This document shows positions 1-64,000 of a DNA stretch of 64,000 nt, one piece after another (position 1 is the first letter of the stretch; each line of letters begins with the position of its first letter). Location of the stretch: NCBI GenBank assembly GCA_963845565.1, contig CAWJSJ010000002.1, forward strand, positions 1,344,001 through 1,408,000, in the 5' to 3' direction. The notes below the pieces were generated by a model. That model searched no databases, was not told where the DNA came from, and saw only the letters and a program-made list of their open reading frames with translations. The DNA comes from an uncultured Methylomirabilota bacterium. Its GTDB lineage: Bacteria; Methylomirabilota; Methylomirabilia; Methylomirabilales; 2-02-FULL-66-22. A program made the translations under genes and the position numbers.

Positions 1-720
1 GTGGTCACCCTCGTGGTCTGGGAGGTTGTCGGGCGGATCATGGGGGAGGCGCTCTTCGCCCCGGCCTCAGTGGTCGTCAAGGAATATCTGGAGCTCCTCC
101 GAGACGGGACGATGCTGGCAGAGCTATTGGGATCGCTACAGCAGATGCTGGTGGGCTTCGGCCTGGCCTGCGTCGTCGGCATGCCGCTCGGGATCGCCAT
201 GGGCCGATCCAGAGCGTGCGACGTCCTCTTCCATCCCTGGGTCAGCATGTTCGTGGTGATCTCGGTGGCGGCGCTGGTACCGCTCTTCATCCTGCTCTTC
301 GGCAGCGGTTTCGCGTTCCGGGTGGCCATCGTCTTCATGGCGTCGGCTTGGTACATCGTGCTCACGACCTACCACGGCGCCCGGGGTGTGGAGCCGCGGT
401 TTCTGGACGTGGCGCGCTCCTTCGCGGCCTCCCGCGGGGCCGTATTTTGGAAGGTCCTTATGCCGGCCCTGTACCCGTATTTGATCACGGGTGCCCGGAT
501 CGGCCTGGTGCACGCGATTCGCGCGATGGTCGTGGCCGAGATGTACGTCATCGTGGGCTACGGTGGCCTAATTCACAAGACTGGCCTCAATATGAGTACG
601 GCACCACTACTTGGCCTCTTGATCACGCTGATGATGGTGAGCCTGCTGGCCAATACGGGCCTCTACGTGGCCGGCCGGCGGATGGCGCCGTGGTACGAGG
701 AGCGCCGGGCAGGCTGCTGA
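1..720 (+). CDS. ABC transporter permease, NitT/TauT/SsuC family (5' partial)
   Basis: Hydrophobic TM segments, EAA-like loop (DVARSFAAS), adjacent SBP and ATPase; TGA stop lies within repeat A copy 1. Confidence 0.9.
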   Translation: MVTLVVWEVVGRIMGEALFAPASVVVKEYLELLRDGTMLAELLGSLQQMLVGFGLACVVGMPLGIAMGRSRACDVLFHPWVSMFVVISVAALVPLFILLFGSGFAFRVAIVFMASAWYIVLTTYHGARGVEPRFLDVARSFAASRGAVFWKVLMPALYPYLITGARIGLVHAIRAMVVAEMYVIVGYGGLIHKTGLNMSTAPLLGLLITLMMVSLLANTGLYVAGRRMAPWYEERRAGC

Positions 721-833
721 AAACGGCCCATCTGCGGCGTTGGAACGCTTGAGCACTCGCTGCGGCGTACCAGGAGTACGCCTCACTCAGCTCTACGCGT
801 TCCGCCTTGCAGCTGGACCGTTTTGAGCAGCCT
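710..833 (+). repeat. Palindromic MITE-like repeat family A, copy 1
   Basis: caggctgctgaaaacggccca...tggaccgttttgagcagcct; aligns to five other copies. Confidence 0.9.
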
Positions 834-915
834 CATCGTAGAACAGCATTTCGGTTGTGCGTTAGAACCCGAGCAGCCGTGCGGACAACGAGACAGCGGG
901 GAAGGAGGATTGGCC

Positions 916-1974
916 ATGAGCGTAACGCGACGTGAAGCTCTGAAGGTCCTGGCGCTGGGCGCTGGGGCGGGCGCAATCAGTGGGGGTTTCCTGGGGGCAG
1001 CGGCCGGCCGGCCGGCGTGGGCGCAGGCCGGGCGCGTGTTGGACATCCCCGTCGTCGGCTTCACCCTGGGGATCCACGTTCCCTCCATGGCGGCCATGAA
1101 GGAGATCTTGCCGACCCTGCCGGGCAATGCGGCCGCCAAGACGACCCGGTTCGCCTCGCAGCGCGTCATCACCCAGACCATCGTGTCGGGGTCGGGGGAC
1201 ATCGGGGCGGGCGACCCGATCATCACACTACGCGCGGCCGAGGCCGGCGCGGATGTGAAGATCATCGGCCTGGTCTTCAACAGCACCAGCCTGGTGTTCG
1301 TGGTCAACGGCAACAAGGTCAAGCAGCTCCAGGATCTGCAGAAGCCGGAAATAGTGGTGGCGGTTAACTCCAAGGGGGACTTCACGCACGTGCTATTGGT
1401 GGGGCCGCTCCTCAAGCGGGGGGTGGACCTCGGCAAGGTGACAGTGGTCGAGATCGGCGGCTCCGGCGCCCGGACAAAGGCCCTCCTGGCCGGCCGGGTG
1501 GACGCGGTTCCGGTGCACTTCGACCAGGCCTTCGACATCGCGAAGCAGGGGAACTTTCCCGTCCTCCTCGATCCGGCGAAGGAGTACAAGGCATGGTTCG
1601 GCGAGGTCTACTTCGCCACCAGCGACTGGCTGAAGAAGCCGGAGAACAAGAGGGCCGCGGTGGACCTCCTCAAGGCGAACCTCATGGCCTTCCGCAAGGC
1701 CAGCAGCGACTACGCCTGGTTTGCCGCGCAATACCGGAAGCACTCGACGGTAGAGAAGGCCGCCGAGCAGGGAGACGATGTGATCAAGCCGGTCTGGGAG
1801 GTCCTCGTGAAGCAGGTGAATGCCTTCCCGGGCAACATGGACACCTTCACCGTGCAGAACTTCAAGGACCTGATTCCGGTGTACAAGGCCGCCGAATCAC
1901 TGGAGGGCAAGGTGGACGTCGCGAAGATCGTGGATCGGACCTACCTCGACCAAGCTCTGAAGGAGCTGAACTGA
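916..1974 (+). CDS. ABC substrate-binding protein, NMT1/SsuA-like, Tat signal
   Basis: AGGAGG before ATG 916; TRREALK twin-arginine motif; RTKALLAGRVDA. Confidence 0.88.
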   Translation: MSVTRREALKVLALGAGAGAISGGFLGAAAGRPAWAQAGRVLDIPVVGFTLGIHVPSMAAMKEILPTLPGNAAAKTTRFASQRVITQTIVSGSGDIGAGDPIITLRAAEAGADVKIIGLVFNSTSLVFVVNGNKVKQLQDLQKPEIVVAVNSKGDFTHVLLVGPLLKRGVDLGKVTVVEIGGSGARTKALLAGRVDAVPVHFDQAFDIAKQGNFPVLLDPAKEYKAWFGEVYFATSDWLKKPENKRAAVDLLKANLMAFRKASSDYAWFAAQYRKHSTVEKAAEQGDDVIKPVWEVLVKQVNAFPGNMDTFTVQNFKDLIPVYKAAESLEGKVDVAKIVDRTYLDQALKELN

Positions 1975-1977
1975 TCC

Positions 1978-2781
1978 ATGGGCTCCGCCAAGCTGGAAGT
2001 GCGCAACGTCAGCAAGAGCTTCCGCCAGCCCGACGGCCAGCTCATGCCTGTGGTCGAGGCGTTCTCGCTCCAGGTCCCGAACCTGGAGTTCCTGGCCCTG
2101 CTGGGACCCAGCGGGTGCGGGAAGTCCACGCTGCTCCGGATGATCGACGGGCTGATGTCCTGCGATACAGGCTCCATCCACCTGGATGGCGAGGATATCA
2201 CCGGTCTGCCGGGGAAGGGGCGGGGGATGGTCTTCCAGACCTTCGACCTCTTTCCCTGGCGGACGGCGCTGGGCAACGTGGAGTTCGGCCTGGAAGTCCA
2301 GGGCGTCTCGAATCCGGAGCGGAGGGAACGGGCGCGGCGGTACCTTGGCCTCGTCGGGCTCCAGGGGTTCGAAGGCTCCTACCCGCATCAACTCAGCGGC
2401 GGGATGCAGCAACGGGTCGGAATCGCCCGCGCCTTCGCCATCCGGCCCGAGGTCCTCTTGATGGACGAGCCCTTCGGGGCCCTGGACGTGCAGACGCGCG
2501 ACATTCTGCAGGACGAGCTCCTGCACATCTGGGAGCAGGACCAGAAGACCGTCCTCTTCGTGACCCACGGCATCGAGGAGGCGATCTACCTGGCCGATCG
2601 GATCATCGTATTCAGCCCGCGCCCGGCTCGGATCGTCCGGGAGATCCGCGTGCCCTTCGCCCGCCCGCGCCGGGAGGAGATGAAGACCGACCCCGCCTTC
2701 CTGGAGCTGCGGCGCCAGATCTGGGCCGTCCTGAAGCAGGGAGCCGGAGGGGCCACGACATTGAGAGAGGACCCCGCATGA
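1978..2781 (+). CDS. ABC transporter ATP-binding protein, TauB/SsuB-like
   Basis: GPSGCGKST, LSGGMQQR, LLMDEPFGALD, FVTH. Confidence 0.95.
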   Translation: MGSAKLEVRNVSKSFRQPDGQLMPVVEAFSLQVPNLEFLALLGPSGCGKSTLLRMIDGLMSCDTGSIHLDGEDITGLPGKGRGMVFQTFDLFPWRTALGNVEFGLEVQGVSNPERRERARRYLGLVGLQGFEGSYPHQLSGGMQQRVGIARAFAIRPEVLLMDEPFGALDVQTRDILQDELLHIWEQDQKTVLFVTHGIEEAIYLADRIIVFSPRPARIVREIRVPFARPRREEMKTDPAFLELRRQIWAVLKQGAGGATTLREDPA

Positions 2782-2801
2782 ACAAGCGCGCCATCGGATG
2801 A

Positions 2802-3119
2802 ATGCCTGTCGCCAGAACGACGGGGCCGACGCGCTGTTCGTGTCGGATTATGCCTGGGCCTAACGCGCTAACGTCCCAGGGGTACGATGTCCGTTCCATC
2901 TTGTCCATACCCGTCTCCCCACCGGCAGGCACCCCCAGGGAGATTGTCAACATCCTGTCCGCCGCCGCCAAGAAGGCGGCGGAGACAGATGAGTTTAAGA
3001 CGAAAACCGCTGCCGTCGGCGCCACCCCGCGCTACATGGGTCCTGATGAGCTAGGTTCCTATTGGGACGAGATGGAGGTTGAGCTGCGAGGGCTCATCGG
3101 GATGGTCAGGCAGCCGTAA
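2802..3119 (+). pseudogene. C-terminal remnant of a TctC/Bug tripartite tricarboxylate receptor
   Basis: PAGTPREIVNILSAAAKKA...MGPDEL resembles the Bug C-terminus; N-terminal two thirds absent. Confidence 0.65.
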
Positions 3120-3214
3120 AGAGGGGGGCGAGGGCCGCGAATTTTGCTATCGTCCATGTTCCGCGCCTTCGCGCTCTATGCGACGGGGCGCCGGAGTAGA
3201 ATTGCGCGGGAGGA

Positions 3215-4060
3215 ATGCTCATGCCGACAGCACACGTGAACGGGGTGGAGCTTTACTGGGAGGCGACCGGCGACGGTGCCCCGTTGGTCTGGGTCCACGA
3301 GTACGGCGGCGACTTGCGTTCCTGGGAGCCGCAGGTTCGGTACTTCGCCCGGCGGTTTCGCGTGGTTACGTACAATCACCGCGGGTACCCGCCGTCCACG
3401 GTCCCACACGCCGCCTGCGACTACTCCCAAGCCCTCCTGGTCGAGGATCTCCATCAGTTACTAACGCACCTCGGTTTGGGTCCGGTGCACCTCGGCGGGT
3501 GCTCGATGGGGGCCAACGTCGCCAGGGACTTTGCCCTTGACCACGCGGCGATGACCCGGAGCCTGATCCTCGTCGGCGCCGGCGCCGGCGCCGTCAACCG
3601 AGAGCAGTTTCTGCAGGCGCAGGCGGCAACCGCCGCCGGGCTCGAGCGGGAGGGCCTCGCGGCCCGAGTCCGCGCCTTCGACAGCGTGCCGACCCGAGCC
3701 TCCTTCAAGGAGAAGGACCCCCGGGGCTTCGCCGAGTTCCTGCGCCAGGCGGGGGAGCATGACGCCCAGGCGTGTGCCCATCTGGCGCGCGAGGTGATGG
3801 CCAAGCGCAAGACCATTTTCGAGTTGGAGGCCGAGTTGAAGGCCCTGCGCGTCCCCACCCTGATCCTGGTGGGTGACCGCGATGCCCCGTGTGTCGAACC
3901 CTCACTGGTGATGCGTGGATGGATCCCACACGCCGGACTGGTCCTCTTTCCGGCCTGCGGCCACACGCCGAATCTCGAAGAGCCGGGACTCTTCAATCTC
4001 CACGTCGCCGAGTTCCTCGCCGCGGTCGAGAGCGGGCGCTGGGCTGGCTGGTCCCGTTGA
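3215..4060 (+). CDS. Alpha/beta-fold hydrolase
   Basis: HEYGG oxyanion loop, GCSMG elbow, GDRD and GH motifs. Confidence 0.9.
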   Translation: MLMPTAHVNGVELYWEATGDGAPLVWVHEYGGDLRSWEPQVRYFARRFRVVTYNHRGYPPSTVPHAACDYSQALLVEDLHQLLTHLGLGPVHLGGCSMGANVARDFALDHAAMTRSLILVGAGAGAVNREQFLQAQAATAAGLEREGLAARVRAFDSVPTRASFKEKDPRGFAEFLRQAGEHDAQACAHLAREVMAKRKTIFELEAELKALRVPTLILVGDRDAPCVEPSLVMRGWIPHAGLVLFPACGHTPNLEEPGLFNLHVAEFLAAVESGRWAGWSR

Positions 4061-4268
4061 GGCCGGCGCGCTCTCAGCGGCCCGGATGATTCCGGCGTGA
4101 GGTATCACGTGCGGCATACGGACCGAGGCAACGGGAAACGAACACCATGACGGCCGGTATGCCTCGAGGCGACGCAACCGGTGACGGCGTCCGCCATCGC
4201 AATATGGGCCGCCGCCGGTACTGCCCCCCGCCTCTTTCGGGCCCACCGGGCCGCGCCCGGGGTCCGGC

Positions 4269-4880
4269 TTATACGCCCGTCCGCGTGTCCGCCACCGTGC
4301 GCGACTCGACGGAGAACCACAGGAAATCCACCGTGGTCCCTGCGTCTCCCGGCGACTGCGCGAGCAGGCCGACTCGCACCGTGCGGGGAAGTGGCAGGTG
4401 GAACCGTCGCACCTTTCGCCAGGTCTTCCCGTCCAGCGCATACTGCATTCCGATGACGTCGCCGGTCCGGCAGATCTGGAGCCAGACGTCAGGGGCCCTC
4501 AGGTCCACGCCGTTGGCATCGTCGGAGAGGCCCCGGGTCACCACGCTGATGGCGGCCGTCGTCCCGAAGTTCGTGCTCTCGAAACAGAGCTTGGCCCACC
4601 GCTCCTCATCTTGGCGGACCAGGATCCCACCCGCGTCGTACCGCCCGGCGAACGCGGGACGGGCGTGCAGCCGGGCGACGAAATCGCCGGTGACATCCCT
4701 CCAGAGGTAGGGCCCGTTGTCCTTGGTTTTCTCTCCCGCCGGGTCCCGGAAATAGTCTGTGCCTGCGGGAACGGCCACCCGGATCCCGCCACCCGGCAAG
4801 GGCACCCAACGCAGCAGATGCTCCCAGGCGAACCCGTGCGCAGCCAACGTCTCTTCGGTGAGGCCCTCAAGCAAGTTCAT
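4269..4880 (-). CDS. DUF1349 (REE1-like, concanavalin-fold) protein
   Basis: TDYF, YDAGG, WAKLCFE, SVVTRGLSDD, VGLLAQSP; AGGAG upstream. Confidence 0.8.
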   Translation of the reverse strand: MNLLEGLTEETLAAHGFAWEHLLRWVPLPGGGIRVAVPAGTDYFRDPAGEKTKDNGPYLWRDVTGDFVARLHARPAFAGRYDAGGILVRQDEERWAKLCFESTNFGTTAAISVVTRGLSDDANGVDLRAPDVWLQICRTGDVIGMQYALDGKTWRKVRRFHLPLPRTVRVGLLAQSPGDAGTTVDFLWFSVESRTVADTRTGV

Positions 4881-4896
4881 CGGATCTCCTTCGTGA

Positions 4897-5004
4897 CTAA
4901 GCCGTTGTCAAAGAATAACTTGACCGGAGATATTTCGGGAACGGCATAAGGAGCCGAAACGAAATTGTAAAACAATGGACAAGTAATTTCGTAACGGCTC
5001 CTAA
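4897..5004 (+). repeat. MITE-like repeat family B, copy 1
   Basis: ctaagccgttgtcaaa...ggagccgaaacgaaat...atttcgtaacggctcctaa; AT-rich; five other copies. Confidence 0.88.
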
Positions 5005-5205
5005 CGGGATGATTCTCGGTGAAGGCCAAGGTTGTTCATCGCCAGAATCTCTGTGCCGGGTGGTGCGAGAGGGGGCGCACGCGGCGGTGATCAGCGTGGT
5101 TTGTATGTACGCCGCCGGCGCGACCCTGTCAAGGACGTGGCACAAACAGTGCCATGTCATGGGCACGAAGAGGTGAGCGATGGTCCCCGCTGGATCACAT
5201 TTGCC

Positions 5206-5235
5206 TTGACGTTACAATGTCATGACATTTATATT
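5206..5235 (+). promoter_or_regulatory. Sigma70-like promoter with palindromic operator (probable GntR autoregulatory site)
   Basis: TTGACG-18 nt-TATATT; perfect palindrome AATGTCATGACATT (5216-5229) in the spacer. Confidence 0.7.
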
Positions 5236-5263
5236 TCCTCCCGCGAGTCGGGGAGGATCTACC

Positions 5264-6026
5264 GTGCACCCAGCCGAGAAGTTCGTGCCGAACTACTTCC
5301 GCCTCGAAAGCCATCTCCGCGAGAGCATCCGCAATGGCGATCTGAAGCCCGGCAATCCCATTCCGCCCGAATCCCATCTCTGCCAGCAATTCAGCGTCAG
5401 CCGAACGACCGTCCGGCAGGCCCTCTCCCGTCTCGTGTACGACGGCCTCATCGATCGCCATCGCGGGCGCGGCAGCTTCGTGGCGGAGCCGCGCCTCGAA
5501 CACAGCAAGACCCTTCCTGAGCTTCGAGGAGGAGATGCGGGCGCGCGGCGCGACGCACGGGCATCAAGCTGCTCGACATGCGGACGGAGCCGGCCGAGGG
5601 AAAGGTCGCCGAGAACTTGGGGCTGCCCGCGGGGACGCCGGTGATGGTCCTGGAGCGGCTGCGCTTCGTGAACGGCCAGGTTGTCGGCTACGAGATCCGG
5701 TACCTGCCCGGGCAGATCGGAGAGGCGCTCACGCCCGACGAGATCCACAACCAGCCCCTGGTGCCGGCGCTCCGTCGCATCCTGGGCAAGCCGCGGACCC
5801 GGCTGAGCCTGCAATGTGACCGCCTCGACGGCGCGCGGGACAGGAGGCCAGAGTGCTGGAGACAAAGGTCGGTGCGCCGGTCCTGGTCCGAGAGCATACC
5901 TGGTACTTCGAGCCGGAAGGGCCGATGCAGTACGGCAAGTCCATCTTCCGGGGCGACCGGTATCAGATGTCCGTGGACTTCACGGCAGCGCCGCACGGAG
6001 CAGGCGAGCGCAGAAGGCGGCAATGA
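5264..6026 (+). CDS. GntR-family regulator with UTRA domain (HutC subfamily), three apparent frameshifts
   Basis: PPESHLCQQFSVSRTTVRQAL...RGRGSFV HTH; UTRA pieces in other frames (breaks ~5515, ~5815, ~5840). Confidence 0.85.
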
Positions 6027-6072
6027 ATGAGCGGCGTCCGACGCAGGATGCGTGCGAAGGAGGAGCGCATTC

Positions 6073-7104
6073 ATGAAGGCCATGAAGTTTCCAGAGGCGG
6101 GGAAGGCCGAGATCGTGGACGTGCCGGTGCCGACCCTGGGACCCGGAGAAGTGCTCGTCCGGGTGAAGGCCGCGGGGATCTGTGCCAGCGACGTGGCGGC
6201 CTTCAAGGGGACGCACAACTTTCGACGACCGCCGGTGATCACGGGTCACGAGTTGGCGGGGGAGATCGTCACGCTCGGGCCGGATGTCCCGGGTTGTCGG
6301 ACGGGCGACCGGGTCGCGCTGGAGCCGCACGTGGGCTGCGGGCACTGCGCCTATTGCCGGGAGGATAACTACCACGAGTGTCCCGAGAAGCGCTTCGTGG
6401 GGGTGGGGGAATGGATCGGGGCGTTCGCGGAATACCTTGTGGCGACGGAAAGCATGTGCCACCCGATCCCGGCCCGGATGCCGTTCGAGGAGGCTGCGAT
6501 GCTGGAGCCCTTCTGCGTGGGCTTGCACGCCGTGCGGCGGGCCGATCTCCGGATGGGTGAAACCGTGGCGATTCTCGGCGTGGGGACCATCGGGATGATG
6601 ACCCTCCTCGCCGCGCGGTGCAGCGGGCCCGGCTGGACCGTCGTGACGGACCTGAGCGCGGCCAAGCGGGACTTGGCCCTCCGTTGCGGGGCCGATGTCG
6701 CCCTCGATCCGGCGCGGGAAGACCCGGCGGCGGCTATCCTCAAGGCCACCGGAGGCCGGGGCGTAGATGTCGTCTTCGTGGCGGCAGCGGCCCCGGGCAC
6801 GCTGGAGCAGGCCGTCAACGTCTGCCGGCGGATGGGGCGCCTGGTGATCATCGCCTCGTTCTTCACGGGGGGCGGGGTGGAGGCCCGGCTCGTCCAGCAG
6901 CGCGAACAAACCATCCTGGGCACCTCGATGTACACGGGGGTGGACTACCGGCTGGCGATCCGGCTGTGGGAGCAGGGGCGCCTGGATCCATTTCCGTCCC
7001 TGGTCTCGGAGCGCATCCGGCTGGAGCAGGCGCCGGAAGCGGTTGCGGCCCTGGCCGCCGGACGGTTGCCCGACAACATCAAGACGATCATCCGGTTCGA
7101 CTAA
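6073..7104 (+). CDS. Zn-dependent alcohol/polyol dehydrogenase (MDR family)
   Basis: GICASD, GHE, CGHCAYC-x7-C, GVGTIG. Confidence 0.93.
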   Translation: MKAMKFPEAGKAEIVDVPVPTLGPGEVLVRVKAAGICASDVAAFKGTHNFRRPPVITGHELAGEIVTLGPDVPGCRTGDRVALEPHVGCGHCAYCREDNYHECPEKRFVGVGEWIGAFAEYLVATESMCHPIPARMPFEEAAMLEPFCVGLHAVRRADLRMGETVAILGVGTIGMMTLLAARCSGPGWTVVTDLSAAKRDLALRCGADVALDPAREDPAAAILKATGGRGVDVVFVAAAAPGTLEQAVNVCRRMGRLVIIASFFTGGGVEARLVQQREQTILGTSMYTGVDYRLAIRLWEQGRLDPFPSLVSERIRLEQAPEAVAALAAGRLPDNIKTIIRFD

Positions 7105-7232
7105 CAGACGAAAGCGACAGCGACAGGGACAGAAATAGGGACAGAGGAAAAGACAGCGACAGCGACAGGGACAGCAGCAGAAGAGACGGGGGCCGCGGGA
7201 GGGCCGCTGTCGCTGTCGGATCTCGCTGTCGG
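7105..7232. repeat. Hexamer-period (gacagc/gacagg) intergenic repeat with inverted arm
   Basis: gcgacagcgacagggacag...gctgtcgctgtcgg; related copy at 61095-61213. Confidence 0.75.
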
Positions 7233-7245
7233 GAATGGAGAAGCC

Positions 7246-7938
7246 ATGCGTATTGTTGACCTGACCATGGAACTGGAAGACAACATGTCCACCCACCCGG
7301 CGCACGCGCGCTGCGTGGTGCTGGAATTCGCGAACCACGCCGGGACGGCGCCGCGCTTCACGCCTCCGTGCCAGGGGTTTGCCTCGCGCGTCCTGATGTT
7401 CTCCGATCACATCGGAACCCACGTGGACTCACCCTTCCATTTCATCCCCACGGCGGGTACCATCGAATCGATCCCGCTGGAGCAATTCATCGGGCCCGCC
7501 GTGTGCCTGGACGTCTCGGCCAAGCGACCCGACGAGCCGGCCACTCCGCAGATGTTCGAAGCGGCAGAGCGGACGGCGGGCGTCCGGGTGCAGCGGGGCG
7601 ACATCCTGCTCTTCCGGGCCTGGCCGGGCCACCACACCGAGGCCGGTTTCCTGCGCTGCGCCGGGATGAACCGGGCCGCGGCCGAGTGGGCGGCGTCGCG
7701 CGGGGTGAAAGTCGTGGGGTGCGACCTGGCCAGCCCCGACGATCCCAAGGACATGGTCCGTCCCGTCCACCTGACCCTTCTGGGACAAGGCATCCTGATC
7801 ATGGAGCACATCGCCAACCTGGAGACGCTCCCCGGACCGCGATTCCAGTTCGTCGGGCTTCCGCTGCGGGTCAAGGGTGCCACCGGGTCGCCCATCCGGG
7901 CCGTCGCCATCTTCGAGGATAAAGGAGGCAAGGCATGA
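7246..7938 (+). CDS. Cyclase family (kynurenine formamidase-like) metallohydrolase
   Basis: HIGTHVDSPFH and GSPIRAVA. Confidence 0.92.
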   Translation: MRIVDLTMELEDNMSTHPAHARCVVLEFANHAGTAPRFTPPCQGFASRVLMFSDHIGTHVDSPFHFIPTAGTIESIPLEQFIGPAVCLDVSAKRPDEPATPQMFEAAERTAGVRVQRGDILLFRAWPGHHTEAGFLRCAGMNRAAAEWAASRGVKVVGCDLASPDDPKDMVRPVHLTLLGQGILIMEHIANLETLPGPRFQFVGLPLRVKGATGSPIRAVAIFEDKGGKA

Positions 7939-8934
7939 GCAAGCCGGCTGTTGCCGTGACCATGGGCGATCCCGCCGGCATCAGCCCGGAAATCGTCGCC
8001 CGCGCCCTGGCCGAGCCGGAGGTCCGCACGGCGTGCCGCCCGGTGGTCGTCGGCGACCCGCGCATCCTATTCCGGGCCATGGAGCTGGTGAAGGGCGGCC
8101 TGGTCGTCCGGACGGTGGCCTCGCCGCAAGGGGCTGGGTCCGATCCGGGAACCTTGGACGTGATTCCGGCTGGCGAGTTGCCCCCGGACGCCTTGAAGCC
8201 CGGCACGCTGGACGCCCGCTGGGGCGAGGCCGCGGCCGCCTGCTGTCGCAAAGCCGTTGACCTGGCCAAGGCCGGGGACGTCGCCGGCATCACCTCGGCC
8301 CCCTTCAACAAGGAGGCCTTCCACCTGGCCGGCTACCAGGCCATGGACGACATGACCTACTACGAGGAGTGCTTCGCTAAAGGCGTGGCCTACCAGGTGG
8401 GCGAGGTGGCCGGGATCTGGACGACACCGGTCACCTTCCACGTGGCGTTCCGCGCCATCCCGGATCTCATCACCCAGGAGGCCGTCCTGGCCAAGATCCG
8501 GAGCCTGGCCAAGGTCCTGAAGGCCGCCCAGGTGCAGTCCCGCCAAGATCGGCGTGGTGGCCCTCAATGTCCACTGCGGCGAGGGCGGGATGTTCGGCCG
8601 AGAGGAGATCGACATCATCACCCCCGCCATCCAGCAGGCCAAGGCCGAGGGCTTCAACGTGGCGGGCCCCCTCCCCCCGGACAGCGCCTTCCCGCTGGCC
8701 CTCCGGGGCGACTATCAGGGGCTCGTCCTGATGTACCACGACCAGGCCAACATCGGCCGGAAGATCATCGGGCGCGACCAGCCGGGCGTGAGCCTGTTCC
8801 TGGGGATGCCCGTCCCGGTGGTGACGACGCCCCACGGCACGGCCTACGACGTCGCCTGGAAGGGGATCGCGAAACACAACATGCTGGCGCGCGCCATCAC
8901 CATGGCGGCGGCGCTGGCGGGCAAGGGGTTGTGA
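7935..8934 (+). CDS. Divergent PdxA-family oxidative decarboxylase (frameshift ~8540)
   Basis: TMGDPAGISPEI, APFNKEA, ALNVHCGE, MYHDQ, HGTAYD. Confidence 0.85.
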
Positions 8935-9038
8935 GTGGTAGGTTGCCCGGAGGACAGAGCGAAGTCATCAGTTGACTGCGAACTGGAAGCGGGTAGCAGG
9001 CGAAGTTCAGGGGTGCCCACACGGAGGAGGAGACGGCC

Positions 9039-10028
9039 ATGAAGCGTGGAATCGTTCTTGGGGCTATGGCGGCAATCGTGATCGTGCTCTGTGCGGCGGG
9101 ACCGGTCCCGGCCCAGCAGCCGATCGTGATCAAGCTCGGAAACGTGCAGGCGACAGGGGACATCGTCCAGACCGGGTTGAAGAAATTCGCCGACCTGGTG
9201 GGTGAGCGGACCAAGGGGCAGGTTCAAGTCCAAGTATTTCCCGCCTCGCAGCTCGGCACGGAGCAGGAACTTTTGGAGGGCGTGCAGCTCGGGACCGTGC
9301 ATATGTTCGAGGGAAGCACGGGGTCCGTCGGTCGCTTTTTGCCCGACCTGGAGGCCTTCGCCGCGCCGTACATCTGGCGGGATACCGATCACATGCTGAA
9401 AGCCGTGCGAGGGCCGATCGGGCAGGGCCTGGCCGATCGCCTGGTGAAAGCCAAGGGCATCCGCGTGCTCGATTTCGGCTGGCTCTTCGGCAACCGGTAC
9501 CTCACCACCAAGGCCAAGGCGATCAACCGGCCTGAGGATCTCAAGGGGATGAAGATCCGCGTGCAGCCCACCGCGATCTACCTGGAGACGATCAAGGCCA
9601 TGGGGGCCAATCCGACGACGATGGACTTCAAGGAGGTCTATCTCGGGCTGCAGAGCGGCGTGATCGACGGCCAGGAGAATCCGCCGTTCGTCATCTTCAA
9701 CAACAAGTTGTTCGAGGTGCAGAAGTACGTGATGCTGACGGCCCACATCACGCAGAACCAGGCGGTGGTCATCAACGACAAGTTCTACCAGGGTCTGTCG
9801 CCGGAGCATCGAAAGATTCTGACCGAGGCGGCCTACGAGGCCGGCAACTTCCAGAACGACCTCATCCTGAAGAGCGAGCAGGAGTACCTGGACAAACTGA
9901 AGAGCGCCGGGATGACCATCGTCCAGCCCGACGTGAAGGCCTTCCGCGAGGCGACCAAGGACGTCCACAAGAAGGTCTCCGAGAAGTGGGAGCCGGGGCT
10001 GTACGAGAAGATCCAGGCGGTGAAGTAG
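9039..10028 (+). CDS. dctP: TRAP transporter substrate-binding protein
   Basis: Signal peptide; DLKGMKIRV, EVYLGLQSGVIDGQENP. Confidence 0.95.
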   Translation: MKRGIVLGAMAAIVIVLCAAGPVPAQQPIVIKLGNVQATGDIVQTGLKKFADLVGERTKGQVQVQVFPASQLGTEQELLEGVQLGTVHMFEGSTGSVGRFLPDLEAFAAPYIWRDTDHMLKAVRGPIGQGLADRLVKAKGIRVLDFGWLFGNRYLTTKAKAINRPEDLKGMKIRVQPTAIYLETIKAMGANPTTMDFKEVYLGLQSGVIDGQENPPFVIFNNKLFEVQKYVMLTAHITQNQAVVINDKFYQGLSPEHRKILTEAAYEAGNFQNDLILKSEQEYLDKLKSAGMTIVQPDVKAFREATKDVHKKVSEKWEPGLYEKIQAVK

Positions 10029-10200
10029 AACAGCGGCAGCGATTAGCCATCAGCCATCAAACCCTCGTGGTCGGCGGACCGAGAGGGATCAGGCGTCGCC
10101 GGTGCACCGTGACACCGCACCCATCCTGGCGGATGGGTACCCGGTTCGCCCACCACCACGTGTTCTCGCGATGCAGGCGGGAATGGCTACTGTTCGGGTA

Positions 10201-10241
10201 AGCCCGGATTATTCGCGAATCCTTCGCGAATAATCCGGGCT
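10201..10241. repeat. Perfect 19-bp inverted repeat with 3-nt spacer
   Basis: agcccggattattcgcgaa-tcc-ttcgcgaataatccgggct. Confidence 0.9.
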
Positions 10242-10253
10242 AGGGCTACGGCC

Positions 10254-10733
10254 ATGCGCGCTGTACTCGATCGAATCGTCGGCGGCTTGCTCGCGCTGAT
10301 CATGGGCGGGATGACGGTCCTGGTCTTCTCGAGCGTCGTGCTCCGGTACGTCCTGAACAGTCCCGTGACCTGGAGTGAAGAGCTGGCCTCGCTGCTCTTT
10401 GCCTGGCTCACTTTCGTGGGCGCGTACGTCGGTTTTCGGACGCACTCGCACATCCGGATCGACACCCTGACGATGTTTCTGCCGGCTGGGGTGCGGTCGG
10501 GGATTCGGCGAGCCGGTGACGCGGGCGTCCTGCTGGTCTTGGGCGTCTTCATCTGGCAGGGCTTCAGTCTGGTGACGACCACCTGGAGCTTGGAATTCCC
10601 GGCGATGGAGATCTCCCGCGGGTATCTGTATCTGTCGCTGCCCATCGGGGCGTGCCTCATGCTCGTGGCCATCCTGTTGTCATCGCGTGGCGATGTCGGT
10701 GGAGGCGAAAATGCGGAGGGGCCCGGATGCTGA
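10254..10733 (+). CDS. dctQ: TRAP small permease
   Basis: RYVLN..WSEEL, HIRID; 4 TM. Confidence 0.92.
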   Translation: MRAVLDRIVGGLLALIMGGMTVLVFSSVVLRYVLNSPVTWSEELASLLFAWLTFVGAYVGFRTHSHIRIDTLTMFLPAGVRSGIRRAGDAGVLLVLGVFIWQGFSLVTTTWSLEFPAMEISRGYLYLSLPIGACLMLVAILLSSRGDVGGGENAEGPGC

Positions 10734-12004
10734 TCCTGGTGGGCGTCCTCCTCCTACTCCTTGCACTGGAGTTTCCCGTCGCCTTTGCCATGACCGGCGC
10801 CTCCGCCGTCTACATCCTCGCCAAGGGCGGCATCCCGCTGGTGGTGATGGCCCAGCGGGTCACGGTCGGGGTGGACTCGTTCGTGTTGCTGGCCATCCCT
10901 TTCTTCTTTCTGGCCGGCGAGCTCATGAACCGCGGCGGCATCACGCAGCGATTGATTGACCTGGCGCAAGCGCTGGTTGGTGGGATCCGCGGCGGGCTCG
11001 GCCATGTGACCGTCGTGACCAACATGATCATGGCCGGGATGTCGGGATCGGCGGTGGCGGACGCGACGGGGACCGGCACCCTCCTCATTCCCGCCATGGA
11101 GCGCGCCGGCTACCCAAAGACCTTCTCCGCCGCGCTGGTGGGGGCCGCCTCGACCATCGGGCCGGTGATCCCGCCGAGCATTCCCTTCGTCATCTACGGG
11201 GGAATCACCGGCGTGTCGGTTGGGCGCCTGTTTCTCGGCGGGGTGGTCCCGGGCGTGCTGATGGGCGTATTCCTGATGGGCGCCGTCTACTGGGTGGCCA
11301 AGCGCCGGGGGTACCGCGCCGAGGGCTGGCCGCGCCTGTCGGATGCTCTGACGAGCATCTGGCGGGCCATTCCGGTCATGCTGTTCCCCTTCATCATTCT
11401 GGGGGGCATCTTCAGCGGGGTGGTCACACCCACCGAGGCGGCCGTGGTGGCGGTCGTCTATGCCGTGTTTCTGGCGACGCTGTTCTACCGGGAGTTGACG
11501 CCGGGCGACCTGGTCCAGGTGCTCACCTCCGTCGCGGGCAATACGGCCAAGATCACGTTTATCATCGCCAGCGCCGGCCTTTACGGCTGGCTCCTGGCCC
11601 GCGAAGGGGCACCGCAGCGGCTGGCGGACCTGTTCCTGAGCGTGTCGCGAGAGCCCTGGGCCATTCTCCTCATGGTGAACGTCCTGCTTCTGATCCTCGG
11701 CTGCCTGATGGAGACGACCGCGCTTCTCGTGATTTTGACACCGGTCCTCATGGACCTCATCACCAAGGTCGGCATCGACCCGGTGCACTTCGGGGTGGTG
11801 CTGACGCTCAACCTCATGATCGGCCTGCTCACGCCGCCGGTCGGGATGACGCTCTACGTCATGGTCAGTCTGGCCAATGTGTCGGTGACCGAGTTCACCC
11901 GGGAATGCGCCATCTTCATGCTCGCGCTGGTGGTGGTGCTCGGCCTTATCACCTACGTGCCGGGGCTCGTGACCTTCCTGCCGCAACTGATCATGGGAAA
12001 GTGA
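10727..12004 (+). CDS. dctM: TRAP large permease
   Basis: SGSAVAD, IPPSIP, TPTEAA, LLTPPVG. Confidence 0.95.
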   Translation: MLILVGVLLLLLALEFPVAFAMTGASAVYILAKGGIPLVVMAQRVTVGVDSFVLLAIPFFFLAGELMNRGGITQRLIDLAQALVGGIRGGLGHVTVVTNMIMAGMSGSAVADATGTGTLLIPAMERAGYPKTFSAALVGAASTIGPVIPPSIPFVIYGGITGVSVGRLFLGGVVPGVLMGVFLMGAVYWVAKRRGYRAEGWPRLSDALTSIWRAIPVMLFPFIILGGIFSGVVTPTEAAVVAVVYAVFLATLFYRELTPGDLVQVLTSVAGNTAKITFIIASAGLYGWLLAREGAPQRLADLFLSVSREPWAILLMVNVLLLILGCLMETTALLVILTPVLMDLITKVGIDPVHFGVVLTLNLMIGLLTPPVGMTLYVMVSLANVSVTEFTRECAIFMLALVVVLGLITYVPGLVTFLPQLIMGK

Positions 12005-12044
12005 CGAGGCGGCGATTCGAATGACGATCAAAGGAGAGACCACC

Positions 12045-12805
12045 ATGACGCTTGCAGGCAAGGTCGCCGTCGTCACCGGCGTGACCAGCCCCCTGGGGAG
12101 GCCATCGCCCTGCGCCTGGCCGCGGAGGGGGCGGCGGTCGCTGTGACCGGCCACACGCCGGCCAAGGTCGAGAAGGTCGCCGGGGCGCTGGAGCGGGTGA
12201 AGGCGAGATTCATGGCCGAGGCCCTCGACCTCACGGTGCCGGAGACGGTCGAGGCGTTCTTCGGGCGGGTCGCCGAGCGGCTCGGCCCGACGGACATCCT
12301 GGTCAACGGCACGGCCTGGCGGATCCGGGCGACATTCCTCGAGACGACCTACGCGGACTGGCGCAACACGTTCGCGGGGTGCGTGGACAGCTACTTCTAC
12401 TGCAGTCTCGCCGCGGCGAGACAGATGGTGCCGCGGAAGTGGGGCCGGATCGTCAATATCGGCTCCATCGTGGCCGAGGCGTACAATGTTCCCTTCGCCG
12501 CATACACGGCTGCAAAAGGAGCGGTCCATTCTCTGACCAAGGCGATGGCCTGCGATCTCGCCCCGCATGGAATTACCGTCAATGTGATGGCGCCGGGCGT
12601 GATAGACTCTCCCTACACGCGAACCAATGTCTCGCCCCAGGCGATAGCCAAGCGGCTGGAGCGGATCCCGATGGGACGACTGGGCACGCCCGAGGATTGC
12701 GCGGCGGCGGTGGCGAAGCTGGTCGCGCCGGACATGGACTACATCACGGGACAGTTCCTGTACGTGGACGGCGGTTTCCTGAGTGCAGGCGTCATCGTGC
12801 GATGA
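12045..12805 (+). CDS. Short-chain dehydrogenase/reductase (frameshift ~12095)
   Basis: AGGAG + MTLAGKVAVVTG; YTAAK; VDGG. Confidence 0.88.
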
Positions 12806-12844
12806 GCCCGGGCCGAGATGCATGAACCACGAAAGGGCGGACTG

Positions 12845-12985
12845 AAACCACAGATTCCACAGATTGCACAGATTTCACGGGGGAGGAGCCGATAGCCACA
12901 ATAGGCACAAAACGCACAAGGGGTGTTGAGGGTTCGAGCCGTCCGTCCTTGAAGGCCCGGTGAAATTCTGTGCCTCTTGTGGCCA
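12845..12985. repeat. 9-mer-period intergenic repeats
   Basis: ccacagattccacagattgcacagatt; gccacaataggcacaaaa...tctgtgcctcttgtggc; similar gccacaagaggcacag near 18937. Confidence 0.7.
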
Positions 12986-13067
12986 ATCGTGCCTTTGGCG
13001 GCCCCCGGTGGCGGTTTGGCGGTTAGCAACAAATGTCGGTTTGGGACGGCTGGGAAAGGGGTTGCTG

Positions 13068-13928
13068 ATGGAAACACGAATGTTCGGGAGGACCGGGGAG
13101 CGATTCTCCATTCTCAGTTTCGGCGCGCAGCGGATCGTGGATGCCCACCAGTGCTCCGAGGGGGAGGCCATCCGCATGGTCAACTACGCCCTGGACCATG
13201 GGATCCGCTACTTCGACACCGCCCGGGTGTACTCCGATGGACAGTCGGAGGAGCGCGTGGGTAAGGTGGCCAAGCATCGGCGGCAGGAGATGTGGATCGC
13301 CACCAAGACCAGGGGCCGCACCCGCGCGGAGGCGATGGCCCATCTCGAAGAGAGTCTCGTAGCGCTCCAAACGGATCACGTCGACGAATGGCGGATGCAC
13401 AATATCTGGAACATGGAGGAACTGGACAAGCTGACCGCGCCCGGCGGGGCCCTGGAGGCGGCCGTCCTGGCGCGGGAGCAGGGGAAGATCCGTTACATCA
13501 GCATGAGCGGACACCGGAATCCGCAGGTGCAGGTGGAGGCCCTGAACCGCTTTCCCTTCGACAGCATGCTGGTGGCGCTCTCCGCGCTGGATCATTTCAT
13601 CCTGAGCTTCGCCGAGGAGTTCCTGCCGGTCGCAAATGCGCAGGGGATAGCTGTGATCGGCATGAAGGTCATGGCGCTGGCGAAGCTCGGGCCTTACTAC
13701 GAGCGGGCGCTGCGGTACACCCTGGGGCTGCCCATCAGCACGACCATCGTCGGCATGGAGTCGATGGATCAACTGAAGAGAAATCTGGCCGTGGCCGAGG
13801 ATTTTACCCCGCTCGGCGACGTGGAGAAGCTGGAGTTTTTCAAGGAGATCGTCCATCTGGCGACCCCCGAAGTCATGCGATGGAAGACGACGGACTACTT
13901 CAATCCGGTCGAATGGGAAAAGCGTTAA
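13068..13928 (+). CDS. Aldo/keto reductase
   Basis: FGRTG, GIRYFDTARVY, IATK, IGMK. Confidence 0.92.
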   Translation: METRMFGRTGERFSILSFGAQRIVDAHQCSEGEAIRMVNYALDHGIRYFDTARVYSDGQSEERVGKVAKHRRQEMWIATKTRGRTRAEAMAHLEESLVALQTDHVDEWRMHNIWNMEELDKLTAPGGALEAAVLAREQGKIRYISMSGHRNPQVQVEALNRFPFDSMLVALSALDHFILSFAEEFLPVANAQGIAVIGMKVMALAKLGPYYERALRYTLGLPISTTIVGMESMDQLKRNLAVAEDFTPLGDVEKLEFFKEIVHLATPEVMRWKTTDYFNPVEWEKR

Positions 13929-13968
13929 CCACGACGCCAGGCACCCGCGTGCCGAGGAGCGAGGGCGT

Positions 13969-14857
13969 ATGGGGCAGACGGTGGGGTTTATCGGGTTGGG
14001 CATCATGGGCAGCCGCATGGTCAAGAACGTATCTGAAGGCGGGCCATGTCGTGCGGGCGCAGAACCGGACGGCGGCGAAGGCGGAGGCGCTGAAACCGCT
14101 GGGGGCGACCGTTGCCGCCACGCCGCGCGAGGCGGCGGCCGGCGCTGACGTCGTTGTCACCATGGTGGCGGACCCGCCGGCGCTGGCGGCGGTGCTGGAA
14201 GGGCCGGACGGGGTCTTCGCCGGTTGTCGGCGCGGCACGCTGGTCGTGGACATGAGCACGGTGGATCCCGGGACGAGCCAGGCCATGGCGGCGAAGGCGA
14301 GGGCGCTCGGCCTCCGCTACCTTGAGGCGCCGGTCACGGGCGGCGTGGGTGCGGCCGAGCAGGGAACCCTCACCATCATGGTCGGAGGGAGCGCCGAGGA
14401 CTTCGCAGCGGCGAAGTCGCTCCTGGAAAGCATGGGAAAGAAGGTGCTCCACGTGGGGCCGATGGGGCGCGGGTCCGCATTGAAGCTTGCAACCAATCTG
14501 GTTGCGGCGAGTATCGCCACGGCGATGGCCGAAGGGCTGGTGCTTGCGACGAAAGCCGGCGTCGATCCCACCATGGCGGCTGAAGTGCTCGCCGAGCGGT
14601 CGCCCCTCATTGCGCGATGGGGCCCTCGGGTTCTTGCGGGAGAGTTTTCCGCGGCTTTTCCATTGAAGCACGCCGCCAAGGACGTCCATTTGGCACTTAC
14701 TACGGGGCGGCAGGTCGGAGTTCCGCTGTTCGCCGCCGCCGCGGTGGCCCAAGTCCAGGCGGCGGCGCTGGCCAAGGGATGGGGAGACTCGGACCAGACG
14801 GTGACGATTCAGTTGCTTGAAGAGATCGCCGGCGTCCAGGTACGCAAGCGGGAGTAG
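13969..14857 (+). CDS. 3-hydroxyisobutyrate dehydrogenase-family oxidoreductase (frameshift ~14030)
   Basis: VGFIGLGIMG, DMSTV, EAPVTGG, KLATN. Confidence 0.9.
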
Positions 14858-15052
14858 GGCGAGAACGGCTTGGGGGCGAATATTGCCGACATCGCCCAGG
14901 GCGTAGGGCACCAGCAGACGAAGGCCCAAGGGGTCCCCTTGCGTTGCCCCGGACAGCACCTTCCCGCTGGCGCTCCGAAACGAGCACGAATGATTGGTCC
15001 TGATGTGCCTAACAACAACTCGTTTCACGGACAGGCAATGGGAGGGGTCGTG

Positions 15053-16055
15053 ATGAAATCCACACTGCGATTGTTGCTGGTAGGACTCGTGCTCGGGATG
15101 CTGCAGGTCGGCGCCGCAGGCGCCGAAACCACGGAACTCCGCGTCGCCAAGCAGTATGGCCTCGGGTACCTCCAGATGATGGTGATGGAGGAGATGAAAC
15201 TGGTGGAGAAGCACACCAAGGCGGCCGGTCTTGGCGACGTCAAGGTGAACTGGTCCACCTTCCGGTCCAGCGATGTCATGAACGACGCGCTGCTCTCCGG
15301 GAATCTGGACTTCGCCTCCCTGGGTACGAACGGCCTGGCGATCATCTGGGCCAAGACCAAGGGGACCCCGGTCGAGGTGAAGGGCGCGGCGGGCTTCAAC
15401 TTCCTGCCCTTGGCTCTGGTCACCCGCGAAGCCAACGTCAAGACGGTCGCGGACTACACGGAGAAACACAAGATCGCCGTCCCGGCCGTTCGAGTCTCGA
15501 ACCAGGCCATCCTGCTCCAGATGGCGGCGGCCAAGCAGTTCGGCCAGGCCAACTACACCAAGCTGGACTCCCTCACCGTCTCCATGACCCATCCGGATGC
15601 CATGGCGGCGCTGCTCTCCGGCGCGGGCGAGGTCGGCAGCCATTTCGCCTCTTCCCCCTTCCTTCAGAAGGAGCTGGAGAAGCCGGGGATTCGCCAGATC
15701 GTCAGCTCCACCGAGATCCTGGGCGGGAACCTCAACTTCAACATCCTGGCCACCACGACCAAGTTCCACGCCGCCAACCCCAAGGCCTATGCCGCATACC
15801 TTGCTCGCCATGCAGGAGGCGACGGAGATCATCAACAAGGACAAGCGGGCGGCAGCGGAGCTGTACATCCGGATGACCAAGGACAAGAGCTCAACGGACG
15901 ACATCCTGAAAATCATGAACGCCTCGGGCGAGTACAACTTCAACCAGCGGCCCGAGGGGGACATGCGGATGATCCAGTTCATGCACAGCATCGGCTCGAT
16001 CAAGGTGAAGCCCGATTCGTGGAGCGATCTGCTGTTCCCTGCCCCCGGAAAGTGA
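15053..16055 (+). CDS. ABC substrate-binding protein, NitT/TauT family (frameshift ~15800)
   Basis: Signal peptide; QYGLGYLQ, MNDALLSG, MTHPDA. Confidence 0.88.
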
Positions 16056-16062
16056 GCAGGGC

Positions 16063-16872
16063 ATGACCTCGGTTGCCTCACCGGCACCCCTGCTGGATGT
16101 CCGCGGGGTGACGCTGCAGTACAAGACCCGCGAACGCCTGGTCACGGCCACCTACCGGGTGGATTTCCAGGTGCACCGGTCGGATCGTTTCGTGTTGCTC
16201 GGCCCGTCCGGCTGTGGGAAATCCACCCTGCTCAAGGCCGTGGGCGGCTACCTCGCCCCGGTTGAGGGCGAGATGCGCCTCGGTGGGGAGGTCATCCGTC
16301 GGCCCGGGCCGGATCGGATGATGGTCTTCCAGGAGTTCGACCAGCTTCTCCCCTGGAAGACGGTGAGGCAGAACGTTCTGTTCGCCCTCGCGGCCAGCGG
16401 CCTGTTGGCGGGCCGGGCCGCCGAGGAGCGCGCTCGCCATTACATCGAGATGGTCGGACTGAGCAAGTTCGCCGACGCCTATCCCCACACGCTGTCGGGC
16501 GGGATGAAGCAGCGTGTGGCCATCGCCCGCGGGATGGCCATGGAGCCGACCATCCTGTTGATGGATGAACCCTTCGCCGCGCTGGACGCCCTCACTCGCC
16601 GGAAGATGCAGGAAGAACTGCTCCAACTCTGGGATAACACCCGCTTCACGGTGCTTTTCGTCACACACTCGATCCCTGAAGCCGTCACGATTGGGAGTCG
16701 GATCCTGCTGCTCTCGCCCCACCCGGGCCAGGTCAAGGCGGAGCTGAACAGCCTGCCCCCCGGCGACGGCAATCCCGCGTCGCGTAAAGCCCTCGAGGAC
16801 CGGATCCACCGCATGCTCTTTACCGACGAGATCGAGGAAGCACACGTTCCGCCGGCGGGGAGGGAGCCATGA
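16063..16872 (+). CDS. ABC transporter ATP-binding protein
   Basis: GPSGCGKST, LSGGMKQR, MDEPF. Confidence 0.95.
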   Translation: MTSVASPAPLLDVRGVTLQYKTRERLVTATYRVDFQVHRSDRFVLLGPSGCGKSTLLKAVGGYLAPVEGEMRLGGEVIRRPGPDRMMVFQEFDQLLPWKTVRQNVLFALAASGLLAGRAAEERARHYIEMVGLSKFADAYPHTLSGGMKQRVAIARGMAMEPTILLMDEPFAALDALTRRKMQEELLQLWDNTRFTVLFVTHSIPEAVTIGSRILLLSPHPGQVKAELNSLPPGDGNPASRKALEDRIHRMLFTDEIEEAHVPPAGREP

Positions 16873-17744
16873 CGCAGCCCGTTCAGCCCATTCATCGGCC
16901 GGAGCGGACCGGAACGCCGGTCGCCCAGGATGCCTTCGGGGTGGTGGAGCAACCGCTCACTTTCGGGGAGCAGGCCTGGAACAACGGGGGGCTGCGCAAG
17001 ACGCTCCTTCTGATTCTCTTGGCGTTGGCGTGGGAGGGCTACGCCCGGTGGGTCAACAACCCGCTCCTGGTTCCCACCTTCAGCGCAACCCTCCAGGCGT
17101 TCTGGGAGGGAATCGCCAGTGGCGTTCTTCCCGGCCGGACCGCCTACTCAGTCCGGGTCCTCATCATGGGCTACTCCGCCGGGATCGCGCTGGCCACTCT
17201 CCTCACGGCCTGCGCGGTCAGCACGCGGATTGGCACAGACTTGCTGGAGACGCTCAGCTCCATGTTCAACCCATTGCCCGCCATCGCGCTGCTCCCCCTG
17301 GCCCTGCTTTGGTTCGGACTGGGGAATCCCAGCCTGATGTTTGTGATGGTCCATTCGGTGCTCTGGCCGGTCGCCCTCAACACGCACTCGGGGTTCCGGG
17401 CGGTCTCGAACACCCTGCGCATGGTGGGGCAGAACTGCGGCCTGACCGGCGCCCGCTACATCGTGAAGATCCTCATGCCAGCGGCATTCCCGAGCATTCT
17501 CACCGGTCTGAAGATCGGCTGGGCGTTCGCCTGGCGCACGCTGATCGCTGCCGAGCTGGTCTTCGGAGTGAGCTCCGGCCAGGGAGGGTTGGGCTGGTTC
17601 ATCTACGAGAACAAGAACCAGCTCGAAGTGCCGAGCGTCTTCGCGGGGCTCTTCTGCGTGATCCTAATCGGTCTGGCGGTGGAGAACCTGGTGTTCCGCA
17701 ACATCGAGCTGCGCACGGTGCGACGCTGGGGGATGCAGACTTAG
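16869..17744 (+). CDS. ABC transporter permease
   Basis: PLPAIALLP, WRTLIAAEL. Confidence 0.93.
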   Translation: MTQPVQPIHRPERTGTPVAQDAFGVVEQPLTFGEQAWNNGGLRKTLLLILLALAWEGYARWVNNPLLVPTFSATLQAFWEGIASGVLPGRTAYSVRVLIMGYSAGIALATLLTACAVSTRIGTDLLETLSSMFNPLPAIALLPLALLWFGLGNPSLMFVMVHSVLWPVALNTHSGFRAVSNTLRMVGQNCGLTGARYIVKILMPAAFPSILTGLKIGWAFAWRTLIAAELVFGVSSGQGGLGWFIYENKNQLEVPSVFAGLFCVILIGLAVENLVFRNIELRTVRRWGMQT

Positions 17745-17868
17745 CCGGCTGCTGAAAAAGGCCCATCTGCGGCGTTGGCATGCTTGCGCGCTCGCTGCGG
17801 CGTACCTGGAGTACGCCTCACTCGGCGCATCGCCTGCCGCCTTGCATGTGGACCTTTTTGAGCAGCCT
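17745..17868 (+). repeat. Repeat family A, copy 2
   Basis: Starts directly after TAG stop 17742-17744. Confidence 0.9.
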
Positions 17869-17943
17869 TGGCGAAGACGGCCGTTGGGGATTCTTCCGGG
17901 GTGATGCCATCGGTGGTCGGCCGGGGAAAAGAGGGGAGAGCGC

Positions 17944-18756
17944 ATGGATCTGCAACTGAAGGGTCGGGTCGCGTTGGTGACGGGCGGGGCGCGGGGGATC
18001 GGGCGCGGGATCGCGCTCACGCTGGCGGCGGAGGGGGCGACCGTCGCGGTGAACTACCGCGAGCGGTCGGATGCGGCCGAAGACGTCGTCCAGCGGATCC
18101 GGGCCGACGGGGGCGAGGCCGAGAGGTTTCCGGCGAATGTGGGTGAGCACGACGAGGTCGCGCTGATGGTGCAGGCCGTCGTGGCGCACTTCGGGCGGAT
18201 TGATATCCTGGTCAACAACGCCGGCGTGGTGACGCGTCATCCGATTCTGGATGTGCCGCTGGAAGAGTGGGACCGGGTGGTGCGAACGAATCTCTACGGA
18301 TGTTTCCACTGCTCGCGGCTGGCGGGCCGGCACATGGTGGAGCGGGGCGGGGGCGGGAAGATCGTCAACATCTCGTCGATCCACGGGCGGGTGGCCAAGG
18401 CCGGCATGGGCCCCTACTGTGCGACCAAGGCCGCGATCGACATGTTCAGCAAGCAGCTCGCGGTGGAGCTGGCACCGCACCGGATCAATGTGAACGTCGT
18501 GGCCTCGGGGACGATCATCACAGAGATCAACCTGCCCCTCTATCAAAGCACGAAGCCCGAGGACATCGAGAAGCGCACTGCGGTGCTTCACCGAGTGCCG
18601 TGGGGCGAGATCGGTCAGCCCGAGGACATCGGGAAAGCGGTCGCATTCCTAGCCTCCGACGCGGCGCGCTACATCACGGGGGCCGTGTTGTACGTGGACG
18701 GCGGCTACACGGCGGACGGGACGCCGAGGCTTCCCTCGGGCGCACGCGTGCCGTAG
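17944..18756 (+). CDS. Short-chain dehydrogenase/reductase
   Basis: TGGARGIG, NNAG, YCATK. Confidence 0.95.
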   Translation: MDLQLKGRVALVTGGARGIGRGIALTLAAEGATVAVNYRERSDAAEDVVQRIRADGGEAERFPANVGEHDEVALMVQAVVAHFGRIDILVNNAGVVTRHPILDVPLEEWDRVVRTNLYGCFHCSRLAGRHMVERGGGGKIVNISSIHGRVAKAGMGPYCATKAAIDMFSKQLAVELAPHRINVNVVASGTIITEINLPLYQSTKPEDIEKRTAVLHRVPWGEIGQPEDIGKAVAFLASDAARYITGAVLYVDGGYTADGTPRLPSGARVP

Positions 18757-18899
18757 CAGGTTGCTGAAAACGGCCCATCTGCGGCGTTGGCTTACTCGGC
18801 GCTCGTTGCGACGTACCTGGAGTACGCCTCACTCGGCCCGGGTACCCATCCGGAGGATGGGCGACGCCGCCTTGCATATGGACCTTTTTGAGCAACCTG
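18757..18899 (+). repeat. Repeat family A, copy 3 (with inserted mini-hairpin)
   Basis: Directly after TAG stop; extra gggtacccatccggaggatggg. Confidence 0.9.
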
Positions 18900-19097
18900 G
18901 GGGGAAAGGGGATTTTCGGTAGTCGAGGTAGAGCGTGCCACAAGAGGCACAGGGTGAGTGCCGAGTGCCGAAGGGGTGCAAGACGTGAGAGGGACGGCGT
19001 ACGCGTCTTCTGAGGAGCACGGAGGAGGTGAAAAGCGAGAGCGCGACGTTTCGGTCGTTTGACGGCTGTTAACCAATTCGTGAGGAGGGTCGGAGCC

Positions 19098-20096
19098 ATG
19101 CGGAAGATCTTGTTGTGGATCGGTGTTGCGGTGACCATGATCGCCCTCGTGGGCGTGGTCGCGCCCGCGGCACAGGCGGGGACCAAGACGGTCATCAAGA
19201 TTGGGACGGTGGTGGCGCCGGATCACCCGGAGAACGTCGGCGCCCGGAAGATCAAGGAGTTGATCGAGAAGAAGGCCGGGGACCGGGTGGACGTCCAGGT
19301 CTTCACCGACGGCCAGATCGGCGACCAGCGGACGATGGTCGAGAACATGCGGAACGGCGTGCAGGAGATCACCTGGGTCACCGTGGGATTTTTCGGCTCC
19401 TACGAGCCGATCCTGAACGTGATCGAGAGCGGCTACCTGTTCCGAGACAGCCAACACTCCTATAAAGTCTTCGACGGTCCGATGGGGAACGAGGTCCGGG
19501 TCCTGGTCGAAAAGCACGGGGTGAAGCTGCTCGGCTTCTACGAAGCCGGCATGCGGCACATCACCAACAGCGTGCGGCCGATCAAGAACCCGGAGGATCT
19601 CAAGGGGTTGAAGATCCGGACGCCCCAGGCCAAGTACCATCTGAACACGCTGAAGTACATGGGGGCCAACCCCGTGGCGATGTCCTTCGGCGAGCTGTAC
19701 ACCGCCATGCAGCAGAAGGTGGTGGACGGACAGGAGAACCCCTTCTCGAATATCTACAATGCCAAGTTCTACGAGGTGAACAAGTACATGTCCCTGACGG
19801 GCCACCTGCACCTGACCCACATGGTCATGTACAGCGCCAAGCTGTGGGATCGGTTGCCGGCGGATCTCCAGCAGATCGTGCGGGAGTCCGTGATCGAGTC
19901 GCAGGAGGCCCAGCGCAAGGCGGTCCGGGACGACGACGTGCGGCTGTTGAAGGAGATCACGGCCAAGGGGATGCTGGCCAACGACGCCGATCGCGAGGCG
20001 TTCAAGAAGACCGTCATGCCGCTTCGGGAAGAGGCCGTGAAGGAGTTCGGCCCCAAGGCGAAGGAGTGGATCGACCGGATCGAGGCCACCAAGTAG
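19098..20096 (+). CDS. dctP: TRAP transporter substrate-binding protein
   Basis: Signal peptide; LKGLKIRTP, VVDGQENP. Confidence 0.95.
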   Translation: MRKILLWIGVAVTMIALVGVVAPAAQAGTKTVIKIGTVVAPDHPENVGARKIKELIEKKAGDRVDVQVFTDGQIGDQRTMVENMRNGVQEITWVTVGFFGSYEPILNVIESGYLFRDSQHSYKVFDGPMGNEVRVLVEKHGVKLLGFYEAGMRHITNSVRPIKNPEDLKGLKIRTPQAKYHLNTLKYMGANPVAMSFGELYTAMQQKVVDGQENPFSNIYNAKFYEVNKYMSLTGHLHLTHMVMYSAKLWDRLPADLQQIVRESVIESQEAQRKAVRDDDVRLLKEITAKGMLANDADREAFKKTVMPLREEAVKEFGPKAKEWIDRIEATK

Positions 20097-20108
20097 CCAC
20101 TGAACAGA

Positions 20109-20138
20109 TGGGGGTGGGCGCCTGGCCGCCCACCCCCA
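20109..20138 (+). other. Intercistronic GC-rich hairpin after dctP
   Basis: tgggggtgggcg-cctggc-cgcccaccccca; no U tract. Confidence 0.6.
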
Positions 20139-20158
20139 CCTCCACTCGGAGTACAGCA

Positions 20159-20647
20159 ATGTCGAGCCTCATTGCAGGGTTTCAACGGATGGTGGACGGC
20201 GTCATCCGGTGGATGATCATCGGGTTGATGTTCGTCATGACGGTGATCGTCTTCGCCCAGATCTTCTTCCGGTACGTGTTCAACGTGCCGCTCGGCTGGT
20301 CGGAGGAGCTGGCCCGCTTCGCGTTCGTCTGGGTCTCCTTCATGGGGGCCAGCGCGCTGATGCGGGTCAAGGAGCACATCAACGTCACGGTGTTTATCGA
20401 TTTCATGCCGGCGCGTTTGAGGGCGGCGTGCGTGCTGCTGGCGAACCTCTGCGCCCTGATCTGTGTCTACTTCTTCCTGATCGGCGGTGTGGAATTGACG
20501 CGGAATGAGTGGCGGCAGCTCGCCCCGGCCCTGCAGATTCCCATGGGCTGGGTCTATCTCGCGATCCCGATCGCCGCGACCCTGATGGGAGCGTGGGTGC
20601 TCTTGCAGACAATCGAGTCGGCGCAGAGCCTGGTCAGGGGGAAGTAG
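20159..20647 (+). CDS. dctQ: TRAP small permease
   Basis: FRYVFN..WSEELAR, HINV. Confidence 0.93.
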   Translation: MSSLIAGFQRMVDGVIRWMIIGLMFVMTVIVFAQIFFRYVFNVPLGWSEELARFAFVWVSFMGASALMRVKEHINVTVFIDFMPARLRAACVLLANLCALICVYFFLIGGVELTRNEWRQLAPALQIPMGWVYLAIPIAATLMGAWVLLQTIESAQSLVRGK

Positions 20648-20649
20648 CC

Positions 20650-21937
20650 ATGGTCCTCATACTCTTCTTTTCCATCTTCTTCTTCACCCTGATCGTCAGC
20701 GCACCTATCTTCTTCAGCCTCGGGCTCAGTGCGATCGCTTTGCTCTGGAACAAGGGAATGCTCTCTCCTCAGCTCGTGGTCCAGCGCATGTTCGCCGGGA
20801 TGGACTCTTTCCCCATGATGGCGATCCCGTTCTTCATGCTGGCCGGCGCCCTCATGGATACCGGCGGAATCTCCAGCCGCCTCGTGCGATTCTCGAATTA
20901 TCTGGTGGGGTGGATCCAGGGCGGGCTGGCGCACGTGGCCATCGTGGCCGCCATGTTCTTCGCGGGGATCACGGGGTCCGCCGTGGCCGACACCACGGCC
21001 ATCGGCTCGGCCTTGGTTCCGCTCATGAACAAGCGCGGGTTCCCCAAGCTCTTCTCGGCCAGCGTGGTAGCTGCGGCCGGCGTGGTCGGACCGATCATCC
21101 CCCCCAGCATACCCATGGTCATCTACAGCGTCATGGCAAGCGTCTCCGTGGGTGCGATGTTCCTGGGGGGATTCATCCCCGGCTTCCTGATGGGATTGGG
21201 GCTGATGTTCGTGGCCTATATCAAGGCCAAGCGGAACGGGTATCCCCGAGAAGCGGTCCGGCCGACGGGGAAAGAGTTCCTCCAGGCTACGGTGAGCGCC
21301 ATGGGGGCCATCTTCATGCCGCTCATCATCCTGGGTGGGATCTTCGGCGGCGTGTTCACCGCCACCGAGGCGGCCGTGGTCGCGACTATCTACGCGTTCA
21401 TCATGGGCAAGTTCGTGTACAAGGAGCTGGAGTGGCGCCATCTGCCGACCATCATGTACAAGGGGGGACTGAACACCGCGATGGTGTTGATCATCGTGGG
21501 TGTGGCGAACCTGGTCGGCTATATCATGGCGATCGAGCGCATCCCGCTCATGGTGGCGGAGCTGTTCCTGGGCATCACCGACAACAAGTGGGTGATGATG
21601 CTCCTGATCAACATCCTGCTCCTGATCGTCGGCTGCTTCATTGACGGCGCCTCGGCCCTGATCATCTTCACGCCGGTGCTCCTGCCCCTGATCTACAAGC
21701 TGGGAATCGATCCCATCTATTTCGGCGTGGTGATCACGCGTGAACCTCATGATCGGGACAATCACGCCGCCCGTCGGCGTCTGCCTGTACGTGGCCTGCG
21801 GCATCTCGGATGTCCGATTGGATCAGATCAGCAAGGCGGTCATCCCGTTCCTGCTGATCGAGATCGCCGTCCTGCTCCTCATCACCTATTTCCCGGATAT
21901 CATCATGTTCCTGCCGCGGTTGTTCGGACCGAAGTAG
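20650..21937 (+). CDS. dctM: TRAP large permease (frameshift ~21740)
   Basis: TGSAVAD, IPPSIP, TATEAA; ITPPVG continues in 21740..21937 frame. Confidence 0.92.
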
Positions 21938-21943
21938 GACACT

Positions 21944-22049
21944 GGTTCGGCAGTTCGACGGTTCGATAGTTCGGCAGTATCCGAGCGCCGGACGCGTAAC
22001 TGCCGGACCATCGAACCGCCGAACCGTCGAACTGTCGAACCGCAGAACC
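21944..22049. repeat. 8-mer-period palindromic repeat (RGTTCGRY)n...(YCGAACYG)n
   Basis: ggttcggc agttcgac ggttcgat agttcggc ... tcgaaccg ccgaaccg tcgaactg; second copy 39055-39118. Confidence 0.85.
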
Positions 22050-22061
22050 AAGGAGTCGTTC

Positions 22062-22892
22062 ATGAATCGCATCGTCTCCGTCAGCACCATGGCCTTCGAC
22101 GGTTACTCGCTGGAGGTCGCCCTGGACGAACTGGCTGCGCTCGGCGTGAAGTACGTCGAGCCGGCCAGCGTGGACAAGATCTTTCAGCACCTCGTCGAAG
22201 AGGACTTCTGCGACAGCCGGGCGGTGTGGCTACGGAACCAACTGTCGGCCCGACGACTGTCCTGTCTGTCGTTGTCGGTCCACATGGACCTCACAGGGTC
22301 GGACGCGGTCGAGCGGTTCCACCGGCGCCTCGAATTCGCCCGAAACATCGGCGCGCGCTGCGTGAACTCCATCGCGGGGCCGGCGGGGAAGCTGGAGGAG
22401 TTCCGGAAGAACATTCCGGCCATCGCCGACCGGGCGAGGGACCTGGGCGTCATGATCGCCCTGGAAAACCACGGGGACCTGTTGGACCGGGAGCAGCAAG
22501 TCCTGGATTTCATCCGGGAGGTCAACCACCCCGCGATCCGGGTCAATTACGATACGGGGAACGCGTGGTATTACTCCAAGGGGGCCATCAACCCCGTGGA
22601 GGAGTTGGCTCTGCTGGCGCCGGTAGTGGCGCACGTGCATGTGAAGACGCCGAAGATCGTGGACGGCCTCCTGCGCTGGGTGGCCCTTGGCGAGGGTATC
22701 CTCGACCTGCCGGCGCTCGCCCGCGTGTTGAACGAGCAGATGCCCGGCGTTCCCGTGAGCTACGAACTCTCTCCCCGCCAGCGGTCTCGCGACTTCGAGC
22801 CCCGCTGGCGCACTCCCGAGATCCCACCCCTCGCCGAGCTCCGCGAGACGATCGCACGGTCGCTTCAGGCACTGAATCGCGCACTCTCGTAA
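22062..22892 (+). CDS. Sugar phosphate isomerase/epimerase (AP endonuclease 2 TIM barrel)
   Basis: ALENHG, YDTGN, HVHVK, GEGILD. Confidence 0.9.
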   Translation: MNRIVSVSTMAFDGYSLEVALDELAALGVKYVEPASVDKIFQHLVEEDFCDSRAVWLRNQLSARRLSCLSLSVHMDLTGSDAVERFHRRLEFARNIGARCVNSIAGPAGKLEEFRKNIPAIADRARDLGVMIALENHGDLLDREQQVLDFIREVNHPAIRVNYDTGNAWYYSKGAINPVEELALLAPVVAHVHVKTPKIVDGLLRWVALGEGILDLPALARVLNEQMPGVPVSYELSPRQRSRDFEPRWRTPEIPPLAELRETIARSLQALNRALS

Positions 22893-22948
22893 GGGAAGTT
22901 CCACCCGTGGAACCTGGAGGGTGCGGCTGGACAACTCACGGACTGGGC

Positions 22949-23058
22949 TTGACATCCTGAAGGGGGATTGGGTAGCCTCCTGCTTGGTTCGTCCTCTGAG
23001 CTGGGTGGTTCCGGCAGGAGACGCCAGGTGCCCACGGAAGGTCGTCCCAGGATTGCGC
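22949..23058 (+). promoter_or_regulatory. Promoter plus structured 5' leader (candidate riboswitch/attenuator)
   Basis: TTGACA-18 nt-TAGCCT; nested stems ctggg/cccag and ttccg/cggaa; followed by a terminator before the RBS. Confidence 0.5.
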
Positions 23059-23099
23059 ACGCCCTTGTCGGTCCGACCAGACCGGCGAGGGCGTTTTTT
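23059..23099 (+). terminator. Intrinsic terminator in leader of the 23147 gene
   Basis: acgcccttgtcggtc/gaccggcgagggcgt stem (2 G-U) followed by T run. Confidence 0.85.
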
Positions 23100-23146
23100 G
23101 TTGTTCCAGCTTTTCCGTGTCTCATCCTAAACCCAAGGAGGTGGCC

Positions 23147-24070
23147 ATGAAACGTTTCGTCGTATCGCTCGCGGTCTTGATGCTGTGCCTGGGGACGCTG
23201 GCCAGTGCGGTGGACGCCGGGGAAAAGGTCGTCCTGCCGCGCTACCCGGATCTGAAGATCGGGATCACCACGGCAAATCTGCTCAAGTTCATGCCGGTCA
23301 ACTTGGCCAACGCCAAGAAGTACGTGGACTTCGCAGTGGACCACGGATTCTCCTATGTCGAGCTGCGGGATCCCGTGGCGTCACTCACGCTGGCCGAGTG
23401 TAAGGAGATCGCGGTGTATGCCAAGCAGCGGGACATTGACATGTCCTACGCGGTGAATGTCGGGATTCTGGATCCCAACTACATGGAGGTTTTCTCCCGG
23501 GCCGTGGCCAACGCGGCAGTGTTTGACGGCCCCCGCACCATTCGTACCGCCCTCCCGGGCCTGGAATTCGCGAACAACGAGAAGAAGACGGCGTGGACCT
23601 TCGCCGAGTTCACCAAGCTCGTGGAAACGGCCAACCAAGCGGCAAACATGGCCAAGATGCTCGGGCTGCAGTACGTAGTCGAGAATGCCCTGGAAGTGCT
23701 GAAGGGCGACGGTGTGACCAGCTTCGGGACGACCGAATTCTTCGCCAACGCGAATGCCAACGTCGGCTTCCAGCTCGACACGGCGAACTTCTTCGCCGTC
23801 GCGCGCGTGCCCGGCAAGGTCGACCCGGTGCGAGGTTTCTTTGCGGGCATCGCGCCGCGAATGGGCTATATGCACCTCAAGACGGCGACCAAGGATGGCA
23901 AGCAGTCGCCGGTCCTGGCCGAGAATCCGCTGATCTTCGAGATCGTCTTCTGGGAGGCCGTCAAGCACAAGAAGCCCTACGTGGCGATCGAACTGTTCCC
24001 GCCCGACACCATGGAGCAGGTCCAGGCGAACCACAAGGCGAGCATCGCGTACTTGATGCAGAATTTCTAG
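23147..24070 (+). CDS. Exported xylose-isomerase-like TIM-barrel protein
   Basis: AAGGAGGT RBS; Sec signal peptide; VELRD, VEN, LDTAN, YMHLK, IEL. Confidence 0.8.
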   Translation: MKRFVVSLAVLMLCLGTLASAVDAGEKVVLPRYPDLKIGITTANLLKFMPVNLANAKKYVDFAVDHGFSYVELRDPVASLTLAECKEIAVYAKQRDIDMSYAVNVGILDPNYMEVFSRAVANAAVFDGPRTIRTALPGLEFANNEKKTAWTFAEFTKLVETANQAANMAKMLGLQYVVENALEVLKGDGVTSFGTTEFFANANANVGFQLDTANFFAVARVPGKVDPVRGFFAGIAPRMGYMHLKTATKDGKQSPVLAENPLIFEIVFWEAVKHKKPYVAIELFPPDTMEQVQANHKASIAYLMQNF

Positions 24071-24075
24071 CCTGG

Positions 24076-24217
24076 CAGGCCGCTGAAAAAGGCCACCTGC
24101 TGCGTTGGCGTGCTCGGGCGTCCGTTGCGGCGTACAGGAAGTACGCCTTGACCCACCTTCGGTGGGTAGCCCGCCCTTTGCCCGCCGCCTGGCATCTGGA
24201 CCTTTTTGAGCAGCCTG
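24076..24217 (+). repeat. Repeat family A, copy 4 (with mini-hairpin)
   Basis: 5 nt after TAG stop; contains acccaccttcggtgggt. Confidence 0.88.
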
Positions 24218-24396
24218 GGGAAAAGGTTCTTCCACAACCTGCCACGACGCCTTCGGGTCTCGCGGCGGGGAGTTCCCGGCTGGGGATTCCCCGCCGTCGC
24301 TGTCTTGTGAGTAGCCGTCGAGGCGGCAATTGACGGCCCAGCGTTCCTTTGATAGGGTTTCCGCGTTCCCTCCCCCTTTGCTTCCGGGAGTTTCCC

Positions 24397-25140
24397 ATGG
24401 CGGATCGCGGAGGCGTGCATTTCTTCCTGTACGAAAACTGCCTGATTCGGGTACCCACCGACGATCTGGTTCCGAAGTTCGGCAGCCTACTCCTGGCGCG
24501 GCATCTTCCCCTCCAGCCTGACGACGTGGTGCTCGACCTGGGGACAGGCGCCGGCTTGATCGGCGTCCTCGCCGCGCGGTGCGGCCACCGGGTGGTGGCC
24601 ACGGACGTGGTGGAGGCGTATGCGAAATGCGCCAGGGCGAATGTTCTCCTGAACGGCGTCGGCGACCGGGTCGAGGTGTGCGTCGGGGATCTCTTCGGCC
24701 CCGTGGCCGACCGAACGTTCGATCTGATTGCCGCCAATCCTCCGGAGATGCCGACGCCGCCGGATCAGGCGTGGGATGACTCGTTGGCCCGGATGGATAA
24801 CGGCGGGCCGGATGGTTGGCTGCTGCTGGAACGGATCATCCAGGAGGGGCCGGCGTATCTGGCGCCCGGCGGCCGGCTGGTCTTCACGCTGTTCGGGTTT
24901 CTCGGTGTCGAGCGGGCGCTGGAGAAACTGCGCGCGGCCGGGCTGGTGCCGAGTGTGCTCGCCCGCGACGAGCAGCCGTTTCCCCGGATCGCCCGCGAGC
25001 GGCTGGAGTATATCCGGAGCGTCAGCCCGGAGGCTGCATCGCTGGAAGGCAGGCCGGCGACGTGCGCCCGGCTGGTCATTTGCGGAACCAAGCCGTTGTC
25101 GCAAAATGACTTGACCGGAGAAAATCCGGGGACAGCATAA
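24397..25140 (+). CDS. Class I SAM-dependent methyltransferase, HemK-like
   Basis: LDLGTGAG, GDLF, NPPE; last ~16 codons come from repeat B. Confidence 0.88.
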   Translation: MADRGGVHFFLYENCLIRVPTDDLVPKFGSLLLARHLPLQPDDVVLDLGTGAGLIGVLAARCGHRVVATDVVEAYAKCARANVLLNGVGDRVEVCVGDLFGPVADRTFDLIAANPPEMPTPPDQAWDDSLARMDNGGPDGWLLLERIIQEGPAYLAPGGRLVFTLFGFLGVERALEKLRAAGLVPSVLARDEQPFPRIARERLEYIRSVSPEAASLEGRPATCARLVICGTKPLSQNDLTGENPGTA

Positions 25141-25194
25141 GTAGCCGTAACGAAATTGCAGAACATTGCCAAGCTATTTCGTAACCGCCCCTAA
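25089..25194 (+). repeat. Repeat family B, copy 2
   Basis: aagccgttgtcgcaaa...atttcgtaaccgcccctaa. Confidence 0.85.
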
Positions 25195-25220
25195 CAGGAT
25201 TCTGAAAGCTCGTTCTTGCC

Positions 25221-25363
25221 CAGGCTGCTCAAAAAGGCCCAGGTGCAAGACGGCGCGCGATGCGCGGGGTACCCACCGAAGGTGGGTCAAGGCGTACTCC
25301 AGGTACGCCGCAACGAGTGCGCGAGCAAGCCAACACGGCAGATGGGCCTTTTTCAGCAGCCTG
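25221..25363 (-). repeat. Repeat family A, copy 5 (with mini-hairpin)
   Basis: Reverse orientation; preceded by TAG on - strand. Confidence 0.88.
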
Positions 25364-25377
25364 CTAAGGAGTAACGT

Positions 25378-26157
25378 GTGGCGAAATACCTGATCGTGAA
25401 CGCCGACGACTTCAATCTGACCGAGGGGGTGACCCGCGGAATCCTGGACGGACACCGGAACGGGATTATCACCAGCACCACCGTCATGGTGAATCTCCCC
25501 GGCCTGGCCCGCACCCGGGATGTGGCGCAGGAGACGCCCGGACTTGGCCTGGGGCTGCACGTCAACCTGACGCTGGGCGCGCCCGTGCTTTCCGCAGCGA
25601 CGGTCCCGTCGCTGGTAGATGTGAACGGATGTTTCGTCCGGGACCGGAACCAGGTGGGCGAGGTCGGTGTCCCCTCTGAACTCCGGGATGAAGTCGCCGC
25701 CCAGGCCAACCGGTTCGAAGCGGTCTTCGGACGCCGGCCGACTCACCTGGACACGCATTACCACATGCACCGGCTTCCCCGGGTGCTGACGGCGGTGTTG
25801 GATGTGGCGGCCGATCTCCGGGTGCCCGTGCGAGCCGTCACGGCCGAGATGGCTCCTGAGATCCGTCGCCGGGGTGTGGTGGCCCCGGATCGGATGGTGG
25901 GCGATGTAGGCGCCGATGCCTACTGGACGGCGGAGACGCTGCTCGCATTCCTCGAGGCACTGGAGGATGGCGTGACCGAGCTGATGTGCCACCCCGGCTA
26001 TGCGGATGAGGCGCTGGCCGTCAGCAGCTACTGCGCGCAGCGCGAGGGCGAGCTGCGCGGGCTTTCCGATCCGCGAGTGAAGGCCGCCGTGGCGGCCGCC
26101 GGCGCTCGGCTGATCAGCTATCGAGAGCTGTCCGCAGTAATGGGGGCGTCGGCGTGA
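25378..26157 (+). CDS. ChbG/YdjC-family carbohydrate deacetylase
   Basis: NADDF, GLHVNL, HLDTHYH, ELMCHPG. Confidence 0.92.
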   Translation: MAKYLIVNADDFNLTEGVTRGILDGHRNGIITSTTVMVNLPGLARTRDVAQETPGLGLGLHVNLTLGAPVLSAATVPSLVDVNGCFVRDRNQVGEVGVPSELRDEVAAQANRFEAVFGRRPTHLDTHYHMHRLPRVLTAVLDVAADLRVPVRAVTAEMAPEIRRRGVVAPDRMVGDVGADAYWTAETLLAFLEALEDGVTELMCHPGYADEALAVSSYCAQREGELRGLSDPRVKAAVAAAGARLISYRELSAVMGASA

Positions 26158-27155
26158 CCGGGTCGGAGCCCGGCGTGATCGTGGCCGTGGATGTGGGGGG
26201 CACCGGATTCGCCGGCGGTCTCGTGGATCCGTCCGGTGGGATCGTGAGTTCCCGAACGGTGGCCGCGCATCGGTTCGGGCGCGGGGACGGGATCCTGAAG
26301 AACCTGCTGGAGCTCGTGGCTGGCCTGGAGGACGAGGCCCAGCGCGCCGATCTGCCGGTGCGCGGAATTGGTGTCGGCGTCCCGGGGGCGGTGGAGGAAA
26401 CGACCGGGCGGATCGGTCCCGACATCCAGAACCTCCCGGAATTGGGAAACATCCCTCTTCGATCCGTGCTCCAGGAGCGTACGGGCCTTCGCGTGGCGGT
26501 AGACAACGACGTGAACGCGCTCTCCCTGGCGGAGTGGACTTTCGGCCAGGCGACCGGGCTTCGCAATGTGGCCATGGTCGCTGTGGGGACGGGCGTGGGC
26601 GGCGGCCTGATCCTCAACGGCGCGCTGGTCCGGGGGGCCGGCGGTTATGCGGGAGAGGTGGGTCACATTCCCGTGGAGCTGGACGGCCGTCGTTGCTTCT
26701 GCGGGAGCCGGGGGTGCGTGAAGGCGTATGCCTCCGGTCCCGATATCGTGGCCCAGGTGCGGGACCTGCTCGCCGACCAGCCGTCCGCCGTCTTTGATTC
26801 GCTGACCGGGGGGGACCAGTCCCGCATCGATCCGCCCCTCGTCTTCCGCGCCGCTGATCGGGGTGATCCGGTGGCGGAAGCTGTGGTGGCGAAGGCGGCA
26901 CAGGCGCTGGGGGCCGGCGTTGCCGCACTCGTCAACCTGTGCAACCCGGAGATGATCATCCTGGGCGGCGGGGTGATGGAGGCGGGCGAGATCTTGGTGG
27001 AGCCTGTGCGACGCTGGGCGCGCTTCTACGCCTTCGAGCGTGCTGTGGCCAAGACGCGGATCGTCCGGTCCGGCCTCTCCAAGGCATCCGGGGTCCTGGG
27101 CGCCGCAGCCCTGTTCCTTTACGAAGCGCGGCGTCGAGGCGAAGTGTGCTCTTGA
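26154..27155 (+). CDS. ROK family sugar kinase
   Basis: DVGGT, DNDVN, GTGVGGG, GEVGH, CFCGSRGC. Confidence 0.93.
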   Translation: MTGSEPGVIVAVDVGGTGFAGGLVDPSGGIVSSRTVAAHRFGRGDGILKNLLELVAGLEDEAQRADLPVRGIGVGVPGAVEETTGRIGPDIQNLPELGNIPLRSVLQERTGLRVAVDNDVNALSLAEWTFGQATGLRNVAMVAVGTGVGGGLILNGALVRGAGGYAGEVGHIPVELDGRRCFCGSRGCVKAYASGPDIVAQVRDLLADQPSAVFDSLTGGDQSRIDPPLVFRAADRGDPVAEAVVAKAAQALGAGVAALVNLCNPEMIILGGGVMEAGEILVEPVRRWARFYAFERAVAKTRIVRSGLSKASGVLGAAALFLYEARRRGEVCS

Positions 27156-27254
27156 CGACGACGGGTAATCGCGCGATCCTCGGAGGAAGAAACGAGGTGT
27201 CGTTCGTCCTCCGCTTCCCGAGAGGGAGGGGGTTTGAAAAAGGAGCGAGGTGCC

Positions 27255-28970
27255 ATGGACGTCTGGCGTGTCAACCTGCGTGAACAGTCGTTGAAGCGAG
27301 AGCCCGTCCCGGAAACGTGGGAACGTTTGGGTGGGCGCGGGCTGTCGGCCCGCATCCTGCTGGACGAGGTGCCCGCGACCTGCGAGCCGCTCGGACGGCA
27401 CAACAAGCTGGTGCTGGCGCCCGGCCTGATCGTGGGCCACATGCTCTCGAGTTGCGACCGGCTGTCGTTCGGAGCCAAGAGCCCCATGACCCGCGGTGTC
27501 AAAGAGGCGAACGCGGGCGGCTCCACCGGGCTTCACATGACCAATCTGGGGATGAAGGCGTTGATTCTTGAAGACCAGTGCGCCACGGATGGCACTGCGC
27601 GGTCGGGGTGGTGGGTGCTCCATCTCAGCCTGGCGGGCGCGCGATTCGAGCCGGCGGACGACGTGGCCGGCCTGGGGGTCCACGAGGCGGCGCCTAGGCT
27701 TCTGAAGCGGTACGGCGACAAGGTGGCCATCGCGCTGATCGGGCCGGCGGGCGAGATGTTGCTCTCGGCGGCCGGGATCCAGAACCTGGACAAGGATCGG
27801 GTGCCCTCGCGCATCGCGGCCCGCGGGGGACTGGGTGCGGTGATGGGATCGAAGCGCCTCAAGGCCATCGTCTTCGACGATACGGGTGGGAAGAAGCCGG
27901 CCATCGCCAACCGGGAAGCGTTCAAGGCGGCGCAGAAACTCTTCACGAACAACACGCTGGCGCATCCCCAGACCAAGACCTACCAGGAGTACGGCACGCC
28001 CGCCATGGTGCGGACGTGCAACGCGTTCGGCGGTCTGCCGACGCGGAATTTCAGCAGCGGCCAGTTCGAGGGGGCCGAGACGATCAGTGGGGAGACCATG
28101 CGCGACCTGCTCCTCAAGCGGGGCGGGGAGAGCGAGACGACCCACGCCTGCATGGCCGGCTGCGTCATCCAGTGCTCCAACACCTATGGTGGTGAGGACG
28201 GCAAGGCGATCGTCTCGCCGCTGGAGTATGAGACGATCGGCCTCCTCGGATCGAATCTGGGGATCGCCGACCTGGACACCATCGCCCGGCTGAACTGGGA
28301 GGTGAGCGACCTCGGGCTGGACACCATTGATATGGGCGCCGCGCTGGGCGTCGCTGCCGAGGCGGGGTTGATGGAGTTCGGCGACGGCGAGCGAGGGCTG
28401 CAGCTCCTGGCGGAGATTCGCAAGGGCACGCCGCTGGGGCGAATCCTGGGGCACGGAGCGGCGATGGCGGGGCGGGTGCTCGGCGTCCTGCGGGTGCCTG
28501 TGGTCAAGGGGCAGGCCATGTCGGCCTACGAGCCGCGCGCCATCAAGGGGACGGGCACGACCTATGTGACCTCGCCGCAGGGGGCGGACCACACCGCGGG
28601 GAACACCGTCCGGGCCAAGGTGGATCATCTGGACGCCAAGGCGAATATCGCGACGTCGCGGGCGGCGCAGATCAACATGGCAGGCTTCGACACGCTGGGC
28701 GCGTGCATCTTCGCCGGCTTCGGGTTCAACGTGAACCCCGAGGTGATTCCGGACATCTTGAACGCCCGCTACGGGTGGCAGGTGGGCGCCGATATCCTGC
28801 AGGTGCTGGGAAAAGAAACGATCACACTGGAGCGAGAGTTCAACCGGCGGGCGGGCTTCACCGCCGCGGACGACCGGATTCCCGAGTACATGCGGACCGA
28901 GCCGCTCCCACCGCACAATGCGGTGTACGACGCCTCGGACGCGGATCTGGATAGCGTGTTCAATTGGTAG
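27255..28970 (+). CDS. Aldehyde:ferredoxin oxidoreductase family (W/Mo-pterin)
   Basis: KSPMTRGVKEANAGG, ARGGLGAVMGSKRLKA, CMAGCVIQC, LEYET, GLDTI. Confidence 0.93.
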   Translation: MDVWRVNLREQSLKREPVPETWERLGGRGLSARILLDEVPATCEPLGRHNKLVLAPGLIVGHMLSSCDRLSFGAKSPMTRGVKEANAGGSTGLHMTNLGMKALILEDQCATDGTARSGWWVLHLSLAGARFEPADDVAGLGVHEAAPRLLKRYGDKVAIALIGPAGEMLLSAAGIQNLDKDRVPSRIAARGGLGAVMGSKRLKAIVFDDTGGKKPAIANREAFKAAQKLFTNNTLAHPQTKTYQEYGTPAMVRTCNAFGGLPTRNFSSGQFEGAETISGETMRDLLLKRGGESETTHACMAGCVIQCSNTYGGEDGKAIVSPLEYETIGLLGSNLGIADLDTIARLNWEVSDLGLDTIDMGAALGVAAEAGLMEFGDGERGLQLLAEIRKGTPLGRILGHGAAMAGRVLGVLRVPVVKGQAMSAYEPRAIKGTGTTYVTSPQGADHTAGNTVRAKVDHLDAKANIATSRAAQINMAGFDTLGACIFAGFGFNVNPEVIPDILNARYGWQVGADILQVLGKETITLEREFNRRAGFTAADDRIPEYMRTEPLPPHNAVYDASDADLDSVFNW

Positions 28971-29212
28971 TCACCGTTTATCTGCACACCACACTGCAAC
29001 GACGGACGGCGGCGGGAGCGCTACGGCGTCTTGACGTGGCGCTCCCGGACGCGAGCACGCTCGCCGAATTGCTGGATCATGTAGCGGTTCCCCGCAATGA
29101 CGAGTCCATCCTGCTGGTGGTGAATGGCCGCCAGGCCGTCGAGGCTCAGGTCCTGACGAACGGCGACGAAGTCCATCTGATCCCCGCCCTCTCCGGGGGC
29201 GCGCCCGTCTGA
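28964..29212 (+). CDS. MoaD/ThiS-family sulfur carrier
   Basis: VVNG..L..GDEV..IPALSGG, followed by APV. Confidence 0.85.
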   Translation: MVVTVYLHTTLQRRTAAGALRRLDVALPDASTLAELLDHVAVPRNDESILLVVNGRQAVEAQVLTNGDEVHLIPALSGGAPV

Positions 29213-29479
29213 TTCCGACCGATCTATCCGCCGCATCGGCATTGCGCTGTTTCCCAAAAAACGGCAGTCCGGGTGACGGCCTGCCGGTAATGGTGTGCGA
29301 ATTCCTGCGGAAACACCCCGTCGATTATTCTCGTCGCTTTCCAGAGTCCATCCCCTCGACCGCCGTGCGACTCAATGAATACAATCTATTGGACGAGCGT
29401 CGTTTATACAGATGTTGGCGATGCGCCCCTCAAGCGCACGCCGGTTCGGTTCTTGCAAACCTTATTGGTCGTAATTTGA

Positions 29480-29508
29480 TTGACAGCCAAACGTATGTAT
29501 GGTATTCA
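29480..29508 (+). promoter_or_regulatory. Sigma70-like promoter
   Basis: TTGACA-17 nt-TATTCA with TG extension. Confidence 0.55.
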
Positions 29509-29577
29509 GAGAGGTATCGAGGACGCCGTAAAGGAGAACAGGCGCCTGGCTCGCGTCAGAGAGAGGGGAGGACAAAC

Positions 29578-29868
29578 ATGGGGACTGTGCTGAAAGCGCC
29601 GATAACCAGAACACGTCGGAAGGTTTCGAACGCGCACGATGTCACGGACCTCGAATCGCTCATCATTGCCATGGGTAAGCGGCTGCAGGCGGAGTACATC
29701 GAAGGGGCCATCCCGTACTTCCGACAGCGAGAGCCGGAGTTGTGGGCGAAGCTGGAGGTCCTGGATCGAGAGGAATCGCTGGAGGCGCTTCTGGAATACG
29801 AGCGGCTCTTCTTCGAGGGACTCCATCGGTACGTGACCTTCTTGAGCGGGGAACGAAAGGCGGCCTAA
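29578..29868 (+). CDS. Hypothetical helical protein (96 aa)
   Basis: GGAGGA RBS, own promoter; TAA stop within repeat B end. Confidence 0.7.
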   Translation: MGTVLKAPITRTRRKVSNAHDVTDLESLIIAMGKRLQAEYIEGAIPYFRQREPELWAKLEVLDREESLEALLEYERLFFEGLHRYVTFLSGERKAA

Positions 29869-29895
29869 GCCGTTGTCATTCGTAACGGCTCCCAA
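29865..29895 (+). repeat. Repeat family B, collapsed copy (ends only)
   Basis: ctaagccgttgtca joined to ttcgtaacggctcc. Confidence 0.75.
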
Positions 29896-30136
29896 CGTCC
29901 GCGCATCGTACCGGGCGCGGCGCTCGATTCCGAATTCCCTGGTGCGTCCCGGCCCTCTGCCGTTTTCGGTTGGTCGCATCTGACCTGACCGGACCGAGTC
30001 TCACCGAATTCCCCAATCTTCCTCGTTCGTTCCGATTCACCACGGCAGCAGTTGAATCCCGCGGAGGGGTTTGCTACTCTCGCCGCGCCATGCCACAGGA
30101 CATCCTTGCCAGTTCGCATCCCGACCCGCGGTTGCC

Positions 30137-31447
30137 ATGACACCCGATCGCGATGGCGTGCGCCATCAACCGAGCGAGTTGCGGCAGCGCTGGGGTCTGG
30201 TGGCGGCGGGTGCGACCCTGATGGCGATCTCCTCGGGTGTCTGGTACACCGCCTCCGTCTTCTTCGTGGCTCTCATCCAGGAGTTCAAGTCAGATTACGC
30301 GTCCACGGCGGGCATCTTTTCCCTTTTTACCGTCCTGTACGGCATCTGGGGCATCCTGGCGGGCTCGCTCCTCGACCGCCTCGGCCCGCGGCGCGTGATC
30401 GTGGCTGGCGGCATCCTCTTACCCTTGGCCCTGGCGAGCAGCGGCTTGGCCACCAGCATCCCCCACCTGTACCTGACGCACGGCGTTCTTACTCCCCTCG
30501 GGCTTTCCCTCATGGGGTATGTCCCGGTCTCGGTTCTGATCACCAGAAGCTTCGTCGCGCGACGGGGTCTCGCCCTTGGCTTCGCTTCCGCAGGGGTGGG
30601 CGTGGGGATTCTGGTGGTGGTTCCACTGACGCAACTGCTCATCGATCGGGCCGGCTGGCGGGTGGCGTACTTTGGGCTAGCGGTGATCGCGCTCGGCGTG
30701 ATTCTCCCGATCGGCCTTCTTGCCTTGCGGGGTGGCCGGATACCCCAGCAGGAGGCACCCGGCTGCGGCCTGGGCGTCGGATCTGTGCCGTCCACGCCGG
30801 GCGTCGGTCGGGAATGGACACTGGCGGCGGCGCTCCGCAGCCGAGAGTTCTGGCTGGTCACCGCCGCATTCACCTGCTTGAACAGTCCGAATCAGCTCGT
30901 CCTGACACACCACGTCGCCCACCTCGTCGAGGCAGGCCAAACCAAGATTCTGGTGGCGGGAATCGTGGGGCTGGTGGGTCTGGTCAGTATCCCGGGGAAA
31001 ATCCTGTGGGGGTATCTCGCCGACCGGTGGTGGCCGGAGTGGATCTATTTGACGGGGTGCACGTTTGTGGTGGCCGGGATCACCGTCCTGCTGGGTATCG
31101 GTCCCGCCTCCCCTTTCTGGCACCTGTATCTTTACGCTGTGCTTATGGGGGTGGGGTACTCGGTGTCGCCGGCCATGACCCCGATCATGTGCGGGCTCTT
31201 CTTTGGCGGCCCCCACTTCGGGGTCATCTTCGGGGCGCTCAACATGCTGTACCACGCCGGCGGCGCCTCCGGGGTCTGGCTAGCCGGATACGCCCACGAT
31301 CTTACGGGGAACTACCGCCTCCCGTTCTCGGCCTCCATTGTCAGCGTGACTGCCGCGGTGTTTCTGGTCTGGCTGGTTGCTCCTCGACGGCTGCCCGTGC
31401 GGGGTGCGGAGCGCCAAGCGCCGAAACAGGCGGCGACGACCCAATAG
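30137..31447 (+). CDS. MFS transporter (OFA/MCT-like)
   Basis: GSLLDRLGPRR motif A, RRGLALG, GYLADR; ~12 TM. Confidence 0.92.
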   Translation: MTPDRDGVRHQPSELRQRWGLVAAGATLMAISSGVWYTASVFFVALIQEFKSDYASTAGIFSLFTVLYGIWGILAGSLLDRLGPRRVIVAGGILLPLALASSGLATSIPHLYLTHGVLTPLGLSLMGYVPVSVLITRSFVARRGLALGFASAGVGVGILVVVPLTQLLIDRAGWRVAYFGLAVIALGVILPIGLLALRGGRIPQQEAPGCGLGVGSVPSTPGVGREWTLAAALRSREFWLVTAAFTCLNSPNQLVLTHHVAHLVEAGQTKILVAGIVGLVGLVSIPGKILWGYLADRWWPEWIYLTGCTFVVAGITVLLGIGPASPFWHLYLYAVLMGVGYSVSPAMTPIMCGLFFGGPHFGVIFGALNMLYHAGGASGVWLAGYAHDLTGNYRLPFSASIVSVTAAVFLVWLVAPRRLPVRGAERQAPKQAATTQ

Positions 31448-31542
31448 CCAGCAACGGAGAATCCGTCAGCGTCCCGGCCATCCCATTGACCGGTCTGGCC
31501 GCATCGGTTGTCGGTTTTACCTCCCCGATGCCCTGGCGAATC

Positions 31543-31893
31543 TCAGGTAGTGGGGATGGGCATGGATTCCCGCGCGCGGTCCGCCTTGGCGGCCAGGTAG
31601 AAGTCGCTCTCGGTCAGGCCGTTGATCTTGTGGGTCCAGATCTCGACCTTGCACGTGCCCCAGGCGACGTAAAGATCCGGATGGTGACCTTCTTCCTCGG
31701 CGATGGCGCCGACCTTGTTGGCGAACTCCAGCGCTCGAGCGAAATCCGGAAAACTGTATGCGCGCTCCAGATGCCCCTGCGGATTCACGTGCCATCCGGC
31801 CTTGAGCTGGTAAAGTAACTCCTGGACCTTCGGCCACTCCATCGAGGGGACGCCGCCCCGGCAGGGAACGCACTTCTTCTCCGCGAGACTCAT
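31543..31893 (-). CDS. phhB: Pterin-4-alpha-carbinolamine dehydratase
   Basis: [26 protein letters not shown]. Confidence 0.92.
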
Positions 31894-32003
31894 GTTCCAT
31901 CCTCCATTCACTTGGGCGGTTTGTGGTGACGGATCATCATACCGCGCGAAGCGGCCCCGGTGAAGCCTGGTATCCGGGCCGGGTCGCCTGCCGGACGTGC
32001 GGA

Positions 32004-32106
32004 AAGCCGTTCTCAAAGAACGACTTGACCGGAGAGATTTTGGGGACGGCATAAGGAGCCGCAACGAAATCAAAAAATTGCCAAACTATTTCGTAACGGC
32101 TCCTAG
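32004..32106 (+). repeat. Repeat family B, copy 4
   Basis: aagccgttctcaaa...atttcgtaacggctcctag. Confidence 0.88.
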
Positions 32107-32211
32107 AAAGGCTATGCTCCTGCCGCGGATTCTCGCGTATAATGCCGCGGCTGGTGTGCGAGGGGCAGGCGGCGTGTTCTTCTGGAATCGCCAGAATGGA
32201 GGAGAATCGGC

Positions 32212-32778
32212 ATGGCGAAGATCTCGACAAGTGAAGCGCAGCAACAGTGCGTGCGGCTGGCGGCGAGCCTCATGGCGACCGCGGCGCGGACGGCCCCCAA
32301 GACCCGGGGCCTCGATTCGGTCTCGACGTTGATTCTCGACGGGGAAGACCTGGAGGCGCTGGCGAAGGCCATGGAGGCGAAGGTCGGAGAAAAGGGGGGC
32401 CGGATCCCCAGCTTCGCGCGGGACGCAAAGAACGTACGAGCGTCCATGGCGGTCTTGCTGGTGGGCGTTACGGGCGAGCCCAAGAACCCCAAGGTCCCGC
32501 TCGACTGCGGGGCGTGTGGTTACGCGGGGTGCGCGGAGTTCATCGAAGCGAAGAAGTCGGAGGGGGAGGACTTCCGGGGGCCGCTGTGCATGTTCCAGAC
32601 GATCGACCTCGGCATCGCCTTGGGGTCCGCCGCCAAGACGGCCGGGCTGCTCAACATCGACAACCGGATCATGTACACCATCGGGGCCGCGGCGAGAAAA
32701 CTCAAGTTGCTCGATGCGGACGTGGTAATCGGCTTCCCGCTGTCGGTGACCGGCAAGAGCCCGTACTTCGATCGTTGA
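32212..32778 (+). CDS. DUF2148 ferredoxin-like protein
   Basis: AARTAPK, DCGACGYAGC, DLGIALGSA, DNRIMYTIG. Confidence 0.88.
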   Translation: MAKISTSEAQQQCVRLAASLMATAARTAPKTRGLDSVSTLILDGEDLEALAKAMEAKVGEKGGRIPSFARDAKNVRASMAVLLVGVTGEPKNPKVPLDCGACGYAGCAEFIEAKKSEGEDFRGPLCMFQTIDLGIALGSAAKTAGLLNIDNRIMYTIGAAARKLKLLDADVVIGFPLSVTGKSPYFDR

Positions 32779-32833
32779 GCCGGCGTTGGGCGCTGCTGGC
32801 CGCATCGAAACCAACGAAAGGATGAGGAACACT

Positions 32834-34078
32834 ATGACATTCCCCGCCTACGCTGAGATCAATCCGCGTCCGCGCCTGCTCATGGGCCCGGGGCCCGGGA
32901 ATGCCGATCCTCGGGTGCTCCGTGCCATGTCGGCCCCGTTGTTGGGGCAGTTCGATCCCCAGTTCCGCGAATACATGCGCGAGACCATGGCGCTCTACCG
33001 TCAGGTCTTCGAGACGAAAAACGAGTGGACGTTGGTGGTGGACGGCACCGCGCGGTCAGCGATCGAGGCGGCGATGGTGAGCATCGTCGAGCCGGGCGAC
33101 CGGGTGCTAGTGGCCAATTTTGGGCGCTTCGGCCAGCTCCAAATCGAGATCGCCCGTCGCGTGGGGGCGGATCTATGTGTCCTCGACGCGCCCTGGGGGA
33201 CCGTGTTCACCCCGGAACAGATCGAGGCCGGGCTCAAGCAGCACCGGCCGAAGCTGCTGGCGATGTGCCAGGGCGAGACTTCGACCACCATGCTCCAGCC
33301 CCTCGCCGAACTCGGGCCGCTGTGCCGGCGATACGGCGTCCTCTTGCAGGTTGACGCCACCGCCTCGTTCGGCGGTGTGCCACTGCCAGCGGACGCTTGG
33401 GAAGTCGATTGCGTCACAGCGGGCCTTCAGAAATGCTTTGCCGGCCCTCCGGGCGCGGCCCCGCTCACGCTGTCGGATCGGGTGGCCGACCTGATCTTCC
33501 GGCGGCGACACATCGAAGAGGGGCTCCGCCCCGCCGACTACCGACCGCCCGAGACTCCCATCATCGGGTCGAACTATTTCGACCTGGCGATGATCATGGA
33601 CTACTGGAGCGAGAAGGGGGTCAATCACCACACCGAGGCCACCACGATGCTCTACGCGGCGCGGGAGAGCGCGCGGATCTTTCTTGCCGAAGGGGCGCCG
33701 CAGGTCTTCGCCCGCCATACCCTGGCGGGGCGCGCCATGGTGGCGGGCGTGGAGGCGCTCGGCCTCACGGTCTTCGGCGACCGGGCGCACAAGATCCCAC
33801 ACGTCACCGGGGTGTGCATTCCCGACGGCGTGGACGGAGAGCGAGTGCGCTCGGCCATGCTTCGCGACTTCGGGGTTGAGATCGGCAGCTCCTTCGGCCC
33901 GCTCAAGGGGAAGATCTGGCGAATCGGGACCATGGGGTACAACGCGCGGCAGGACGCCGTGCTCATCACGCTGGCGGCCCTGGAGGCGGCCCTGGCGACC
34001 GAGCGCGTCAGGCTTCCGCGCGGCGCCGGCGTGGACGCCGCCGTGGCCGTGTACCGGGAGGCGGAGCGGGGTCAGTAG
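32834..34078 (+). CDS. Class V PLP aminotransferase (alanine-glyoxylate / PucG-like)
   Basis: MGPGP, ETST, GLQKC, SNYFDL, NHHTE, WRIGTMG. Confidence 0.92.
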   Translation: MTFPAYAEINPRPRLLMGPGPGNADPRVLRAMSAPLLGQFDPQFREYMRETMALYRQVFETKNEWTLVVDGTARSAIEAAMVSIVEPGDRVLVANFGRFGQLQIEIARRVGADLCVLDAPWGTVFTPEQIEAGLKQHRPKLLAMCQGETSTTMLQPLAELGPLCRRYGVLLQVDATASFGGVPLPADAWEVDCVTAGLQKCFAGPPGAAPLTLSDRVADLIFRRRHIEEGLRPADYRPPETPIIGSNYFDLAMIMDYWSEKGVNHHTEATTMLYAARESARIFLAEGAPQVFARHTLAGRAMVAGVEALGLTVFGDRAHKIPHVTGVCIPDGVDGERVRSAMLRDFGVEIGSSFGPLKGKIWRIGTMGYNARQDAVLITLAALEAALATERVRLPRGAGVDAAVAVYREAERGQ

Positions 34079-34129
34079 GGCAACAAGAGCGCGACTTCAG
34101 ACACGCCAGGGCCCGCGGGGTTTCTTCGA

Positions 34130-35125
34130 ATGTCTATGTATGATGCGCCCGTGGCAGCGCTCTCCTGGCTCGGCCGCCAAGGTACGCGAGCGGTCGCAGC
34201 ACTCGTTGCCATCGGTATTGCCCTTCCATCGATTGGCGCCATACTGAAGCCGTATGTCACCGAGGCAGTCTTCGTGCTCTTGTGTATCGCGTTCCTGCGC
34301 CTGGACGCGGCGGCGTTCAAGACCTGCCTTCGTCGCCCGGCCATCGTGCTTGCTGCAACCGCGTGGACGTCGGTGGCAATTCCAGTCTTGTTCGGAGCGA
34401 GCTGTCTCGCTTTTGGGCTCAATAAACAGGCACCCGACTTGTTCCTTGGGCTCATGCTGCAGGCAGTTGCCTCCCCGATGATGGCAGCTCCCGCCTTGGC
34501 AGCGTTAATGGGATTGGACGCCACGCTTGTGCTTGTGGCCCTGATCGCCAGCACAGCATTGGTTCCGCTTACGGCACCCCTGCTCGCGCTCGTCTTCGTC
34601 GGGCGGAGCCTCTCGATTCCACCACTGATACTCGCGATCAAGTTATTCGTCATCCTCGCGGGTGCCGCCCTGGTTGGCTTGATCGTGCGTCGGGCTCTTG
34701 GCCTCGCGGCCATTGCACGGCACAAGGAGAGAATCGACGGCCTCAATATCCTCGTCCTTTTCGTCTTCGTGGCAGCCGTTATGGAAAGTGTCGGTGCTCG
34801 TTTCCTTGCCACCCCACTGCTCACAACGGGTCTCGCGGCGCTTGCCTTTGTGGTGTTCTCGGCTGTTCTTTTGCTCACTACGCTCCTGTTTCTGTCCGCA
34901 GGCCGAGCTCGCGCCCTTGCGCTCGGATTCATGGCGTCACAGCGGAATATGGGGCTGATGCTCGCGGCGACCGGTGGGGCCTTGCCCGATCTCACTTGGC
35001 TGTATTTCGCTCTTTCCCAGTTCCCTATCTATCTGTCGCCGCAGCTCCTTCAGCCGCTGGCGCGACGGATTCTCGGGCGGGCGCCGCACGCAGGCGCACA
35101 GGTGTACGAGCCGAAGACGCAGTGA
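34130..35125 (+). CDS. Na+-dependent (BASS-like) transporter
   Basis: ASPMMAAP, SQRNMGL, QFPIY; ~10 TM. Confidence 0.8.
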   Translation: MSMYDAPVAALSWLGRQGTRAVAALVAIGIALPSIGAILKPYVTEAVFVLLCIAFLRLDAAAFKTCLRRPAIVLAATAWTSVAIPVLFGASCLAFGLNKQAPDLFLGLMLQAVASPMMAAPALAALMGLDATLVLVALIASTALVPLTAPLLALVFVGRSLSIPPLILAIKLFVILAGAALVGLIVRRALGLAAIARHKERIDGLNILVLFVFVAAVMESVGARFLATPLLTTGLAALAFVVFSAVLLLTTLLFLSAGRARALALGFMASQRNMGLMLAATGGALPDLTWLYFALSQFPIYLSPQLLQPLARRILGRAPHAGAQVYEPKTQ

Positions 35126-35152
35126 GCACGCTCGACGTGTGAGACGCGCGCG

Positions 35153-36334
35153 CTACAGTTTCTTCCTGAACGGCGCAGCGTAGCCGGTCATCTCGACGTA
35201 GCCCTTGGCCTTCACGGGATGGCTGAAGACGGTGCCGTCGGCCCGGACGGCGCCCTCCCAATAGATCACGCCGGTGCTCTTTGCCGTGTCGAGCTCCTGA
35301 TCGGGGAAGACCGGCGTCACGGTCAGGTTCATCCCCAGGGACGGGACGGACAGGCGCCATTTGATCGGGTACACGCCTTTGTTCCGGGGGCTCGCCCAGC
35401 GGTCGAGCACCTCGATCGTGAAATCGGACTGACGAAGACGGACGGATCGGCCATCCCTGTGCACCCACGTGCCTGCCGAGTACGGATCGGGCCGTCCGTC
35501 GGCCTTTCGGATGATGTAGAGCATCAGGTCCGTCCCGTCCTCGAACTGTAGGCTGAACCAGTCCCATCCGACCTGATCGGGATTGAGCTGGGTGGAGCCG
35601 AACTCGTGGTCCATCCAGCCGAGCCCGGTTACCGGCAACGCGGTCCCACGAACGGTCAGGGTGCCCTCGGCAGCCAGCCGCGTCAGCGAATAGTAGTGTG
35701 AGGCGTGGCCACGGCCCTCACCCTTCCGGCTGATTCCGTTCTCGCCGTGGATCACCGGCGGCTTCTCTGCGGCAAGCGTGAGATCCAGAGCGAAGTCCCC
35801 CTCCTTCGCCGCGAGTCGCTGTTTCGTTCCGTCACCCTTCGTCTCCCAGTCGCCGACCCAGACGCGGAACTCCGTCTCGCTGGCGCCCGATGCACCCAGA
35901 CCGGCTCGGTTCACCCGCTCGAAGTACCGGAATTCCTGTCGTCTCACGTCGGACACGGCGAAATGGGCGAGGTAGAGGTTCTTCGCGGCCCAGCGGGACG
36001 GATTCGTCTGCGCCGCCGCCAGGCCACTCCGGAAGAATGTCACCTGGTATCCGTATTCCTCGCCGCTCTTGGCACGGAGGTGCCCCGTGTAGTACCACCA
36101 CTCGGTCCGGAAGCCCTCGTGCGCGAAGTGGTCGCGAGGGAACGAAAAGGTATACCCAGGCAGCGCCTGCCGAAACTCCCCCGCCGCGAGGAGCGGGGGG
36201 GAAACCAACCGCCAAGTTGCCAAGGACGCCAGGAACGCTATTGCCAGAAGACGCGAGACGGTGTGCGCTTTCCAAGATTTCCTTGGCGGTCCTTGCGTCT
36301 TTGCGGTTGACCTCTCAAGCTGTTGAAGCACCAC
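35153..36334 (-). CDS. AttH/CrtC-like lipocalin-fold secreted hydrolase
   Basis: FPRDH..H..EWWY, WMDHEF, GWDWF, YWEG, GYVEMTGY; GTG start at 36334 inferred. Confidence 0.88.
   Translation of the reverse strand: MVLQQLERSTAKTQGPPRKSWKAHTVSRLLAIAFLASLATWRLVSPPLLAAGEFRQALPGYTFSFPRDHFAHEGFRTEWWYYTGHLRAKSGEEYGYQVTFFRSGLAAAQTNPSRWAAKNLYLAHFAVSDVRRQEFRYFERVNRAGLGASGASETEFRVWVGDWETKGDGTKQRLAAKEGDFALDLTLAAEKPPVIHGENGISRKGEGRGHASHYYSLTRLAAEGTLTVRGTALPVTGLGWMDHEFGSTQLNPDQVGWDWFSLQFEDGTDLMLYIIRKADGRPDPYSAGTWVHRDGRSVRLRQSDFTIEVLDRWASPRNKGVYPIKWRLSVPSLGMNLTVTPVFPDQELDTAKSTGVIYWEGAVRADGTVFSHPVKAKGYVEMTGYAAPFRKKL
36207..36308. repeat. 9-mer-period palindromic repeat within the 5' end of the attH-like gene
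   Basis: aaccgccaagttgccaaggacgccagg...ccttggcggtccttgcgtctttgcggtt. Confidence 0.65.
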
Positions 36335-36343
36335 TATTCCCCC

Positions 36344-36469
36344 CAGGTTGCTCAAAAAGGCCCAGATGCAAGGCGGCGCGCGATGCGCGGCGCGAGACGT
36401 ACTGCGCCCGTACGTCGCAGCGCCGCGCGAGCGTGCCAACGCCGCAGATGGGCCTTTTTCAGCAACCGG
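36344..36469 (-). repeat. Repeat family A, copy 6
   Basis: Directly after TAG stop of 36470..39031. Confidence 0.88.
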
Positions 36470-39031
36470 CTATTCATACCGCACCGCCTCGGCGATCGGC
36501 AGGCGCGAGGCGCGCCAGGCCGGAAAGGCGCCGGCGATCAAGCTGGCGCCCAGCGTGAGCAGGGTGTATTGCAAGATGAGCATCCCTGGGAAGCCGAACT
36601 GGATGGTCCAGCCGAAGGATTGTTTGTTGATCACGTGGATCAGGATGAGGGAGAGCGCCAATCCGGCCAGCGTCCCGAGGAGGTTCGCCAGTACCCCGAG
36701 CAGTCCCGCCTCCCACAGGATGGAACGCAGGAGGCGTCCTCGGGTGAAGCCCAGGGAGCGCAGGATGCCGATCTCCCGGGTGCGCTCCAGCACGGACGCC
36801 AGGAGGGTGTTGAGGACGCCGAGGACGGCCACGATCAGCGCGATGGCTTCCAGACCGTAGGTGATCGCGAAGGTCTGGTCGAAGATCTCCAGGACGCGCG
36901 CCTTGAGCGCGCCATTGGAGAGGATGAGGAGGTCGTTCCGGTCGGCGAATCGTTGCTGGAGCGCCAGCCGGACGGCCTGGGGGTCGGCTCCGGGAGTCAG
37001 GTAGATCACCACGGAATTGACCCACGGATCTTGCCAGAGCCGCCGGAAGAGGGCGCGGTCCATCACGGCCAGGCCGCCCTCTGTGGTGTAGTCGTAGTAG
37101 ACGCCGGCGATCCGCAGGCGCACCATCCCGCCCGGCGGCCGCAACACGACTTCGTCTCCTTCCTTGAGGCGATAGCGCTCGGCGAAGGTCTCCGAGACGA
37201 CGATCTGGTCGCGCGCTCGGGCGTCCGACAGCACGGCGGCGGACTCGCCGCGTCGAAAGGGCAAGCGACCCCGCCGTGCCATGATCTCGAAATCCCCTGC
37301 CCCCAGGACGAAGGTGCCCCCTTGTCCGTCCTCCACCCGCATGCCGCGGAACCCATCCGCCTCGGCGACGCCAGGGACCTGGCGAACCTGGTCCAGGAGT
37401 GCCGCCGGGAGCCTGGAATCGGCCCCCCGGATGACGCGGCTCGCCTGCGAGAGGTAGAGATCGGCCTGGATCGTCTGCTGGATCCAGACTTCCACGGTCC
37501 GGCGAAAGCTGTGGATCATCGTCGAAACGCTGACCAGCATGGCCAGGCCGACCAAGATGGCGCTGATCGTCACCGCGTTCCGCCGCAGCATGCGCCCGAG
37601 GTTCCCCAGCGCCACCCGCGCCTCGACCAGTCCCGAGCCGGAAAAGACGCGCGCCAGGGGTCGCTGGACGACCAGGAGCGTCGCCGGAGACAGAAGTGCT
37701 GCTCCGAGGAGCAGGGCCAGGGAGGCACCATACCCGAAGAGCGGCCGGCCGCCGACCGGTCCGAGTTGCCCCAGCCCGTACGCGCAGACCAACAGCATTC
37801 CGCCGAGCGCGGCCAGGGCCCACGGTCGGTGCCGCCGATCCACGGACGCCGCCCCGAGATTCTCCCAGGGCGGGATGGCCGTGGCCTCCCGAGCCGGCAG
37901 GAGCGAGGAGACGAGGGCCGTTCCGCATCCTAGCAGAATCGCCAACGCGATCAGGCCCGGAGCCACCTCGAGATCGCCGGGGCGAACGAAGACGTAGAGG
38001 GAAGAGACGGTTCGGCTGACCATACCAAGAACGACGCGGGCGAGTGCCACACCCATCAGAACACCCAGGCACGACCCGGCGAGTCCGATCAGCAATCCTT
38101 CGCTGCAGATCAGGACCAGGATACCCCGGCGACCCACCCCCAGGCTGCGCAGGATCCCGATCTGGTGTCGCTGCCGCACGACGGAAACCGACATCGTGTT
38201 GTACACCAGGAAGGCGCCGACGAAGAGGGCGATCAGGCTCAGGACGAAGAGGTTGAGCTGGAATGAGCCGAGCATTTGCTCCACCTGGGCGTTCCGGGCC
38301 TCCGGCGGCGCCACGTTCACGTGGGACGGGAGCGCCATGCGCAGCCCCGCGGCCACCCGCATCGGATCCGCCACGGCGTCCAGCACGAGGTCCACGCGAT
38401 CCAGGCGGCCCAGTTTTCCAAGATGGAGCTGCGCCGCTGCAATATCCAGAACCGCAACCTGGCCATCCATGGCGCGGGCCGTCCCCGCGTCAGCAAGGAG
38501 GCCACGCACGATGAACGACTTGAGGCCTGTCGGCGTGACGAGACGAATCGGATCTCCCGACTTCAGGCCGTGGGCCCGGGCGTACTGTTCGGTCAACAGG
38601 ATCGCGTCGGGATCGGTGAGGAGACGGAGCGGATCAGCCAGTTCCGGCGTGGGGCCGCGGTATTCGCGGACGCTCCCGTCACTCAGAATGTCCACGCCCA
38701 GGACGAGGAGCACCTCGCCCGGTCGGCCGGCGATCGCCGTTACGGCCTGGACGACTGGCACGGCGTGGGCGACGCCGGGCGTCCCGGCGATCCGGGGAAG
38801 GAGTGTTTCGTCCAATCCGGACTCGCCCGCCGTGACCTGCAGGCGGCTCTTGCCCACCACATGATCGAGGCTATGTCTGAACGAGTCCAGCACGCTGTCG
38901 TTGGCCAGCCGAATGGCCAGTGCCACCGCCACGCCCAGCGAGACCCCCAGAACCGTGATGAGCGTTCGCAGCCGGTCGCGGCTGAGCGTCCGCCAGATCA
39001 GGAGGTGAATGAGTTGCACAAAGGCGCGCAT
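36470..39031 (-). CDS. FtsX/MacB-like ABC permease with duplicated domains (AttF/G-like)
   Basis: Two R..EIGILRSLG-type motifs, INKQSFGW. Confidence 0.92.
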   Translation of the reverse strand: MRAFVQLIHLLIWRTLSRDRLRTLITVLGVSLGVAVALAIRLANDSVLDSFRHSLDHVVGKSRLQVTAGESGLDETLLPRIAGTPGVAHAVPVVQAVTAIAGRPGEVLLVLGVDILSDGSVREYRGPTPELADPLRLLTDPDAILLTEQYARAHGLKSGDPIRLVTPTGLKSFIVRGLLADAGTARAMDGQVAVLDIAAAQLHLGKLGRLDRVDLVLDAVADPMRVAAGLRMALPSHVNVAPPEARNAQVEQMLGSFQLNLFVLSLIALFVGAFLVYNTMSVSVVRQRHQIGILRSLGVGRRGILVLICSEGLLIGLAGSCLGVLMGVALARVVLGMVSRTVSSLYVFVRPGDLEVAPGLIALAILLGCGTALVSSLLPAREATAIPPWENLGAASVDRRHRPWALAALGGMLLVCAYGLGQLGPVGGRPLFGYGASLALLLGAALLSPATLLVVQRPLARVFSGSGLVEARVALGNLGRMLRRNAVTISAILVGLAMLVSVSTMIHSFRRTVEVWIQQTIQADLYLSQASRVIRGADSRLPAALLDQVRQVPGVAEADGFRGMRVEDGQGGTFVLGAGDFEIMARRGRLPFRRGESAAVLSDARARDQIVVSETFAERYRLKEGDEVVLRPPGGMVRLRIAGVYYDYTTEGGLAVMDRALFRRLWQDPWVNSVVIYLTPGADPQAVRLALQQRFADRNDLLILSNGALKARVLEIFDQTFAITYGLEAIALIVAVLGVLNTLLASVLERTREIGILRSLGFTRGRLLRSILWEAGLLGVLANLLGTLAGLALSLILIHVINKQSFGWTIQFGFPGMLILQYTLLTLGASLIAGAFPAWRASRLPIAEAVRYE

Positions 39032-39054
39032 GGGTGGCGACTATGAGAAGACAA

Positions 39055-39118
39055 GGTTCGACGGTTCGACGGTTCGAGAGTTCGGCGGTACCGGAACTGC
39101 CGAACCGTCGAACTGCCG
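39055..39118. repeat. 8-mer-period palindromic repeat, copy 2
   Basis: ggttcgacggttcgacggttcgagagttcggc...ccgaaccgtcgaactgccg. Confidence 0.82.
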
Positions 39119-39150
39119 TACTTCCAAACCTTTCTGCGTCGTCGAGAGAA

Positions 39151-39858
39151 TCAATGCCGTGCCATATCGCGTTGTGTCGACGACGATGGCTCATCCCGCA
39201 GGACGTTTCCGTCCCGCAGGCGAATCACCCGGTGGGCATACGCGGCAGCCTCTTGGCTGTGGGTGGCCAGGAGAATCGTCACGCCCCGCTCGACGTTGAG
39301 ACGGGCAAGGAGATCCAAGACCTCCAGGCCCGCCTTCGAGTCCAGGTTTCCCGTAGGCTCGTCCGCCAGCAGGATCGAGGGCCCGTTGACCAGCGCCCGC
39401 GCGATCGCCACCCGTTGCATCTCGCCGCCGGACAGCTCGTGCGGCCAGTGGTCCCTGCGGTGGAGCATGCCCACCCGCTTCAGCCAGTCGTCGGCCCGCT
39501 CCTGCGCTACCCGCGCGCGAACGCCGGTCAGGAGCGCCGGCAGCGCCACGTTCTCTCCGGCCGAGAGCGTCGGCAAGAGGTTGTAGAACTGATAGACGAT
39601 GCCGACCTGATCCCGGCGGAGTCGGCTCAGCGCGGCGTCAGAAAGCCGCGATAGCTCTTGGCCGTTTACCCAGACTTCACCTGTCGTCGGCAAGTCCACG
39701 CCGGCTACGAGGTGCAGGAGCGTGCTCTTCCCGCACCCGCTGGCCCCCATCAGGGCGGCGAATGTCTCGGGTACGATTTCCAGGCTCACGTCGGCGAGCG
39801 CCGCGACGCGGATGCGGGAACGGTGGTAGGTCTTCGAGACATTGACGAGACGGATCAT
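39151..39858 (-). CDS. ABC ATP-binding protein, LolD-like
   Basis: GASGCGKST, LSGGEMQR, ADEPTGNLD. Confidence 0.94.
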   Translation of the reverse strand: MIRLVNVSKTYHRSRIRVAALADVSLEIVPETFAALMGASGCGKSTLLHLVAGVDLPTTGEVWVNGQELSRLSDAALSRLRRDQVGIVYQFYNLLPTLSAGENVALPALLTGVRARVAQERADDWLKRVGMLHRRDHWPHELSGGEMQRVAIARALVNGPSILLADEPTGNLDSKAGLEVLDLLARLNVERGVTILLATHSQEAAAYAHRVIRLRDGNVLRDEPSSSTQRDMARH

Positions 39859-40128
39859 TGTCGGATATCCCTGCCGGCGATGTTGACCGGGTGGGCGCAG
39901 AGCGTCAACAAAAAAGGGGGACCTCCGACCCGCGTTCGAGCTTCGAGGCAGATTCCGTCTTGACAGGACTTGCCTAAGCGCGGCATGCTCCGGCGGATCC
40001 GGGACGGCCGTTTTCGAGTGCGCACTGGGGAATGCGGCCGGACCGGGGTATCGCCGCAGGGGGCGCTCGCGCCAGGGTGGGGGCGGAAGCCGAAACCGCG
40101 GGAATGCGCAGCATACGGGGTGTGACGG

Positions 40129-41187
40129 ATGAGATCGGTCAGATTGGGCAAGACTGAGCTGTTGGTTTCCCGAGTTGGATTCGGGGGGATTCCCATCCAG
40201 CGGCTGACGGAAGCGGACGCGGTCAGCGTGGTGCAGCGGTGCCTCGACCTGGGTGTCACGCTCCTCGATACCGCCAACGGTTACACGACCAGCGAGGAGC
40301 GGATCGGCAAAGCCATCGTCGGCCGGCGGCACCAGGTAGTCATTGCCACCAAGACGGCTGCGCGAGACAGGTCCACCGCCCTCCAACACTTGGAGCTCAG
40401 CCTGAAGCGCCTGAACACCGATTACCTCGATCTCTGGCAGCTCCACAACGTCAGCACACCCGAGGCCTACGACCAGGTGCTCGGACCCGGCGGCGCCATG
40501 GAGGCGGCGCAGGAGGCCGTGCGGGCGGGGAAGATCCGACACATCGGCATCAGTAGCCATTCGCTGGACATGGCGCTGAAAGCCGTTCCCTCCGGTCGCT
40601 TCGAGACGATACAGTTCCCGTTCAACTTCGTCACCGATGAAGCCGCCAAGGAGTTGCTTCCGTTGACCCGGCGACACGATGTCGGGTTCATCGCCATGAA
40701 GCCGATGGCCGGCGGCATGCTGACCGACGCCCGCCTCACCATCAAACACCTGCTGCAGTTCGACAACGTCATCCCGGATCCCGGCATCCAGACGATCGAG
40801 GAGATCGAGGAGATCGCGGCGATCGTCAACGGACACTGGGAGTTGACCCCCCAGGAATGGCAGGAGATCGAGCGGATCCGGGGAGAGATGGAGACGCGTT
40901 TCTGTCGCCGCTGCGAATACTGCCAGCCCTGCCCCCAGAAGGTTCGCATCTCCACGGCGGTGAATGTCCAGAGCTTCTGGCGCCGGTTCCCTCCGGAGCG
41001 GTTCTTCGACGGGTTCGTGGCGGATGCCATCGAGAGTGTCCGGCGTGCGGCGACTGCGGCGAATGTGAGGACCGGTGCCCCTACCATCTACCGATCCGGG
41101 AAATGCTGGCCGAGAATTCGCCTTTTACGATCGGGTCGCCGCAGCGCGCGAGGCGAAGGGACGCTGAGGCTTTCCGCGCGTCGCTAA
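40129..41187 (+). CDS. Aldo/keto reductase with C-terminal 4Fe-4S dicluster (frameshifts ~41045, ~41125)
   Basis: GFGGIPIQR, DTANGY, CRRCEYCQPCP; second Cys motif in shifted frame. Confidence 0.88.
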   Translation: MRSVRLGKTELLVSRVGFGGIPIQRLTEADAVSVVQRCLDLGVTLLDTANGYTTSEERIGKAIVGRRHQVVIATKTAARDRSTALQHLELSLKRLNTDYLDLWQLHNVSTPEAYDQVLGPGGAMEAAQEAVRAGKIRHIGISSHSLDMALKAVPSGRFETIQFPFNFVTDEAAKELLPLTRRHDVGFIAMKPMAGGMLTDARLTIKHLLQFDNVIPDPGIQTIEEIEEIAAIVNGHWELTPQEWQEIERIRGEMETRFCRRCEYCQPCPQKVRISTAVNVQSFWRRFPPERFFDGFVADAIESVRRAATAANVRTGAPTIYRSGKCWPRIRLLRSGRRSARGEGTLRLSARR

Positions 41188-41278
41188 AGGCTATCCGTAG
41201 CCAACTCCTGCCTCACGGGTTTTTCAAGCGAAGGCCCCCATCGAATAGGTGCTGTCAGCCAGAGACAGCATCCGAGGG

Positions 41279-41317
41279 TTGACATTAGGCGGCAAGAAGT
41301 GGTAAGCAAGTGCTTAC
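41279..41317 (+). promoter_or_regulatory. Promoter with TetR-type operator
   Basis: TTGACA at 41279; palindrome GTAAGCA-AG-TGCTTAC 41302-41317. Confidence 0.65.
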
Positions 41318-41345
41318 TTACAATGAATCGAGAGCGAGGGACACC

Positions 41346-41948
41346 ATGCAGCAACGGGTTCCGAGGGAAGAGCGACGGCGACGGATCATCGAGTCGGCCG
41401 CCACGCTCTTTTCTCGGCGTGGATTTCGGGGGACCACCACGCGGGAAGTTGCGCAGGCGGTCGGGGTGAGCGAGGCGACCGTTTTCAAGCACTTCGCCAC
41501 CAAGGAGGATCTGTACACCGCCATCATCGAGGCCAAGGCACAGACACGGCAAGTGCTCGACGTGGTTTCCCCGCTCGCCGAGGCCCGGGACGACGCCGCG
41601 CTGCTCCGTGCGCTTGCCCGGGAGATGATCCTTCGTACGCAGGCCGATCCCACACTCATGCGGTTGCTGTTCTTCAGCGCGCTCGAGGGGCATGCGTTGG
41701 CGGATCTCTTCTTCCAGCGGCGCGTGCAGGCGCTCGACGACTTTCTCGGAAGATATATCGCCGACCGCGTCGCCGCCGGTGCGTTCCGCGCCGTCGACCC
41801 GATCTTGGCGGCGTGGAACTTCATCGGGATGGTCATCCAGTACCTGTTGCTGCAGGAGCTCTTTCACCAAAAGGCCCCACCCCATGTGACCGTGGAGCAG
41901 GCGATCGAGGAGATGGTCACCACGTTTCTCCAGGGAGTCCGACCGTGA
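41346..41948 (+). CDS. TetR/AcrR family regulator
   Basis: GFRGTTTREVAQAVGVSEATVFKHF. Confidence 0.94.
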   Translation: MQQRVPREERRRRIIESAATLFSRRGFRGTTTREVAQAVGVSEATVFKHFATKEDLYTAIIEAKAQTRQVLDVVSPLAEARDDAALLRALAREMILRTQADPTLMRLLFFSALEGHALADLFFQRRVQALDDFLGRYIADRVAAGAFRAVDPILAAWNFIGMVIQYLLLQELFHQKAPPHVTVEQAIEEMVTTFLQGVRP

Positions 41949-42216
41949 CGAGGCTTGGGCATTTGGGCGGGGCACGGATCGCCGTTGCCGTCGCGCTATG
42001 GGACGCGCTGGGCCTCGCCGTTGGCTGCTCGAGAGACAACAACGCAAACGCAACGTCGGCGAAGGCCGGTACGCCGCAGGCGACCATCCGCTGAGTTGGC
42101 CCAGGCGAAGCGCTCTCTGGACGGATCACATGGATCGCCCCAGGATCAATCCCAAGACCGGAACTTTCGCCATCGAAGCTACCGTCTCCAGCCCGGATGA
42201 CGCGTTACAGAGGTGA
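41945..42216 (+). pseudogene. Deleted remnant of an RND membrane-fusion protein gene
   Basis: Lipoprotein-like start (LAVGCS) joined to INPKTGTFAIEATV fragment. Confidence 0.5.
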
Positions 42217-42219
42217 CAC

Positions 42220-43573
42220 ATGCAACGCTTCGAAAACGTGAATGCACGTGGCAACCTCCTTGTGGTGTCGCATCGTTCTGGCTTGCGGTCTATGGCTGGG
42301 TGGCTGCAACTCCTCGACATCCGCCCCGCCGCCCCCGGTGCGCCGGAGGTGGCCACCGTGAACGGTCCAGACGGAACGGGTTGTGCTCACCACCGAGTCT
42401 GCCGGGTCGGACCTCCGCGTACTCGATGGCGGAGATCCGTCCGCAGGTGGGCGGCATCATCCAGAAACGCCTGTTCGAGGAAGGGGCGGAGATCAAGGCC
42501 GGGCAGGTGCTGTACCAGATCGATCCCGCGCCCCTGCAGGCCGCCTACGACAATGCTGCGGCGAACCTCGCCGCCGCCCGCAAGGCCGCCGACCGGGCGC
42601 GGGCCGCCCTGGCGGCGAGCCGCGCCGGCGTGGTGCGGCAGCAGGCCGTCCTCGAGAACGCGCGCACGAACCGGAAGCGATTCGAGGATCTCTTGGCGGA
42701 AGGCGCGGTCTCCGCCAGCCAGCGCGACCAGGCCGTGACCGACGCCGAACGTGGCCGAGGCCACCCTCCGTCTCCACCGAGGCGCAGGTGGAGAGCGACC
42801 GGGAAGCGGTGGCTGTGGCCGAGGCGGCCATCCAGCAGGCGGAGGCGGCACTGGAGACGGCCCGAATCAATCTGGGATACACCCGCGTCACCGCGCCCAT
42901 CGCCGGCCGCATCGGGAAATCCAGGTGACCGTGGGGGCCCTGGTCACGGCGGGCCAGCCGACCCCCCTCTAGCCACCATCCAGCAGCTCGATCCCATCTA
43001 CGTGGACGTGACCGAGTCCAGCGCCAATCTGCTGCGGCTCAGACAGAACCTGGCCGAGCGGCCGGCTCAAGGGCAATGGCGCCCAGCAGGCCAAGGTGAA
43101 GCTGCTCCTCGAAGACGGCATCGCCCTACCCGCTGGAGGGGACGCTGAAGTTCTCCGATGTCACCGTGGATCCCAGCACCGGATCGTTCATTCTGCGCAC
43201 GGTATTTCCGAACCCACAGCATGTGCTGCTGCCCGGCATGTACGTGCGCGCCATCGTCCAGGAAGGGTCTGGTCGAGCAGGCCATCCTGGTTCCGCAGCA
43301 GTCGGTTTCCCGCGATCCGAAAGGGAATCCCGTCGCGCTGGTCGTGGATGGCTCGGAGAAGGTCGAGCAGCGGAAGATCGTGGTCGATCGTGCCATCGGC
43401 GACAAATGGCTGATCAGCGAGGGGCTGGAATCCGGGAGATCGCCTGATCGTCGAGGGAATTCAAAAAGTGCGGCCCGGCACCTCCGTGAAGGTGGTCCCG
43501 TTCGAATGCCGGGCGAGCAGGAGAATCGCCGGAGGCCGCGAAGACTGCCCAACCGGCCACCAAAGCGAAATAG
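42220..43573 (+). pseudogene. AcrA/MexA-like periplasmic adaptor, many frameshifts
   Basis: AEIRPQVGGII, LYQIDP, TAPIAGRIG, IQQLDPIYVD, VDPSTGS, LLPGMYV across frames. Confidence 0.8.
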
Positions 43574-43586
43574 ACGGAGGCCATTC

Positions 43587-46500
43587 ATGCTCTCGAAATT
43601 CTTCCTGGATCGCCCGGTCTTCGCCTGGGTGATCGCCATCATCATCATGCTGGTGGGCGGCCTCGCCATCTACAATCTGCCCGTCTCGCAGTATCCTCCC
43701 ATCGCTCCCCCGTCGATCTACATCCAGGCCTTCTATCCCGGCGCCTCGGCGGAGACCGTGGAGAACAGCGTGACCCAGATCATCGAGCAGAAGATGACCG
43801 GCCTCGACAAGATGATCTACCTGTCCGCCACCAGCGATTCGGCCGGAGGCGCCCGCCTCGAGCTGACCTTCGCCCCGGGGACCGATCCGGACCTCGCCTG
43901 GTCCAAGGTGCAGAACAAGCTCCAACTCGCCATGGCCAGCCTGCCCGAGGTGGTCCAGCGCCAGGGGGTCACGGTCGGCAAGGCCACCCGGAACTATCTG
44001 ATCATCGTGGGCCTGATCTCGGAAGACGGCAGCATGGACGGCAACGACCTGCAGGGACTATGCCCAGTCCAACCTGGAGAAGGTGCTGGCCCGGGTGCCC
44101 GGCGTGGGCGAGGTGGAGAACTTCGGCTCCCAGTATGCCATGCGCATCTGGCTGAACCCCGACAGGCTGATCGATTACCGCCTGACGATCGAGGACGTTC
44201 TCGCGGCGCTCAAGTCCTACAACGTGGAGGTCTCGGCCGGCCAGTTCGGCGGGGCGCCGGCGGTGAAAGGGCAGCGCCTGAACGCCTCCATCATCGTGCA
44301 GAGCATGCTGAAGACCCCCGAGGAGTTCGCCGCCATTCCCGTCCGCATCAATCCGGACGGCTCCATCGTCCGGATCAAGGATGTGGGACGGGCGGAGCTG
44401 GGAACCGACGCCTACGATATCGAGGCCTTCTACAACGGCAAACCCTCCGCCGGCATGGCCATCCGGCAGGCGGCGGGCGCGAACGCCCTGGATACGGCCG
44501 ATGCGGTCAAGGCCAAGATGACGGAGATGAGCCGCTACTTCCCTCCGGGGATGAAGGTCGTCTATCCCTACGACACCACCCCCTTCGTCAGGGTGGCCAT
44601 CGAGGAGGTGGTCAAGACCCTCTTCGAGGCCATCCTGCTGGTGTTCCTGGTCATGTGGCTGTTCATGGGGAACATCCGGGCCACCCTGATCCCGACCATC
44701 GCGGTGCCGGTGGTGCTCCTGGGGACCTTCGCCGTGCTGGGGTTCTTCGGCTTCTCCATCAACATGCTGACCATGTTCGCCATGGTGCTCTCCATCGGTC
44801 TTCTGGTGGACGATGCCATCGTGGTGGTGGAGAACGTGGAACGGATCATGAGCGAGGAAGGGCTTTCGCCGAAGGAGGCCACGCCGGAAGTCCATGGAGC
44901 AGATCACCAGCGCCCTGATCGGCATCGGGCTGGTGCTCTCGGCGGTCTTCGGCCCCATGGCCTTCTTCGGCGGCTCGACCGGCGTCATCTATCGCCAGTT
45001 CTCCGTGACCATCATCGCCTCCATGCTCCTCTCGGTGGTGGTGGCCTTGATCCTGACGCCCGTCCTCTGCGCCTCGCTCCTCAAGCCGGTGCAGGCCGGG
45101 CACGAGCCCGCGGAGAATGCCATCTGGTTCCTGCGGCCCTTCTTCGCCTGGTTCGACCGCGTCTTCTTCCGGCTCCGCGACCGGTACGTCAAGATCGTCG
45201 AACGCTCCTTCTCCAGGAAGCTGCGCTACGCCGTCGTCTATGTCGTGATCGTGGCGGCCGTGGGATTCCTCTTCCTTCGCCTGCCCACGTCCTACGTTCC
45301 CGACGAAGATCAGGGGATCCTGCTCTCCAAGGTCATGCTGCCCACCGGCTCCACCCTGGAGCAGACCAAGCAGGTCGTGCTCAGACGTGCAGCGGCATTT
45401 CCAGGAGAACGAGAAAGAGGCGGTGGAATCCTGCATGACGATTTCCGGCATCGGCTTCTCCGGACGGGCCCAGACCAACGGCCTGGTCTTCGTCAAGCTC
45501 AAGGATTGGCATCTCCGCAATCGGCCGGACCTGAAGGTGAAGGCCATTGCGGAACGGGCCACGAAGGCCTTCTCCCAGATCCGCAACGCCCTGGTGTTCG
45601 CCTTCCCGCCCCCGTCGGTGATCGAGCTGGGAACCGCCACCGGGTTCGACTTCCAGCTCCTGGACCGGGGCGGACTCGGCCACGAGAAGCTGATGGAGGC
45701 CCGCAACCAGCTCCTCGGCATGGCGGCCAAGGACGCGCGCCTGACCAAGGTCCGGCCCAACGGCATGGAGGATGTGCCCGAATACCGGGTGGACGTGGAC
45801 TGGGAACGAGCCGGCGCCCTCGGGGTCCCCATCACCTCCATCCACAACACCATCTCGGCGGCCTTCGGCAGCGCCTATGTCAACAACTTCATCCAGGGCG
45901 GGCGGGTCAAGCGGGTCTTCCTCCAGGCGGACGCCCCCTACCGCATGCTGCCCAAAGACATCGAGAAGCTCTACGTGCGGAATACCACGGGGAAGATGGT
46001 CCCCTTCTCGCTCTTTCGCCACCGCCCACTGGTCGAGCTGGCTCCCCACGGCTCGAGCGCTTCAATGGCTTTCCGTCCATGAACATCCAGGGGGAGCCGG
46101 CACCGGGGAAGAGCTCCGGTGAGGCGATGCAGGCCATGGAAGAGATCGTCGCGAAACTGCCCCAGGGGATCGGCTATGAATGGACCGGGCTCTCCTATCA
46201 GGAGCGGATGGCGAAGCTCGCAGGCGCCCCTGCTGTATGCCTTTTCCGTCATCGTCATCTTCCTGTGCGTGGCGGCCCTGTACGAGAGCTGGCCGATCCC
46301 GATCGCCAATCTGCTGATGCTGCCCTTGGGCGTATTCGGTGCGGCGCTGGCCACCTGGTCGCGGGGCATGCACAACGATGTCTATTTCCAGATCGGGTTT
46401 CTCACCACGCTCGGCCTGACGACCAAGAACGCCATCCTGATCATCCAGTTCGCCCAGGAGCGGATGGCGCACGGAGAAGGACTGATCGAGGCGACCCTGG

Positions 46501-46772
46501 GGGCGGTCCGGGTGAGATTCCGACCGGTCATCATGACCTCGCTGGCGTTTTTCTTCGGCGTCCTGCCGCTGGCCATCGCCACGGGCGCCGGTGCCGGCGC
46601 CATGAAGGCCATCGGCACCGCCGTGACCGGCGGGATGCTCTCCGCCACCTTCATCGATCTCTTTTACATCCCGCTGCTCTTTGTCGTCGTGTCCCGGCTC
46701 TTCGGAGGAAAGCAACCCCAGACAATCGGTGGGCAACATCCTGATGCCCTCGGGTCGCAGCACGTGCAGTGA
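43587..46772 (+). pseudogene. AcrB/MexB-like RND efflux permease, ~6 frameshifts
   Basis: [39 protein letters not shown]; breaks ~44055, 44885, 45385, 46015, 46045, 46215. Confidence 0.88.
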
Positions 46773-47159
46773 CCGGGATGGGGAAGAGCGGTACAACATT
46801 CCGGTCTTCTATATCGCTCTTCGACGATCTGCGGTGCCTGCCCGGATGCGGCCCTTCGGACATCCGGGACCCAGCCCGCGCACGCCTCCGTCTGGGCCAC
46901 GACGGTCCCAAGGTCTGATTGACCGCCTTCGCTTAGAGTGATATCGCTTAGGGGAATAAAGGCCGACGGCGCTTCGTCCGAAACCGGCCGGGTCGAGTCT
47001 GTGCTGGTGTGTCCGCAATTCCGCGGATGTCTTGTAGAATCGTCTAGGTCTTCCATTTCACTATCTCGGGACTCGGCCCGCAACCGCTCGGGGCGGTGCG
47101 CGGAGAGGCGAGAGGTGGGCGACTGGGTCAGACGACGGAGGGTGCGATCATGACCAAGC

Positions 47160-49910
<2,751 letters not shown>

Positions 49911-50125
49911 CCGCCGCCAGCGCGGAGGGATAAGCGGACGGGAGCGGCCGGCGTCACGGCGGCGCGGTGTTCACACACGCCCTGCAGGAAGCCGCAGTCC
50001 TGGATGCGCTGCAGGCGGCGAACCGACTTCGGATCGAGGAGGGGAGGCTCCTCTTGGAGAGCGCGAATGGCGGGACTCGATTGACGTTCGCGCGGTGACC
50101 TTGACGGTGGAAGGAGGCGACCACC

Positions 50126-51604
50126 ATGAACTGGCCGAAGCATCCCGTCATCTACGAGATCAACACCTGGGTGTGGCTGTATGAGATCAGCCAGAGACTC
50201 GGCCGGCCGGTCACCCTGGGGAGCGTGCCCGCGGAGAACTGGGATGCGCTCGGTGAACTTCAGGCGGACGCCGTCTGGTTGATGGGCGTGTGGGAACGCA
50301 GCCCGATCGGCCTCGGCATCGCCCGGACCCACGCGGGATTGCAGATCGATTTCCGGCGGGCCTTGCCCGACTTCGCGCCGACGGACAACGTGGGGTCGCC
50401 CTACTGCATCCGCCGTTACGCAGTGGATGCGCACCTCGGCGGCCCAGGCGGCTTGGCGGCGGCGCGGAAGGAGCTCGCCGTTCGCGGGCTGCGGCTGATG
50501 CTGGATTTCGTGCCCAACCACGTTGCGCCGGATCACGCTTGGGTGGCGGCGCATCCCGAGTACTTCATCCGGGGGACCGTCGCGGATCTGGCGCGCGCGC
50601 CGGGACACTTCTTCGAAGCCGACGGTGCGGTCTTTGCGTGTGGGCGCGATCCGTACTTTCCCCCGTGGCAGGACGTCCTGCAGCTCAACGCGTTCTCGCC
50701 GGCGTTGCGCCAGGCGGCCGTCCAGGCACTCCACGACATTGCAAACCAGTGCGACGGGGTGCGCTGCGACATGGCCATGCTGCTGATCAACCGGGTCTTC
50801 GAGCAGACCTGGGGCGCTCGGGCGGGCCAGGCTCCTGCCGGCGAGTACTGGCGCGAGGTGGTTTCCGCGATCCGGGCGCACCACCCCGGGTTCCTGTTCA
50901 TGGCCGAGGCGTACTGGGACCTGGAGTGGGAGCTCCAGCAGCAGGGCTTCGATTATTGCTACGACAAACGCTTGTACGACAGACTGGAGCACGACTTCGC
51001 CGAGCAGATCCGGCTCCACCTCGCGGCCGACCTCGCCTACCAGGAAAAACTGGTCCGCTTCATCGAGAATCACGACGAGCCCCGGGCGGCGGCCACCTTC
51101 GTGGAGTGCAAGGCGCGGGCCGCAGCCACAACGATCCTCACGCTGCCGGGGGCGAAACTGCTCCACGAGGGGCAACTCGACGGCCGGCGCGTCAAGCTCC
51201 CCGTTCAGCTCGCGCGGCGGCCGGCGGAGCCGCCCGACGCCGACCTCCAGGAGTTCTATGCTCGCCTGCTTCGCGTCATTCGCACGCCGGCCCTCCGCGA
51301 CGGGGAGTGGCGGCTCTGCGAGCGCAGCGGGTGGCCGGACAATCAGAGCTGTCTCAACCTGGTCGCCTGGTGCTGGCGCCTGGGAGACGACCGCCGTCTG
51401 ATCGTCGTCAATTTGTCGGAGGAGTCGTCACAGGGTCTGATCAGAGTACCCTGGGATGACCTGGCAGACCGTTCGTGGCGGCTCGCCGACCTGCTGACGC
51501 AGTCCGTGTATGAGCGGAACGGTATGGAAATGCAGGACGCAGGGCTGTATGTAGACCTCGGCCCCTGGCGCGCCCATTTTCTGGCGTTCAATGCCCGCCC
51601 CTGA
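50126..51604 (+). CDS. GH13 alpha-amylase-family protein
   Basis: LDFVPNH, DGVRCDMA, AEAYW, ENHDE. Confidence 0.92.
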   Translation: MNWPKHPVIYEINTWVWLYEISQRLGRPVTLGSVPAENWDALGELQADAVWLMGVWERSPIGLGIARTHAGLQIDFRRALPDFAPTDNVGSPYCIRRYAVDAHLGGPGGLAAARKELAVRGLRLMLDFVPNHVAPDHAWVAAHPEYFIRGTVADLARAPGHFFEADGAVFACGRDPYFPPWQDVLQLNAFSPALRQAAVQALHDIANQCDGVRCDMAMLLINRVFEQTWGARAGQAPAGEYWREVVSAIRAHHPGFLFMAEAYWDLEWELQQQGFDYCYDKRLYDRLEHDFAEQIRLHLAADLAYQEKLVRFIENHDEPRAAATFVECKARAAATTILTLPGAKLLHEGQLDGRRVKLPVQLARRPAEPPDADLQEFYARLLRVIRTPALRDGEWRLCERSGWPDNQSCLNLVAWCWRLGDDRRLIVVNLSEESSQGLIRVPWDDLADRSWRLADLLTQSVYERNGMEMQDAGLYVDLGPWRAHFLAFNARP

Positions 51605-51644
51605 GGCGAGCGGGCCCAGAAGGAAGGCAGAATTGGTGACCAAG

Positions 51645-54110
51645 ATGACCTGGGGACGGTGTTGGTGGGCACGGCACGTGTTCGCGTGTGTCGGCGTGGG
51701 CCTCTCTGTGTGGTTGGGCGGCCTCGCCCTCGCCCAGCAATCACCGCCCTCCGGGCCGGACACGGCGGCGATCCCTCTCGTGGACCTTCCTGGCCGCGCC
51801 GAAGAGGCCGAGAGGCTACTCAAGGAGGCGGAAGCCCGGGCCACAGTGCCCAGCGAGGTGCAAGCCATCGAGGCCAGGGTCCCGGAGACCGCGGCCAGAC
51901 TCAAGGAGGGGCTTGCCTCGATCCAGGAACGGCTGCAAGCGGGCCTGCCTCTGGCACAGCTCGAGCTGGTCACCACGGAATGGGGCGGGGTTCGGGCGGA
52001 CATCGCCGCCGAACTCGCCACCCTCGCAAAGCGGGCCGGGCAACTGGACCGAGACCTCGACCAGATCCGTGGACTTCGCACGGAGTGGGAGCGTGCGCGC
52101 GAGGATGCCCGGAAAGGGAAGGCACCGCGGTCGCTCTTGGATCGGATCGAGCTGATCCTGGTCCGAGCACGGACCGTTCAAGGGGAGATGGAGTCCCGTC
52201 GCGCCAACCTGCTGATCCTCCAGGGCCGCGTGTCCCAGGGCCAACGACTCTGTGACGACCTGTTGGACCGACTTGCCGATGCCAAGCGGGCGCGGGTGGA
52301 CGAGCTGAACGTGAAGGACGCGCCACCCGTGTGGAGTCCGAGACTCTGGACTGGCGTCTGGAACGAGCTGTCGTCTGGGATTGGCGGGCTGGTCATCGGG
52401 GGCGGTGAACCGCTGCGGACGGCACTTTTCCGGGGCGACTGGCGACCGACGATTCATCTCTTCCTTCTCGGCGTCTTGCTCATCGTCTTCGTGCGGTTGC
52501 GAGGCATGACCCGCGCGTGGTCCGATGCGGAGCGACCGGCCATCCTGTCGTCCTCGATTCTTGAGCGGCCGATCTCCTCGGCGCTGGTCGTCTGGTTGTT
52601 GCTCAGCCCGGCGATCTATTCCCGAGAATCCTGGGCCGTGCTGTACCTGGTCAGCATCCTCAGCGCCGTGCCGGTCATGCGAGTGGCCAGATACGCCGCG
52701 CCCACCGCGACGGAGATCAACCCGTATGTCTTTGCCGCGCTCTTCATGGTGGATCGCATACGCGTGCTCCTGCCGGACACCACGTTTCTGGACCAGGTGA
52801 TCTTCCTCGCGGAGATGACGGCGGCGGCACTGCTTGCCTTCTGGGCCTTCCGAACCTCCGGGCTGGGCGGCCGCAAGACCGCACGCGCCAACGGCACCTC
52901 CGGGCCGGGCCTGGCAACCATGTTCCGGTTGGGATTCCTCGTCATGGGCTTTGCCGCGCTGGTCGGTGGGCTGGGATTCATGGATCTGGCCCGACTCGCG
53001 GGCATGGGCGCCCTCGGGAGTTGCTTTGCCGGATTGGCGATCGTTGCGGGCATCCACATCGCCAGGGGGCTCATTTCCTGTGCGCTCCATCTCTGGCCGC
53101 TACGCCAACTGGCATCGGTCGCCCGCCATCGCGCCCGTCTGGAGGGATTGGCCGGTCGCGTCCTGACCTGGATCGGGGTCATCGCCTGGTCGCTCGCGTC
53201 GTTTCGCGCGTTCACTGTTCTGGACGACGCGGTGGGGCTGTTACGCCCGATCCTCTTGACGGAATGGGGATGGGGCGCCGTGCGGATGTCCCTGGGGGAC
53301 CTGCTCCTCTTCACGCTGGTGGCCTGGCTGTCCTTCGTGGTATCCAACGGTATCCGGTTCCTGCTGGAGGAAGACGTCTTTCCCCGGGTCCAACTCGCGA
53401 AGGGGCTGCCTCTGGCGCTATCGCGGATGGCCCAGTATGCGATCCTGTTCGTCGGGTTCTCCATGGCGCTGGGCGTCCTCGGCCTGGATCTGACCAAGGT
53501 GACGATCCTGGCGGGTGCGGTCGGTGTCGGCGTCGGGTTCGGACTCCAGACCATCGTCAACAACTTCATCTCCGGTCTGATCCTCCTCTTCGAGCGGCCC
53601 ATCCGCGTCGGGGACGCCATCCAGATCGGGGAGTTTCAGGGCGAAGTGCGCCGCATCGGCATTCGTGCGAGCACGGTGCGGACCTGGGAAGGCGCCGACG
53701 TGATCGTCCCGAATTCGCATCTCGTCTCGGAGCGCGTAGCCAACTGGACATTCGCGGAGCCCATGCGGCGGATGGACATCCGGGTCGGCGTGGCATACGG
53801 CACGGACCCCCAGCGAATGATCGATCTGCTGCTCCGGGTGGCGGCGGAACACGCGAAGGTGCTGCGCGAGCCAGGACCGGTGGCCCTCTTTCTCGGGTTC
53901 GGGGAGAGCGCCTTGAATTTCGAGCTGCGGGCCTGGACGGACTGGGTCGGCGAATGGGTGCTGATTCGGAGCGAGCTCACGGTTGCCGTGAACGCGGCGT
54001 TGGCCAAAGCCGGGATCGCCATCCCATTCCCGCAGCGGGACGTCAGGGTGCGGATGGTGGGGGAGGTACCACCCGGTCCGGCGGCAGGCGACACAGGCAC
54101 AGGCGGTTAG
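51645..54110 (+). CDS. Large MscS/MscK-like mechanosensitive channel
   Basis: Coiled-coil N-terminus, TM region, GVGFGLQ..NFISGL, VPNS, IPFPQ. Confidence 0.92.
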   Translation: MTWGRCWWARHVFACVGVGLSVWLGGLALAQQSPPSGPDTAAIPLVDLPGRAEEAERLLKEAEARATVPSEVQAIEARVPETAARLKEGLASIQERLQAGLPLAQLELVTTEWGGVRADIAAELATLAKRAGQLDRDLDQIRGLRTEWERAREDARKGKAPRSLLDRIELILVRARTVQGEMESRRANLLILQGRVSQGQRLCDDLLDRLADAKRARVDELNVKDAPPVWSPRLWTGVWNELSSGIGGLVIGGGEPLRTALFRGDWRPTIHLFLLGVLLIVFVRLRGMTRAWSDAERPAILSSSILERPISSALVVWLLLSPAIYSRESWAVLYLVSILSAVPVMRVARYAAPTATEINPYVFAALFMVDRIRVLLPDTTFLDQVIFLAEMTAAALLAFWAFRTSGLGGRKTARANGTSGPGLATMFRLGFLVMGFAALVGGLGFMDLARLAGMGALGSCFAGLAIVAGIHIARGLISCALHLWPLRQLASVARHRARLEGLAGRVLTWIGVIAWSLASFRAFTVLDDAVGLLRPILLTEWGWGAVRMSLGDLLLFTLVAWLSFVVSNGIRFLLEEDVFPRVQLAKGLPLALSRMAQYAILFVGFSMALGVLGLDLTKVTILAGAVGVGVGFGLQTIVNNFISGLILLFERPIRVGDAIQIGEFQGEVRRIGIRASTVRTWEGADVIVPNSHLVSERVANWTFAEPMRRMDIRVGVAYGTDPQRMIDLLLRVAAEHAKVLREPGPVALFLGFGESALNFELRAWTDWVGEWVLIRSELTVAVNAALAKAGIAIPFPQRDVRVRMVGEVPPGPAAGDTGTGG

Positions 54111-54213
54111 GAGCCGTTACGAAATAACCTGTCCAATTCATGTAATTTCGTTTCGGCTCCTTATGCCGTTTCCGAAATTTCTCCGGGCAAGTTATTTTTT
54201 GACAACGGCTTAG
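54107..54213 (-). repeat. Repeat family B, copy 5
   Basis: Fills the mscS/thyX gap and overlaps both stop codons. Confidence 0.9.
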
Positions 54214-55733
54214 AGCCGAGCCAGCGAGTAGTCCTGCAAGTCAACCCGGATGAAGCGGGCGAGGAGCGGGTGGACGCGCTCCAGTTCCCGGAAAACCTGG
54301 TGGGCGATGCGTCGGTAGGCCTCGTGGCCCTGACGACCCGAGCGGAGCTGGACGAAGTGATGGATCTCGCGCAGGTTCCAGGTGAAGAGCGCACGCTTCT
54401 TGTAGGCAAGGGGCAGGACGTACTGGGCCTCCCGCGGAAGGTCAGCGGCGATGGCGGCGTACGCGGCGGAGGCCTCGTCCATGCGCGCGCGGTACGCGTC
54501 CGTGAGGCCGTACCGCGCGATCTCGGGCGGCGTGCCGTACCCGTGGAGCGCCGTGGTCTCCTGGGGAGTCTGGGTGACCATCCGGTGCCGCTGGATGTCG
54601 CGATAGGCGCCGAAATCCACCAGGATGTCGAAGGTGTACGTCAGGTGCTCCAGGGCGCGTAACGGCTGGTCGTAAGGCCCACGGCGCTTCAGGTACTCGT
54701 CGAGAATCCGGATCTTCTCTTCCTTCGCGAGGGCGCGCACGCGGGCGTCGATCTGGACCAACGGGTGGGCCGCGTACCCGTACAGGAGGGCGGCCACCAA
54801 CTGGTCCTCGGCATCCGCGGGGTAACGAACCAGCGTGGCCTCCGCGCTGCCCGTCGGCGGCGTCCCGTCGAGGGCGTCCGTCGCACAACTCTCCATGGCC
54901 CGCCGGGTCTCCACCAGATACGGATTCACATCGGCATACTTGATCAATGTCGGAATGATCTGCTGCGCCTCGGCCTTTATGGCGGCCCCGACCTGCTGCG
55001 CCTCGGCAAGGGGGTGAGACAGGAGCTTACCGATCAACTGCTCGAGGGCGCGACCGTTGATCGTCATGCCGATATTGGTCAGGGTGGCGGCCGGCAAGAG
55101 GTAGCGCAGGACGTCGCACGCCTTGGCGCGGCAGGCATTTTCGAATGCCCGGTCGCTCTGCTTTGCGCCGCGCGGCGCGTCCTTCATGATCGCGGCGACG
55201 AGCGGTTCGGTCAGACGAGTGTAGGTGTCGAGGAGTGCGCCGCACGTCTCCTGGTAGCGCCGCGCGTGCGGCGAATTCAAAATGCTCGGCTCGCGGTAGA
55301 ATTTGTCGCGATCGAAGACCACGTACCGGGTGGATTTCTCGGTGTAGGAGGCGAGGCGGGCGTCCTCCACGATCTTGCTCGCGACGATGGAGACGTCCTC
55401 GATAGCCAGATGAGCCACGGCGTGTTCGGCGACCGAGGCGTGACCGTAACCCACCACCCACTTCTCGTGGAACTCCCGGGCTTTCCGCTTGGCCGAGACG
55501 AGATCGTCCTGGGCGAGGTCCGCCCAGCGAAGGCGGCGATCCAGGTCGAGGTCTTGCTCCTGGATCAGCTTGAGGAGATTCCGCCGCAGGCTCTCGCGGC
55601 TTCGGCTGTAATAGGCGAACAGGACCGCCACCACCTCTTCGGGCAGGTTTCGCAGGGCGAAGATCGGCCGCTCCACGTTGGTCACGTAGGGCTGCAGGAT
55701 CGCGATCTCGTCGGGTGCGAACGTCTCGCTCAT
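54210..55733 (-). CDS. thyX: FAD-dependent thymidylate synthase, tandem Thy1 domains
   Basis: GHASVAEHA, EKSTRY, RYLLP, RDIQRHR, HFVQLR. Confidence 0.88.
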   Translation of the reverse strand: MSETFAPDEIAILQPYVTNVERPIFALRNLPEEVVAVLFAYYSRSRESLRRNLLKLIQEQDLDLDRRLRWADLAQDDLVSAKRKAREFHEKWVVGYGHASVAEHAVAHLAIEDVSIVASKIVEDARLASYTEKSTRYVVFDRDKFYREPSILNSPHARRYQETCGALLDTYTRLTEPLVAAIMKDAPRGAKQSDRAFENACRAKACDVLRYLLPAATLTNIGMTINGRALEQLIGKLLSHPLAEAQQVGAAIKAEAQQIIPTLIKYADVNPYLVETRRAMESCATDALDGTPPTGSAEATLVRYPADAEDQLVAALLYGYAAHPLVQIDARVRALAKEEKIRILDEYLKRRGPYDQPLRALEHLTYTFDILVDFGAYRDIQRHRMVTQTPQETTALHGYGTPPEIARYGLTDAYRARMDEASAAYAAIAADLPREAQYVLPLAYKKRALFTWNLREIHHFVQLRSGRQGHEAYRRIAHQVFRELERVHPLLARFIRVDLQDYSLARL

Positions 55734-55746
55734 CCGGTATCGCCTG

Positions 55747-55814
55747 CTACGCCGTCGTCAACGTATGACGCGACCGGAGGAATTCCAGAGACAGCATATC
55801 GTAACGGCTCCTAA
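55747..55814 (+). repeat. Repeat family B, copy 6 (internally deleted)
   Basis: ctacgccgtcgtcaa...gaccggag...gcata-tcgtaacggctcctaa. Confidence 0.75.
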
Positions 55815-56245
55815 TCCTCCAGATCGTCCTCGTCTTCCACTTCCTGCATGAGGTCGAGGAAGTCCTCGTACCAGTCGGTGCGTTGCTGGAGGATGAACGC
55901 CACACCGTCCTTGATCCAGCCCATGCGGATCTCGCCGATCAGGCCGAGGTAGCGCTCGAAGGTCTTCAGCCGGGCGCGATCGCCATTGCTGGGGCCGGGC
56001 CCCTCCTTCTCGTCCACCCATTCGGCCAGTTCCTGAAGATCCTCCGCCTCCAGCGTTGCGCGGCCGACGAAGAGCGTGCGCACGCCCTCGGCTTTTGCGA
56101 TGCCGAGGAAATCCGGCCACTGGTCGGGGTTGCTCTGCCACCAGACGGTGGGCAAGTCCTCGGCCACGTACCCCGGATAAACCAGCAGGCCCTGCCGCCC
56201 TACAGCGGCCACGATCTCGCTCAACCGATCCGACAAGTCCGTCAT
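55811..56245 (-). CDS. Hypothetical acidic protein
   Basis: Coding-like composition; co-oriented between nuclease gene and thyX. Confidence 0.7.
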   Translation of the reverse strand: MTDLSDRLSEIVAAVGRQGLLVYPGYVAEDLPTVWWQSNPDQWPDFLGIAKAEGVRTLFVGRATLEAEDLQELAEWVDEKEGPGPSNGDRARLKTFERYLGLIGEIRMGWIKDGVAFILQQRTDWYEDFLDLMQEVEDEDDLED

Positions 56246-56299
56246 GGTCTTCACCCGCTCCCATGTCTCGAAAAGGGGCGACCCGCCACCGGGCACGCC

Positions 56300-56842
56300 T
56301 CACGCCCCCCACGCGACAAAGACCGTCCGGTCCTTGCCCTGGGAGGGAACCTTGACAAAACCCTCACGGCGCCCGTGCGCCACCACCTCTCGCAGGATTT
56401 CCACGTCCATACGGCAGTAATCCACCACGCGTTGCCGCAGGGCGGGATCCCCCGATCGCCACCACGTCACCGCCTCGGGGCCCGAACCGGTCTTCTGCTT
56501 CCCCAGGGTGACCTGGGCCACGTCCTGGAGTTTGGGGCGGAATCCCAGCCGGCGCTCCAGGTCCTTGAGCACGTCCAGGCTCTTGGCGCGCAGCGGGGCG
56601 ACCTCGCCGTACGCCGCCAGGACTTCCAGGTCGAACCGGATCCCGTTGTAGGTGATGACCCGGTCGAAGCCGGCGAGTTCCGCGATCAGCCGGGGAACGT
56701 CGGCCTCGTACCAGTCCCGGAATCCGGCCGGCTCGTCCCAGGTCACCGCCACGGAGACGCCGAAGGCCCGAATGTTGTTCCAGCCCCCCGGCACCTCGCT
56801 GGAGAGTCGCTGCGTCTCGACATCCAGATAGATCTCGGTCAC
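56300..56842 (-). CDS. RNase H-like DEDD exonuclease (YprB/RNase_H_2-like)
   Basis: YLDVET, YNGIRFD, YCRMDV (ExoI-III). Confidence 0.85.
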   Translation of the reverse strand: MTEIYLDVETQRLSSEVPGGWNNIRAFGVSVAVTWDEPAGFRDWYEADVPRLIAELAGFDRVITYNGIRFDLEVLAAYGEVAPLRAKSLDVLKDLERRLGFRPKLQDVAQVTLGKQKTGSGPEAVTWWRSGDPALRQRVVDYCRMDVEILREVVAHGRREGFVKVPSQGKDRTVFVAWGA

Positions 56843-57285
56843 AAGACCCTCCGCGCCACACGACCCATGCTAGTACGGCCGTGCGCAGAAGGGCAAGGGA
56901 GAAGTGAGTAGGAAGAACCGAGAGCCGGGCGGAGCGAGCCGCGAGCCTCGACAACGCCTGGTCAAATGGCCACTGGGTCCAGTCGTCCACTCGTCGGCTC
57001 TTGGCGAAGACAAAGGCCGACGGGCCGACCCGACGGTTCGAGGGCTCAAGGGGATCAACGGGCCGAGCCGGACCACTCAACCGCTCGCATCATTGCATGA
57101 GAAGACGGCGCCCGGATGGAGGCGTCGCCGGTTGGCGGGGATGGGACCGGTCGCGGCCGCAATCGTCGCGGTTCCAGACATTTCGCGGATAAGCCTTTCC
57201 TTATTGGGTGACCGTTGTTACCCTTCACCCGAGAGAGAGCGAGATTCTGCCCCAGTGGCTTTAGGATTCACGGAAATAGGGTCGC

Positions 57286-57690
57286 ATGATCTTCTCGCGC
57301 CTGAAAACGGAACACGACGTGATCGCCGTGATCAAAGAGATCAGCGGCGTGGACGTGCGGGCCTGCTATCAGTGCGGAAAGTGCACGGCCGGGTGTCCGC
57401 TGGCGTCGACCATGGATCTGATGCCGAATCAGATCCTGCGGCTGATCCAGGTGGGCGAACACGAACAAGCCCTGAGATCGCACACGATCTGGCAGTGCGC
57501 CTCCTGCCTCACCTGCGCCGCGCGATGCCCCAAGGAGGTGGATCCGGCGCGCGTCATGGACGCGCTCCGCACCCTGCTGATGCGGCAGGGCACGGTGCGC
57601 GTGGAGATTGCCAGCATTCCAGCCGACGTCTTGGCGGCAGCGCCCCAGCAAGCGCTCATCGGTGGGTTTCGGAAGTTCGTCGGGTATTGA
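57286..57690 (+). CDS. hdrC: Heterodisulfide reductase subunit C-like
   Basis: CYQCGKCTAGCP, IWQCASCLTCAARCP. Confidence 0.9.
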   Translation: MIFSRLKTEHDVIAVIKEISGVDVRACYQCGKCTAGCPLASTMDLMPNQILRLIQVGEHEQALRSHTIWQCASCLTCAARCPKEVDPARVMDALRTLLMRQGTVRVEIASIPADVLAAAPQQALIGGFRKFVGY

Positions 57691-57791
57691 GCGAGTTCAC
57701 ACGCTGATCCGCCCGCCCCCGACCGGGTCGGACTGGTCACGGTGCTCGACGGTTCAAAAATCCTGCGCATGAGACTCGGGGAGGGGGCTCA

Positions 57792-58685
57792 GTGCGTATT
57801 CCCTATTTTCCTGGCTGTACCCTGCACAGTAAAGCGCAGAGCTTCGACGCCTCGGCCCGCGCCGCTGCCCAGGCGCTCGACATCGTCATGGAGGAGTTGC
57901 CGGAGTGGACGTGCTGCGGCGCGACCTTCTCCATGTCGGCGGACAGCGCGATGGGGCTGGTGGCCCCCACCCGGATCCTGGCATCCGCCAAAGAGGCCGG
58001 AAAGCTCCTCACCCTCTGCAGCTTCTGCTACAACACGCTCAAGCGAACCAATCGCGTCATCGCCACCGACGCCGAACGGCGCCGCAAGGTGACGGCGTAT
58101 CTTGAAGAGGACTACCAAGGAACCGTTCAGACGGTCCACCTACTGGAAGTGCTGCGAGACGAGATCGGTTTCGCGGCTCTGGCCACTCGGGTGATCAAAC
58201 CGCTCCGCGGCCTCAAGGTCGCGCCGTACTATGGCTGCCTCCTTCTCCGGCCGGCCGACGAGATGGGATTCGACGATCCCGAGCGACCCACGATTCTCGA
58301 AGGGCTCCTTTCGAGTCTGGGTTGCGACGTGGTGGACTATCCCCACAAGACGGAGTGTTGCGGCTCGTTCGTGGCGGTCGGATCGCCCGACGCGGCCCGG
58401 GAGTGCTCGGCGCGGATCCTGGAGGTTGCGGCCAGGTGCGGCGCCGAGATGCTGGTGGTGAGCTGTCCGCTCTGTCAGTACAACCTCGACCAAGCGCAGC
58501 GCGTGGTGCAGACTGGCTCCGCCCGCCAGACCCGGGTGCCCGTGCTGTATTTCTCGCAATTGCTGGCCATCGCGCTCGGGTGCGATGAGGCCTGCCTGCA
58601 TCTTGACGGACACGCGATGGACCCGCGTCCCCGTTTGGCGGAATGGCTGACGCAGACGAGCCAGGCGACGGCGCTGGCCTCGTAG
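57792..58685 (+). CDS. hdrB: Heterodisulfide reductase subunit B-like (two CCG domains)
   Basis: YFPGC, WTCCG, CSFC, YYGC, ECCG, CPLC. Confidence 0.92.
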   Translation: MRIPYFPGCTLHSKAQSFDASARAAAQALDIVMEELPEWTCCGATFSMSADSAMGLVAPTRILASAKEAGKLLTLCSFCYNTLKRTNRVIATDAERRRKVTAYLEEDYQGTVQTVHLLEVLRDEIGFAALATRVIKPLRGLKVAPYYGCLLLRPADEMGFDDPERPTILEGLLSSLGCDVVDYPHKTECCGSFVAVGSPDAARECSARILEVAARCGAEMLVVSCPLCQYNLDQAQRVVQTGSARQTRVPVLYFSQLLAIALGCDEACLHLDGHAMDPRPRLAEWLTQTSQATALAS

Positions 58686-58699
58686 AGGAGTCCGGACCG

Positions 58700-59392
58700 A
58701 TGGCTGCCGAACCCGCGATGGTGCGATTCTTCTTGATGGGCAAACCGCACGATGTGCCCAGGGGCCTGACCATCCAGAAGGCCATGGAGTATGCCGGATT
58801 CCGGCAACTTCGGGGGTGCGGGTGCCGGGGCGGCTATTGTGGCGCCTGCGGCACGGTCTACCGTACGGCCAACGACTACCGACTGAAGGTCGGATTGGCC
58901 TGCCAGACGGTCGTCGAGGATCAGATGTATCTGGCCCTGATCCCGTTCTTTCCGGCCGTCAAGGCCACCTATCGGGTGGAGGACCTCCCGCCTACGGCGG
59001 AAACTCTCATCGGGCTGTATCCCGAGATCCTCCGCTGCCTCGGCTGCAATACCTGCCGGAAGGTCTGCCCCCAGCAGCTCGAGGTCATGCGGTACATCGC
59101 CGCGGCGCAGCGCGGCGACATCGCCAAGGTGGCCGATCTGTCGTTCGACTGTCTGATGTGCGGGTTGTGCGCCAGCCGATGTCCGGCCGAGATCGTCCAG
59201 TACAACGTGGCCGTCCTGGCCCGGCGGCTCTACGCGCGTCACATCGCGCCCTCGGCGGCCCACCTGGCGGCAAGAGTCCAGGAGATCGAGCAGGGGGAGT
59301 GCGAGGCCGACCTTGACCAGATCGTGGCGGCCGGCGAGGTGGAGTGGCGCAAGATGTACGCCGCCCGCGAGATCGAACCCGAGGAACTCTAG
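58700..59392 (+). CDS. SdhB/FrdB-like Fe-S protein ([2Fe-2S] + 2x[4Fe-4S])
   Basis: GCRGGYCGAC..LACQ; CLGCNTCRKVCP; CLMCGLCASRCP. Confidence 0.85.
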   Translation: MAAEPAMVRFFLMGKPHDVPRGLTIQKAMEYAGFRQLRGCGCRGGYCGACGTVYRTANDYRLKVGLACQTVVEDQMYLALIPFFPAVKATYRVEDLPPTAETLIGLYPEILRCLGCNTCRKVCPQQLEVMRYIAAAQRGDIAKVADLSFDCLMCGLCASRCPAEIVQYNVAVLARRLYARHIAPSAAHLAARVQEIEQGECEADLDQIVAAGEVEWRKMYAAREIEPEEL

Positions 59393-59455
59393 CAAGGTGA
59401 TGAAGGACTCGTCTTTACTCAGGCTGCTCAGCAGCCTGATGGGGGAGGATCTCTC

Positions 59456-61093
59456 GTGCTCTACGAACCCCATATGCTGGAGTCGATCAAGCGTGTCGAG
59501 GCGACCAGGAGCGAGCGCCTGGGTCAGCAGTTTTCTCGCCTCACCGCCGACGAGAAGGCCGCCCTCCTGAAAGGGTACCATCCCGACTATAAGGCGGGAA
59601 CCATGCGGGAGCTTGCCGTCGGCCCGAACGCCGGCGATCGGGTTCCGCACGAGTTGGCGGATCTGCTCGAAGGGCGCGGCCGGATCGACCCCGATGCCGT
59701 GGATCTCGGTCACGCGGACCACGACGTGGACATCCTGGTCATCGGCGGCGGCGGGGCGGGCACCTCGGCCGCCATGTTGGCGCACCAGCGGGGCGCCACG
59801 GTGCTCCTGACGACCAAGCTCCGCCTGGGCGACGCCAACACCATGATGGCGCAGGGCGGGATCCAGGCGGCCGACAAGCCCAACGACTCGCCGGCCATCC
59901 ACTTCCTGGACGTGATGGGCGGCGGCGGCTTCCAGAACATTCCGGAGTTGGTGCGGGCGCTGACCCACGATGCGCCCGCCGCCATGAAGTGGCTGGAGGA
60001 CCTGGGGGCCATGTTCGACAAGGAGTCGGACGGCACCATGGTCTCGATCCACGGGGGCGGGACCTCGCGGCGCAGGATGCACTCGGCCCGGGACTACAGC
60101 GGCGCCGAGATCATGCGGACGCTGCGCGACGAGTTCCGAAACCAGAAGATTCGACACCTCGAATTCACCTCTGCCGTAGAGCTGGTTCTCGACTCCAAGG
60201 GGCAATGCGCCGGGGCGGTCCTCTATGACATGGAGACAGGGGAATACCGGCTCGTCCGGGCCAAGGCGGTGATCCTGGCGACAGGAGGCATGGGACGGCT
60301 TCACGTCCAGCAGTTCCCCTGCACCAACCATTACGGGGCTACCGCCGACGGCCTGGTGATCGCCTATCGGGCGGGCGCCCGGATGGTGTTCATGGACGCT
60401 GTCCAGTACCACCCGACGGGTGTGGCCTACCCCGAACAGATCGTCGGACAGTTGGTGACGGAAAAGGTCCGGGGGCTCGGCGCGCAACTGGTCAACCGCG
60501 AAGGGCGCCGGTTCATCTTCGACCTGGAGACCCGGGACACCGTCTCCGCAGCCATCATCCGCGAATGCCTGGAGCGAGGGAATGGCGTTCAGACGAATAC
60601 CGGCATGGTGGGCGTGTGGCTGGATTCCCCGATGATCGAAATCCTCCGAGGCCCCGGGACCATCGCCAAGGCCCTGCCGGCCATGATGCGCCAGTACCAG
60701 CGGTTCGATCTCGACATGCGCGCGCTCCCCATCCTGGTCTATCCCACGCAGCACTATCAGAACGGCGGGTTGCTGATCGATGCTCACGGGGAGACCGGAA
60801 TCCCCAACCTGTTCGCCGCGGGCGAAGTGTCGGGCGGCGTGCACGGTCGCAATCGGCTGATGGGCAATTCCCTGCTGGATATCCTGGTCTTCGGGCGCCG
60901 CGCGGGCGTGGCGGCGGCGGAGCGAGTATCGAGTGTCACGCAGGGTGACCTCAACCTGGACCATGTCCGTGCGTATCAGGCGCGACTCACGGCATCGGGG
61001 AAAGAGACCGGGCGGCCGTCGCCCATGCTCCTGCCGAACTACGTCCGGCTCGAGACCATCGAGCGGACGGCCGGGGCGGCAAGGGCCGCCTGA
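59456..61093 (+). CDS. FrdA/SdhA/TfrA-like flavoprotein
   Basis: GGGGAG, AQGG, QYHPT, TEKVRG, TRD, HYQNGG, HGRNRLMGNS. Confidence 0.9.
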   Translation: MLYEPHMLESIKRVEATRSERLGQQFSRLTADEKAALLKGYHPDYKAGTMRELAVGPNAGDRVPHELADLLEGRGRIDPDAVDLGHADHDVDILVIGGGGAGTSAAMLAHQRGATVLLTTKLRLGDANTMMAQGGIQAADKPNDSPAIHFLDVMGGGGFQNIPELVRALTHDAPAAMKWLEDLGAMFDKESDGTMVSIHGGGTSRRRMHSARDYSGAEIMRTLRDEFRNQKIRHLEFTSAVELVLDSKGQCAGAVLYDMETGEYRLVRAKAVILATGGMGRLHVQQFPCTNHYGATADGLVIAYRAGARMVFMDAVQYHPTGVAYPEQIVGQLVTEKVRGLGAQLVNREGRRFIFDLETRDTVSAAIIRECLERGNGVQTNTGMVGVWLDSPMIEILRGPGTIAKALPAMMRQYQRFDLDMRALPILVYPTQHYQNGGLLIDAHGETGIPNLFAAGEVSGGVHGRNRLMGNSLLDILVFGRRAGVAAAERVSSVTQGDLNLDHVRAYQARLTASGKETGRPSPMLLPNYVRLETIERTAGAARAA

Positions 61094-61094
61094 C

Positions 61095-61213
61095 GGAAAC
61101 CGACAGGGACAGCGACAGGCAGGACAGGACAGGGACGAGGAAGATGGGGACGACGGGGAGTTGGGGCAACGAGGAGGATTTGACCGCTGTCGCTGGCGGG
61201 TATCGCTATCGGG
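61095..61213. repeat. Hexamer-period intergenic repeat, copy 2
   Basis: gacagggacagcgacagg...gctgtcgctgg. Confidence 0.65.
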
Positions 61214-61227
61214 TGCAGGGATAACAT

Positions 61228-63223
61228 ATGGCACGAACGGGCGTTTTCGTCTGTTGGTGTGGATCGAACATCGCGAAGACGGTAGATGTGGAGCGGGTGG
61301 CCGCCGAGGCAGGGACGATGCCCGGCGTCGTGCACGCGACCGACTACAAGTACATGTGCTCCGAGCCGGGCCAGAACCTGGTGCGCCAGGCGATCACGGA
61401 GCACAGTCTCGACCGGATCGTGGTCGCGTCCTGCTCGCCGCGCCTGCACGAGCCGACGTTCCGCAAGTGTGCCGCCCAGGCCGGCCTCAACCCCTTTATG
61501 GCAGAGATGGCCAACATCCGCGAGCACTGCTCCTGGGTGCACGCGGACCGGATCGAGGCCACCGGGAAGGCTATCGATCTCACCCGGATGGCGATCGCCC
61601 GCATCGCCGGAACGAGCCGCTCTCCCAGGCCCAGATTCCCATCACCAAGAAGGCCCTGGTGATCGGCGGGGGGATCGCCGGAATCCAGGCGGCGCTGGAC
61701 ATCGCCGAGGCCGGCTATCAGGTGACCCTGGTCGAGAAGACCCCCTCCATCGGCGGGCGGATGGCCCAGTACGACAAGACCTTCCCCACGCTCGACTGCG
61801 CGGCCTGCATCCTGACCCCAAAGATGGTCGACTGCGGCTCCAACCCCAATATCCGGATTCTCTCCTACTCCGAGGTCGAGGAGGTCTCGGGTTACGTCGG
61901 CAACTTCGAGGTCAAGATCCGCAGCCGCGCCCGCAGCGTGGACCCGGAGAAGTGCACCGGCTGCGGCGTCTGCTACGAGAAGTGCCCGGTCAAGGTCTCG
62001 TCCGAGTTCGACGTGGGCATGGGCATGCGAAAGGCCATCTATGTGCCGTTCCCGCAGGCCGTGCCGAACGTGCCCGTCATCGACCGGGAGCACTGCACCT
62101 ATTTCGTCAAACAGGGGCGCTGCCGGATCTGTGAGAAGTTCTGCGCGCCGGGGGCCATCCAGTTCGAAGAGCAGGATGAGATCCTCACCGACAAGTTCGG
62201 GGCTATCGTGATCGCCACGGGTTTCGACCTGTGGGACCAGGCGAAGCTGGGGGAATACGGCGGGGGCAAGTTCCCGACGTGATCTCCGGTCTCCAGTTCG
62301 AGCGACTGGTGAACGCCTCCGGGCCGACGAGCGGCAAGGTCGTGCGGCCCTCCGACCACACCGAGCCCAAGACGGTGGTCTTCGTCGCCTGCGTGGGGTC
62401 GCGGGACCCGGCCCACGGCCACTCGTACTGCTCCAAGGTCTGCTGCATGTACACCGCGAAGCAGGCCCTGCTGCTCAAGGAGAAGGTGCACGACGCCAAG
62501 GCCTACATCTTCTATATGGACATCCGCGCCAACGGGAAGGGCTACGAGGAGTTCGTGCAGCGGATGGTGGAGCGCTACGACGCCACCTACGTCCGGGGCC
62601 GCGTCTCCCGGATCTACCCGCTGGACGGCCAGGTGGTGGTGCAGGGGGCGGACACGCTCCTGGGGAAGCAGGTCGAGGTGCGGGCCGATCTGGTGGTGCT
62701 GGCGACGGCCATGGAGCCCCGCGCCGACGCCAAGGAGATGGCCCGCAAGCTGGGCATCTCCACCGATCAGGACCACTGGTTCTCCGAGGCCCACCCGAAG
62801 CTGCGCCCGATCGAGGTCCTCAGCGCCGGCATCTACCTGGCCGGGGCGTGCCAGTATCCCAAGGACATCCCGGACACGGTGGCGCAGGCCTCTGGGGCCG
62901 CCGCCAAGGTGGTGGACCTCTTCTCCAAGCCGCATCTCCTGTCCGAGCCGATGATCGCAGGCGTGGACGAAAGCAACTGTGTGGCCTGCCTCCTCTGCAA
63001 GGAGGTCTGCCCGTTCACCGCCATCGAGGCCGCCGAGGCCATGGACCCGGCGACTCGGAAGATGCGGCCGGTGGCGAAGGTCAACGAAGGCCTCTGCCAC
63101 GGCTGCGGCACCTGCGTTGCGGCCTGCCGGTCGGCCTCCATCCGGCTGCGGGGATTCAGCGACGATCAGATTCTCCTGCAGATCGAGGCGCTGGAACTGG
63201 CCCATAGCGGGGAAGGGGCGTAG
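61228..63223 (+). CDS. hdrA: Heterodisulfide reductase subunit A (frameshifts ~61607, ~62277)
   Basis: GVFVCWCG, SCSPRLH, NIREHC, KTFPTLDCAAC, CVGSRD..YCSKVCC, HPKLRP. Confidence 0.93.
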
Positions 63224-63226
63224 GGC

Positions 63227-63724
63227 GTGTCGAGCAAAGCGCAAGCCGTGGAGAGTCCGGTGGCGGCCCCGAAGTGGGAGCCGGTCATCGTGGCGTTCCT
63301 TTGCAACTGGTGCTCCTACGCGGGGGCAGACCTGGCCGGCTCCAGCCGGCTGAGCTACCCGGCCAACGTGCGGGTGGTGCGGGTGCCGTGCTCGGGCCGG
63401 GTCAACCCCATGTTCGTCATCCAGTGCTTCAAGCGCGGTTTCGATGGTGTGCTCATCGCCGGCTGCCACCCCGGCGACTGCCACTACGCCAAGGGAAACT
63501 TCTACGCCCGCCGCCGGATGCCCCTGGCGCAGGACTTTCTGGAATACCTGGGGGTCGAGCCGGGGCGCATCCGGTTCGACTGGGTCTCGGCCTCCGAGAG
63601 CGGCCGCTTCGCCGAGGTGGTGAGCGAGGTGACCGAGGCGGTGCGGAAGCTCGGCCCCTACACGCGGCGGACGTGGGCTCACGCGCCCGCCCTCCCGACG
63701 GAGCTCGCGCCTGTCCATGAGTAA
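63227..63724 (+). CDS. mvhD: MvhD/FlxD [2Fe-2S] subunit
   Basis: FLCNWCSY, VPCSGRV, GCHPGDCHY, WVSASE. Confidence 0.93.
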   Translation: MSSKAQAVESPVAAPKWEPVIVAFLCNWCSYAGADLAGSSRLSYPANVRVVRVPCSGRVNPMFVIQCFKRGFDGVLIAGCHPGDCHYAKGNFYARRRMPLAQDFLEYLGVEPGRIRFDWVSASESGRFAEVVSEVTEAVRKLGPYTRRTWAHAPALPTELAPVHE

Positions 63725-64000
63725 TCTCGAGGTCACCATCCGCGAGACGGCGGCCCGGCTGCTCCGAGAGGGGCAGGTCGCGGTCGTCTTGGGCTACGAG
63801 GCCGGCAGCGTGCCGTTCCGGACCGCACCCGCCTTCATCGAGCGGGCCGAAGATGCGGGGCGGCTGGTGTGGAACCGCTTCTGCACCAACAATCTCGCCG
63901 TCTACCTGCCCAAGCTCAAAGGCGCCGGCCGCATCGCCCTTTTGGCCAAGGGCTGCGACGCGCGCTCGGCGGTCACGCTGATTCAGGAGCACCAGATCCT
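63717..64000 (+). CDS. FlxC/FrhB-like Fe-S subunit (3' partial)
   Basis: MSNLEVTIRETAARLL...VLGY...CTNNLAVYL...KGCDARS; overlaps mvhD stop; not in ORF track. Confidence 0.75.
   Translation, partial: MSNLEVTIRETAARLLREGQVAVVLGYEAGSVPFRTAPAFIERAEDAGRLVWNRFCTNNLAVYLPKLKGAGRIALLAKGCDARSAVTLIQEHQI

What the first reader, a model, noticed from the sequence alone, without database searches (positions are those of the whole stretch)
57286..64000. Soluble fumarate-reductase-like module inserted inside an hdrCB-hdrA-flxDC operon: candidate electron-bifurcating fumarate reductase
Seen: gene order hdrC, hdrB, FrdB-like, FrdA-like, hdrA, mvhD/flxD, flxC-like, all co-oriented, with no membrane anchor gene. 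Established: hdrCBA-flxDCBA clusters occur in anaerobic bacteria; HdrA bifurcates electrons; methanogen thiol:fumarate reductase couples an FrdA-like subunit to CCG domains. Inference: the high-potential branch (HdrBC, directly or via a thiol carrier) ends in fumarate reduction, coupling NADH oxidation to ferredoxin reduction without quinones. Similar clusters may already be noted in other anaerobes; I cannot check that here.
Basis: partly seen in the sequence, partly recalled or inferred. Interest (0 to 1): 0.8.

Follow-up and report, generated by a model that had tools for sequence, protein, structure and literature searches.

The report
Hdr-Flx-linked soluble fumarate reductase operon
This nine-gene operon joins a membrane-free fumarate-reductase-like enzyme to an electron-splitting Hdr-Flx module and likely uses NADH to make succinate while also reducing ferredoxin; the idea has been in print since 2019, but the short HdrC subunit seen here occurred only in genomes that also carry this reductase, which points to a dedicated connector between the two halves.

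Summary
The gene order is real and continues beyond the window with intact flxB and flxA. The host is an uncultured Methylomirabilales bacterium. hdrA is split by two 1-base deletions that near-identical contigs lack, so these are likely assembly errors. The flavoprotein keeps the fumarate-reducing residues, lacks the covalent-FAD His and NadB's Glu121, and forms its own clade apart from TfrA, NadB and SdhA. The pairing is widespread: 39 of 51 well-flanked relatives have hdr genes nearby. I found no biochemical test. New here: the short (~130 aa) HdrC and its HdrB form a lineage tied to the reductase. 32 of 32 Bacillota and 6 of 6 Chloroflexota genomes with it carry the flavoprotein, even when unlinked, against 7 of 128 with only long HdrC. 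Bifurcation and direct docking remain inferred. Verdict: new member of a known, untested kind; interest 0.4.

The parts
57286..57690 (+). Short-type HdrC (134 aa, 2x[4Fe-4S] motifs, ends in a PQQ...RK tail, about 50 aa shorter than the 184-aa methanogen HdrC)
   Evidence: subtype test
57792..58685 (+). HdrB of the short-HdrC lineage; two CCG domains with all ten cluster cysteines (C9, C41, C42, C76, C79, C149, C189, C190, C225, C228)
   Evidence: tree
58700..59392 (+). FrdB-like Fe-S subunit: N-terminal [2Fe-2S] domain, HdrC-like 2x[4Fe-4S] domain, C-terminal helices; no [3Fe-4S] motif, no CCG domain
59456..61093 (+). FrdA-like flavoprotein (545 aa): H319, T335, E336, R339, R360, H433, R467 match E. 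coli FrdA H232, T244, E245, R248, R287, H355, R390; Asn128 replaces the covalent-FAD His44; N-terminal extension of about 85 aa; no PF02910 C-terminal domain
61228..63223 (+). HdrA, read in three frames because of two single-base deletions (behind 61604 and 62261) that are likely assembly errors; the Lys409 equivalent is at 62459
63227..63724 (+). FlxD/MvhD ([2Fe-2S] protein)
   Evidence: PF02662, 181 bits
63717..64000 (+). 5' part of FlxC (gene ends at 64685; flxB and flxA follow outside the window)

Best explanation
The operon encodes a soluble FrdAB-like pair plus a complete HdrABC-FlxABCD module, which together likely form an electron-bifurcating NADH:fumarate/ferredoxin oxidoreductase. 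Inferred path: FlxA oxidises NADH, and electrons pass through FlxB, FlxC and FlxD to the FAD of HdrA. HdrA would send the low-potential electrons to ferredoxin. It would send the high-potential electrons through the dedicated short HdrC and its HdrB directly, without a free thiol carrier, to the 2x[4Fe-4S] and [2Fe-2S] clusters of the FrdB-like subunit and on to the non-covalent FAD of the flavoprotein, which reduces fumarate. Net: 2 NADH + fumarate + 2 Fd(ox) -> 2 NAD+ + succinate + 2 Fd(red). Shown here: gene content, conserved catalytic and cluster-binding residues, absence of a membrane anchor, co-occurrence pattern. Inferred: complex formation, direction, bifurcation, absence of a carrier. 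In this organism it likely serves the anoxic reductive TCA branch, with the korA-korB-korG-sucC-sucD cluster elsewhere on the same contig as a likely ferredoxin sink.
For: Active site: the seven FrdA catalytic positions are conserved in 78-81 of 81 family rows; the misses are gaps, except one Thr-to-Ser (E. coli numbering). His44 is Asn in 81 of 81, as expected of a non-covalent-FAD enzyme that favours reduction (established knowledge, recalled). The model's top fold matches are soluble flavocytochrome c3 fumarate reductase (Z 41.7, rmsd 2.0, 390 aligned) and E. coli FrdA (Z 39.2, rmsd 3.3, 429 aligned). Context: of 51 related loci with at least 5 kb upstream, 51 have the Fe-S gene, 39 an hdr gene and 28 a fumarase, malic enzyme, Kor or SucCD gene. 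In an evenly drawn Bacillota sample, 27 of 46 loci have such TCA genes and 21 of 46 have the short hdrC. Dedicated connector: 32 of 32 genomes with a full short-HdrC tail have the flavoprotein, as do 6 of 6 in a Chloroflexota sample of 221 where only 7 have it. Only 7 of 128 genomes with long HdrC alone have it. The short HdrC/HdrB pair travels with hdrA-flx in some genomes (L243-L252) and with the frd pair alone in others (L043, L200, L210). The neighbouring HdrBs form one side of a branch with support 100 (35 vs 24 rows). Against a thiol shuttle: the Fe-S subunit has no CCG domain, unlike TfrB; in 19 of the 32 genomes the short HdrC is the only HdrC match; this genome has no DsrC match. HdrA keeps the Lys409 equivalent (PMC6405883 passage). 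The reaction is exergonic by 33-53 kJ/mol for ferredoxin at -500 to -400 mV (with recalled potentials). The genome has two ordinary SdhA genes elsewhere.
Against: No biochemical test was found in the papers I could read, and direct contact between subunits was not tested. HdrB keeps all ten cluster cysteines, which fits retained disulfide chemistry equally well. 12 of 44 flavoprotein genomes in the Bacillota sample have no short HdrC, and 12 of 51 loci have no hdr/flx gene nearby, so the pair can take other electron donors. In Endoriftia, tfrAB did not follow the expression pattern of the rest of the cluster (PMC11636981 passage). For the analogous MetFV-HdrABC-MvhD complex the low-potential acceptor is still listed as unknown (PMC5861303). 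FrdA Phe116 is replaced by Gly200 next to His199 (80 of 81), so the substrate pocket differs. The Bacillota count is partly circular (22 of 35 rows of the tail model came from that sample), and related genomes are not independent. No fumarase gene lies in this operon, and no Rnf was found in the genome.
Confidence: 0.45

Rival explanations
1. Bifurcation through a thiol shuttle, as a split Tfr. The short HdrC and its HdrB act as the thiol-oxidising half that methanogens fuse into TfrB, and a second Hdr re-reduces an unknown bacterial disulfide.
For: All ten HdrB cysteines are kept. The Fe-S subunit plus HdrB together hold the domains of TfrB. Some loci hold both a short and a long hdrCB pair (L004, L006, L009, L012, L197, L202). 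This genome has a second, long-type hdrCBA-mvhD cluster. Proposed in print (PMC6315080 supplement).
Against: In 19 of 32 genomes the short HdrC is the only HdrC match, and in 10 genomes it sits with hdrA-flx rather than with frdBA. No DsrC match here. I did not count other CCG proteins in those genomes.
Confidence: 0.2
2. A plain, non-bifurcating soluble NADH:fumarate reductase, with the Hdr-Flx subunits acting as a wire and redox valve, like the irreversible five-subunit enzyme of Hydrogenobacter thermophilus.
For: Such enzymes exist (PMC13147460 passage). Ferredoxin reduction has not been shown for MetFV-HdrABC-MvhD. No Rnf was found in this genome.
Against: A full HdrA with the Lys409 equivalent is kept. 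Kor genes are interleaved in related loci (L005, L039, L063, L078), which suggests a ferredoxin output.
Confidence: 0.17
3. The acceptor is another enoate or dicarboxylate (for example mesaconate), or the enzyme is promiscuous.
For: Phe116 is replaced by His-Gly in the pocket. The family sits on a long branch of its own. Same-genus paralogues lie beside divergent class I hydratase and citrate-lyase-like genes (L107, L108, L111).
Against: Fumarase, malic enzyme, SucCD and Kor neighbours are frequent. The like-sized operon of the succinate producer P. thermosuccinogenes starts with fumC.
Confidence: 0.11
4. The operon is decaying in this strain because hdrA is broken, or the flavoprotein is an L-aspartate oxidase that happens to sit here.
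For: Two frameshifts in hdrA. NadB was the weakly supported sister in both trees (support 86 with a long-branch warning; support 39).
Against: Near-identical contigs carry the missing bases. Other genes of the assembly are split the same way. Glu121 is absent, although it is present in all 22 NadB-type motifs matched among 30 loci. NadB forms a separate clade (99).
Confidence: 0.07

Closest known systems
'Succinate operon' of Pseudoclostridium thermosuccinogenes (CDQ83_RS03365-RS03315; PMC7282089, citing the Koendjbiharie & van Kranenburg 2019 preprint)
   Same: Seven Flx-Hdr genes plus a two-gene fumarate reductase, proposed to couple succinate formation to ferredoxin reduction. Gene spans match this family: RS03325 676 bp, RS03320 1603 bp, and RS03355 only 325 bp, the size of a short HdrC. 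Loci L222, L230 and L232 show the same layout.
   Different: There the reductase follows the Flx-Hdr genes and fumC leads the operon; here it sits between hdrB and hdrA, with no fumarase. Sequence identity was not measured: I could not obtain those proteins.
tfrAB-korABCD-flxABCD-hdrABC rTCA cluster of tubeworm symbionts and Thioflavicoccus (PMC6315080, PMC11636981, PMC13147460)
   Same: Anchor-less reductase pair interleaved with Hdr-Flx; both direct bifurcation and a thiol route were proposed. The same Kor-interleaved layout occurs in relatives found here (L005, L039, L063, L078).
   Different: No kor or citrate-lyase genes in this operon; a kor-suc cluster lies elsewhere. No sequence comparison was possible.
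FlxABCD-HdrABC of Desulfovibrio and other anaerobes (Ramos et al. 2015; seen only as cited)
   Same: All seven subunits, in the order hdrC, hdrB, hdrA, flxD, flxC, flxB, flxA.
   Different: Two inserted genes; short HdrC and a separate HdrB lineage, whereas all 20 control loci from flavoprotein-negative genomes have long HdrC of 187-227 aa; no DsrC match.
Thiol:fumarate reductase TfrAB of methanogens (NCBIfam NF004900, NF004898)
   Same: Best NCBIfam model for the flavoprotein (347 bits); 38-43% identity; no covalent-FAD His; soluble.
   Different: Below the cut-off of 718; separate clade; no PF02910 domain; extra N-terminus; CCG domains are not fused to the Fe-S subunit.
MetFV-HdrABC-MvhD of Moorella thermoacetica (PMC5861303 passages)
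   Same: An Hdr module purified in one complex with a non-disulfide terminal reductase.
   Different: Different terminal enzyme, no Flx; its ferredoxin branch is still unidentified.

Membership tests
Flx-Hdr-linked soluble fumarate reductase (P. thermosuccinogenes / Endoriftia type) | Anchor-less frdBA pair clustered with hdrABC-flxABCD | tested here: met
Flx-Hdr-linked soluble fumarate reductase (P. thermosuccinogenes / Endoriftia type) | Subunit sizes like the published locus | tested here: met
   RS03325 676 bp, RS03320 1603 bp, RS03355 325 bp against about 225, 535 and 130 aa in the family
Flx-Hdr-linked soluble fumarate reductase (P. thermosuccinogenes / Endoriftia type) | Sequence orthology to the published proteins | tested here: inconclusive
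   Published proteins were not among the 120 listed hits; preprint and AEM 2018 paper not held
Flx-Hdr-linked soluble fumarate reductase (P. thermosuccinogenes / Endoriftia type) | NADH- and fumarate-dependent ferredoxin reduction | not testable with these tools
   needs an anaerobic enzyme assay
HdrABC-FlxABCD | All seven subunits present | tested here: met
   hdrA split by likely assembly errors
HdrABC-FlxABCD | HdrA lysine at the bifurcating FAD (Lys409 of 5ODC) and ten HdrB cluster cysteines | tested here: met
HdrABC-FlxABCD | DsrC as disulfide acceptor (sulfate-reducer type) | tested here: not met
   no PF04358 match in the 98.7% complete genome
TfrAB | TfrA model cut-off and clade | tested here: not met
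   347 vs 718 bits; separate clades; a sister relation is not rejected, p-AU 0.38
TfrAB | CCG domains fused to the Fe-S subunit | tested here: not met
   230-aa subunit without PF02754; TfrB control has two
Respiratory complex II (SdhA/FrdA) | Dicarboxylate catalytic residues | tested here: met
Respiratory complex II (SdhA/FrdA) | Covalent-FAD His, [3Fe-4S] motif, membrane anchor | tested here: not met
   Asn128 in 81 of 81; twelve conserved Cys giving 2x[4Fe-4S]; no hydrophobic segment
Type E / MFR (SdhABE) complexes | NCBIfam cut-offs for SdhA and SdhE | tested here: not met
   HdrB scores best with SdhE (179 vs cut-off 500; HdrB model 161); flavoprotein 197 vs 1100
L-aspartate oxidase NadB | Glu121 and NadB clade (role of Glu121 recalled) | tested here: not met
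   Gly200 in 80 of 81; NadB is its own clade with support 99; 278 vs 453 bits

The most novel reading that the evidence does not exclude
The short HdrC and its HdrB are a distinct, previously unrecognised HdrBC lineage that gave up free disulfides to become a dedicated docking adapter. The nine proteins form one carrier-free HdrA-bifurcating complex that reduces fumarate (+33 mV), giving many quinone-independent anaerobes extra reduced ferredoxin from succinate formation. The 50-residue tail marks such complexes in genomes even when the two halves are unlinked.
Probability: 0.35. Interest if true: 0.75.

Novelty: new member of a known kind. Interest (0 to 1): 0.4.

Why it matters
HdrA-based bifurcation in bacteria mostly lacks an identified high-potential acceptor outside sulfate reducers. 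If this module works as proposed, fumarate is that acceptor in about one in ten genomes of the Bacillota sample (44 of 401) and in several other phyla. That would change the energy bookkeeping of soluble succinate formation and of the reductive TCA branch. The proposal dates from 2019, so this locus is not a discovery in itself, and an uncultured host with assembly errors is a poor test object. The added value is the short-HdrC/HdrB marker. It argues that coupling runs through HdrBC, finds unlinked cases, and names the subunits to swap or delete when testing direct docking against a thiol shuttle.

Tried and rejected
Complex prediction of short HdrC + HdrB + Fe-S subunit was not available, so direct docking is untested. 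The 2019 preprint and the AEM 2018 paper were not held; the preprint may already hold comparative genomics, including the short HdrC. Two protein searches did not list the P. thermosuccinogenes or symbiont proteins among their top 120. Literature searches for Methylomirabilota + fumarate reductase + heterodisulfide and hdrC + frdA + flxA + succinate found nothing; none of my nine successful searches targeted 'short HdrC' by that phrase. A word search of earlier findings gave nothing. The careful tree did not finish and one script returned no answer, so both flavoprotein trees are quick trees; the second leaves out six divergent rows and thins near-duplicates. The sister group is unresolved. 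My first Fe-S query and two flxB/flxA read-outs were out of frame and were discarded. Metatranscriptome contigs give short, shallow pieces over several genes; with no silent-stretch control this is not evidence of expression. The citrate-lyase family search rang in no control genome and is uninformative. No sigma-70-type promoter was found. Residues 1-68 of the flavoprotein were not covered by fold matches and were not folded alone. The Atlas search only confirmed FAD_binding_2 clusters. Rejected: NadB, TfrA proper, type E/MFR, respiratory SdhAB, pseudogene, chance insertion.
Full report
Observation. The window is part of contig C2 of a 5.36-Mb genome, 98.7% complete. Its closest named relatives are Methylomirabilales/NC10 (81-89% flavoprotein identity). 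The + strand holds hdrC, hdrB, an Fe-S gene, a flavoprotein gene, hdrA, flxD and flxC; flxB and flxA follow outside the window. No subunit has a membrane-like segment. hdrA is read in three frames. Near-identical contigs have one more base at each break, two close relatives have one HdrA ORF, and other genes of this assembly are split in the same way. I therefore treat the breaks as assembly errors. A third close relative (L103) also has a fragmented hdrA.

The flavoprotein. It aligns with E. coli FrdA at His232, Thr244, Glu245, Arg248, Arg287, His355 and Arg390. These are kept in 78-81 of 81 family rows. His44 is Asn in all 81. The position of FrdA Phe116 and NadB Glu121 is Gly in 80 of 81. 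It lacks PF02910 and has an extra N-terminus. The best NCBIfam model is TfrA, at 347 bits against a cut-off of 718. In two quick trees the family is one strongly supported clade (100), apart from TfrA (100), NadB (99 in the second tree) and SdhA/FrdA. Its sister is unresolved: NadB support 39, TfrA not rejected at p-AU 0.38. The AlphaFold model (pLDDT 90.7) matches flavocytochrome c3 (Z 41.7) and FrdA (Z 39.2) best. The genome has two ordinary SdhA genes and a weaker NadB-like gene elsewhere.

The Fe-S subunit has twelve cysteines kept in 72-73 of 73 rows: one [2Fe-2S] and two [4Fe-4S] motifs, where E. coli FrdB has a [3Fe-4S] motif. It has no CCG domain, unlike TfrB. The top fold matches of its dicluster domain are HdrC chains (Z 10.8, rmsd 2.3, 87 aligned; Z 9.7); these are modest scores. 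HdrB keeps ten cluster cysteines. HdrA keeps the lysine that contacts the proposed bifurcating FAD in 5ODC (PMC6405883, passages read).

Conservation. 504 stretches in GTDB genomes encode a relative, and the best 80 were kept. Of the 51 with at least 5 kb upstream, 51 have the Fe-S gene, 39 an hdr gene, 28 a fumarase, malic enzyme, Kor or SucCD gene, and 12 no hdr/flx gene. The window's exact order was seen only in close relatives (L002, L003, L103). In an evenly drawn Bacillota sample, 44 of 401 genomes have the flavoprotein. Of 46 fetched loci, 27 have TCA-branch neighbours and 21 the short hdrC. Among 20 same-genus genomes, 9 have a match; several of these are paralogues in other contexts.

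A dedicated HdrC/HdrB lineage. The HdrC here is 134 aa and ends in a PQQ...RK tail, about 50 residues shorter than solved HdrCs. In the Bacillota sample 160 genomes have an HdrC match. 32 match the whole tail, at E <= 2e-14, with the next hit partial at 9e-7. All 32 have the flavoprotein, against 7 of the other 128. In 21 the two lie within one 20-kb stretch, in one they are probably separated only by contig ends, and in 10 an hdrB-hdrC-hdrA-flxDCBA operon lies apart from a fumarase-frdBA operon. In 19 of the 32 the short HdrC is the only HdrC match. This count is partly circular, since 22 of the 35 tail-model rows came from that sample. I therefore repeated it in 221 Chloroflexota genomes: 6 have the tail and all 6 are among the 7 with the flavoprotein (5 of 5 without the seed genome). 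A WOR-3 genome whose frd locus has no hdr genes carries the tail elsewhere; one of the five genomes in that call lacked it. As a control, 20 top-scoring HdrC loci that I picked from flavoprotein-negative genomes are all long (187-227 aa), and 16 show complete flxDCBA. HdrBs beside short HdrC form one side of a branch with support 100 (35 vs 24 rows). Kin are not independent and many genomes are drafts. 12 of 44 flavoprotein genomes lack the short HdrC, so the tie runs one way.

Mechanism. The most likely reading is NADH -> FlxABCD -> HdrA FAD, with one branch to ferredoxin and one through short HdrC/HdrB to FrdB and FrdA. With recalled potentials (NADH -320 mV, fumarate +33 mV) the net reaction is -33 to -53 kJ/mol. 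The tabulated -58 kJ/mol for fumarate + NADH (PMC13147460) makes it about 10 kJ less, still favourable. The reverse direction is unlikely. Direct transfer is preferred because the frd pair has no thiol site of its own and many genomes have only one HdrC. A thiol shuttle stays possible: HdrB is intact, and this genome has a second, long-type hdrCBA-mvhD cluster. The genome has a heme-copper oxidase, an acetyl-CoA synthase match, FumC-like genes and a korA-korB-korG-sucC-sucD cluster, with no match for Rnf, DsrC or class I fumarase. A role in the anoxic reductive TCA branch is inference.

What is known. [quoted passage not shown] Its gene spans fit this family, including a 325-bp gene at the short-HdrC position. 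PMC6315080 (passages and the whole of supplement Text S1 read) proposes direct bifurcation or a thiol route for tfrAB interleaved with flx-hdr and kor. PMC11636981 (passages) reports co-expression of that cluster but with tfrAB deviating. PMC13147460 (passages) repeats the proposal in 2026 as a suggestion. PMC5861303 (passages) gives the MetFV-HdrABC-MvhD analogue. Ramos 2015, Heim 1998 and Miura 2008 were seen only as cited. Earlier findings of this scan describe the same kind on other DNA; I read them after forming my view and did not use them as support.

Verdict. A real operon and a new member of a published but apparently untested kind, here in Methylomirabilota and with the reductase inserted between hdrB and hdrA. 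The short-HdrC/HdrB lineage is the one addition that I did not find in the texts I could read; the unread preprint may contain it. Interest 0.4.

Noticed in passing
L107:3586-11979, L108, L111 (same-genus genomes): A divergent paralogue of the flavoprotein (53-56% identity; HGGGTS changed to TPAGHS in L107) lies with a class I hydratase alpha/beta pair and the Fe-S gene; L107 and L111 also have an ATP-grasp protein and a CoA-ligase/citrate-synthase-domain protein. No hdr genes; possibly another substrate.
   Followed up: partly
L005, L039, L063, L078: kor genes interleaved with hdrA-flx and hdrCB-frdBA, like the tubeworm-symbiont cluster, in Armatimonadota-related, Chloroflexota and deltaproteobacterial genomes.
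   Followed up: no
L004:5139-5462 and six similar loci: A conserved protein of about 100-110 aa with no Pfam match sits between hdrB and the Fe-S gene; candidate accessory subunit or carrier.
   Followed up: partly
L197-L211, L025, L029, L030, L065, L066: Variants in which a very large HdrA-like protein (1000-1500 aa), mvhD and a 370-aa Fe-S protein replace flxCBA upstream of frdBA, suggesting another electron input.
   Followed up: no
L258-L274: Long-type hdrA is often split into about 194 + 460 aa and flxD cut at about 71 aa at the same places; probably selenocysteine codons, not checked.
   Followed up: no
G000:C1:596758-600812, C1:619130-620996, C1:533218-534171: A second, long-type hdrCBA-mvhD cluster, a separate flxBA-like pair and a third HdrB-like gene in the same genome.
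   Followed up: partly
window 44083-46772; G000:C2:497375-497830; C2:2688031-2689360: An RND efflux pump gene, the acetyl-CoA synthase gene and a COX1 gene are also split across frames, which points to indel errors across the assembly. Heme-copper oxidase and acetyl-CoA synthase occur in one genome.
   Followed up: no
window 59456-59660: The first 68 residues of the flavoprotein are conserved in the family and confidently modelled, but were not covered by fold matches; a candidate docking arm.
   Followed up: no
window 54210-56842, - strand: Divergent upstream genes: a two-domain ThyX-like protein (507 aa), a 161-aa unknown and an RNase_H_2-family protein; not seen among the common neighbours of the module.
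   Followed up: no
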